A stretch of 34,300 nucleotides of DNA from Candidatus Bathyarchaeota archaeon (lineage in GTDB: Archaea; Thermoproteota; Bathyarchaeia; Bathyarchaeales; Bathyarchaeaceae): positions 873,947-908,246 of the forward strand of contig CP070754.1 in assembly GCA_020348865.1 (NCBI GenBank). The letters are read 5' to 3'. Below are positions 1-34,300 of this stretch, piece after piece. Both the position numbers and the translations under genes were made by a program. Below the pieces are notes generated by a model, which saw nothing but the letters and a program-made list of their open reading frames with translations, was not told the DNA's origin and ran no database searches. How positions within the stretch are numbered: the stretch's first letter is position 1; each line of letters starts with the position of its first letter.

Positions 1-122
1 AGGTTGGAAAAGGATGTATTGCACGCACATTGAACACACGAGGGAACCATTGGTTTGGTAACAACTTGTGACTATCTGTTGTGAGTTGTCCTTAAATCAA
101 GAACCGACTACATGTAATGTAG

Positions 123-710
123 GTGGCTAATGTGTCGGATTTCGTGAAAATAGTCAGTTTGCCTCCTATGAAGGTCGTGTCTTTTCACTCGATGGGAGAA
201 TTCTTGGGTGATCCCGAAGAGAAAGCCAGCACAAAAATGATGGCTTGGGCAAAATCTAAGGGTTTGCTGAGCAATCCTAGAGAGCACCAGGTATTCGGTT
301 TCAACAATCCAGACCCACCAATTAGTGAAGAAGGCATACCTGAACCAAACAAACGATATGGATACGAGTATTGGATAACTGTTGAAGATGATTTCAAGAC
401 AGAAGAGAACATAGATGTCAAAACAGTTGATGGTGGTTCATACGCAGTACTGACCTGCAGAGTCGAGAGCCCTGTTGACATTGGGAAAACCTGGGGAAAA
501 CTCATCAAGTGGATACAGGAGAGCGAAAAGTATGACTTCCATCCAAACTGCAGGGGACTGAAATCCCGTCACAGCAAAAGCCATTTTGAATATGGAATCA
601 CGGGATTGGAACATCATCTCAATCTTTTAGAGAGCCCACCGAAAGGAAAACCGTGGAAAACCCCTGAGAAGCTCGTCATGGACATTTATGTGCCGGTAAT
701 CGAGAAATAG
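123..710 (+). CDS. GyrI-like small-molecule-binding (effector-binding) domain protein
   Basis: 195 aa ORF with the GyrI-like pattern VKIVSLPPMKV...FGFNNP...YGYEYWITV...GGSYAV...W..L..W...MDIYVPV; no DNA-binding domain is attached. Confidence 0.75.
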   Translation: MANVSDFVKIVSLPPMKVVSFHSMGEFLGDPEEKASTKMMAWAKSKGLLSNPREHQVFGFNNPDPPISEEGIPEPNKRYGYEYWITVEDDFKTEENIDVKTVDGGSYAVLTCRVESPVDIGKTWGKLIKWIQESEKYDFHPNCRGLKSRHSKSHFEYGITGLEHHLNLLESPPKGKPWKTPEKLVMDIYVPVIEK

Positions 711-861
711 TCGAGTGTGGCATCTCGCATCGAACAATCTTTGCGTGCGTGCACCCCGTTAGCGGTTCCTTCTGCAAATCCTATCTTGTACGCTTGATTA
801 TGAAAAGAAAAGTTCAAATCGCTCAGCACTGTTCTACACGGCACACGGCAAGTGTTCTTAG

Positions 862-1716
862 ATGAGCAGAGTTAGCATCGTGAAAGGATCAAGCCCGGTT
901 GAAGTGACGGTTGAAGCTCTTGAGATGATAAAGTCAGACGTGGATCACGTTCTCTCCACGTCAAAGCCCGTTTTGATCAAGCCTAACTACATAAACTCAA
1001 AGCACCCTTCAACTGGAATTACCACAGACAGCAGAGTCATTGAAGGAGTCGTCAAGTTTCTGAACCAGCGCAAAACAGAAGATATTATTATTGGTGAAGG
1101 AAGCGGTTGGGGCGACACTTTTGAAGCTTTCAAAGTTGCGGGTGTTGACACGGTTGCTGAACGGTGGGACGTGAGACTTGTCGATCTCAACAAAGACAAT
1201 TTTGTTGAGGTTACCCCGCCTGATCCCTTGTCGCTTAAGAAAGTTAGAGTTGCGGAGACGAGCCTGGAAAGCATCGTGATAAGTGTTCCAAAGCTTAAGC
1301 TTCATAGAATAGCAACCGTCACGTTGGGTCTGAAGAATGTGATGGGTGTTCTGGCTTCTAAAGGGGCTATGCATAGAGGATCCCTCAGCAAGAAGATTGC
1401 TGACCTTGCTTCGGTTGTAAGACCAGGCATCTCGGTTGTCGATGGGATAATTGCAGGGGAAGGGCATGAGACCAGTGGAAAGCCTGTTGAGATGAATTTG
1501 GTCATAGCGGGAACTGATCCTGTAGCGGTTGACGCTGTTGGTGCTTCGGTGATGGGCATATCGCCGATTGATGTCAAACACTTGGTTCTTGCAGAGAAGA
1601 AAGGATTGGGAACATGTGACTTGGAAAAGATAAGTGTGCTGGGAGAGCCGATAGAGAAGGTGAAACGAAAGTTTCACAGATCATTCTCATCAAGACTCCT
1701 GTCTCACATCAGCTAA
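862..1716 (+). CDS. DUF362 domain protein
   Basis: Motifs VLIKPNY, TTDSRVI, IIGEGS, ISVPKLKLH...TLGLKN, DGIIAGEG and DPVAVDA are typical of DUF362. Confidence 0.85.
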   Translation: MSRVSIVKGSSPVEVTVEALEMIKSDVDHVLSTSKPVLIKPNYINSKHPSTGITTDSRVIEGVVKFLNQRKTEDIIIGEGSGWGDTFEAFKVAGVDTVAERWDVRLVDLNKDNFVEVTPPDPLSLKKVRVAETSLESIVISVPKLKLHRIATVTLGLKNVMGVLASKGAMHRGSLSKKIADLASVVRPGISVVDGIIAGEGHETSGKPVEMNLVIAGTDPVAVDAVGASVMGISPIDVKHLVLAEKKGLGTCDLEKISVLGEPIEKVKRKFHRSFSSRLLSHIS

Positions 1717-1837
1717 CATAGACTTGACCGTTGTTTGTTCAACTAGGGTTACAGATTATGTACTGTATGAGGAACTCTTAATAGTGTCAATCTCACTTTG
1801 AGAGACAATTTAAGCCGTAATGAAAGGAGATAACCAC

Positions 1838-2194
1838 ATGGGTCACACCATCTGTCACTTGGAGATTCCCACGACGGATGTAAAAAGATCTGGAGAATTC
1901 TACAAGCAGCTATTCGGTTGGGATATGGATTATGGTTGGGGACCTGACTATGCACTGTTCAACACAGGTGAAGGAGTATTAACTGGTGGAGGCTTCGACA
2001 GGAAGGACAAAATCACACCTGGCAACATAATAATATACATCCAAGCTGACGACATCAACGGAATGCTTGAAAAAGCTGTTAACCTAGGCGCCAAAAAGGT
2101 GAAGGAAAGAACAGAGATTCCAAACGTAGGCTGGTTTGGAATCTTCACCGACCTAGATGGCAACACAATAGGCTTGTTCACTCCTAAGAAATAA
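1838..2194 (+). CDS. VOC family (glyoxalase/bleomycin-resistance-like) protein
   Basis: ICHLEIP...FYKQLFGW...G..FTDLDGNTIGL. ATG 1838 is preferred over 1820 because it follows a GGAG Shine-Dalgarno. Confidence 0.85.
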   Translation: MGHTICHLEIPTTDVKRSGEFYKQLFGWDMDYGWGPDYALFNTGEGVLTGGGFDRKDKITPGNIIIYIQADDINGMLEKAVNLGAKKVKERTEIPNVGWFGIFTDLDGNTIGLFTPKK

Positions 2195-2340
2195 GCAACC
2201 GTGCTTCTTTCCACGCGCAGGAAAGCATACTCCCACATCGTTGTGTAGCTGCATTCTCCGAAGATAAGAGAAGCAGACACCTTCGGTCTCACTCGTTTTG
2301 CTTATTAGTGCGGCTGTTTCGAATCTCGCCTGCGTGTAGC

Positions 2341-2473
2341 CAGTCGCAAGAGGAAAAGTTCATCTGCTGGGTTGCCAGAAACAGTGATGAAGCAGCAGAG
2401 CGATTCGAAGCTGACATTGACTACGTGACTGGCGAATACGGCGACGCAGGTAAAGGCTCAAGAAGAAAAGTGA
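2341..2473 (+). pseudogene. Probable eroded C-terminal tail of a tyrosine recombinase/integrase
   Basis: Translates to QSQEEKFICWVARNSDEAAERFEADIDYVTGEYGDAGK.., followed by a basic tail and a TGA in a shifted frame. This resembles, from memory, the C-terminal motif of bathyarchaeal integrases (F.CKVA.T.EEA..LIEAGFEYVTGEY.DGGK.FRKRK). No catalytic domain is visible upstream. Confidence 0.5.
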
Positions 2474-2499
2474 CGCACTCGGTTGATGTCTACCTCTGT

Positions 2500-2575
2500 G
2501 GGGTCGTGGTCCAGCATGGTCTAAGATTCGCGCTTGGGGTGTGCGAGATCCGGGGTTCAAATCCCCGCGACCCCA
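2500..2575 (+). tRNA. tRNA-Pro(GGG), CCA not encoded
   Basis: Acceptor GGGGTCG/CGACCCC plus discriminator A; anticodon arm CGCGC-TTGGGGT-GTGCG (GGG at 2536-2538); T arm CGGGG-TTCAAAT-CCCCG. Confidence 0.95.
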
Positions 2576-2703
2576 TCACAATATGAGATTAGCAACTGTC
2601 TTGGGCAACGCTTGGATTTTGGAGAAACGGTGCAAAGAGAAGAAATCGAGTTAGTGCATGCATAACGCGCGCGCAGGACTCCTAACCGGAAATCCCCGGA
2701 AAG

Positions 2704-3201
2704 CTATTCACTCCACCAAGGTTCCTCTAGCAATTCAGAAATCTTCTGTCTTAGAGTCTTCTCATTGTTATAGAAACGTTTCGATAATCTCTGCCAGAGC
2801 CATATGGAAGCTTTCTGACCGTCCAATATTACGTCACGAGACCCTGTCTGGGCTGTGATTGCACTATCCCTTACCCTTTTTGCTTCATAGTTATGGTTCT
2901 CTATTTCGAAATGGATGGATGACAATTTTGTTCTCTCGCCATATGAGAGAAGTTTCACATCTCCAGAAGTTATCGTTGAATCCCACATCATTGTTGGCAG
3001 AAGCATCCCTTTTCCTTTCAACAGACTTGCACATTTCTGCAACTCATTCTTCACGGTTGCTCTGAGTTTCTTTCGGTTCTGATTGTCTCTACGCCATTCC
3101 CACCAGCTTCTCAAACCAAATGCTGCAAGGATCCCCAGAAAAGACTCCACGAAGAAGCTCAATATTAGCAATAGGAGTGTTCGGCTTAAAAGCACACGCA
3201 T
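2704..3201 (-). CDS. Hypothetical protein with an N-terminal membrane anchor
   Basis: 165 aa ORF: hydrophobic N-terminus, then a basic/helical soluble domain; divergent from the gene at 3277. Confidence 0.6.
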   Translation of the reverse strand: MRVLLSRTLLLLILSFFVESFLGILAAFGLRSWWEWRRDNQNRKKLRATVKNELQKCASLLKGKGMLLPTMMWDSTITSGDVKLLSYGERTKLSSIHFEIENHNYEAKRVRDSAITAQTGSRDVILDGQKASIWLWQRLSKRFYNNEKTLRQKISELLEEPWWSE

Positions 3202-3276
3202 GATAGCGTTATTGAATATTGTTTCTGAAATCTTAAATGTCTAAATCTCTCATACGATGTGAAGAAGGGAGAAGAA

Positions 3277-4473
3277 ATGAATAGGAAAACCGTTTCTGGA
3301 ATAATGTTAACACTGTTTCTGATAAGCGTAGTGGGCATGGTATTTAATACGCTACGTGCTGTGGAAGCTACATAGGTTTTGTTTGAGGAAGACTTTGAAA
3401 GTTATTCTGTAGGTAGTTTTCCATCTCACAGATTCTATGCCCGATGGGGAGGATGGTGGGTGACAGAGGAGGGTGGCAACAAATTCTTGAGAAGTGTGCC
3501 TCATACTGGTTCAAACTACGACATAATCACGATGCAAAAATTCCCAAGCGACGTAAAGATTGAATTTCTGACAAGACATTCACTTGGGCAGCTTATGTTA
3601 TACATTGCAAATACCCTCGAAGGAACTCCTGGAACATTTTGCTTTGGAATGTGGATCAATGGAACTCATTACAGCATTTATTATCACTGGAATGATGGCG
3701 TCAACTATATCGCTAACTCTAGTGTTCTTGGAACCTTTACAACTCAGCCCAACATCTGGCACAAAGCAAGTATGTCGCTTACAGGGACCCTTGCCGAATT
3801 CTATGTGAACGATTCATTTGTCTTCGAGTACGATATCAGCACAGTTATCCCCTTTCCAGTAGAGAATTTCTTCTTGTACTGGGCGACTTGGGGGCAAAGA
3901 GGCATAGATAACGTAGCAGTTTATAGACAACCAACCATAGTATCAGCTGCAATCGACGTAGACCCTGACACTTTGAGTTTGAGAAGTCAAGGACGATGGA
4001 TTACCGCCTACATTGAGCTTCCAGAAGGCTACAATGTGAGTGACGTTGATGTTTCCTCAATTAAACTAAATGAGACGTTTTCGGTTGATCCTGATGCTCC
4101 CACACAAATCGGAGACTATGATAGTGATGGCATCCCTGATTTGATGGTCAAGTTCAACAGAACTGAATTGACATCCTACCTCTACAATATTCTTGAAGCA
4201 AGGCTGGATACTGTAGTCCTAGCCGTTTCTGGAAATCTCACTGATGGAAGGTTGTTTGAAGGCTCTGAGGTTGTGAGGACCAGGCTTGCTGGAGATGCAA
4301 ACGAAGATTTCGTGGTGGACGTTACTGACCTTTCCATGTTGGGAAGAAGTTATGGAGCAAGGATAGACGAAAGCGCTTACGACGCGAGATTGGATTTGAT
4401 GAGTGATGGAGTCGTTGATGTGCGAGACCTGATGCTAATCTGCATCAATTATGGAGCAACAATACCAGAATAG
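3277..4473 (+). pseudogene. Secreted/surface protein (signal peptide, ConA/LamG-like beta domain, bathyarchaeal repeat domain, C-terminal dockerin-like EF-hand pair) interrupted by an in-frame TAG at 3373-3375
   Basis: ATG 3277 (after GGAG) encodes MNRKTVSGIMLTLFLISVVGMVFNTLRAVEAT*VLFEEDFESY, in frame with ORF 3379-4473. Dockerin-like motifs GDANEDFVVDVTDL and DLMSDGVVDVRDL. Confidence 0.75.
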
Positions 4474-4773
4474 TTTCACGCAAAAAAGGGGGAGTTGCGG
4501 GGGATATCTCCACTCGACTGCGAAATCCGGGAAACCTAGGTACATTTTGACTAAATTCGCATCTTTTTTCATGCTACTTCCGCGTTCTGAAATGGGCTAA
4601 GCCATCGCTGTCTTGCCAACCCTTTCGAAGCGCGCTTCAAGCGTGCATGCTTCAGAGGATTTTTCCAGCACACGCCTATGAAAAGCATGATATCTCAAGC
4701 GAATGCTGAAGACTAATCCCGATTTCTCTGCGAAACTCCTTATTCTCCATCAACTATTGTGTGAGCGAACATG

Positions 4774-5247
4774 TTATGGGAACGTAGGCTCACTCCATCT
4801 TTTCAAGTTCTCTTCACACTTCTTCTTCACAGCTTGGTTTACGCTTCTGTCTCTCAATGTCCTTAGGAATTCCATGCGCTTCTCGACAGCCTTAGTTTCT
4901 CCCATTTCATAGTATAATCTGCCTTCCAAGAAATCTTTCATCTGTTGTGCCTTCTGTATGATGAAACCTGCAGCTTCGATTGGGTCGGCAACCACGTAAC
5001 TGTTTGCCCATATGGTGACTTCTGCTTCGCGAAGCTGGCTTAACCCAGAGATTTCGCGGATTTGCCTGACGTATGTTCGTAGGAAATCATAGAATTCGGC
5101 TGTTTTTATCAACTTCAAAGCTTCTTCTGTTTTGCTCTTGAAGTCTGGGCTTCCGTTCACTTCCAAATCATGCTTGTAGCCTTTCTCTATGAGCTCCATA
5201 GCCTTCTTCACCTCTTGAATAGTGTAGACTCTTTCCGGGAATTTCAT
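4774..5247 (-). CDS. Hypothetical soluble protein
   Basis: 157 aa ORF with a natural Lys/Glu-rich composition; no motif recognised. Confidence 0.7.
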   Translation of the reverse strand: MKFPERVYTIQEVKKAMELIEKGYKHDLEVNGSPDFKSKTEEALKLIKTAEFYDFLRTYVRQIREISGLSQLREAEVTIWANSYVVADPIEAAGFIIQKAQQMKDFLEGRLYYEMGETKAVEKRMEFLRTLRDRSVNQAVKKKCEENLKRWSEPTFP

Positions 5248-5364
5248 TGCGTTCCGTCCATGTGCCGATAGCTAACTATCCAGTCAGTGTACATATTTTT
5301 GTCTCTCATGAAAGTTTTGGAGTAGTGCGTCTGCATGCGATATTGCTTGCAAGCTTATGGTTTG

Positions 5365-5655
5365 CTACAGGTAGTCAACAACTTTGCCTTCTTGGGTGAG
5401 TTTGTAGCTTGTCTTTTCTTTTTTGACTTCCTTCTCTACGCAGAAGCCATACTCCAACACGCTGAGATGCCATTTCAGTGTGTCAATGTCCAAACCAGTG
5501 CTCGATTTGAGTTCTTCTATGGTTTCGCAGCCTTTCTGCAGAGCCCTAAGAATTTTTCTTCTCAAAGGACTGTTGATAGCCCTAAGATATCGCGTGTGGT
5601 ATTCTCTATTTTCCTCAATTGACTTGCCAATTGTCTTTGAGCCTTTATCTGACAA
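5365..5655 (-). CDS. ArsR-like winged helix-turn-helix transcription regulator
   Basis: AINSPLRRKILRAL...TIEELKSSTGLDIDTLKWHLSVLEYG...YKLTQEG is a typical wHTH pattern. Confidence 0.85.
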   Translation of the reverse strand: MSDKGSKTIGKSIEENREYHTRYLRAINSPLRRKILRALQKGCETIEELKSSTGLDIDTLKWHLSVLEYGFCVEKEVKKEKTSYKLTQEGKVVDYL

Positions 5656-5714
5656 GATGCTTCACGATTATAGTACACGTATAGTGTTATCTTTCATATG
5701 AATATTCAGAGTCT

Positions 5715-5749
5715 TATCATCTACGGAATAGGGGCGGTTGTAGATGATA
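5715..5749. promoter_or_regulatory. 10-bp perfect inverted repeat (operator or hairpin)
   Basis: TATCATCTAC-N15-GTAGATGATA, between the polB2 stop and the wHTH gene start. Confidence 0.45.
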
Positions 5750-5825
5750 TTTTCGCTGTTGGAAGGAGAAGAACTGGTTCTGGGGCATCACGGGGGCGAA
5801 GGTGTTGAACCTCACTTCCTGTCTT

Positions 5826-8144
5826 TTATGTTATTGTCGGAATGGTGCTTAACACCATCTGCTTCTCGCCATAAACTAGCTGATTTTTTATCGCTTCTTC
5901 AGTGTATTTGAATTGACTGATAATACTCGCTCCTGCTAGGATCAGCATGTCCATATACTTTTCGACATCAAACAGGTTCTCATCGTTGATTAGTTCTGCA
6001 GCTTTTACACGCTTACTTGGTCTTCTATTTCCAGCATCTGTTATCAAATATCGGACAGTTTGCCCTCCAGAAATCTCTATGCCCTCCTTCATCAATTGTC
6101 TTGCAGCTATAGCTTGAAAAACGTCATGAACATAGTTATCCGGATTCATGGAAAGCCGCTTTGAAATAATCAAATCCTGAAAATCAACGTTGATATCCTT
6201 CAGGTTCTCTAAGTAGCCTCTCAAAATTTCTAGCGATTCAGGGATCCTGTTCAAAAAGCCCTTTGAGTCCTGAGCCTTCGCAAGAACTCTTATCATATCC
6301 ATCTGAGCCTCCCGAATGAAAGGCGGCGTATCTCTCCTTACGGCTTCAATACCCCTCACCTTGATTTCCCCAGAATCAAACACTCCATAGTAACGGTTGA
6401 GAACAGGGACATCAACGTATGTTCTAGAGGGCAAGAAAACAATCCAGCGATATCTACCTTCAACATTCAACTGCACACCAATTTTCTTGGAGACCACTCT
6501 ACAAAGGTCTACGTGTTCTTTTGGCAATGTGTTTTCCTTCTTCAGCCACAAGGAATCAACAATACCATGAACGATTTCGAAACCTCTCTCCTCAGCTATA
6601 CGCACAGCTTCCAGTAGAGCCTCTCTAGCAAAAGCGCAAACCGCAATATGCGCGTCAACTTTGCCGAAACGAGCATTCTTATAACCAAGATAACCAAAAC
6701 AAGTCACCAAAATCCACTTCAAAGCATTCTGCCTATGATTGTAGATTTGTCTTTTTTTCGCGTCTTCAGCCTCATTCCTGAGACGCTTATAGGCGGCTCG
6801 CTTCCTCAGAATCATCTTTAAGGTTCGCGGAACTATGCCCTCACGCTTCTCACAGACATTGTACCCAAGCTCAGGCACCCTCAACTTTGAATCCGGACAA
6901 CATTTGCAAAGGACCGTTTCAGCGGAAATATTCTGCTTCGCCATCAATGTTGGATACATCGATGAAAAATCAACTTCTGCAACTCCATCGTGGATACCCA
7001 GCCGAGGCTCAAATATGAACCCTCCTCTATCCGCTACCAGTAACTCCCAAGCTGACTTGAAAGTTTCAGGCTCCTGTTTCTTCCAAGGGATTAGGATGTC
7101 ATCCTTCGTCGCCTGATAGAGCTGCAAAGAAGACATTATTGTTCCAATTGACGCCCTCGAGGCTCTGTGTAAAGGAAACCTGCAAGTTCTTGAAACCTCG
7201 ATCAACCCATCCAGTCCACAAGCTGAATAAATGAACGTGTTCTTTTCGTCAATATGAATTCGTCCACGCAACCTGCGCATGGGTGCCTTAAAATAAGCTC
7301 TTCCATACGAGAAGAACGTAGTACCACATTTCTTCTCGGCCTTAAGGGGAATGCGCTCTCGTCCCAAAATAAGCCCGTTCAATATTTCGTTTAGCAACGC
7401 CCTGTGAGCCAGATACGGAAAAAGGAACGAGTCTCCTCCACGAGTAAAAATGATGTCCGGGTCCTTCTCTCTGATGGCTTCAACAGTTCTGAGGATCTTT
7501 TCATCTTCCTTTGCATCATCAATGACAATGCTTTCTCTATTACTTCTAAGGGTGATGACCCCGATTGGATCATTGAAGTTAGGGATGGCCTTTTTTTTGG
7601 CTATTTCTATCTGCATCGCCATCAAGCGTAGAGGAGGAAGTGCATAATTCACGCTTTCAACCGATTCCAACAGCCAGTAGGCAAGTCTATCTCCTTGAAT
7701 CGTGACTCCTACAGAAGCAAGCGGAAAAACGTCTCTATCATAGAAGTATGCCTGCGCATATGGGATATCCACGTTATGAAACCTTAACTTCTTACATCCA
7801 CTGGATTTCAGCAACTTTCGGACGAAGTGAGATATCCTACGACAATCTGTGATGGTAACCTCCAAAACCTTTGTCTTCTTGTTTTCCATGAAATCAGCAT
7901 ACTTTCTCACATACCGCCACTTGGCCAAAGACTTGCTCACTGCAAGTTGAGTGGTTAACTTAGACAAATCGCTAATCCGACCTGAAACGTAAATCTTTGG
8001 CTGAAACTTATCCACTAATTTCACGCGTTCTCCATTCTCAGCTATAATCCACACTGTCATTTCGCCAAGATTGGAAGGATATACGTCGAGTAGCCAACCC
8101 TTCAACAGTTTAAGGCTACTCAAGTTGCCTTTCCAACTGCTCAA
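5826..8144 (-). CDS. polB2: Family B DNA polymerase, PolB2 (Dpo2) group, with degenerate proofreading exonuclease
   Basis: Motif A DFSSMYP, motif B KWILVTCFGYLG, motif C HGIVDS (canonical YGDTDS), CKCC...C insert, KVRGIEAVRRD. Exo motifs are eroded (MQIEI; GGDSFLFPYL). The true start may be a downstream TTG (8123 or 8105). Confidence 0.9.
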   Translation of the reverse strand: MSSWKGNLSSLKLLKGWLLDVYPSNLGEMTVWIIAENGERVKLVDKFQPKIYVSGRISDLSKLTTQLAVSKSLAKWRYVRKYADFMENKKTKVLEVTITDCRRISHFVRKLLKSSGCKKLRFHNVDIPYAQAYFYDRDVFPLASVGVTIQGDRLAYWLLESVESVNYALPPLRLMAMQIEIAKKKAIPNFNDPIGVITLRSNRESIVIDDAKEDEKILRTVEAIREKDPDIIFTRGGDSFLFPYLAHRALLNEILNGLILGRERIPLKAEKKCGTTFFSYGRAYFKAPMRRLRGRIHIDEKNTFIYSACGLDGLIEVSRTCRFPLHRASRASIGTIMSSLQLYQATKDDILIPWKKQEPETFKSAWELLVADRGGFIFEPRLGIHDGVAEVDFSSMYPTLMAKQNISAETVLCKCCPDSKLRVPELGYNVCEKREGIVPRTLKMILRKRAAYKRLRNEAEDAKKRQIYNHRQNALKWILVTCFGYLGYKNARFGKVDAHIAVCAFAREALLEAVRIAEERGFEIVHGIVDSLWLKKENTLPKEHVDLCRVVSKKIGVQLNVEGRYRWIVFLPSRTYVDVPVLNRYYGVFDSGEIKVRGIEAVRRDTPPFIREAQMDMIRVLAKAQDSKGFLNRIPESLEILRGYLENLKDINVDFQDLIISKRLSMNPDNYVHDVFQAIAARQLMKEGIEISGGQTVRYLITDAGNRRPSKRVKAAELINDENLFDVEKYMDMLILAGASIISQFKYTEEAIKNQLVYGEKQMVLSTIPTIT

Positions 8145-8379
8145 TTCTCTCTTTAATCTCCGCTAACATCTTTTCGTGATGAAGCAGAATCGACATGAAC
8201 ATAGCTTCAAGCAAAATCGGCCTCGTAGCCATACTTCCCGCTGACGCAAGCATTCTGCAAGCATTCATCATACGATTAAAAGCTTCAGTATCCTTCTTTC
8301 TCATCCCTTTCTTGAAGCCCTTCCACTTCTCAATCTCATTCTCCAACGCTTGACGATATGAAGGAACAGTTTTTCCCAT
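8116..8379 (-). CDS. Small helical PolB2-associated protein (arCOG07300-like)
   Basis: MGKTVPSYR..LE.EI..W..F...MR...AF..M...R......FMSILL pattern; position directly upstream of polB2. Confidence 0.8.
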   Translation of the reverse strand: MGKTVPSYRQALENEIEKWKGFKKGMRKKDTEAFNRMMNACRMLASAGSMATRPILLEAMFMSILLHHEKMLAEIKERIEQLERQLE

Positions 8380-8382
8380 TCA

Positions 8383-9135
8383 TCAATCCTCCAGAAACCT
8401 GTCCATCGTAACCGCGTTAGAATAGAAGTCTACAGCAAACGGCGTTAGGCTCGGATGATACTCCAGAATAAACTTCAGAGCTCCCCGAGACGCCCTCAAC
8501 CTTATAACAGTGCTTGCTCTTCCGAATAAAACTGATTTCAAGAATAGGCTTCTGCTCGAATGGCTCTGATGAAGACATGTGGCAACAATGATTGCTCGTC
8601 TTGTCAAAGCAAGTTCGGAAAGATGATGCGCCATTTTAATGAAGGTTTCTCTGCTCTGATCTTCGGGCACATCTCGATCTTGGAACAATCTAGTTACATC
8701 CGAGATGATCACAAGTTTGGATCTGTACCTTTTCAAAGCCTCCTCCAACTTCTCAAAAATCAACGGAGTCAGCTGATACGCCGTGAATGCCCTAGAAACT
8801 GAGATGTTCTCAAGCGCACGTTTTGGCTCCAAACTATATTTCTGCGCTATCGCTGAAACACTGTATGGATCAAAAGTGTTTCCGCAATCAACGTAAACCG
8901 CTCTACAATTTAGCCCTTCCTTTTTAATAGGCAGTTGACAACGAACACTCAGAAGGAACGAGAGCGTCTTACAGGTTGAATGCCCAAACAAAACCGCTAG
9001 TTTTCCTCTTTGGAAACCTGGAAAGCAATCATCTATCTCTGGGAGACCAAGAGCTAGCAATCCATTGGATTTTTCGGATAATGCAGTTGCGACGCACAAG
9101 GGATATGAACGAATGAATCTACGACTCATAAGCAT
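8383..9135 (-). CDS. Degenerate RadA/RecA-fold ATPase (PolB2-associated)
   Basis: LGLPEIDD, QLP...GL...AVYVDCGNTFDPY, NISVSRAFTAYQL, Walker B LVIISD. Walker A is degenerate (FGHSTCKT) and there is no N-terminal HhH domain. Confidence 0.85.
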   Translation of the reverse strand: MLMSRRFIRSYPLCVATALSEKSNGLLALGLPEIDDCFPGFQRGKLAVLFGHSTCKTLSFLLSVRCQLPIKKEGLNCRAVYVDCGNTFDPYSVSAIAQKYSLEPKRALENISVSRAFTAYQLTPLIFEKLEEALKRYRSKLVIISDVTRLFQDRDVPEDQSRETFIKMAHHLSELALTRRAIIVATCLHQSHSSRSLFLKSVLFGRASTVIRLRASRGALKFILEYHPSLTPFAVDFYSNAVTMDRFLED

Positions 9136-9155
9136 TTGGCAGAAAAATACTCAGG

Positions 9156-9259
9156 AGATTTAGAGACTTGGGTGAAAGTGAACCAATGTTGAAAATGCTC
9201 CACACATCACTAAACCCTAGTGTATGCATGTACATATGACAATCAGTGTTTCAGAAACT
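9156..9259 (-). promoter_or_regulatory. Putative promoter of the radA-like/polB2 operon with DNA-damage-response-like boxes
   Basis: On the minus strand: AGTTTC (9254-9259), ATTTTC (9191-9196), TTCACTTTCA (9173-9182), then a weak TATA-like CTAAAT about 25 nt before the ATG at 9135. Confidence 0.5.
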
Positions 9260-9356
9260 AATGGGATGCGTGCGCGCCTGCAAATCCTGAAGGATGAATC
9301 TAAGGTAGAATATATTGATCGAAATATTCGCTAGTCAAGACAAAAAAGGGAAGGAA

Positions 9357-9899
9357 TTAAGTCTCTTGCTTACTCCCACTGCTTATCCACCAGATAACAA
9401 AGATGCCTGCGGGAATCGCGACAATGAGTAGATCCCAGAGAATTGCTGTTAGCCAAGAATAAACCCAATCATCGAAGCTCCAGCTTTGAAATGGCAAATC
9501 CCATTTCCCATCAAACCACACTACAATCAGCCAAGTTATCAAGTTGAATAGTCCAAATCCGCCACTGCCCTCACTAGCTTTGGATGCACGCATGCGTTCG
9601 TCGTCAAGGAGTTTTCTGTACCATACAACATATACTACAATTACTAGTGGTATTACCCAGCTTCCAACAAAGATAAGTTCCCATAGAATCACATTTAGTA
9701 TGAAAGTGACAACATAGCCTACAGTCCACTCACCAAGCATCATTGGAACGAGCCCCGTTGTTTGTGCATCGGCAACCACCCATAAAAAGGTAAAAACCCC
9801 TGCAATCGTAGCTACTATGCCTGCGCTTATCATTAGCAATGTCGCTTTCCAATGTCTCTTCAAGAAATTCTTCCACACTTTATCGTTGTTTTTCGTCAT
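9357..9899 (-). CDS. Hypothetical multi-pass membrane protein
   Basis: 180 aa, about four hydrophobic Trp-rich segments. Confidence 0.75.
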   Translation of the reverse strand: MTKNNDKVWKNFLKRHWKATLLMISAGIVATIAGVFTFLWVVADAQTTGLVPMMLGEWTVGYVVTFILNVILWELIFVGSWVIPLVIVVYVVWYRKLLDDERMRASKASEGSGGFGLFNLITWLIVVWFDGKWDLPFQSWSFDDWVYSWLTAILWDLLIVAIPAGIFVIWWISSGSKQET

Positions 9900-10009
9900 T
9901 CCAAACGCCTTCTATTCAATCAAGTGTCTTCAAATGGAGAAGCATTCTATGACTTCGCTTTGATTCTTTATAAGGCTTTTCAGTTGAGGCGCGCGTGCCC
10001 GAGAGATTT

Positions 10010-11434
10010 TCACTCGTGTACGAGCCATCTGGGTTTTCCTTCTAGATATTCTGTCAGAAACTTCGCGAATTTGGGGTTGGATGAATACAGTCCTGCAACT
10101 TTTTCATTAACCATGACTTCGAGACTGTTTGGTATGGCTTGAGAAATCAGATGGGCTACGCCAACATGCCTTCCACCGTCTCTCAGTTTCTCGTTTAGCA
10201 GTTCTGCCACATCTGTGTATTCCCGTTTTATTTCTGCAACCCAGCGACTTCCCTCAACGTACGGTCCAGAGATTGTGTGCGATGCTCCAACATGTTTCTC
10301 GAGGAATCTTTTGCATTCTATCCTTTTCCGGATTGGAGGACCAAAATGCTTCTTTACAAGTGGAAGAAAGCGTTGTTCAACCTCGAAGATAAACATGTTT
10401 AGGTCTTCCTCATCCCCCCATGTGACGTCTCGAATAACGTCAAAATCGTTTTGTCGGAGCATTTTGCGCAGCGCCCGTTGGGATTTGTACAGTTGCCCCC
10501 ACAGAATGTCCGAAACCGTTTTCACTCCTCCGAGTTTCACAAAGACAATGGTTGATCCCCGAGTTTTCAAGGTGCTGACTAGGTCTTTGACTTTCAAAGG
10601 GGCGATATAATCTGGGGTAAAGAACCAGGAATCTGGGCGTTGAAGAAAAGCTCTTGATGCAATCACAAATTCATCCAATCTTTCCCTTCTCACTGCTGCC
10701 GCAACATTTCTTCCCTTGTCAACGGGATCTACCAGTACAAGTGGCTCTCCAAAGATCTTTTCCAACTCTCTTTCTCTTCCATCATAATGTTTTTCATAAT
10801 CAATGATTCTTTTTTCCTTCCAGTCTGCTACTGCCTTCAAGATTTTCATGAACGATCCGTAGTTGAGGGTGAGAAGCTCACAGAGGTATCCGCTGAACCC
10901 GCCAACCCTTATTTCCGCCCCATAGACACCGATGCCCTTCATAAATTTCTTCAGGAGCCTAACCTCTCCACGAGTTGTCTCATCGAGGAGAGGCTTCACA
11001 TAATCCGTATGAAATGGAGTTCTATCGGTAGCGCTGATCCACTCACCTCGCTCCACTTGATAGCATGGAACTATATTCACTCGTACACCGTCTACGACAG
11101 ATTCAAGATAGGGATGTTCAGCGAATCTTTCGATCTGTTTGAAACCTTCCGTGGCTTTTCTAGCGATTTCCAAGCAGGTGGTCCCGAAAGATTCGCGTGG
11201 CATGGTAGTTGGCACACGCATGAAAATATCTACGTCGGGCTCCTTGCTTAGCCAAGTATCTTTTGCTACTGACCCCTCAACCCTCACCTTAACATCTAAT
11301 CCAGCTTCTTTAGCTACAACCATCACATTATTTGTCAGCCTGTCGGCTAACTTGAGAGTATTCCTTCTCTCTCTATCGCTTGGAGTGACCTTTCTCAGCA
11401 CATCTGCACAAACTTCTTCAAAGGTTGAGCCCAA
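10010..11434 (-). CDS. cca: Archaeal (class I) CCA-adding enzyme
   Basis: GSVAKDTWL..PDVDIF, AEHPY, SATDRTPFH, YGAE..VGGFSGYLCELL, DPVD..RNVAAA. Start moved to TTG 11434 (GGTGA Shine-Dalgarno) to avoid overlap with thpR. Confidence 0.95.
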   Translation of the reverse strand: MGSTFEEVCADVLRKVTPSDRERRNTLKLADRLTNNVMVVAKEAGLDVKVRVEGSVAKDTWLSKEPDVDIFMRVPTTMPRESFGTTCLEIARKATEGFKQIERFAEHPYLESVVDGVRVNIVPCYQVERGEWISATDRTPFHTDYVKPLLDETTRGEVRLLKKFMKGIGVYGAEIRVGGFSGYLCELLTLNYGSFMKILKAVADWKEKRIIDYEKHYDGRERELEKIFGEPLVLVDPVDKGRNVAAAVRRERLDEFVIASRAFLQRPDSWFFTPDYIAPLKVKDLVSTLKTRGSTIVFVKLGGVKTVSDILWGQLYKSQRALRKMLRQNDFDVIRDVTWGDEEDLNMFIFEVEQRFLPLVKKHFGPPIRKRIECKRFLEKHVGASHTISGPYVEGSRWVAEIKREYTDVAELLNEKLRDGGRHVGVAHLISQAIPNSLEVMVNEKVAGLYSSNPKFAKFLTEYLEGKPRWLVHE

Positions 11435-11466
11435 ATACGTCACCAGATGAACCTGTCTTTCATGTC

Positions 11467-12030
11467 TCAATGAGAGGTTTCTCTTAAGGTCGAGTAGATA
11501 GGTCCTTTTGGGGTTAAGACGCTCTTTTTCAGCTTCAAGCAATTAGCTCCAAGAATCCCAAATCTGAATTCCGCAAGCTCTTCAATACATCGCGCAAGTT
11601 CAGCTTTGTTGCGTCCTGTTCTTACACGCGCGATTGTGAGATGCGGACTGAATCCTTTCCTGTCTGGTTTAAAGCCTAGTTTCTGGAGGCTTGGTTCAAG
11701 TTTACTGGAGATGTTTGAAAGCGCTTCTGCACCTTTTCGAATCCCAGCCCAAACAACTCTTGCGTATTTCAGACTTGGAAACGCGCCAAGGCCTAGGATT
11801 TCAACGTCAAAAGGAGTAAATGAAACCTTGTTCATTTCGTTATGGATTGCGTCAACCATGTTGAAGGAAATGTTTCCAAGGAATCGCATTGTGATGTGCA
11901 CATTCCGTGGTTGAACAAGCTTCAGATTTGCGCCCGTATTAGCGAGGTGGCCTTGAGCCTCTGAAAGCTTTCTAAGCACAGGCTCGCTATCAATGTCGAA
12001 AGCGATAAAACTTCGAATTCTCTCTGACAT
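11467..12030 (-). CDS. thpR: RNA 2',3'-cyclic phosphodiesterase (2H family, ThpR/LigT)
   Basis: R.FIA, HITMRFLG and PHLTIARVR 2H motifs, S.LTPKGPIY. Confidence 0.95.
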   Translation of the reverse strand: MSERIRSFIAFDIDSEPVLRKLSEAQGHLANTGANLKLVQPRNVHITMRFLGNISFNMVDAIHNEMNKVSFTPFDVEILGLGAFPSLKYARVVWAGIRKGAEALSNISSKLEPSLQKLGFKPDRKGFSPHLTIARVRTGRNKAELARCIEELAEFRFGILGANCLKLKKSVLTPKGPIYSTLRETSH

Positions 12031-12134
12031 GTGGAATCATTCCACCGACACTCCGAAATCTATTGTTATGTCTCGTTTAAAGGTTTTAAGTCGAGCACAT
12101 AGATACATCTACAACATGCGGGTATGATGGGGCA

Positions 12135-12698
12135 ATGAAGAGAAAAGCTGTTGTAGGCGTAGCTGGGATGCCAGGCTCTGGAAAAGCTGCAGTCAAAGAA
12201 ATCGTCAGAGAAATGGGTTATTCAGTGATAATCATGGGAGACGCGATACGTGAAGAGGCTGAGCGAAGGAAATTGAAGCCCACCCAAGAAATCCTTGGTC
12301 AACTCATGCTCGAGCTACGGAAGGACAAAGGTGAAGCTGTGGTAGCCAAACGATGCATTCCAAAAATCGAGCTTGCGGAAGAAAAGGTCGTTTTTGTTGA
12401 TGGAATTCGAAGCTTGCATGAGGTCAACGAGTTTAGGAAACACTTCTGGAAATTCTTCCTCATTGCAATTCACACGTCGCCCAGAACGAGGTTTCAACGC
12501 CTCTTCAGGAGGAAGCGAAGCGACGACCCAAAGAGCTGGGAAGCTTTCGTGGAACGCGATTCACGGGAGCTCAATGTTGGTCTAGGCGACGCTATAGCAA
12601 TGGCCGATTACATGCTACCAAATGAAGGAACAAGGAAGCAGCTGAAAAGAGAAATGCGTAGAGTCTTGGGGAGTGTATTAGCGAAGTGGATGAAATAG
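12135..12698 (+). CDS. UPF0200 P-loop nucleotide kinase (CoaE-like)
   Basis: GMPGSGK, MGDAIREEA, VDGIRS..E, R.RSDD, RD.REL..GLG.AIAMAD. Confidence 0.85.
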   Translation: MKRKAVVGVAGMPGSGKAAVKEIVREMGYSVIIMGDAIREEAERRKLKPTQEILGQLMLELRKDKGEAVVAKRCIPKIELAEEKVVFVDGIRSLHEVNEFRKHFWKFFLIAIHTSPRTRFQRLFRRKRSDDPKSWEAFVERDSRELNVGLGDAIAMADYMLPNEGTRKQLKREMRRVLGSVLAKWMK

Positions 12699-13168
12699 AC
12701 GTCCTAGTTGAAACTAAGGTCAATCCGACTGAAGACTTAGAAAAAGTGAAGAGAGCAGTGGAAAATATCTTTGGGGACATGAAGTTTGATGTCGTGCCTG
12801 AAAGACGGGGCGGTCTGCTCGTTGCAAAGGCTCAGGGAATCGGTGTCCTTGCAGAGCTTCGTGAAATGCTCCGCAGAGAGAGAATCCGCGCTGCTGCACG
12901 TCGTGTTTTTCTTGAAAAGCTGACTGAGAAATCCCTAACCTTCTATCTTAACAAGCAAGTTGCATATGTGAGCCACATTTCGTTCTCAAAACCTGTTGGA
13001 GAATCACCGCTAGGCCCCATCAAGGTTCAGATTCGCTGTGACAACCCGCAGAAACTGATTGAATGGCTAGCTCCGAGGACGCTCAAGCCTAAACGGAAAA
13101 GAGCACGCGCTTATGCATCTGGAAAAGGAATGTCAAATCTCATCAAATCTTCCGCCACATTCACTTGA
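12686..13168 (+). CDS. UPF0201 family putative RNA-binding protein
   Basis: V.PTED.EKV.RAV.NIF, LNKQVAY, ESPLGPI.V.I, IEWLAP; overlaps the UPF0200 stop. Confidence 0.85.
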   Translation: MDEIDVLVETKVNPTEDLEKVKRAVENIFGDMKFDVVPERRGGLLVAKAQGIGVLAELREMLRRERIRAAARRVFLEKLTEKSLTFYLNKQVAYVSHISFSKPVGESPLGPIKVQIRCDNPQKLIEWLAPRTLKPKRKRARAYASGKGMSNLIKSSATFT

Positions 13169-14034
13169 GGAAATGTTTTCTTCGCTTGTTCAAGCAAGAG
13201 ATCAGCAGTCTTATATCGAGCGCTGATATGAGTTAGAATCAACCACTTAGCTTTGGCTCTCTTTGCAGTATTCGCTGCTTGACTAGGCGTTGAGTGTCCG
13301 TCCTCCTCAGCTCTCTCACGCAATTCATCATCAAATGTGGCTTCATGAATCAACAGGTTCGCACCTTCAGCGAACCTTGCGATAGTCTCCAGAAACTTAG
13401 TGTCACCGGTATAGACGATTTTCCTTCCTGGACGTGGACGACCTAGGACTTCTTCAGGCTTGACAATTCGTCCATTTGGAAGTTCGACGGCTGAACCGCG
13501 CTGAAGTTTTGACCATAACGGACCCTCCGGAACCCCTGAAGCTTTGGCTTTCTCTGGATGAAACCTCCCAGGTCGAGGCTTTTCCACCAGCGCGTAGGCT
13601 AGGTTTGGAATCACATGTTCCACCCAAATTGCCTCTACATTGTATTCTTCTTCCGCACAAATCACACCAGAGCCCTCAACCTCACAAATATCTAAGGGAA
13701 AAGTGAGCACAAACTGAACGGTTCGTTCAATTGCTTTCACAAATGCTTTGATTCCTGAAGGGCCATAGATTTCCAGTTTCTTTTCCCTATCCAACAAAGA
13801 CATCGTTTGAAGAAGCCCGGGCAAACCAAGCAAGTGGTCTCCATGCATGTGTGTGATGAAAACCTTCATTTTCCGGTGAAAACTCACCCTGGCATTGATC
13901 ATCTGCCTTTGAATACCCTCACCACAATCAAACAGAAAGAGTTCGCCTTCTCGTTGCACAACAACAGCTGGCAAGTTTCTCTGAGACGTTGGGATGCTTC
14001 CCGCTGTTCCCAAGAAGATGCCACGTAAACTCAC
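13111..14034 (-). CDS. rnz: Ribonuclease Z (tRNA 3' processing)
   Basis: FLGTAGSIPT..RN, DCGEG, THMHGDHLLG, GP exosite (GVPEGP), YTGDT, HEATF, HST, THISARY. Confidence 0.95.
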   Translation of the reverse strand: MSLRGIFLGTAGSIPTSQRNLPAVVVQREGELFLFDCGEGIQRQMINARVSFHRKMKVFITHMHGDHLLGLPGLLQTMSLLDREKKLEIYGPSGIKAFVKAIERTVQFVLTFPLDICEVEGSGVICAEEEYNVEAIWVEHVIPNLAYALVEKPRPGRFHPEKAKASGVPEGPLWSKLQRGSAVELPNGRIVKPEEVLGRPRPGRKIVYTGDTKFLETIARFAEGANLLIHEATFDDELRERAEEDGHSTPSQAANTAKRAKAKWLILTHISARYKTADLLLEQAKKTFPQVNVAEDLMRFDIPFPDA

Positions 14035-14035
14035 T

Positions 14036-15073
14036 TCAAGTCCTCTCGAACACGACTACCTCTCTTGTCAAGCTTCTGTGCACGTAAATAAGATGAGACT
14101 CCACACGCTTAAAACCTAACTGCTGGCCGACTTCACTTATCTCTATTGATTTCGGAGAGGCCATACAGATTCGCCTCCCCTTCGGAAGTGTCTCGTCAAC
14201 CGCTGATAGCATATCCTCAACAATCTGCCGAGTTTTCTGTCCACGTGTTGTTGCCAATTTACCGTAGGGAGGATCTGTAACAATACAGTCAATCTTGGCT
14301 ATTGGAAGATGCTTGGCATCTGCACATGCCATCCCCTCTGGTTCCACACCGTAGTAGAGAAGGTTCCGGAAACTCCCTATCACCATGCGCGGTTGTACAT
14401 CAAGTCCGATCACACGGCAATCCATCAACCCTGCTTCAACAAGCACTGTACCCGTGCCACAGAAAGGATCGAGCACCAGCTCTCCTGCTTTCGGCTGTGC
14501 CAAGTTCACCATACACCTCGCAAGCTTCGCAGGCATAGCTGACGGATGAAAGAAGGGTCGCTTTCTGGGGCCACGCGCAACAAATGGAGTTGGCAGAACA
14601 TCAGCCAGCTTCAAGCCGAAAACAAACCGGGGACCTGTCAATATCCCGAAAAAGACCTTTTGAGGCGCCCTCAAGCTGACTTTTGCACCTTGGACTTTGT
14701 CTAGAATCAACTCACCAAGTTTTCGTTCCAGTTCCAATCTTAGAGCGGGTGAACCGCTACCCTTGACTCTTCTCACGCGAACAACGAAAGTTTCATCTCG
14801 TTCAATTACATTGTCGAAAGATGCGGAACTCATCTCTTTCTTGATTGTGGCAACGGTGGCTTGACAATTCAACAGTTCCAAGCCACAGACTCGAGTCATG
14901 GCAGATTTTGACGTAACTGATTTCACACTGTCCAAACTTGTCTTCACACAAAGAACTTGAGGCAGTTTCCCCAAAACTCTGTATTCGTGGTCTTCCGTTT
15001 CCAAAATAGATTGGAGCTCTGCCTGAGGTAGAGTTGGATGTTCGCCTGAAAGCAGGAAGAAAAGCCTAGCCAC
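14036..15073 (-). CDS. trm11: tRNA (guanine(10)-N2)-methyltransferase, THUMP plus MTase
   Basis: LSGEHPTLP.AE, RPFFHPSAMPAKLARCMVNL, LDPFCGTG, TDPPYG, YVHRSLTR. Confidence 0.9.
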   Translation of the reverse strand: MARLFFLLSGEHPTLPQAELQSILETEDHEYRVLGKLPQVLCVKTSLDSVKSVTSKSAMTRVCGLELLNCQATVATIKKEMSSASFDNVIERDETFVVRVRRVKGSGSPALRLELERKLGELILDKVQGAKVSLRAPQKVFFGILTGPRFVFGLKLADVLPTPFVARGPRKRPFFHPSAMPAKLARCMVNLAQPKAGELVLDPFCGTGTVLVEAGLMDCRVIGLDVQPRMVIGSFRNLLYYGVEPEGMACADAKHLPIAKIDCIVTDPPYGKLATTRGQKTRQIVEDMLSAVDETLPKGRRICMASPKSIEISEVGQQLGFKRVESHLIYVHRSLTREVVVFERT

Positions 15074-15075
15074 GC

Positions 15076-15957
15076 TTAGACTCCTCTTCCAGCAAGTGCT
15101 TCGGCGATCAATGGGGCAACCGAAACGACACCAACAGAGCTAGGAACGCAGTCCGTACCTACGATTTCGTCAGCGCCACTTTTCAAGATTCCCTCTTTCG
15201 AGTTTCCGACTAGAAGCGGATGTACACACGCTGCAAACACTTTTTCAGCACCTTCAGCCTTGGTCAGTTCAACTGCTTTAATCATTGTCCCACCGCTGCT
15301 GATGATGTCATCAAATATTATTACGTTGCGATTCGCTACTGACAAATTCTCTCTCTCAAGTGCAACTTTTCCAGTTATTCGATTTCTGTGAGTTGAGATA
15401 CACCCGTATCCACCCTTCAACACCTCGTTCGCTTGCATCGCTATGTTCAACGCTTTCTTGCCGAGCGATAGAGAGAACGCTCCGTCGAAGCCTTTCTTCT
15501 TGAAGTACTTGGCTAGCAGGTGGATGGCTGATAGATCATCAATGTGGATTCTAGAGGTCTTCAGTATTCTTGGATTGTGAGAGTTTACAGTGATTATTCT
15601 GTTTACGCCACACGCGTCAAGAAGCGCCACCAACGTCTTGAAGCTGAAAGCTTCACCTGATCTGAACCGTTTGTCCTGTCTTCCATATGCAAGATACGGA
15701 ACAACCAGAGTGATGCTCTTCGCTTTTTGATCCTTTGCATTATCCGCCATGATAAAAAGCTGAATCAAACGTTCATCTTGAGGGGGGCTCGTTGTCTGAA
15801 CGATAACCACATCCTCATTCTCTACGTCTCCATCAAAGCGTATGTAAGATTCTCCGTCGGGAAAACGTTTGAACTCTACTGGAACTGTCTTGACCTCCAA
15901 CAAGTCTGCGATTCTGCGTCCTAGCTTCAAGGATGCTGGACCAGGAATTACCATCAA
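15076..15957 (-). CDS. prs: Ribose-phosphate pyrophosphokinase (divergent)
   Basis: FPDGESYIR, PYLAYGRQDKRF..GE, DDIISSGGTM, ACVHPL. The PDxG and KxR motifs appear altered. Confidence 0.85.
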   Translation of the reverse strand: MMVIPGPASLKLGRRIADLLEVKTVPVEFKRFPDGESYIRFDGDVENEDVVIVQTTSPPQDERLIQLFIMADNAKDQKAKSITLVVPYLAYGRQDKRFRSGEAFSFKTLVALLDACGVNRIITVNSHNPRILKTSRIHIDDLSAIHLLAKYFKKKGFDGAFSLSLGKKALNIAMQANEVLKGGYGCISTHRNRITGKVALERENLSVANRNVIIFDDIISSGGTMIKAVELTKAEGAEKVFAACVHPLLVGNSKEGILKSGADEIVGTDCVPSSVGVVSVAPLIAEALAGRGV

Positions 15958-16107
15958 TGTTTATTCCCGTGAAGAAAATAGCATTGTACCCAGAATTATA
16001 ACTATCGTTCACACTGCCCACATGCACGGTCAGCTCACCAACGTTACAAGCAGATTTAAGAGGATAACTTCTAATCTGACCATAAATCATAGAAACCTAT
16101 CATTTCT

Positions 16108-17013
16108 ATGAGGCGAAATCATATGGATGAGAAGCTGAGAGCCTTTCTGAAGGTCATTGGGGTCTTCCTAATCTTAACCGGAATATGGGCTCTCTATCGG
16201 CTGTGGTCTGTAGACCTGATTATTCATAATGGCGAGATTAGCTGGGAAATATTCTTCGCGACACAAATTGCTTTTCAGCCATTACTAACATTATTACCAA
16301 TATTTCTCATCGTTCGGTTCTTAGAAAGAAGGAGAATATGGTCGATAGGGCTGTCAAGGCAGAAACTCGTTAGAAACGCGTTCTTCGGGATTTTTCTCTC
16401 TTTGTTCAAGAGTTTCTTGTATCTTTGCCTTTCATATGTTCTCTTTGTTCCTTTAGGGGCAGGCCCGATAGCATTTGATGCAAATCCTGACAACCTAGGC
16501 CTGGCATCAATCTTCCTAATGCCTTTGACTTTCATCTTGGTCGTTGGTCCCTCAGAGGAAATAGAAAGTCGAGGATACTTTCAGACACGTTTACACGAAC
16601 ACTTTGGTCCGAGATTCTCGATAACCTTTCCTTCGTTGCTCTTCGCTTTAGCGCATATTCCAATAGATATACTAATCTGGCGATATGATGTTTGGACGAT
16701 ACTGTTCCATCTGTTAGGGGTCTTTATATCTGGATCTCTAATGGGCTATCTTTACTATCGGAGTGGTGTACTGGCTGGGCCAATTTTTCTGCATGCTTTT
16801 CAGGATATACAATCCTCCACACTCAGCTTCAGTTTTGACTACCAAAGACTTGGTCTGGAACTTCGTTACGGAATCGAAGGTGTAACCTGGGCGATTGCCA
16901 CAACACTCACCTTTCTGCTCATCCGCTTCTCAACATCTAAACTGGGCCTAGCAATGGAGAGTCTTCCGTGGAAAACTACGGCAGCTCAACAGAATGAGAA
17001 AAGAGGAGACTGA
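16108..17013 (+). CDS. CPBP (CAAX protease/Abi) family intramembrane metalloprotease
   Basis: EEIESRG, FALAH and LHAFQD motifs; multiple TM segments. Confidence 0.85.
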   Translation: MRRNHMDEKLRAFLKVIGVFLILTGIWALYRLWSVDLIIHNGEISWEIFFATQIAFQPLLTLLPIFLIVRFLERRRIWSIGLSRQKLVRNAFFGIFLSLFKSFLYLCLSYVLFVPLGAGPIAFDANPDNLGLASIFLMPLTFILVVGPSEEIESRGYFQTRLHEHFGPRFSITFPSLLFALAHIPIDILIWRYDVWTILFHLLGVFISGSLMGYLYYRSGVLAGPIFLHAFQDIQSSTLSFSFDYQRLGLELRYGIEGVTWAIATTLTFLLIRFSTSKLGLAMESLPWKTTAAQQNEKRGD

Positions 17014-17014
17014 A

Positions 17015-18295
17015 CTAGGTTAGCTTTCTCTTCTTCCTATATTCTTCAATGATTTCTTTAGCTCGGTCTAACCTCACCTTACGTTCTTCAACCATTCTCT
17101 GAACGATTCGTTCAACCAATTCCTCGGGTGCTCCAGCCATGATTGCTACGTTTCGAGCGTGCAGTGCCATGTGTCCTCTTTGAATGCCTTCGTGGGCGAG
17201 TGCCCTTAATGCCCCAAGGTTCTGAGCCAACCCTACAGCGGCCAAGACTTCAGCTAGCTCATTTGCGGTTTTAACTCCTAAAATCTTCAACGCTATTTTC
17301 GCCACGGGATGCACTCTGGTAGCGCCCCCAACTGTTCCAACGGCAATTGGTAACTCAATTGACCCAACAAGATCTCCGTCTTTGTTCTTCTCCCAAGCTG
17401 AAAGCGGGCTGTATTGACCTGTTCTTGCTGCGTAGGCATGAGCTCCGGCCTCTACAGCACGGTGATCATTGCATGTGGCGATTACGACGCCAATAATGCC
17501 ATTGAGTATGCCTTTGTTGTGGGTTGCAGCGCGATACGGGTCAGCAGCTGCGAAGTTGTAGGCTTCTATTATGCCTTCTACGACTTCTTCTCCACCCAAC
17601 TCTTCCTTAGGAACAACAGTCCATGCTTTTGCCAACCGTTTTGTGGCTAGGTTAGACAAGATTCTTAGATACACTCGACCATGAGTTATCCTTTCAATGA
17701 GCGGTGCTACAGCCTCAGCCATGGTGTTGACAGCGTTTGCTCCCATGGCGTCTCTGCAGTCTACGTGAAGCTCCGTGATGACCATTGGGCCACTTCTAGC
17801 TTGTATTACCTTTACGTCTAGGTCTTTAGCGCCTCCTCCAAGCGAGACTAGTAGAGGATCCTGTTTGTTCGCCTTCTGAAGGATTTTCTCTTTTGCCACC
17901 AAGATAGTCCTCTTAGCTTCGTAAGGATCATCGACATCCACTGTTTGTATTTGGCCAATCATGATCGGTTCGGTGCTGCTAGCGAAAAACCCTCCCTTCA
18001 ACCGGACCATCTTCGCAGCATAACTTGCTGCAGCTACCACTGAGGGCTCCTCAATTGCCATGGGAATGAGATAGTCCCGTCCGTTAACTAGGAAATTCAC
18101 CGCGATTCCCAGTGGGAGGGGAAAGGCTCCAATCACATTCTCGATCATTCGGTCAGCCAAGTCCATTTTCAAGGCTCCAGATGATTGAAGGATTTTAACT
18201 TCTTTATTCGTCAAATCGGCAAAGCCTTTCACAGTCTGCACTCTCTCTTCTGGGGTCAATTTGTAGAATCCGGAAATCTGAGATGTTCTTTTCAA
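17015..18295 (-). CDS. mvaA: HMG-CoA reductase, class II (bacterial/'degradative' type)
   Basis: ENVIG, EEPSVVAA, DAMGANAVN, RILSNL, THNKG, NDHRAVEA, GIQRGHMALH. Confidence 0.95.
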   Translation of the reverse strand: MKRTSQISGFYKLTPEERVQTVKGFADLTNKEVKILQSSGALKMDLADRMIENVIGAFPLPLGIAVNFLVNGRDYLIPMAIEEPSVVAAASYAAKMVRLKGGFFASSTEPIMIGQIQTVDVDDPYEAKRTILVAKEKILQKANKQDPLLVSLGGGAKDLDVKVIQARSGPMVITELHVDCRDAMGANAVNTMAEAVAPLIERITHGRVYLRILSNLATKRLAKAWTVVPKEELGGEEVVEGIIEAYNFAAADPYRAATHNKGILNGIIGVVIATCNDHRAVEAGAHAYAARTGQYSPLSAWEKNKDGDLVGSIELPIAVGTVGGATRVHPVAKIALKILGVKTANELAEVLAAVGLAQNLGALRALAHEGIQRGHMALHARNVAIMAGAPEELVERIVQRMVEERKVRLDRAKEIIEEYRKKRKLT

Positions 18296-18362
18296 TCTGA
18301 ACCCCTTCGTTGGCTATTTCTACTAGATGAGTGGGATATGAATTTAACCCCACCCAGACACA

Positions 18363-19037
18363 CTAGTGAACACGCTGTCCCAGATACTCCAGAACGAAAA
18401 GATAACGAGAATCTCGCTTCTTCAAGTTGTGTACTTTATCCTCATTATAGAAGATCATCCTTAGCTTTGGAAAGAACGAGAGGAGTTCATCACTCTTGAA
18501 GTAGTGAAAATGTTGACGATGTTTCTTATGATAGTATGTGTTCTCCTCAACCAGTTCTAACTCATGCAGCCTCTTGCTATGCTTGAAGTTCTCAACTGAG
18601 AAGGTGTACACATAGATCAGGCCTTTTCTGGCTAGACCTGCATTCATCTTCCGAGTGATGTCCTCAATATCCGCTTTGGGAAAAAGCTGGAGGATCTTTG
18701 AGGCGATGATCAGTACATAATGTTTCTCTGGAATATCGAACTCACGAATATCCGTATTATGGGCAGTCAGCTCAAGTTTCTCATCTTTAGCTCGGTCTTT
18801 CATCCGTCTTGAATAGGTCTTCGAGACGTCCACGTAGTCGACATCATGACCCAATTTAGCAAAGAAGAGAGCATTTCGCCCATTACCTGCTCCTAGATCC
18901 AGCACAGGACCCTGTGGAATCAGGTGAAGATACTCGATGAGTTTCCAGTTTGGTTCGAGCTTCCATTGTCCCTTCAATTTGAGATATGCTTGTGTCCATA
19001 GTTGATCCTGCTCCACCACTCTCAGCACCTCACGCAT
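18363..19037 (-). CDS. Class I SAM-dependent methyltransferase (TehB-like)
   Basis: VLDLGAGNGRNALFFAKLG motif I; HYF...EL...F in the C-terminal part. Confidence 0.85.
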   Translation of the reverse strand: MREVLRVVEQDQLWTQAYLKLKGQWKLEPNWKLIEYLHLIPQGPVLDLGAGNGRNALFFAKLGHDVDYVDVSKTYSRRMKDRAKDEKLELTAHNTDIREFDIPEKHYVLIIASKILQLFPKADIEDITRKMNAGLARKGLIYVYTFSVENFKHSKRLHELELVEENTYYHKKHRQHFHYFKSDELLSFFPKLRMIFYNEDKVHNLKKRDSRYLFVLEYLGQRVH

Positions 19038-19049
19038 GCATGGAAGGAA

Positions 19050-20516
19050 TCATATTTTAACTCCTTCCTTCCTGCCTTTCTCTAGCTCCCCTTCCTTACG
19101 TGTATGTACGTTCAAAAACTGGCGATGCCAACAACCCCTATCTCCCTGAATATATGTGATTAGGCACCTAACTCTCGCGCAGATATTGACGAAATTTAAA
19201 ACATAGAATAGAGGAGCGTATGGCAAAAGATACCTGTGATTGTATTCTCCATAGGAGAATTTTAGGGCTATTCCTTGATAAATTGTCCCAACGAACATTG
19301 CAAAAAGAATGTAAATCAGCACGTTTATGAGAAAGAATACTCTGTCCGGTGCAAACCACAGAAAGAGTGGTAGACTAAGTAATGCTGCAAGTTCGATTAT
19401 GCCGCAGCAATAGGCTAAAACTAGTGAGCACCACAAAACTAGGCTCAACCAGCTTCTCTGAAGAAGAAGATCCTTGTGGACAGCCACCAAATTGTGAATC
19501 CAGCCTGTAAACCATCTTAATCGCTGGTTCCAGAAGGCTTTGAAGGAAGTAGGCGCCACAGTTGCGCTTCTAGCTCTATCAGCATAACCCACTGACACCC
19601 CTCTCTTCTGCAGCTCCAAGGTAATTTCAAGATCTTCCGTCACAGATTTTACTGCTTTCTCGTCCAATACATCTCTTAGGATATGAGCCCTATACAAGCC
19701 CATTGGTCCAGGAACCACTGGAACTGCATTTCCCAGAGCATGAGCATTGCGGAAGATGCCGAGTCCTAGACTGTATTCTAGCTGTTGGAGTATTGTATAG
19801 AGATGATGCTCATTCTCTCCATCTGTAGGGTGTATATAACCGCTGATGGCGCCTTTTCCCTCTTCATTCATATGTCTGATCAACTTGGTAAGAGCGACAG
19901 GATCCCACCACGTGTCAGAGTCCACCGTAGCTACGAGCTCTCCCGAAGCTTTACTGACAGCCGTTCGAATAGCCTCAACCTTTCCCAGGTTTGTACTGTG
20001 CCGAACAACCTTTCCATGGACGCTGGGCCATAAGCTTTGATTTTCCCGCATGGCTTCCCACGCGGCTTCATAGGTATTATCGTTGCTTCCATCATCGACC
20101 ACGATGATTTCGCAAGACCCAAGATAATCTACCGCAGTCTTGAAAAGGCTTGTGATACATCGTGAAATCAGCTTCTCCTCGTCGTAGGCTGGAACAACAA
20201 ACGAAACAGTGGGGAAGTCAGTCAACCTGCTAGGTTTCCTTCGCCGTCTCCAAATCCAAGCAGCTACTACTAGAACGCCCTCTAGTCCTATGGCAAAAAT
20301 GACATACAACGTGAAGAAGGCGAGGAGTGTTCCATGCCACAACCAGTGAGCAACTTGAACAGAAGGGATGTACCCAAAACCATGAACAACAATATACCCG
20401 GCGAAAGTCGGGAACCATCGCCAAATGATATATGCTAAGACAAGTGGTGAAGCGAAAAGCAGGTATGTCAGCTTCAAAACCTTTTGCTTTTTTGCTGCTT
20501 CCCCACTCTTATCCAC
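19050..20516 (-). CDS. Processive-type GT2 membrane glycosyltransferase (CESA/PgaC-like)
   Basis: VPAYDEE, DDGSND, GK..A, DSD, TED and QRLRW; TM helices at both ends. Confidence 0.9.
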   Translation of the reverse strand: MDKSGEAAKKQKVLKLTYLLFASPLVLAYIIWRWFPTFAGYIVVHGFGYIPSVQVAHWLWHGTLLAFFTLYVIFAIGLEGVLVVAAWIWRRRRKPSRLTDFPTVSFVVPAYDEEKLISRCITSLFKTAVDYLGSCEIIVVDDGSNDNTYEAAWEAMRENQSLWPSVHGKVVRHSTNLGKVEAIRTAVSKASGELVATVDSDTWWDPVALTKLIRHMNEEGKGAISGYIHPTDGENEHHLYTILQQLEYSLGLGIFRNAHALGNAVPVVPGPMGLYRAHILRDVLDEKAVKSVTEDLEITLELQKRGVSVGYADRARSATVAPTSFKAFWNQRLRWFTGWIHNLVAVHKDLLLQRSWLSLVLWCSLVLAYCCGIIELAALLSLPLFLWFAPDRVFFLINVLIYILFAMFVGTIYQGIALKFSYGEYNHRYLLPYAPLFYVLNFVNICARVRCLITYIQGDRGCWHRQFLNVHTRKEGELEKGRKEGVKI

Positions 20517-20701
20517 GATGCCTCTCCCTTCTCCAAACGCAACTTGCGCGAACTACTTAAGAGTCTTTGGGGCACGGGTCTCTTAAATAATCAATCATGC
20601 ACGTATGATTTGACCCGACTGCGTTGATTCCAAGATATTGTTCAGCAAAAGATGGTCAGCTTTTGACAATCAGATCGCCAACAGTTTGTTTCTCTCATGA
20701 C

Positions 20702-20720
20702 CTCTTGAGCTACTCAAGAG
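20702..20720. promoter_or_regulatory. 8-bp perfect inverted repeat in the UbiA-GT2 spacer
   Basis: CTCTTGAG-CTA-CTCAAGAG. Confidence 0.35.
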
Positions 20721-20783
20721 CCTTTGACCGCTCAGACCATTCTGGTTGGTTGGATTAAAATCTAACTCCACAAACACCAAGAA

Positions 20784-21758
20784 TCAGAAGATGAATTTGC
20801 TCACCAAAAGTATAATCGACAATAGACTATAGGCTTGAGTAACCAGCATTATCCACTTTGGATTATCTGACGACAAACTCACGATCTTCTCCTCCAAAAC
20901 ACTGCAGTCTTCATCATCCAAAGTCTCATATCTCTTTGAGAGAGAGAACAGTCTCCTAAACTTTGCCAGAACAAGCACTACCACCATTGGTATTGCCGGA
21001 ATAAAGATAGTAAACCACAACTGTTGGTTAAGAAACCACTCCAAAAATAGTGCTGTTCCAGTCAATACTGCACCAACACTCAAAAGGATGGTTCCTAACA
21101 AAGCAGCTCTGGACAGCCCCAAACGTACTGTCAATGTCTTGATTTGCATCGCTTTGTCTCCGAAATAATCCCGAAGTTCAGTGGGACTAATAACCCCATA
21201 CACAGTTAGAGCCAGACCACCAAGAGAAATAAGAAAAAACATGTTGATTTCAAAGGTGAAGGTGAAAAAAGCATACAATACAGGAAATATTGCGAGAACG
21301 AGAACCAAGGAGACTGGGGCAACCCAAGATCTAGATTTTAACCTTAAAGGAGGAGCACAATACGCAACTCCAAGGGAAATGCCAACGATCCACAAAGGAA
21401 GCAGTATCCAATTCTGTGATATGAGCGCAAATATTGAAACTAGGACAAGGGTCAAACAGAATTCAAGGATCATAATTGTCTTGACTCTTCTATGCCCAAA
21501 GGAGTCTAAGGCTTGAACTAATTCCTTTTTGCGTTCATCTTTCAGGTCTAGTTCATAATCAGAAAGTGTGTTCGCCTGTGCGCCTATCGCAGAACTGAGG
21601 TTTATTATAGAAAAAGATAGGACCACCAAGACTACTCCATTAATCAAACCTAATGGCGGACTAGCGCCCCATGCAAGCCCCATTATTAGTGAACCCAGAT
21701 TTGGCAGTAAGAATTCAGATCTAGATATTGTAGCCAGCAACTTCACAGAGTTAGACAT
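20784..21758 (-). CDS. UbiA-family prenyltransferase
   Basis: NTLSDYELDLKD, Y..PPLRLK and ELRDYFGD...IKTL.V.LG Asp-rich motifs; about nine TM segments. Confidence 0.9.
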   Translation of the reverse strand: MSNSVKLLATISRSEFLLPNLGSLIMGLAWGASPPLGLINGVVLVVLSFSIINLSSAIGAQANTLSDYELDLKDERKKELVQALDSFGHRRVKTIMILEFCLTLVLVSIFALISQNWILLPLWIVGISLGVAYCAPPLRLKSRSWVAPVSLVLVLAIFPVLYAFFTFTFEINMFFLISLGGLALTVYGVISPTELRDYFGDKAMQIKTLTVRLGLSRAALLGTILLSVGAVLTGTALFLEWFLNQQLWFTIFIPAIPMVVVLVLAKFRRLFSLSKRYETLDDEDCSVLEEKIVSLSSDNPKWIMLVTQAYSLLSIILLVSKFIF

Positions 21759-21916
21759 AGTAAAAGAGCCATGCTATCATAATATAAAGCTATTTTTTCG
21801 TTGTGTGTGGGGATTGAGATTTGACCCCACTCATATTGCAGTATCCATCCCCCATGAGAACAAGAAAGAGATACTAGGTGCAATTGCACACTACACTGAC
21901 AAAGGATGGTGATTCT

Positions 21917-22414
21917 GTGTCAACTGCGGAAACGATAGAGCTGAAACCTGTAGGATTCGTCAAGACTGGGGCAACTGGGAAAGGAATTAGGGAAAAACGT
22001 GTCACTTCGCAGATTGTCCTTCATCCAGGTTTGGAAGAGGCTTTGGATGGGATCGAAGACTTTTCCCACATATTTGTGATATTCTGGATGCACAAACTTC
22101 CTGAGGAAAAGAGGGAAACGAAGAAAGTTCATCCTAGAGGCAGGAGTGACATGCCACTTCTAGGGGTTTTCGCGACTAGGACTCCTCATCGTCCAAACCC
22201 TCTGGGATTAACACTAGTTGAGCTCTTGAATGTGAAGGGCAACAAGATAACTGTTCGTGGCTTGGACGCCTTCGACGGCACACCAGTCTTGGATGTGAAA
22301 CCTTTTGACTACTGGGACATGAACAAGGATGCAAAGGTTCCAAGCTGGTGGATGAAGCTAAGAGCACAAAGTTCTAGAATTGTACACGCAAGGGATGATT
22401 CTGAAGGCTTTTAA
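21917..22414 (+). CDS. trmO: tRNA m6t6A37 methyltransferase TrmO (TsaA family)
   Basis: LKPVG.V, LDGIEDFSHI..IFWMH, GVFATRTPHRPNPLG, GLDAFDGTPVLDVKP. Start GTG 21917 follows GGTGA. Confidence 0.9.
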   Translation: MSTAETIELKPVGFVKTGATGKGIREKRVTSQIVLHPGLEEALDGIEDFSHIFVIFWMHKLPEEKRETKKVHPRGRSDMPLLGVFATRTPHRPNPLGLTLVELLNVKGNKITVRGLDAFDGTPVLDVKPFDYWDMNKDAKVPSWWMKLRAQSSRIVHARDDSEGF

Positions 22415-22451
22415 GAGTCACACATATTGGATAGTTGAGGATGGTCGTGCC

Positions 22452-22907
22452 ATGTGGAAGGTCAAGGACGTAATGATTACTGATGTGGTAACTGTAGACG
22501 TGGGCGTAAACATCAAGCAGGCGGTTGAACGAATGAACAATCAAGGGATAGGCTGTTTGGTTGTGCTGGAGAAGGGACACTTCGCAGGAATATTAACTGA
22601 ACGTGACGTGTTGAGAAGAGTCGTGGCCAAAGCTCTGAACGCAGAAAAAACGCTTGTAGGAGACGTTATGTCCAAACCCTTGACAGTTGTTGACCCGGAA
22701 ACAGATCTGGAAGACGCAGTCAAACTAATGTTTGAAAAGCAAATCAAGAAACTGACAGTTATAAAAGACAAGAAGCTTGTCGGTCTTGTTACAATGACAG
22801 ACATAGCAAGCGTTCAATCGAAAATGATCGAGCACATAAAAGAACTCGCCGCAAAATATGATCTACCGAAAAGGATGCAGAAAGTTGTACGATACTACGT
22901 CGCGTGA
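22452..22907 (+). CDS. CBS-domain pair protein
   Basis: KVKDVM...IGCLVV...GILTERD...VGDVMSKP...GLVTMTDI. ATG 22452 is preferred to avoid overlap with trmO. Confidence 0.9.
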   Translation: MWKVKDVMITDVVTVDVGVNIKQAVERMNNQGIGCLVVLEKGHFAGILTERDVLRRVVAKALNAEKTLVGDVMSKPLTVVDPETDLEDAVKLMFEKQIKKLTVIKDKKLVGLVTMTDIASVQSKMIEHIKELAAKYDLPKRMQKVVRYYVA

Positions 22908-23175
22908 CGCGCAATGTTTCAGATGCACGCATAGAGCATTAAAAGATTTAAGAGCGCCACTACATTATTCTATGCTGATGAATTCACCAGATGTAATCAT
23001 CCCCCTTTACGTATTGACTAGGATAGTTCGATTCACATTTGATACAATAAAAAAACAACTGTTATGACGTTCGCATTGGCACCAAGAAACACTAAACCAG
23101 TTTACGTGAAGCGTCGGTCAAACAGTCCAACCCAAACATCATTCATGAACTGGGCAGGGGGCGAAAGGAAGCAAA

Positions 23176-24225
23176 ATGGCGAAAAAAGCCATGCTCTATG
23201 AAGAGTTGCCAGAAGACAACGTGCGATGCAACCTTTGTGGAAGACGCTGCATAATACCTGAAGGCGCTGCAGGATTCTGTCTGGTTAGAAGAAACGAGAA
23301 AGGTGAGCTTCAATCGCTTGTGTACGCGAAAGCATGCTCCGCTTGTGTTGATCCAATCACAAAGAAACCGCTTTCTCACTTCAACCCAGGCTCGCAGGTC
23401 ATGTCTATAGCCACGGTCGGCTGCAACTTCCGCTGTCGATTCTGCGACAACTGGGCAATCAGCCAGGAAAAGAGAATTCAGGGATACGACTTCCCTCCGA
23501 AAGAGGTTGTGAAAGCCGCAAAGGATAACGGCTGCCAAGGGATAAGCTACACCTATACTGAACCAACAATCTTCTTCGAGTATGCTTATGACACGGCAAC
23601 GTTGGCTAGCAAAGAAGGGCTCTTCAACACGATTGTGACCAACGGTTACATGGCCAGCGAAGCGATTCGGTCAATAGCTCCAGTTCTGGACGCTGCAACG
23701 GTGGATTTCAAGGGCGCTGGAGACCTAGAATTCTACAAGAAGTTTGCAGGCGTTCCATCCGTAGAGCCTATTTATGAGTCCCTCAAAGAAATGAAGAAAT
23801 GCAACATACATATTGAGGTAACCAACCTAGTGGTTCCAAAGATCGGAGAATCGATGGAGACAATCCGTGAATTAGCAACATGGATAAGAGACAACCTTGG
23901 AAAAGACACCGTGTTTCATCTGCTCAGGTTCAATCCTAACTATCAAGCAACTGAGATTCCGTCAACTCCTTTGGAGACGCTTGAACATGCCTGTGATGTA
24001 TCACGTGAGGTTGGCCTCAACTATGTGTATATGGGGAATGTTCCAGGACACCGATACGAGAATACCCATTGTCCAAGTTGTGAAAAGCTGCTAATCAAAC
24101 GGTTCAGTTTTGAAATCGTAGAATGGCATCTAACTGAAGACATGTGCTGTCCAGCATGCGGACAAAAAATAGCCATACAAGGACAGTTCCATCCAGGTGG
24201 CGTATCATACCCATACGTCATTTGA
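23176..24225 (+). CDS. amrS: AmmeMemoRadiSam system radical SAM enzyme
   Basis: C..C.R.C.I..G..GFC.VR.N, DPITKKPLSHF.PGS, GCNFRCRFCDNW.ISQ, YTYTEPT, YVYMGNVPGH, C-terminal CP.C pairs. Confidence 0.9.
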   Translation: MAKKAMLYEELPEDNVRCNLCGRRCIIPEGAAGFCLVRRNEKGELQSLVYAKACSACVDPITKKPLSHFNPGSQVMSIATVGCNFRCRFCDNWAISQEKRIQGYDFPPKEVVKAAKDNGCQGISYTYTEPTIFFEYAYDTATLASKEGLFNTIVTNGYMASEAIRSIAPVLDAATVDFKGAGDLEFYKKFAGVPSVEPIYESLKEMKKCNIHIEVTNLVVPKIGESMETIRELATWIRDNLGKDTVFHLLRFNPNYQATEIPSTPLETLEHACDVSREVGLNYVYMGNVPGHRYENTHCPSCEKLLIKRFSFEIVEWHLTEDMCCPACGQKIAIQGQFHPGGVSYPYVI

Positions 24226-24306
24226 CAACTGGATTTCCGTCCCGCAAAGAACATCCACGCACTTTATACCTGAACCTCTGATTGTTTACTCAAAGGACCA
24301 AACGCA

Positions 24307-25398
24307 ATGTGGGTACTCGGAAGACCCGACGCAGCAGCTGTCCTAAAGGACAAAAAGGCTCGAGCAAGCCTAACCAGATACTTCGATGTGATGCAAGACG
24401 ACAAACCAGCCAAGTTCATGATTGCCAAAAGACTGAGTGCAGATTTTCGTATTCACGATTCATCTGCAAAACTATGGAAACTTCACACCCAACTCACCAA
24501 AGAATTCTGTAGCCTACAACAGCAAATCGATTCGCGCCGAAACCGGCTGGAAGAGCTAGAAACTCCGGAAAAATCATACCTTGACCTGAAAATCGAAATC
24601 TCAAAACGCATTCTAGAAAGCTGTCACTTCTGCACTCGCAGATGCGAGGTCAACAGACTCGGAGGAGAGCTTGGATACTGCAAGTGTGGAACCAAAATAA
24701 CAGTATCCACTATGTTCCCGCACACCGGTGAAGAACCAGAACTCGTCCCATCCGGAACAATCTTCACTCTCGGCTGCACCCTACAGTGTCGCCACTGCCA
24801 AAACTGGTCCATATCTCAATGGCATGAGAAGGGGGAAACCTTTTCACCAAAACAATTGGCTGAAGCCGTAAAACACTTGCGTAGTAGTGGATGCAGAAAC
24901 GTCAATCTGGTTGGAGGCGACCCAACGCCTTGGCTTCACATGTGGCTTGAAACGTTTCGACATGTCAACGTGAATGTTCCCGTGGTTTGGAACTCCAACT
25001 CCTACTACAGCAAAGAAACCGCGAAACTACTCGCTGGGTTCACCGATGTTTACCTTCTTGACTTCAAATACGGGTCGAACAGATGTGCCAGAAAGATTTC
25101 AGACGCACCTAACTATTGGGAAGCGTGCACCAGAAATCACGTAACCGGTATGAAATACGGTGAACTTCTTATCCGTATCCTAGTCCTGCCTGAACATCTT
25201 GACTGTTGCACAAAACCTATTCTGAGCTGGATCGTTCAAAACCTCGGAAAACAAATCAGAACAAACATCATGTTTCAATATCGACCCGAATGGAGAGCAC
25301 GCGAAATCCAAGAGCTGCGAAGAAGACTCACCAAACACGAGAGAGAACAAGCCATCAAACTTGCTAAAGAAACCGGATTGACCAACTTCATAACATAA
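24307..25398 (+). CDS. PflX-like radical SAM Fe-S protein
   Basis: CHFCTRRCEVNR..GELGYC, H.GEEPELVPSGTIF..GCTLQCRHCQNW.ISQ, NLVGGDPTP, DFKYG, MFQYRP. Confidence 0.85.
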   Translation: MWVLGRPDAAAVLKDKKARASLTRYFDVMQDDKPAKFMIAKRLSADFRIHDSSAKLWKLHTQLTKEFCSLQQQIDSRRNRLEELETPEKSYLDLKIEISKRILESCHFCTRRCEVNRLGGELGYCKCGTKITVSTMFPHTGEEPELVPSGTIFTLGCTLQCRHCQNWSISQWHEKGETFSPKQLAEAVKHLRSSGCRNVNLVGGDPTPWLHMWLETFRHVNVNVPVVWNSNSYYSKETAKLLAGFTDVYLLDFKYGSNRCARKISDAPNYWEACTRNHVTGMKYGELLIRILVLPEHLDCCTKPILSWIVQNLGKQIRTNIMFQYRPEWRAREIQELRRRLTKHEREQAIKLAKETGLTNFIT

Positions 25399-25566
25399 TC
25401 TTCTGAGGTTACAACATAATTTTCATTCTCTTTTCCTGAACAACAACAAGGCGTTGTAGCTGCAAATGTGCAAGCATACACTGTGCATCAGAAATGAAAC
25501 CAAAACCTATTTCTCATGGTAGTATGCTCTATGTTGAGAAGGAAAACTTGAGAAGGCGAAGAATGT

Positions 25567-25773
25567 ATGGGTTACTGTCCTGAATGTGGTGGTGAGCTGA
25601 AGTACATTTCAGCGACAAAACATTATGCATGCAAAAGCTGCGGGCTCTCTCTTACGTCTCAAGAACTCACGGAGGCACGTCAAAAGCTGCGACCAAGCTC
25701 CGAATCTGAAGAGGAGCAACGACGGAAAGAGCGCAGAGACTACCTGAAGTGGTGGCTCGGCAAAAAAAAGTAG
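25567..25773 (+). CDS. Small zinc-ribbon protein
   Basis: CPECGG...CKSCG followed by a charged helix ending YLKWWL. Confidence 0.8.
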   Translation: MGYCPECGGELKYISATKHYACKSCGLSLTSQELTEARQKLRPSSESEEEQRRKERRDYLKWWLGKKK

Positions 25774-25923
25774 AAGATCACAATGCATAATGGGAGTCAT
25801 TTGGCTAGGCAATAGGCTCTTTTTCACGGCAGGATGATGCACTATTCGATATCCAGTAGGTATCGTCGTGTAACCTCTATTTATATATCAAATTGACGTT
25901 TCAGGTCGTTGGAGAAAGTTGAC

Positions 25924-26748
25924 ATGGTCTGTTCAACAGAAATCTTGTGTGTTGGAACGGAACTTCTGATTGGAAAGACTCTAAACACAAACGCTCATTG
26001 GTTGGCGAAGCGAATAACGAGTCTAGGAGGCGAAGTAACGAGAATCACAGTGGTTAGAGACGACGTGGGTGAAATCGCATCTTCTGTGGAAGAGGCCATG
26101 CATCGGAAACCTCGTTTCTTATTCACCGTAGGTGGACTTGGACCAACGTTTGACGACAAAACATTAGAGGGCGTTGCAAAGGCGTTGCGGTGCAAATTGA
26201 AAGTTGTCGATGAAGCCTTGAAAAGTGTGGAGGAAAAATACCAGATGCACGTGAGAGAAGGACTAGTAGAGAAAGCGGAGTTGACTCCGCCTCGGGTCAA
26301 AATGGCGAAGCTTCCCGAACTGGCTGAGCCCTTGTTCAATCCTGTGGGAACTGCTCCAGGGGTGATTCTAAAACATGACACCACAACTGTAGTGGCGCTT
26401 CCCGGGGTTCCGTCTGAAATGATTGCTATATTCGAGGGGCCTGTTGCCTCCGTTCTCAAACAAGCTGCAGGCAACATGACGTTTTTTGAGGCAAGCATAA
26501 ACGTGACTGGTGTTATGGAGTCGGAAATGGCTCCAATCATCGACCGGGTGATGCAGGATAACCCCTACGTCTACATAAAATCTCATCCCAAAGGTGAGGA
26601 GGGAATCTCCAAGATAGAATTTCACCTCTCAACAACCTCCGAAAACCCCAGTGCAGCCAGAAAACATCTCAGCAAAGCCTTTGTCCAACTGTCAGACACA
26701 GTTGTGAAGAAGGGCGGCAAAATCAAGCCTGTCAGGACAGAGATTTGA
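25924..26748 (+). CDS. CinA N-terminal-type (COG1058, molybdopterin-binding fold) protein
   Basis: EILCVGTELLIG.T.NTNA.WL, GGLGPTFDD.T, NPVGTAPG, LPGVPSEM, YIKSHP; no C-terminal NMN deamidase domain. Confidence 0.9.
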   Translation: MVCSTEILCVGTELLIGKTLNTNAHWLAKRITSLGGEVTRITVVRDDVGEIASSVEEAMHRKPRFLFTVGGLGPTFDDKTLEGVAKALRCKLKVVDEALKSVEEKYQMHVREGLVEKAELTPPRVKMAKLPELAEPLFNPVGTAPGVILKHDTTTVVALPGVPSEMIAIFEGPVASVLKQAAGNMTFFEASINVTGVMESEMAPIIDRVMQDNPYVYIKSHPKGEEGISKIEFHLSTTSENPSAARKHLSKAFVQLSDTVVKKGGKIKPVRTEI

Positions 26749-26873
26749 TGCTGCCGGAGACATTCCACCCGTAAATTCGTTTCTTGCAGTCTTCTTTCTT
26801 GCTCACGATTCGAGCTTCTCTTCTACAGATTATCGATAAATATCGTGCTTTCTGAATCCTTAAGAATTGCTCA

Positions 26874-27704
26874 TTGACACTAGATGAAATGATAAATGAT
26901 AGGAAAGAGCAGATTATGGAAGATGCCCGCCACAACGTATCGTTGGAGTTAGTAATTTTCGTAATATTCATGATACCAGCCATAGTGTTGGGGGCATTCG
27001 TATTCCTGTACATGATACTTGAAGTTACCCCCGACTTCGCGCCTGGACCAGGCATGCAATTAGAGAGACTGCTACAACCACAAATATGGCATCCAAATGC
27101 CACGCATGAGTTGGCTTATCAGGATTATATTACTCCATCTATTCCGGTGGTAATGCTTTTGTCAGATGAGGTGAATGGAAAGGTAGAAGCGTATAGGGTC
27201 GCCGTGCGTTGGGTGTGGGTTTCTGATGATACACTGAATGGTGTGGAAGAAGAGTGGTTGATGCCGGAAGTTTTTCTCGTGGACACTCCTAACTACGACA
27301 CGAATCCAGCGAAACCTAGAGCAGCAAGCGATTGTGAGGAGCAAGCAAACTCTCTAGTGTCTCTCTTGAGAGCGGAAGGTGTTGAAGCAGAGGACGTGAG
27401 AGTTGTCTTGGGATCAGTGAACTTCGACGGCGACGAAGGAGGACACGCTTGGGTGGAAGTGTATGAGAATGAAAGATGGCTGGCGTTGGAAGCCACATCT
27501 GGCCCGTACTACGACGATGATTCACAGAGAGTGATGGAAAGAAGAGGTATGCCCTACGACTATTACTGGACCACTTCATACCCCAGTGTGGACATCTGGT
27601 TTTGCTACAACGACGTCTACTACATAGACTTCATACACGATGAAGAGAGTGCTCCTGACCATTGGTCCACACTACAAGCTGCAAGCAGCAAAGGGTTCAC
27701 TTGA
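26874..27704 (+). CDS. Membrane-anchored transglutaminase-like cysteine protease domain protein
   Basis: DCEEQA..L.SLLRA.G, GHAWVEV and W..LEAT give a putative Cys-His-acid triad; one N-terminal TM helix. Start uncertain. Confidence 0.85.
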   Translation: MTLDEMINDRKEQIMEDARHNVSLELVIFVIFMIPAIVLGAFVFLYMILEVTPDFAPGPGMQLERLLQPQIWHPNATHELAYQDYITPSIPVVMLLSDEVNGKVEAYRVAVRWVWVSDDTLNGVEEEWLMPEVFLVDTPNYDTNPAKPRAASDCEEQANSLVSLLRAEGVEAEDVRVVLGSVNFDGDEGGHAWVEVYENERWLALEATSGPYYDDDSQRVMERRGMPYDYYWTTSYPSVDIWFCYNDVYYIDFIHDEESAPDHWSTLQAASSKGFT

Positions 27705-27826
27705 GTAGAGTAGATGCAACGGATTTCTCCTCAGCAATGTTGACTATGACCACGCATCCATGCCAAGAAAGAGAAGGCATTTATTTTAGAATCTATACTT
27801 CTCTGGAGAAGGCGTGAAAGCAAAAA

Positions 27827-28036
27827 ATGACTACAATAGGTGACCACGTCAGGTGCCCACAATGCGGTGGAACCGCCCGTGTCGTTTGGATTTCACAAGA
27901 CGGAGGAACAGAGGCAATAAAATGTGCCAGATATCATAGTCAAATGAGTCCCCCTCCGACCAAATTCAGTTCACGTGCCCAAGCAAAGACGAAGAAGGGA
28001 ATGGTCTTTCTTGTGAAAACTACGCCTAAGAAGTAA
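27827..28036 (+). CDS. Small putative zinc-binding protein
   Basis: CPQCG...C-x3-H and a basic tail; preceded by an AT-rich TATA-like box (about 27779-27787). Confidence 0.7.
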   Translation: MTTIGDHVRCPQCGGTARVVWISQDGGTEAIKCARYHSQMSPPPTKFSSRAQAKTKKGMVFLVKTTPKK

Positions 28037-28257
28037 GCCCTCAATACAGTTTACGTTACCGAATAACAACGGTATATTCCTCAAGTCAGTTTGCAGACTG
28101 ACAAACTGTAGTTCAGTTATCAAATAGGTGGTATCTGGCATAGGGGCAAGACACCTACAACATGATGGAATCTGAATGTGGCGAAACAAACCCCAAGATA
28201 GATAAATGAACGCAACGAATTTACTAGGACTGCTTTGCACACACGCAGGTGTTCCAA

Positions 28258-29019
28258 ATGCTTATAATTTTCATCATTGGCACCGCAGGTTCAGGAAAAT
28301 CCTTCCTTACAGCCGCCTTCATTGACTGGCTGAGAATTCAGAAACAAAACGTGGCAACCGTGAACATGGATCCTGGAGCTTACACCTTGCCATACGCGCC
28401 AGACATCGACGTTCGCGACTACGTAAGTGTTCAGAAACTGATGGAAGAGTACAAACTTGGACCCAACGGCGCACTCCTAATGGCGGCAGATTTGATTGCA
28501 GAAGAAGCAGAAAGACTTGGACGAGAAATCGAAGCCCTCAAGCCTGATATGGCTCTCGTGGACACTCCGGGTCAAATGGAGCTCTTCGCCTTCAGAGCCA
28601 GCGGACCCTACATCGTGAATGAAATAAGCAAAGAACCAAAGGCGATACTATACCTTTTTGATTCGGTGTTTTCGGCCAGTCCACTCAACTATGTTTCGAA
28701 CATGTTTCTATCCGCAGCCGTGTACAATCGCTTTTTTGTTCCCCAAACGTACGTGCTGTCAAAGTGCGATCTTCTTCCGCCTGAAGACGTAGATCGCATC
28801 GTAGACTGGTCTGCTAATCCTGAGGCTTTGGAATCGGCAATCGAAGAAGAGCTAAGTGGAACAAGGCGCCTGCTTAGCCGCGACATGATGCATGCAATCT
28901 ACAGGCTGGGTTTGAGGTTTCTTCTAGTACCTGTTTCTGCCAAGACAAATGATGGATTCATCAATCTCAACGCGGCCTTGGAGCGTATTGCCACAGAAGG
29001 AGAGAAATTCACTACGTGA
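28258..29019 (+). CDS. GPN-loop GTPase (archaeal PAB0955-like)
   Basis: GTAGSGKS, NMDPG, LGPNGA, DTPGQMELF, SKCD, VSA. Confidence 0.95.
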   Translation: MLIIFIIGTAGSGKSFLTAAFIDWLRIQKQNVATVNMDPGAYTLPYAPDIDVRDYVSVQKLMEEYKLGPNGALLMAADLIAEEAERLGREIEALKPDMALVDTPGQMELFAFRASGPYIVNEISKEPKAILYLFDSVFSASPLNYVSNMFLSAAVYNRFFVPQTYVLSKCDLLPPEDVDRIVDWSANPEALESAIEEELSGTRRLLSRDMMHAIYRLGLRFLLVPVSAKTNDGFINLNAALERIATEGEKFTT

Positions 29020-29123
29020 TTGAAAGGTAGCTACAGAAACCAAGACGTATATGTAGCTTAATGCTTCTGCCGTTTTCTTGAATAGACTCTTAGCTCAGAG
29101 AAATCGGTTGCTAGAGAGCACGA

Positions 29124-29450
29124 TTACTTGGCCATTTCTCTGAACTTGATGTATAACGCAGAGAAAATCACTCCAATCCCGACTATTATTGCACCTCTCA
29201 AAGAGACGCATATTCCGTAGGAAACCCAGCCAAGTGTATTGAAGAACGAGGAAATCACGCTGAATATTGTAAGTAGACTTCCAGCTGCCATAAGCAAGGG
29301 ACTTGCACCAAGACACTTGGACGCCACTAAAACAAAGAGACCCACTAACATCATTGTGCAGCCACAAACAGCCCACGTAGCACCAGCCGTCATGATCCCT
29401 GCAGTGGCTTCAAACGACTCGTGATTAATGTTTCTAGAAACGGACAACAT
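29124..29450 (-). CDS. Hypothetical small membrane protein
   Basis: 108 aa with three hydrophobic segments; fills the gap between the GPN GTPase and tRNA-Lys. Confidence 0.5.
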   Translation of the reverse strand: MLSVSRNINHESFEATAGIMTAGATWAVCGCTMMLVGLFVLVASKCLGASPLLMAAGSLLTIFSVISSFFNTLGWVSYGICVSLRGAIIVGIGVIFSALYIKFREMAK

Positions 29451-29554
29451 CCATATTTGCTTCCAGAATCATGTACATTCGAGTCCTGTTTGACTGTCCA
29501 TTGCTGTAGGTGACAGAAACCCTTAATTCAATCTCCAATGGTGAAGATAAAAGA

Positions 29555-29649
29555 GGGCCCGTAGCTCAGCAAGGATAGAGTTCAGAAACATCTACAGCAC
29601 CGGGCTTTTAACCCGGTGGTCGTGGGTTCAATTCCCGCCGGGCCCGCCA
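29555..29649 (+). tRNA. tRNA-Lys(UUU) with a 17-nt intron at non-canonical position 22/23; CCA encoded
   Basis: Acceptor GGGCCCG/CGGGCCC-G-CCA; anticodon arm CCGGG-CTTTTAA-CCCGG. Removing AGTTCAGAAACATCTAC (29579-29595) restores the D-stem GCTC/GAGC. BRE/TATA-like GAAACCCTTAATT at about 29516-29528. Confidence 0.95.
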
Positions 29650-29925
29650 TTTCATTATGTTACTCTACATGCACGTGTGGTTGCATTCCACTCTGGATCA
29701 ATGGGTGTGTTTTGTTCCGTCACAGCTTCGTTGCAATTGGAAATGTGGAAGATGGAGCTATCGTTTGGGCGGTGATTCCAGAGGCAACGGGATATACACA
29801 TGTAGTCAAGTCGAAATAGAAGTCTTTCAGGAAAGGAGTTCCTCGGTGATAATCCGAAAGTGCATTTGATAAAAATTTAAGTAGAAGCCTCTTTTCTTTA
29901 TGAAACTCAGCGTCTTGTCCACGCA

Positions 29926-30000
29926 GCCCTGGTAGTATAGCTCGGTCTAGTATAGACGGCTGTCGCCCGTCCGACCCGGGTTCAAATCCCGGCCAGGGCG
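29926..30000 (+). tRNA. tRNA-Asp(GUC), CCA not encoded
   Basis: Acceptor GCCCTGG/CCAGGGC-G; anticodon arm GACGG-CTGTCGC-CCGTC; T arm CCGGG-TTCAAAT-CCCGG. TATA-like AAAAATTTAAG at 29871-29881 and a pyrimidine tract downstream. Confidence 0.95.
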
Positions 30001-30013
30001 CTCTTTCTTTTTC
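30001..30013 (+). terminator. Pyrimidine/oligo-T tract after tRNA-Asp
   Basis: CTCTTTCTTTTTC immediately 3' of the tRNA. Confidence 0.45.
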
Positions 30014-30203
30014 AGGGCACCTACAGATGAAGATTTTTTCCATTTAAGGAAAGTGTACACTTGGAGAACAGCCACACAGTTGAATATTGTCATGTTGAAG
30101 ATGGACGCAGTATTATGCAAACGGGAATGTGTACGGACGGGAAATAACACCATTTAAACAGGCTTCAATAGTTGTTTTTGAAGTCTGGGTGGAGAATGAT
30201 ACA

Positions 30204-30437
30204 ATGGTTAAGCTGAACACGAAAGGTAAACCATTGATAATTATGATAAACGGAGAATTGTATGGTATCGAAGAAATCTCGGAGATCGATCCTACATACA
30301 ACAAGAAAAAGAGTACGAAATTCTTCACAATAAGAGCAACAAACATAACCGGTCAAAGGAAATTAACAATAAGTCTAGATTTTCGCCTGCTTGACGTAGT
30401 AAAAATGGAAAACGGAGACGTATCATACATACGCTGA
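30204..30437 (+). CDS. Small AT-rich hypothetical protein
   Basis: 77 aa from ATG 30204 (GGAG upstream, TTTAAA at 30153); about 36% GC by hand count. Confidence 0.55.
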   Translation: MVKLNTKGKPLIIMINGELYGIEEISEIDPTYNKKKSTKFFTIRATNITGQRKLTISLDFRLLDVVKMENGDVSYIR

Positions 30438-30535
30438 ACAACGTGTGTAACCCATGCGGATTTCCAACCTGCCAACCGGAAGCACTAACTTTTTATTGGC
30501 ACAAACGAAATCTAGCCTTCACGAAGTGATATGTT

Positions 30536-31129
30536 GTGGCATCATGGCCTGAGCTGTTGATAGACATTGTGCCGTTTACCCTGATTCTAGGGGGTTTTGC
30601 TTCAGCTTCTTGGCTACTAGAAAGGTCAATCGGACACTCACCTATCGTGGGAAAGCCTCTGCGTTGGTTCGCAAAAGTCGCGTCAAGTCTAGGCTTATTC
30701 ATAGGGATTCTCCTTATGGCAACGGGAGTGATTGTATGGTGGATTCAGCCAACAATAGGATCTGATTCAATCACACAGCTCCTCTTGATCGTTACTGGGA
30801 TTGCACTATTTCTGAAACCTATCAAAGATGTTCGCTGGGCCTCGTTGATTGGGTTGACGGCGGGTTGCCTATGTGTCGGATATGTTTACATGTTTCATAG
30901 ATTGCCAGAGACTTTTTTCGGCATACAATCAAGATGGATTTACGTTGTGGTCTTCCTTCTCCCAGGTCTCGTTGTGTATCTCCTCTTCAAGTTCGTTGAA
31001 GATTTGCTGTCATTCATCGGATCGGTTTTATCATTCAAGCTTACAGCAATCACTTTAGGCCTATTGTGCATTGTGCAAGGACTGCTTCTGTTTTTTGATC
31101 GGAGTTTGTATGAGGTTTTTCAGATATGA
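30536..31129 (+). CDS. Hypothetical multi-pass membrane protein
   Basis: 197 aa, about six hydrophobic segments. Confidence 0.75.
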   Translation: MASWPELLIDIVPFTLILGGFASASWLLERSIGHSPIVGKPLRWFAKVASSLGLFIGILLMATGVIVWWIQPTIGSDSITQLLLIVTGIALFLKPIKDVRWASLIGLTAGCLCVGYVYMFHRLPETFFGIQSRWIYVVVFLLPGLVVYLLFKFVEDLLSFIGSVLSFKLTAITLGLLCIVQGLLLFFDRSLYEVFQI

Positions 31130-31193
31130 CCCAGTTTCAATGGAAAGCGAAAACAGGAAAGAGAAAGGGTATTCCAGAGTTGGAAATGTTCAG

Positions 31194-32519
31194 TTATGCT
31201 TTCTTCGGGGCTTTCTCCGTGACTTTCTCCGTGATTTCCTTGATTACCCCAGCTGCAACGGTGGTTCCCATGTCACGTATCGCAAATCGCCCAAGCTCAG
31301 GGAAATCAGTGTAGGCTTCAATTGATATGGGGTGAAGCGGTTCAAATCGAACGACTGCGCCGTCTCCAGTCTTCAAGAAAGCTGGTTTCTCTTCGACAGT
31401 CTGTCCAGTACGTGGGTCCAATTTCTTGATTAACTCTGTGAATCGACATGCGACTTGGCTGGTGTGGGCGTGCAACACTGGAGAATATCCAGCTGCAATT
31501 GCTGTTGGGTGGTAGATGACTATTATTTGTCCAATAAACTCTTTTGCAACAGTTGGTGGGTTGTTGATATGCCCACCTACGTCCCCTCTTCGAATGTCTT
31601 GGTGTGATACACCTCGGACATTGAATCCTATGTTGTCGCCAGGTCCAGCCGTCTTCATTTGAACATGATGTGTTTCGATGGATTTGACTTCTCCTTTGGA
31701 ACCCGATGGCATGAACACAAGGGTGTCTCCTACTTTCAACTCGCCGGTCTCAACTCTTCCGACAGGGACTGTTCCAACTCCAGTAATTGTGTAAACGTCT
31801 TGCACGGGAAGGCGGAGTGGTTTAGTACCTGGCTTGGGGGGCACTTCGAAGTTGTCAAGAGCCTCGAAGAGGGTTGGACCCTTGTACCATGACATTTTCT
31901 CGCTGCGTTTGAATAGGTTGTCGCCTGTCCATCCAGACGTTGGTACAAACGGAATCTTTTCAACGTTGAATCCGACTATCTTAAGCATTCTGGAGATTTC
32001 ATTTTTAATCTCCTCGTATCTCTCCTGGCTCCAATTCACTGTTTGGTCATCCATTTTATTGATAGCTACAACTAGCTGGTTTACACCAAGCGTGAAAGCT
32101 AGAAAAGCGTGTTCTTTGGTTTGTCCACCTGAGCCGATTCCCGCCTCGAATTCTCCTCGTTTCGCAGAGACGAAGAGGAACGCTGCATCTGCTTGGCTGG
32201 CTCCTGTGACCATGTTTTTCACGAAGTCTCTGTGTCCAGGTGCGTCGATGACAGTGAAGAAGTATTTTGGGGTTTCGAACTTTAGGAAGGCAAGGTCAAT
32301 AGTTAGTCCACGTTCTCTTTCTTCTTTGAGTTTGTCGAGAACCCAAGCGAATTTGAAGGTTTCTTTGCCCAGCTTTTTTGCTTCATCTTCGTATACTTTG
32401 GCTGTTCGCTCGTCAACAGTTCCGGTGAGGCTGAAGAGGTGTCCTACCGTAGTAGATTTTCCATGGTCCACATGCCCAGTGACTATGAGGTTCAAGTGGG
32501 GTTTCTCAGTTTTGCTCAT
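31194..32519 (-). CDS. tuf: Translation elongation factor EF-1alpha
   Basis: [57 protein letters not shown]. Start at ATG 32519 or GTG 32534. Confidence 0.98.
31211..31234. repeat. Exact 12-bp tandem duplication in the tuf 3' end
   Basis: CTTTCTCCGTGA x2, encoding (I)TEK-(V)TEK. Confidence 0.85.
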
Positions 32520-32807
32520 TTCTGTTTTCTCCACATTTTGTTTCTGCTCATTTTCCTTTGGTTGTAGTGAAATTGCTAATAGAGACTGTCTCTTCGATTA
32601 GATAAAGTTTTTGAATTGGAACATTTTTTCAATGGTTTCTTGTTATCTGTCGGCTCTACACCGCATCCTTCATCTTGAAGCATTATTGTAGAGACCAGTC
32701 TTCATCTAATGTATCTGCATATGGTTTCCCATTTTTTGTTTGGATGAGGCATTTAAAGAAATATTAGTGTCACTGTGCTGATTTATGGGCGTGGGTGCGA
32801 CTCTGGC

Positions 32808-34031
32808 ATGCCAGCGAATCTTCCTGCAGAGGCAAAGCACAAATGGAGTGAAGTTGCATCAGCGAAAACGCCTCAGGAAAAGCTTCGCACGCTCAAAGAG
32901 TTTTTGAGTTTAGTTCCGAAACACAAAGGCACGGCTCGCCTTCGTGCTCAAGCAAAACGCCAAATCGCCTCTCTGCGAAGAGAAATCGAAGAGAGAAAGC
33001 AGAGAAAAATCGGGAAGGGCGGACCAAGATTCTTCATAGAGAAAGAAGGCGCAGCACAGATTGCGATTCTGGGTCCAACGAACGTAGGTCGAAGCAGCTT
33101 GTTAGCTTCGATAACCAACGCAAAGGTTGTGGTTTCAGGCTATCCATTTACGACACTTGAACCTGTGCCAGGCATGTTTCAATATGAAAATCTGCAGTTT
33201 CAGATGGTCGAAGCCCCTCCGTTGATGAAAGGTTCAGCCGATGGAGAAGCGTGGGGTCCACAAACGTTAGCATTGGCTCGTAACGCTGACGGATTGATAT
33301 TGATGGTAGATCTATCACGAAGACCTTGCAGACAACTGTCTCTGATCCTGGGTGAACTGGAAAAAGCGAAGATTCTAACTCAGAAACCTCGCGCACGAGT
33401 AGACATCGCAAGAAGACACATGAACGTAGGTCTGAAAATCCTTGTGCTAGGACGACTAGTCAACTGTACTGTGAGGGATGTAGAACAACTGCTGAGAAGC
33501 TATCGAATCTCAGACGGAATAGTGAAGATCTACGGAAAAGCCACATTAAATGATGTGGAAGATGCCATCTTCGAAAGTACCGTGTATCGTCCTGCAATAG
33601 TCGTTGCCAACAAGGCAGACGCTCCCAATGCAATTGCAGAGACGAAGGAATTGTTTAGTCGCACTAGCAATCGGATGAAAAGTATCCAGATTTCCTGTAA
33701 GAACCGGACTGGCTTGGAAGATTTAGGAGTAGAGCTGTTCAGAGTGTTGAACATAATCCGTGTCTACACGAAGGAGCCAAACAAGAAAAAGCCCTCTTCA
33801 AAACCGTTCATCCTGAAGAAAGGAGCTACGGTTCAAGATTTGGCAAAACAGATTCATAGCGACTTTTACCGACAGTTCAGTTATGCGAAGGTGTGGGCTA
33901 ATCCTCCTCAAAAAGGTGAAGGCGCAAAAAAGACGCCTAGAGCGAAAAGACGTTTTTCTTTCAGTCCACAGAAAGTGGGCTTGAGCTTTCCCCTGGAAGA
34001 CGGTGACATTATAGAACTGCACATAAAATAG
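32808..34031 (+). CDS. OBG-family DRG-type GTPase with a C-terminal TGS domain
   Basis: MPANLP, PKHKGT, G1 GPTNVGRSSL, G2 YPFTT, G4 NKAD, IRVYTK, IHSDF, LEDGDIIELH. Confidence 0.9.
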   Translation: MPANLPAEAKHKWSEVASAKTPQEKLRTLKEFLSLVPKHKGTARLRAQAKRQIASLRREIEERKQRKIGKGGPRFFIEKEGAAQIAILGPTNVGRSSLLASITNAKVVVSGYPFTTLEPVPGMFQYENLQFQMVEAPPLMKGSADGEAWGPQTLALARNADGLILMVDLSRRPCRQLSLILGELEKAKILTQKPRARVDIARRHMNVGLKILVLGRLVNCTVRDVEQLLRSYRISDGIVKIYGKATLNDVEDAIFESTVYRPAIVVANKADAPNAIAETKELFSRTSNRMKSIQISCKNRTGLEDLGVELFRVLNIIRVYTKEPNKKKPSSKPFILKKGATVQDLAKQIHSDFYRQFSYAKVWANPPQKGEGAKKTPRAKRRFSFSPQKVGLSFPLEDGDIIELHIK

Positions 34032-34049
34032 AACCATGGAGTCTTCGCA

Positions 34050-34300
34050 CTAACGAGATGACATCGCTACTCTTTCCATCTCATGACGTTTTCCCACACC
34101 GCTACTCTTTGAATCGTTTTTTGCTGCCAATATCAGTTCCTCTGCAAGCCATTCTTCAAGAGGACGGGGATTGCCAAAAGTCGATTTTCTGGCGCCTTCT
34201 GAAAGTAAACGTAGAGCCAAGTCCACTCGTCTCTGGGGCGAGATATCTACTGCTTGGTGATATGTTACGCCTCCGTACCCAATTCTGGTTGTGTCTTCGC
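34050..34300 (-). CDS. rps7: 30S ribosomal protein S7 (uS7), 3' part; start lies outside the window
   Basis: Manual translation from 34298: EDTTRIGYGGVTYHQAVDISPQRRVDLALR...LAEELILAAKNDSKSSGVGKRHEMERVAMSSR*. Not in the ORF track. Confidence 0.95.
   Translation of the reverse strand, partial: EDTTRIGYGGVTYHQAVDISPQRRVDLALRLLSEGARKSTFGNPRPLEEWLAEELILAAKNDSKSSGVGKRHEMERVAMSSR

Follow-up and report, generated by a model that had tools for sequence, protein, structure and literature searches.

ImuA-ImuB-DnaE2 joins an inactive RecA-like subunit and an adaptor to an error-prone polymerase, DnaE2 being a C-family polymerase and ImuB a Y-family-like protein. A complex around the archaeal polymerase PolB2 was predicted by Makarova, Krupovic and Koonin (Makarova et al., 2014; PMC4104785) and was later modelled by Timinskas, Timinskas and Venclovas (Timinskas et al., 2025; PMC11791011) as the "PolB2 mutasome", consisting of PolB2, a PPB2 trimer and iRadA. 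The supplement of the latter study contains Bathyarchaeota operons with the gene order and the HGIVDSLWL motif described below, and among its 40 heteropentamer models one from Bathyarchaeum reached a ranking score of 0.914 (PMC11791011). The only member of the PolB2 group with described enzymology is Dpo2 of Sulfolobus/Saccharolobus islandicus, an active, exonuclease-free extender of mismatches and lesions in translesion synthesis (Feng et al., 2022; PMC8764526), which is damage-inducible and mutagenic (reviewed in PMC13324097) and is controlled in Sulfolobales via Orc1-2 and the ANTTTC element (PMC6061795). A term search of the Dpo2 enzymology paper (PMC8764526) found no mention of partners of this polymerase. 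No biochemical study of the PolB2-PPB2-iRadA complex was found in the literature either, as the initial annotation of the locus studied here had also supposed, and a 2026 review still calls for experimental verification of the complex (PMC13324097).

We analyzed a window of 34,300 nucleotides (the whole stretch of DNA considered here) from the genome of a Candidatus Bathyarchaeota archaeon (contig CP070754.1, positions 873,947 to 908,246). According to the list of open reading frames of this window, it carries three coupled minus-strand genes in the order iRadA-PPB2-PolB2 (Table 1). This locus is very likely a typical Bathyarchaeia representative of the PolB2 mutasome operon described earlier, encoding a polymerase devoid of proofreading together with two helpers. 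It resembles group 1a of these operons (iRadA-PPB2-PolB2) in protein families, gene order, coupling, the IVD of motif C, the N-terminal arm of PPB2, the FxxA and D(K/R) motifs of PolB2 and, as a candidate feature, the PIP-like tail of iRadA, without any essential difference (PPB2 has MGKT here for MGRT). All sequence hallmarks of the published operon that were tested are present in this copy, the clamp-binding motif as a candidate. The operon and its reading are therefore already known, and the finding is real but not new: the three-subunit complex proposed in the initial annotation corresponds to the published reading and agrees with the hallmarks tested, yet the idea had been put forward before, in an AlphaFold-based mutasome study whose supplement covers Bathyarchaeota (PMC11791011), and the gene association, which the annotation rightly gave as known, goes back to 2014 (PMC4104785).

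Table 1. Features of the iRadA-PPB2-PolB2 locus (positions are those of the window; residue numbers refer to the listed reading frames).
Feature	Position	Strand	Remark
iRadA ORF	8383..9135	-	250 aa, ATG start as listed
PPB2 (arCOG07300) ORF	8116..8379	-	87 aa, ATG start
PolB2 ORF	5826..8144	-	772 aa, TTG start
Promoter box 1, TTCACTTTCAC	9172..9182	-	read from sequence
Promoter box 2, GTCTCT	9162..9167	-	read from sequence
TATA-like box, CTTATGAG	9125..9132	-	47 nt past the start of box 1; aligns with TTTAAA of sister promoters
PolB2 motif A, DFSSMYP (residues 392-398)	6951..6971	-	catalytic Asp392 kept
PolB2 motif C, HGIVDS (residues 526-531)	6552..6569	-	Ile in place of the first Asp; second Asp retained
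PolB2 residues 350-375, ILIPWKKQEPETFKSAWELLVADRGG	7020..7097	-	FxxA-type motif followed by D(K/R) motif; predicted iRadA docking site
iRadA SRAFT patch (residues 114-118)	8782..8796	-	invariant in 65/65; predicted pocket side of the PolB2 contact
iRadA C-terminal tail, AVTMDRFLED	8386..8415	-	PIP-like, candidate PCNA-binding motif

The tight coupling of the three genes noted initially is borne out by their coordinates: iRadA and PPB2 are separated by 3 nt (8380-8382), and the reading frames of PPB2 and PolB2 share 29 nt (8116-8144). Translation of iRadA probably begins at the in-frame TTG at 9099 and not at the listed ATG at 9135, because this ATG sits within the TATA-like box of a conserved promoter. 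Two further observations bear on this start: residues 1-20, as counted from the ATG at 9135, have pLDDT values below 50 in the predicted fold, and one relative has a stop codon within the equivalent 5' stretch.

The operon would be transcribed from a promoter module of the form ACTTTCAC - N4-6 - (G/C)TCTC - (T)GTCGTT-like box, with a TATA-like box at about +47, whose putative identity was deduced from an alignment of 14 promoters. In 38 of 64 Bathyarchaeia loci the word ACTTTCA occurs in the region upstream of iRadA; its reverse complement does so in 5 of 64, and three shuffled words in 0-6 of 64. In the same genome, the module is also located in front of radA, an operon for a Y-family polymerase and two small genes. 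A profile was built from nine sites in five other genomes, with the present genome left out, and its five best matches here were located upstream of a gene for a 64-aa zinc-finger protein (6e-7), a gene for a 110-aa protein (3e-6), radA (1e-3), an operon for a zinc-finger protein, a 222-aa protein and PolY (2e-3), and the iRadA-PPB2-PolB2 operon (0.044, the weakest of the five); the sixth match had an E value of 0.56. Searches with the exact 11-mer, and with an 8-mer in a crude intergenic mask, missed radA and PolY since spurious open reading frames covered these sites, and a composite pattern was used instead. A further site, in front of glyA, matches the loose pattern but falls short of the full profile and was rejected as a member. 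The small zinc-finger proteins of the putative regulon revealed no mutual similarity on comparison.

The common promoter module suggests a shared repair regulon and, as it is common to the operon, radA and the Y-family polymerase operon, the iRadA-PPB2-PolB2 operon probably belongs to a small regulon of this kind. More tentatively, the module may define a compact Bathyarchaeia DNA-repair regulon that comprises the mutasome, radA, the PolY operon and small zinc-finger and other proteins and is switched by a regulator upon DNA damage; we regard this as a serious possibility, though not as the probable case. Damage induction of the operon would follow from guilt by association, through the promoter shared with radA and PolY. 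Equivalence of the module with the damage element of Sulfolobus is unproven: the ANTTTC hexamer alone is common, and the spacing of the second box and the position relative to the TATA box differ. Searches of open-access papers and bioRxiv found nothing relevant on this module or on a damage regulon of Bathyarchaeia, and a module shared with radA and PolY does not appear in parts 1-2 of the Results of PMC11791011 or in a search of its supplement.

PolB2 matches the Pfam family DNA_pol_B (2.6e-36) and, weakly, DNA_pol_B_exo1 (2.5e-07); its top NCBIfam match, NF004418 (5.5e-120), falls under the cut-off of that model. Alignment with solved B-family polymerases extends over most of the protein and runs from its N-terminal region to its thumb, whereas the exonuclease domain of Dpo2 is reported to be structurally decayed (PMC11791011; the two were compared by description). 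Its motifs were judged by alignment with a solved polymerase (5mdn_A) and with the other PolB of the genome. In the exonuclease motifs, QIE replaces DIE (Exo I), FL replaces FD (Exo II) and the Tyr of Exo III is gone. Besides the two Asp residues listed in Table 1, the Lys of motif B (K476) is retained. At the C-terminus of the PolB2 encoded in the window only a weak Q..L..IP motif is present. Degenerate 3'-5' exonuclease motifs combined with a retained motif A Asp, a retained second Asp of motif C and, in most members, a replaced first Asp are hallmarks of the PolB2 group, and Dpo2 likewise lacks proofreading and the first Asp of motif C. The alignment thus agrees with the eroded exonuclease, the motif C HGIVDS and the intact motif A Asp described in the initial annotation. 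In 58 Bathyarchaeia PolB2 proteins with 48-75% identity to this copy, D392, K476 and D530 are invariant (58/58), as are H526, G527 and I528 of motif C.

Proofreading would thus be lost and the residues for synthesis kept, and PolB2 would, by analogy with Dpo2 of Sulfolobus, most likely extend primers beyond lesions or mismatches. Its activity is not assured from the sequence, because motif B (KWILVTCFG, without the usual Asn and Tyr) and LNRY in place of KKRY deviate from active B-family polymerases. Together with the loss of the first motif C Asp and the degeneration of all three exonuclease motifs, these deviations speak for a catalytically dead PolB2 whose role, together with iRadA and PPB2, would be structural or regulatory and exerted at stalled forks or origins, and an inactive polymerase was indeed the first proposal for this group (PMC4104785). 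However, S. islandicus Dpo2 is a robust polymerase with a similar motif C (IID) (PMC8764526; PMC11791011), and the invariance of D392, K476 and D530 at the above level of sequence divergence fits selection for catalysis. We therefore consider a dead PolB2 unlikely.

The iRadA protein matches the Pfam family Rad51 (1.8e-19) over residues 40-173 only, and the N-terminal HhH domain is absent. Compared with the RadA of the same genome, it lacks the N-terminal domain and has an L2 loop shorter by 8 residues. Its Walker A stretch is FGHSTCKT (residues 50-57), a degenerate P-loop, so that both the broken Walker A and the missing HhH domain of the initial annotation were found again. In the respective columns Lys occurs in 7 and Thr in 6 of 65 relatives, and K56-T57 of this copy are thus unconserved. 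The protein is accordingly a RadA/Rad51 core that has lost both the N-terminal domain and ATPase residues, with the caveat that K56-T57 are still present in this copy and that 64 of 65 proteins keep an SD pair where Walker B is expected. An AlphaFold2 model (pLDDT 88.3) retrieved RAD51/RadA chains in Foldseek (E ~1e-17, TMq 0.73-0.79). The protein would represent an ATPase-dead RadA core incapable of forming filaments.

The C-terminal tail of iRadA matches the pattern xxx[LM]xxF[LM], and the other PolB of the genome has a similar C-terminus (...GLTKLERFM); the pattern [ST][LMIV]xx[FY] is found in the last 12 residues of 50 of 65 iRadA proteins. EVTLLDFL, located at the same place in an iRadA of Bathyarchaeum, was scored as a weak PCNA motif in the supplement of PMC11791011. 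The host genome encodes a single PCNA. The tail is probably flexible, because its pLDDT is low, and as a candidate PCNA-binding motif it may tether the complex to PCNA.

The structure-prediction check proposed in the initial annotation was run for PolB2 (residues 1-745) with iRadA and gave a median ipSAE of 0.73, as against 0.00 for the best of three controls. Of 157 solved complexes, 116 attain a mark of this kind, as do 2 of 215 mismatched pairs; ipSAE is the model's own confidence and our own alignments were used, so that this calibration holds roughly, and the score may draw on solved Rad51-Rad51 and BRC-Rad51 interfaces. The three runs share at least 95% of the contacts, with a partner pLDDT of at least 79. 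The predicted interface involves residues 355-366 and 368-369 of PolB2 and 108-118 and 120-125 of iRadA, which places FKSA (PolB2 362-365) on the SRAFT patch and coincides with conserved motifs of both partners. Indeed, K363 and D372, R373, G374 and G375 are invariant in the 58 PolB2 proteins, F362, S364 and A365 are conserved in at least 90% of them, and FKSA as such occurs in 50 of 58. According to this prediction, iRadA would dock on an FxxA motif of PolB2 that resembles the Rad51 oligomerization motif and precedes D(K/R), as in the published mutasome.

An alternative is a recombination-coupled rather than translesion function, in which iRadA, acting like a Rad51 paralog, would recruit PolB2 for repair synthesis at RadA filaments or D-loops. 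The promoter module common to radA is in line with this function, and so are the best structural matches of iRadA, namely RAD51 chains, of which several belong to RAD51-paralog complexes. However, iRadA has neither the N-terminal domain nor the linker bearing the oligomerization motif of RadA itself, its pocket is predicted to be occupied by FKSA of PolB2, and PolB2 with active RadA was modelled poorly (published ranking score 0.28; PMC11791011). Moreover, the module also precedes the Y-family polymerase operon, and damage tolerance fits equally well. A recombination-coupled function appears quite improbable to us.

PPB2 has a free N-terminal arm, MGKTVPSYR, in which M1, G2, T4, V5, S7, Y8 and R9 are invariant in all 13 aligned sequences; position 3 is Lys or Arg, and the Lys of this copy is shared by 6 of the 12 aligned relatives. 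Its AlphaFold2 model consists of three helices (residues 8-24, 28-46 and 52-86). These features, i.e., three helices in a protein of ~90 aa with a conserved MGRT arm and Arg9, are the hallmarks of PPB2. No match was found in the local Pfam or NCBIfam; 398 relatives were retrieved, and all 120 among those listed carry the precomputed assignment PF26485.1, which this version of Pfam does not contain. Comparison of the fold with 48,161 PDB representatives resulted in generic helical matches only (the best with a Z of 7.8 and an rmsd of 2.7 across 78 residues), and the sigma-factor likeness reported for PPB2 in PMC11791011 was absent from the best 50 of them. PPB2 would be a trimer, as in the published models (1:1:3 heteropentamer, 1283 residues), and its invariant arm is proposed to lie between PolB2, iRadA and DNA.

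The initial annotation had compared the locus to ImuABC. This comparison is valid as an analogy; membership in the ImuA-ImuB-DnaE2 system is ruled out, as the polymerase here belongs to family B rather than C, and PPB2 is a small three-helix protein without a family match rather than a Y-family pseudo-polymerase. None of the Imu families is present. The published comparison is with the Pol V mutasome of E. coli (UmuD'2C-RecA-ATP; PMC11791011), in which an error-prone polymerase likewise works with a small oligomeric protein and a single subunit of the RecA family. Pol V, however, possesses a Y-family polymerase and an active RecA derived from a filament, and the RecA fold is the only homology between the subunits.

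Among 12 loci of archaea belonging to the same family or order, 11 keep the gene arrangement iRadA-PPB2-PolB2, with PolB2 being intact in nine, truncated in one and interrupted by an in-frame stop in one; the twelfth locus has iRadA-PPB2 without PolB2. Among 80 Bathyarchaeia loci from GTDB genomes, iRadA is located directly upstream of PPB2 in 67 and PolB2 directly downstream in 70, and in 8 of the 10 loci without PolB2 less than 2.3 kb of contig remained. The three genes thus lie side by side in one orientation and are conserved together. In 12 of the 80 loci iRadA was not detected within 4.5 kb, so that the trio is not universal. The flanking genes (HTH protein, 157-aa protein, membrane protein and CCA enzyme) stand beside the operon in none of the 12 and 80 loci. 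That the three genes are merely co-regulated and form no stable complex, as the loci lacking a nearby iRadA or PolB2 might suggest, is very improbable in view of the overlapping or abutting frames, the conserved order, the invariant interface motifs of both partners, the complex prediction that passed its controls and the fusions among mutasome components reported in PMC11791011.

This copy of the PolB2 mutasome operon adds nothing new in kind; it is valuable as a clean, intact example, in which testable contacts are sharply defined, namely those of PolB2 F362/A365 with iRadA S114-T118, of the arm of PPB2 and of the tail of iRadA. In many archaea and some bacteria, the operon may encode the principal error-prone machinery of damage tolerance. 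The promoter module is the sole addition beyond the operon itself, and its link to radA and a Y-family polymerase provides an experimental handle on the regulation of DNA repair in an uncultured archaeal phylum. If the proposed regulon is real, it would represent a damage-response network outside the Sulfolobales and perhaps a distant relative of the Orc1-2/ANTTTC system.

The three genes of the operon are tightly coupled, as the initial annotation described: the ORFs for iRadA (RadA-like pseudo-ATPase) and PPB2 (small helical protein, arCOG07300) lie 3 nt apart, and those for PPB2 and PolB2 (family B polymerase) share 29 nt. The Pfam Rad51 match of iRadA (1.8e-19) covers only residues 40-173, PolB2 matches DNA_pol_B (2.6e-36) and, weakly, an exonuclease domain, and PPB2 (87 aa) has no Pfam match; the NCBIfam matches of the operon proteins all stay under their cut-offs (top for PolB2, NF004418, 5.5e-120). 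The translation of iRadA probably starts at the TTG at 9099 and not at the annotated ATG at 9135, because the promoter module upstream of the operon places this ATG inside a TATA-like box. A later start also fits the low AlphaFold2 confidence for residues 1-20 and a stop codon at the equivalent place in the 5' stretch of one relative.

Coordinates of the operon, its promoter module and associated features (window positions unless another contig or locus is named)
Feature	Position	Strand	Remark
iRadA ORF	8383..9135	-	250 aa
PPB2 ORF	8116..8379	-	87 aa
PolB2 ORF	5826..8144	-	772 aa, TTG start
PolB2 Cys cluster	6843-6908	-	C413, C415, C416, C431
Box 1	9182-9172		TTCACTTTCAC, upstream of iRadA
Box 2	9167-9162		GTCTCT, after box 1
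TATA-like box	9132-9125		CTTATGAG, aligns with TTTAAA of sister promoters, 47 nt from start of box 1
Promoter with module	9125-9182	-	
Promoter with module	G000:C1 (host contig):712137-712198	+	
Promoter with module	G000:C1:33823-33882	-	
Promoter with module	G000:C1:382699-382759	-	
Promoter with module	G000:C1:984104-984163	+	
Second PolB	G000:C1:1128000-1131916	-	outside the window
96-aa winged-helix protein	5365-5655	-	directly downstream of PolB2
Variable region	123-10010		
tRNA-Pro	2499-2577		
Variant locus L024	7367-8363		no adjoining PolB2
Variant locus L023	8660-10189		PolB2 509 aa, ending before motif C
Variant locus L027	6548-8848		single in-frame stop

This operon is an already described system, this phylum included. 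The association of PolB2 with arCOG07300 and an inactivated RadA, which the initial annotation also mentions, was described by Makarova et al. 2014 (PMC4104785) together with the prediction of a complex. The names PPB2 and iRadA come from Timinskas et al. 2025 (PMC11791011), where 40 heteropentamers of PolB2, iRadA and three PPB2 were modelled. As hallmarks, that paper gives an 'MGRT' arm of PPB2 with Arg3 and Arg9, an iRadA-binding loop of PolB2 resembling the Rad51 oligomerisation motif and followed by D(K/R), and clamp-binding motifs in iRadA or PolB2. 'Bathyarchaeota' occurs 364 times in its supplementary table, whose entries include group 1a operons (iRadA-PPB2-PolB2), at least two of them carrying HGIVDSLWL; the supplement also contains a Bathyarchaeum complex model (ranking score 0.914). 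The operon studied here agrees with this published mutasome in the PPB2 arm with R9, the PolB2 FKSA followed by D-R, and the iRadA SRAFT patch.

Aligned with the host RadA, iRadA lacks the N-terminal domain (hence the absence of an HhH domain noted earlier), and its L2 loop is 8 residues shorter. FGHSTCKT occupies the position of the RadA GAYGSGKS; the P-loop Lys is found in only 7/65 relatives and the Thr in 6/65, so that this loop is under no selection, and the proposed broken Walker A is borne out. At the Walker B position an SD pair is conserved in 64/65, and the SRAFT patch (residues 114-118) is invariant (65/65). The AlphaFold2 model (pLDDT 88.3) matches RAD51/RadA cores in Foldseek (E ~1e-17, TMq 0.73-0.79). 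Its C-terminal tail AVTMDRFLED, modelled with low confidence, is a candidate PCNA motif comparable to the C-terminus of the host's other PolB, ...GLTKLERFM; a [ST][LMIV]xx[FY] pattern lies inside the last 12 residues in 50/65 relatives, and EVTLLDFL at the equivalent place in a Bathyarchaeum iRadA was scored as a weak PCNA motif (PMC11791011). PPB2 is modelled as a free arm and three helices. In its N-terminus, MGKTVPSYR, residues G2, T4, V5, S7, Y8 and R9 are invariant (13/13), and position 3 is always K or R (13/13).

The motifs of PolB2 were read against a solved PolB, 5mdn_A (E 2.1e-58), and the second PolB of the host. The exonuclease motifs are eroded as claimed, with QIE in place of DIE (Exo I), FL in place of FD (Exo II) and the Tyr of Exo III missing. 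Motif A (DFSSMYP, 392-398) is intact, motif B (KWILVTCFG) retains the Lys with Asn and Tyr altered, motif C is HGIVDS (526-531), and LNRY stands where KKRY is expected. Among 58 Bathyarchaeia homologs (48-75% identity to the host copy), D392, K476 and D530 are invariant; the retention of the motif A Asp and the second motif C Asp thus extends to all of them. Residues 350-375 read ILIPWKKQEPETFKSAWELLVADRGG, with D372-R373-G374-G375 invariant (58/58) and FKSA in 50/58. Four Cys residues between motifs A and B are also invariant and may form a metal site or a disulfide pair.

Modelling of the complex, proposed in the initial annotation, was performed for PolB2(1-745) and iRadA, each supplied as a custom alignment. 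The median ipSAE was 0.73, whereas the best of 3 controls gave 0.00; this score is the model's own confidence, depends on the custom alignments and may lean on solved Rad51 interfaces. The ipSAE mark was reached by 116/157 solved complexes and 2/215 mismatched pairs. The runs shared at least 95% of contacts, with partner pLDDT of at least 79. The confident predicted interface comprises PolB2 residues 355-366, 368-369, 489-490 and 496, and iRadA residues 80-81, 88-93, 105, 108-125, 129, 133, 137 and 155. The model supports docking of PolB2 FKSA on the iRadA SRAFT patch, which would match the published description (PMC11791011).

The interpretation as a mutasome is supported and is the published reading; the suggested parallel to ImuABC is an analogy only. 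S. islandicus Dpo2 has polymerase activity, acts as an extender and shows no exonuclease (PMC8764526). A 2026 review (PMC13324097) states that Dpo2 is damage-inducible and mutagenic, as the initial annotation held, and that the mutasome prediction awaits experimental verification; our literature searches turned up no biochemical work on the complex.

PPB2 is present in 16/41 genomes of the same order (host counted), 12/24 in the family and 2/4 others in the genus. All three genes occur in the same order in 11/12 relatives' loci (9 with intact PolB2, 1 whose PolB2 is cut short at 509 aa, 1 whose PolB2 is interrupted by an in-frame stop), and the remaining locus has iRadA-PPB2 alone. In a scan of GTDB genomes, relatives were encoded by 206 stretches, the best 80 of which all come from Bathyarchaeia. 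Among these 80, iRadA lies upstream in 67 and PolB2 downstream in 70; 8 of the 10 loci without PolB2 are close to contig ends, and in 12 no iRadA could be detected up to 4.5 kb from PPB2 (L072, L076, L080, L081, L088, L091, L096, L109, L111, L119, L120, L122). In this iRadA-less Bathyarchaeia subgroup PPB2 is mostly 88 aa long and PolB2, where present, ~50% identical to the host copy; a PolB2 match is also missing from L119 and L122, that in L076 is only 184 aa long, and the upstream ORFs do not match the iRadA profile. A related bin (G009) has three PPB2 copies (contigs C100, C128, C5), representing either several operons or mixed strains.

The genes flanking the operon are not conserved. Synteny with four genomes of the same genus extends rightwards from the CCA-adding enzyme gene (10010) as far as 18295 and is lost left of 10010. 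The operon therefore occupies a variable region, which fits published accounts of a patchy distribution prone to transfer. This region also harbors tRNA-Pro, a dockerin-domain protein and an ArsR-type HTH gene. The adjacent 96-aa winged-helix protein has weak matches to HTH_20/ArsR and Sulfolobus plasmid regulators (pRN, ORF80 family), and relatives do not keep its gene next to the operon.

The host belongs to Bathyarchaeia, judging by the names attached to its close relatives. Its genome (one 1.50-Mb contig, 92% complete) further encodes PolD, a second PolB, two Y-family polymerases, RadA, a RadB-like protein and one PCNA. The canonical second PolB (motif C YGDTDS) changes frame ~50 residues past motif C, its thumb running on in another frame, owing either to a frameshift or to an indel in the assembly.

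Of 64 loci, 38 carry ACTTTCA within 330 nt upstream of the iRadA core, versus 5 for its reverse complement and 0-6 for three shuffled words (background 0.048 per 330 nt), and the element recurs 219 nt upstream of host radA. The pattern ACTTTCAY-N2-8-STCYC occurs at 9 sites of the host genome, versus 2 for the reversed pattern. These sites belong to the PolB2 operon, radA, a 110-aa gene, glyA, an operon encoding a 66-aa zinc-finger protein, a 222-aa protein and a Y-family polymerase, and a pair of genes for small zinc-finger proteins of 64 and 59 aa; three have no downstream gene near, two of them inside predicted ORFs. Five related genomes contain 24 sites versus 19 for the reversed control, and the pattern precedes the homolog of the 64-aa gene in 5/5, radA and the PolB2 operon in two genomes each, and the 110-aa gene in one. 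A profile trained on only 9 foreign sites from these five genomes, with no ortholog of the PolY site among them, ranked in the host genome the 64-aa gene (6e-7), the 110-aa gene (3e-6), radA (1e-3), the PolY operon (2e-3) and the PolB2 operon (0.044) highest, followed by a sixth match at E 0.56. All five promoters share the layout ACTTTCAC, (G/C)TCTC, a GTCGTT-like box and a TATA box at +47. The Orc1-2 element of Sulfolobales contains the ANTTTC hexamer common to this module and differs in spacing and position (PMC6061795); searches of open-access papers and bioRxiv found no description of the module. The operon itself is known; the probable regulon marked by its promoter module is the addition made here. 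The evidence for a small set of co-regulated genes including three recombination/damage-tolerance units is good, and its support for damage induction is only indirect.

Follow-up and report, generated by a model that had tools for sequence, protein, structure and literature searches.

The window analysed here, a 34,300-nucleotide stretch from the genome of a Candidatus Bathyarchaeota archaeon (G000), carries three adjacent and co-oriented genes encoding iRadA, a small PPB2-like protein and a PolB2-type DNA polymerase (Table 1). The Walker A motif, canonically GxxxxGKT, reads GHSTCKT in iRadA and its lysine is not conserved in the alignment of orthologs (alignment A1); the Pfam match spans profile positions 22-156 only, and the N-terminal domain and the ATPase residues are lacking. 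Orthologs of iRadA were found in 28 of 61 relatives. The product of the second gene had no match in a Pfam search and is putatively PPB2/arCOG07300, an assignment by position and size that follows PMC11791011; its gene adjoins iRadA in 71 of 80 loci. The polymerase, with DFSSMYPT as motif A and HGIVDS as motif C, is present in 66 of the 80 loci, as are all three genes together, and in 5 of the 14 PolB-less loci the p87 gene lies near the end of the stretch examined, such that PolB was possibly cut off. An iRadA-PPB2-PolB2 "mutasome" operon is described in PMC11791011, and the operon of the window agrees with it in gene order, in sizes, in the degenerate ATPase site of iRadA and in the altered motif C of the polymerase. 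The same paper connects the operon with neighbouring orc1/cdc6 genes and with damage induction, the PolB2 operon of Sulfolobales being damage-induced and polB2 neighbourhoods being enriched in orc1/cdc6 genes.

Table 1. Features of the PolB2 operon and its upstream region, and the two Orc1/Cdc6 genes of G000.
Feature	Sequence	Position	Strand	Remarks
iRadA		8383..9135	minus	first operon gene; 250 aa; Pfam Rad51, 1.8e-19
PPB2-like small helical protein (putative)		8116..8379	minus	second operon gene; 87 aa
PolB2-type family B DNA polymerase		5826..8144	minus	772 aa; Pfam DNA_pol_B, 2.6e-36
Box A	GTTCACTTTCA	9183-9173	minus	upstream of the iRadA-PPB2-PolB2 operon
Box A core	TTCACTTT	9182-9175	minus	
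ANTTTC hexamer of box A	ACTTTC	9179-9174	minus	
Box B	GTCTCT	9167-9162	minus	corresponds to (GAGT)CTCTC of orthologs
Box C	GAGTATTTTTC	9152-9142	minus	TATA-like, ~25 nt from box A
Presumed TATA position	GCTTATGAG	9133-9125	minus	~48 nt from box A (alignment A2)
ANTTTC copy	ATTTTC	9196-9191	minus	outside box A
ANTTTC copy	AGTTTC	9259-9254	minus	inside the palindrome
Palindrome	GTTTCTGAAAC	9258-9248	minus	originally given in its plus-strand reading
Alternating purine/pyrimidine (RY) run		9277-9266	minus	12 nt
Alternating purine/pyrimidine (RY) run		9238-9220	minus	19 nt
Orc1-2-like paralog		G000:C1:195193-196398		candidate regulator
Initiator-type Orc1/Cdc6 paralog		G000, 740751-742019		

Box A lies inside the 221-nt gap between a 180-aa ORF (9357-9899) and the Rad51-family ORF of iRadA, at -38 to -48 relative to the annotated ATG 9135, the true start codon of iRadA being uncertain. 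The original prediction had singled it out as an SOS-like box, and the likenesses on which it relied are real: box A agrees at 10 of 11 positions with the Halobacterium motif, correctly quoted from PMC2556686, and it contains the Sulfolobus ANTTTC hexamer (PMC6061795), a likeness that extends to a CTC(TC) about 4 nt downstream. All of the elements named there (the box, AAGTCTCTAAAT, the ANTTTC copies, the palindrome and the RY runs) indeed occur on the minus strand where they had been placed. Taken alone, box A is nevertheless not significant, and it is only comparison that lifts the box far above chance. ANTTTC is not enriched in the window (115 occurrences versus 130 ± 11 expected from shuffles), and the Halobacterium 11-mer matches 25 times with at most two mismatches, versus 21.8 expected, five of these matches having at most one. 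Genome-wide, 122-nt windows with at least three ANTTTC on one strand represent 0.11-0.15% of window starts, such that dozens of these clusters exist though they are rare at any single place. Plain searches of G000 with the 10-mer and the 11-mer were uninformative, yielding 16 and 4 matches, respectively, mostly within ORFs.

The comparison of orthologous promoters gave a very different result. The core TTCACTTT is the top 8-mer upstream of iRadA orthologs, where it occurs in 40 of 77 Bathyarchaeia loci versus 25 of 3846 control windows, an enrichment of about 80-fold with a fixed position and orientation. When the best match to the 11-mer within 250 nt upstream of each iRadA ortholog was compared with control windows taken from the same loci, the exact 11-mer was found in 15 of 77 regions (2 of 3846 controls), a match with at most one mismatch in 29 (23 controls) and one with at most two in 54 (238 controls). 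The core falls on the invariant columns of alignment A2, in which the A, T and T of ANTTTC do not vary across 76 aligned promoters, and the iRadA proteins themselves are just 35-67% identical among orthologs. The box A of the window departs from the consensus by a G at position 1 and is the genome's best match to our sequence model (E 6.3e-11), with the reservation that this site belonged to the training set. Judged by this conservation, box A is a true cis-acting element, conserved in the PolB2 operon promoter of Bathyarchaeia.

The aligned promoters share a fixed architecture, in which box A, with the consensus (T)TTCACTTTCA that includes ANTTTC, is followed after about 4-6 nt by box B (CTCTC) and, about 48 nt from box A, by a TATA element. 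The consensus of the 76 Bathyarchaeial promoters reads ACTTTC, ACTT, nnCTCTC, and the box B columns, at positions 15-21 after the core, are also conserved (alignment A2). The counterpart of box B in the 20-bp Sulfolobus damage-responsive element (DDRE) is its (T)ACTC(WS) half; in the window, its CTC is displaced by 2 nt from the consensus, away from box A. Box C aligns with TAGAATATT in close orthologs and with AGAAT.TTTTAT in radA promoters, and the same position in more distant orthologs is occupied by GTCGTTTC, which is not TATA-like. Box A, box B and the TATA about 48 nt away can all be aligned between iRadA and radA promoters, and GCTTATGAG stands where radA promoters and the more distant iRadA promoters have a canonical TATA (TTTAAAA or TTTAAATA); from this alignment, we infer that GCTTATGAG is the TATA position of this promoter. 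The second ATG of the annotated ORF lies within GCTTATGAG and the first (9135-9133) overlaps its upstream edge; ATG 9135, ATG 9129 and TTG 9099 are the start candidates for iRadA. In five orthologous loci (L010, L012-L015), the ATG matching GCTTATGAG is either not in frame or follows a stop, and in six others (L018-L023) it is replaced by TAA; given these frame shifts and TAA triplets, we rejected the block CCTTATGAG as a conserved start codon.

Other features of the gap had been noted beside the box. By density, a gap of 221 nt should contain about 0.37 ANTTTC per strand, and neither the two further ANTTTC copies nor the palindrome GTTTCTGAAAC has a counterpart at matching positions in 30 orthologous upstream regions; we rejected them as parts of the element, outside which they probably lie. 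The flanking RY tracts do exist in the window, but runs of at least 12 nt within 120 nt upstream of box A were found in just 7 of 76 promoters, from related genomes, versus 52 of 3261 controls that are mostly coding sequence. Such runs are enriched yet confined to a minority of loci, and they were not retained as a defining part.

The architecture is also found beyond the PolB2 operon, upstream of radA, of a second radA paralog, of an operon comprising a 222-aa gene and DinB, and of several small conserved genes. At radA, a strict pattern detected it in 21 of 30 relatives, and 5 others have a box-like sequence there. All 4 genomes with the 222-aa/DinB operon have the element upstream of that operon, and 6 genomes have it upstream of the radA paralog. 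A model built from sequence only matched 58 of 60 genomes of the family, usually 2-10 times each, and its matches in G000 comprise the PolB2 operon, radA (where two ACTTTCA copies stand 9 nt apart, without the 11-mer), the DinB operon and three other places, those at 357262 and 766630 preceding genes with no evident repair role. Of twenty further matches, 2 had no clear ORF downstream and the others lay upstream of the iRadA cassette (3), radA-type genes (3), a Zn-ribbon locus (6), homologs of two small G000 proteins (3), small MVRIQ proteins (2) and an exonuclease-like gene (1). For several small proteins of unknown function, more than one genome has the element upstream of the gene, and some of the small unknown proteins on the regulon list are conserved with it across classes. 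No element was seen upstream of the second DinB paralog group (25 of the 30 DinB loci searched), and no box at the radB-like gene at G000:1440297. A site upstream of an SHMT gene (G000, 755162-755181) fits a narrow pattern, was found by neither profile and was excluded from the regulon. The exact pattern ACTTTCAN{4,6}GAGTCTC occurred 18 times, spread over 17 of the 60 genomes of the family, versus 6 for the reversed control; mostly re-finding iRadA promoters, it is too narrow to define the regulon. In other families of the phylum, a divergent PolB, radA and an orthologous Zn-ribbon gene are preceded by weaker matches consisting of box A and box B; outside the order, model matches are weak (E 3e-4 to 1e-2) and a strict pattern of both boxes exceeds its reversed control just about 2-fold. 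Preceded by one architecture, the PolB2 operon, radA, its paralog, the 222-aa/DinB operon and the small genes form a repair regulon. The extension to other repair promoters that had been anticipated for the box was thus found at radA, the radA paralog and the DinB operon, and the genome also encodes a class-II Orc1/Cdc6 paralog.

G000 has two Orc1/Cdc6 genes, one of them initiator-like with a score of 379 bits to 2qby_A. The other encodes an AAA+ domain and a C-terminal winged helix (Cdc6_C match, 2.2e-22) and is best matched by 1fnn, aligned over its full length. It shares the winged-helix signature RG(H/Y)TQ...LG and G.RG(K/R)TT with 1fnn and with 1w5s, an Orc1-2 homolog (PMC12490963), whereas the initiator type reads QRRVS and GRYGKT at these positions. 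Its total score is 120 bits to the initiator-type chain 2qby_A versus 100 bits to 1w5s, and the DNA-binding domain of this second paralog, by its residues, appears to resemble Orc1-2-type proteins. Orthologs of this Orc1-2-like paralog exist in 50 of 61 relatives; of 30 relatives, only about 17 have a related box in the promoter of this paralog, and the three closest relatives of G000 (G001, G003 and G004) lack it. At the level of families, radA carries the box in all 6 sampled families with a close Orc1-2-like ortholog (at least 52% identity) and lacks it in the 4 sampled families where the best match is at most 37% identical or missing. The three f5 genomes have a single Orc1/Cdc6 gene, no model match better than E 0.1 and no iRadA. 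This co-occurrence of box and ortholog across families could reflect one or two evolutionary events.

Our current working hypothesis, towards which we lean slightly, is that the box belongs to a bipartite damage-responsive promoter element of a repair regulon that is read by the Orc1-2-type paralog after damage. Box A is the upstream half of the bipartite element, completed by box B about 4-6 nt later, and in this order of Bathyarchaeia the element keeps a constant spacing to the TATA that follows it throughout a small regulon comprising the iRadA-PPB2-PolB2 operon, radA, the radA paralog, the 222-aa/DinB operon and a few small conserved proteins. We infer the identity of the binding protein, the activation and DNA damage as the signal: the non-initiator Orc1/Cdc6 paralog would bind box A and box B via its winged-helix domain and, after DNA damage, would help recruit the basal transcription machinery to weak TATA boxes, such that translesion synthesis and recombination genes would be switched on together.

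Alternative readings concern either the promoter itself or the way it is controlled. That the box is a functionless, low-complexity chance match would agree with the lack of hexamer enrichment in the window and with the five 11-mers found there at one mismatch or less, but the idea is already contradicted by the core enrichment in orthologs, by the fixed position and orientation and by the recurrence at other repair genes, and its probability is practically negligible. We also find it quite unlikely that the promoter is organized as originally described, with box A directly upstream of a weak BRE/TATA, AAGTCTCTAAAT (9169-9158, minus strand; centre near 9161), which would then drive a leaderless mRNA starting from ATG 9135 in a geometry of the Sulfolobus type. 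The centre of TCTCTAAAT does lie 26 nt upstream of the A of this ATG, and in Sulfolobus islandicus TATA directly follows box B, the dpo2 promoter also having CTCTCTAAAG after its box. In the Bathyarchaeial orthologs, however, box B (GAGTCTC) is followed by sequences that are not TATA-like (e.g. CAAGCTA or GGACTTA), most of them lack an in-frame equivalent of ATG 9135, and conserved TATA-like blocks lie elsewhere, about 25 and 48 nt from box A (alignment A2); AAGTCTCTAAAT consists of box B plus sequence specific to the window.

As for the control, the element and its repair regulon may be as described and yet be bound by a different, possibly lineage-specific transcription factor, for instance an autoregulated small protein (of the ~110-aa family of G000:984190-984522, the Zn-ribbon family or the MVRIQ proteins), in which case the likeness to the Sulfolobus DDRE would be convergent or partial. 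Several small proteins have the element upstream of their genes in multiple genomes, as is typical of autoregulated factors, the spacing of box and TATA is unlike that of Sulfolobus, and the Orc1-2-like gene itself lacks the box in the three closest relatives. We nevertheless consider another binder rather unlikely, given that ANTTTC, 4 nt and NNCTC(TC) is the very layout of the promoters footprinted by Orc1-2 and that the homologous operon depends on Orc1-2 in S. islandicus, that the box co-occurs with a close Orc1-2-like ortholog across 10 families and that Pfam recognises no DNA-binding domain in the small proteins. A further alternative is that the element places repair and recombination genes under replication or cell-cycle control instead of tying them to damage, as a mini-ORB-like site for an Orc1 family protein or as the operator of a repressor that is released during S phase. 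Orc1/Cdc6 proteins act in replication, expression of radA and of polymerases in S phase is plausible, and box A read in reverse complement, GAAAGTGAA, is reminiscent of the GAAA-containing cores of origin recognition boxes. Such a coupling appears unlikely to us, since the homologous PolB2 operon with its motif is damage-induced in Sulfolobales and the 11-mer precedes UV-induced genes in Halobacterium, and since the element lies upstream of TATA. In archaea, sites in that position are usually associated with activation.

Whether archaea possess a conserved SOS-like transcriptional response to damage has, as far as we know, been an open question for decades, and to our knowledge the only archaeal circuit worked out is that of Orc1-2 and the DDRE, from Sulfolobales. 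The same kind of element is now found in uncultured Bathyarchaeia, at the homologous PolB2 operon, at radA and at a DinB operon, and the box links three separate observations, including the orphan UV motif of Halobacterium, which is identical in sequence. The literature searched, subscription journals lying outside it, contained no description of such an element in Bathyarchaeia, and neither "promoter" nor "Bathyarchae" occurs in the available text of PMC11791011, beyond which the cis element and the wider regulon are new here. A defined promoter architecture, a candidate regulator gene and a list of regulon members provide testable targets.

The closest known system is that of S. islandicus, whose DDRE, 5'-ANTTTC-3' within the 20-bp consensus AATAGTTTCRGWDTACTCWS, is footprinted by Orc1-2, and whose Orc1-2-dependent orc1-2 and dpo2 promoters read ANTTTC, 4 nt, T(A/T)CTCTCT (PMC6061795, Table S6); the homolog of the PolB2 operon is likewise Orc1-2-dependent there. 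Both systems have the hexamer, the CTC(TC) half about 4 nt downstream and the position upstream of TATA, both have the element at the PolB2 (dpo2) promoter and in common to several damage-tolerance genes, and both genomes encode an Orc1-2-like paralog, here the presumed binder. They differ in that the Bathyarchaeial box A mostly continues into a tandem TTTCA-C-TTTCA and in that the main TATA stands about 48 nt from box A, versus about 21-24 nt in Sulfolobus. The Sulfolobales-type element is placed immediately before TATA, at about -25 to -55 relative to the start codon. The regulons differ as well, the Bathyarchaeial one containing radA, the radA paralog and DinB, because Sulfolobus radA is not a prominent damage-response gene according to text quoted in PMC2556686.

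In Halobacterium sp. NRC-1, the 11-bp motif TTTCACTTTCA lies upstream of the UV-B-induced genes radA1, top6B, vng17 and vng280, and no binding factor is known (PMC2556686). This motif is the 11-mer found without mismatch in the orthologous promoters counted above; it likewise stands upstream of TATA, roughly 40-50 nt before the annotated start, and it is associated with a RadA-family gene, as related boxes precede the Bathyarchaeial radA. Halobacterium belongs to another phylum, and the likeness is judged from the 11-mer. It is tempting to speculate, and we do so only tentatively from promoters of one phylum, that the radA motif of Halobacterium and Methanospirillum, the Sulfolobus DDRE and the Bathyarchaeial box are one and the same, and that a single ancient Orc1-2-type circuit reads (T)TTCACTTTCA/ANTTTC-CTC at recombinase and translesion-polymerase genes across Thermoproteota and Euryarchaeota. 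If true, this circuit would correspond in archaea to the bacterial SOS response and would predate the divergence of the major archaeal phyla. With the bacterial SOS box and LexA, the system shares the principle of one short operator common to recombinase and translesion-polymerase genes; the sequences are unrelated and there is no homology, and whereas LexA is a repressor cleaved after damage, the Bathyarchaeial site lies upstream of TATA and would likely be served by an AAA+/winged-helix activator.

The minus strand of the window, read directly from the sequence, carries GTTCACTTTCACCCAAGTCTCTAAAT from 9183 to 9158, in a 221-nt gap with a 180-aa ORF on one side and three co-oriented genes on the other. 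These genes are the iRadA-PPB2-PolB2 operon of Timinskas et al. (PMC11791011, a paper in which the word "promoter" does not occur). The sequence items listed by the original prediction, namely the box, one ATTTTC, one AGTTTC and two RY runs, were all found in the window. iRadA has GHSTCKT at the Walker A position, and motif C of the polymerase reads HGIVDS; the canonical form, YGDTDS, is seen in the aligned PolB of L221, a locus outside the order. The complete trio is present in 66 of 80 related loci, and 78 of these 80 iRadA loci are records of Bathyarchaeota or Bathyarchaeia. The neighboring genes at 10010-12698 of the window seem to form a cluster for RNA repair/maturation that has no connection with the promoter element.

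Positions of the features discussed (window coordinates, or contig coordinates of the window's genome, G000, and of related genomes, G with contig C)
Feature	Position	Strand	Remark
180-aa ORF	window 9357-9899		Pfam: no firm match
iRadA, Rad51-family protein, 250 aa	window 8383-9135	minus	
87-aa protein (PPB2 position)	window 8116-8379	minus	without Pfam match
PolB2, family B polymerase, 772 aa	window 5826-8144	minus	
ATTTTC	window 9196-9191	minus	
AGTTTC	window 9259-9254	minus	within GTTTCTGAAAC
RY runs	window 9277-9266 and 9238-9220		
CCA-adding enzyme	window 10010-11542		
LigT-type 2'-5' RNA ligase/phosphoesterase	window 11467-12030		
AAA_17 kinase-like protein	window 12135-12698		beside CCA-adding and LigT-type genes
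G000 site	357262-357325		before 744-aa ORF (357383-359617) with hydrophobic N-terminus
G000 site	984102-984160		before 110-aa protein (C1:984190-984522)
G000 site	766630-766675		profile match
G000 site	radA promoter (radA, C1:712359)		profile match
G000 site	33844-33881		before 222-aa gene and Y-family DinB polymerase (Pfam IMS, 3.4e-47)
G000 Orc1/Cdc6, initiator-like	740751-742019		379 bits to S. solfataricus Cdc6-1, 2qby_A
G000 Orc1/Cdc6, Orc1-2-like candidate	195193-196398		best match P. aerophilum Cdc6, 1fnn (197 bits)
Orc1-2-like/radA paralog pair	G023:C1:1605933-1610484		
Orc1-2-like/radA paralog pair	G030:C30:26593-31031		
Orc1-2-like/radA paralog pair	G034:C5:9113-15397		
Orc1-2-like/radA paralog pair	G046:C11:85260-87968		

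Taken alone, the window does not place the site beyond chance: ANTTTC enrichment was not found in it (115 observed versus 130 +/- 11 expected), five of its 11-mers lie within one mismatch of the Halobacterium motif TTTCACTTTCA, and at least three ANTTTC on a single strand within 122 nt occur at 0.11-0.15% of genome positions. Upstream of iRadA, sampled from 28 of 61 related genomes and 80 named MAG contigs, an unbiased k-mer count over 250 nt, with windows of the same loci as controls, returned TTCACTTT as the commonest k-mer (40 of 77 loci versus 25 of 3846 control windows). Of the 77 upstream regions, 15 contain the Halobacterium 11-mer without mismatch, and 54 match it with at most two mismatches. 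Since the iRadA proteins are merely 35-67% identical, neutral DNA would not have been kept; the compared genomes are kin and not independent, but the enrichment is large nonetheless, with position and orientation fixed. We consider it very probable that this cis element is conserved and belongs to a repair regulon. The box noticed at the PolB2 operon is confirmed. The original interpretation is supported in part, and its central point is stronger than its author could have known.

Aligned on the core motif, the iRadA promoters display a box A, (T)TTCACTTT(C/A)AC, then 4-6 variable bases, a box B, (GAGT)CTCTC(C), and a TATA box ~48 nt from box A (TTTAAAA, ACGTTTAT, CCTTAAGAG or CCTTATGAG). Close relatives have an additional TATA-like block, TAGAATATT, ~25 nt from box A, and in distant orthologs the TATA at +48 is canonical, with a Shine-Dalgarno-like GGTGGAG and then an ATG behind it. 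The +48 position of the window is GCTTATGAG (9133-9125). The annotated iRadA ORF has its second ATG inside this sequence, and its first ATG overlaps it. Because the ATG at this position is out of frame or is TAA in several orthologs, the true start may be TTG 9099; the first 12 annotated codons (9099-9135) lie in a block kept in orthologs as DNA and not as frame, and the annotated start codon is probably misplaced.

The original prediction had assigned the BRE/TATA to AAGTCTCTAAAT, a sequence made up of box B and of bases that are non-TATA-like in orthologs. With its centre 26 nt before ATG 9135, AAGTCTCTAAAT could still be a functional BRE/TATA at this single promoter. The promoter anatomy given in that prediction needs correction, and its additional hexamers, palindrome and RY tracts are best left out of the model.

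Promoter comparison and a profile search located the element at further repair genes: radA, a radA paralog and a DinB operon. The true radA of G000 has two ACTTTCA followed by CTCTCTCC ~220 nt upstream. In 30 relatives, the radA promoters read A(G/C)TTTCA, ~5-7 nt, (A)CTCTC, then TTTAAATA ~48 nt from the box; the strict pattern matches 21 of them, five more have a box-like sequence, and none was seen at four loci (L143, L144, L155 and L157). The radA and iRadA promoters are mutually alignable, and a profile built from their alignment and searched over G000 recovers the window's own site, with the other sites tabulated. The DinB-operon site is by itself weak (E 0.1), but box A with a TATA ~48-52 nt away is found in all four genomes having this two-gene operon; the other DinB paralog group showed no element in a search covering 25 of 30 DinB loci. 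Behind the second-best match in G000, which has an RY run, GCGCGTGCGTG, just upstream, comes a 744-aa ORF that carries repeated D-rich segments toward the C-terminus and has no obvious repair role. In G044, the radA match (C33:149753-150337) lies inside a 728-aa open frame and covers the C-terminal part of radA only; this radA may be intein-containing or fused.

Across the family, 58 of 60 genomes have at least one match at E <=0.05, usually 2-10, and a match precedes the second radA paralog in G013, G023, G024, G026, G030 and G034. Downstream of 20 further matches we found the iRadA cassette (3), radA-type genes (3), a locus of a ~63-aa protein, a 63-aa Zn-ribbon protein and a ~478-aa protein (6), a homolog of the G000 110-aa protein (1), a homolog of the G000 64-aa Zn-ribbon protein (1, probably 2), small "MVRIQ" proteins (2), an RNase_H-superfamily exonuclease-like gene (1) and no clear ORF (2). 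At L032/L170 (G025:C58), a SIR2_2-domain gene has the iRadA-type promoter in full, with its CTAAATCTTTA block, in front of it. Recombination and translesion synthesis make up the core of the regulon, and it is on this gene content that the link to DNA damage is based. A description of this Bathyarchaeota regulon was not found in the literature searched.

Several other loci deserve mention. L031/L193 (G011:C28) has up to three sites near an RNase_H-superfamily exonuclease-like gene. A ~106-110-aa family without Pfam match has the full element upstream in two genomes (G000 and L209, G027:C129) and is a candidate for a new damage-response protein or for the regulator itself. A 52-64-aa Zn-ribbon protein (CRNPWN...C..C) lies behind box A and box B in G000:C1:382518-382712, with a second TTCACTTTCA ~90 nt further upstream, and in L206 (G079:C14). 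Near-identical promoter copies without clear ORF occur in G018 and G033 (~10 matches each), L199 and L207, several of the G018/G033 copies being at contig ends (e.g., G018:C112, C113 and C115), which suggests a repeated or mobile element carrying the box; the Halobacterium paper likewise reports a near-match before a transposase gene (PMC2556686).

Applied more widely, the profile matched 11 of 15 genomes in the order at E <=0.01 and none of five that belong to different orders within the class; elsewhere in the phylum, 20 of 131 genomes gave weak matches (E 3e-4 to 1e-2). Box A and box B are present in 14 of 15 weak matches inspected outside the order, often with TATA directly after box B. 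Among the genes behind them are, at L221 and L223, a family B polymerase of divergent sequence whose BLAST match to the window's PolB (7e-6) spans motifs A to C, at L236 radA, and at L230 and L231 a Zn-ribbon protein homologous to the Bathyarchaeial one (6e-11). This 63-98-aa protein (CxxC...CPxCGxKL) is found behind the element in six Bathyarchaeia genomes of genus g20 (L197, L200, L201, L202, L205 and L210) and in two other phylum families (L230, G119; L231, G126), with pairwise BLAST values of 6e-11 and 3e-24; gene and element are conserved jointly across classes. The strict pattern ASTTTCANNNNNCTCTC is ~2-fold over its reversed control, with 31 versus 11 in the order and 196 versus 103 elsewhere in the phylum (two repeat-rich genomes left out); some families show clear enrichment, others do not show any. 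In G107 (family f23) the pattern has 38 copies and its control 2, and these copies are probably members of a repeat family.

G000 has two Orc1/Cdc6 genes. The winged helix of the second product shares RG(H/Y)TQ...LG and G.RG(K/R)TT with 1fnn and A. pernix ORC2 (1w5s), which has been used as an Orc1-2 homolog (PMC12490963); the initiator type has QRRVS and GRYGKT at those positions. This protein is an Orc1-2-like candidate that may belong to the Orc1-2 clade; over its whole length it scores lower against 1w5s (100 bits) than against 2qby_A (120 bits). Orthologs are present in 50 of 61 relatives, and in four genomes no more than a few kb separate the gene from the second radA paralog. In ~17 of 30 relatives its own promoter has A(C/G)TT(T/C)C and a TTCTC-like sequence ~29 nt before a conserved TTTTTAAGAGAC block; this was not found in G001, G003 and G004. 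Within the order, the radA box is present in families f1, f2, f3, f6, f7 and f9, all with an ortholog at >=52% identity, and absent in f4, f5, f11 and f12, where matches are <=37% identical or none; each of the three f5 genomes has just one Orc1/Cdc6 gene, lacks iRadA and gave no profile match better than E 0.1. This pattern fits co-evolution of regulator and site, but could reflect very few evolutionary events.

In archaea, an upstream element combined with a degenerate TATA is typical of activator-dependent promoters, e.g., those of Ptr2. Upon DNA damage, the Orc1-2-like protein would activate the element-bearing promoters, a mode we favor because the distance from the element to the TATA downstream of it is fixed and the TATA ~48 nt from box A is degenerate in iRadA promoters of close relatives. 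That damage is the signal and activation the mode seems to us an evenly balanced proposition.

What the original prediction gave as known about the two motifs is accurate. In Halobacterium, TTTCACTTTCA lies upstream of the TATA of radA1, top6B, vng17 and vng280, ~50 nt before the start, and the radA genes of Methanospirillum and of other haloarchaea have sequences like it (Boubriak et al., PMC2556686). In S. islandicus, a 20-bp consensus, AATAGTTTCRGWDTACTCWS, footprinted by Orc1-2, is found in 17 of the 21 top NQO-induced promoters, and mutation of ANTTTC abolishes induction (Sun et al., PMC6061795). Table S6 of that study shows that the second half of the element matters: the orc1-2 promoter reads AGTTTC, GGAC, TACTCTCT, and that of dpo2 (SiRe_0614, 21-fold induced, Orc1-2-dependent) CACTTTC, GGTG, TTCTCTCT. 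The Bathyarchaeial consensus (ACTTTC, ACTT, nnCTCTC) has the same layout, so that we view box A and box B as an element like the Sulfolobus damage-response element (DDRE), and it is located at the homologous PolB2/dpo2 operon. Unlike S. islandicus, where the TATA directly follows box B, the main Bathyarchaeial TATA lies about two helical turns further. On balance, we lean slightly toward homology of this element with the Sulfolobus DDRE and toward the Orc1-2-like protein as its reader.
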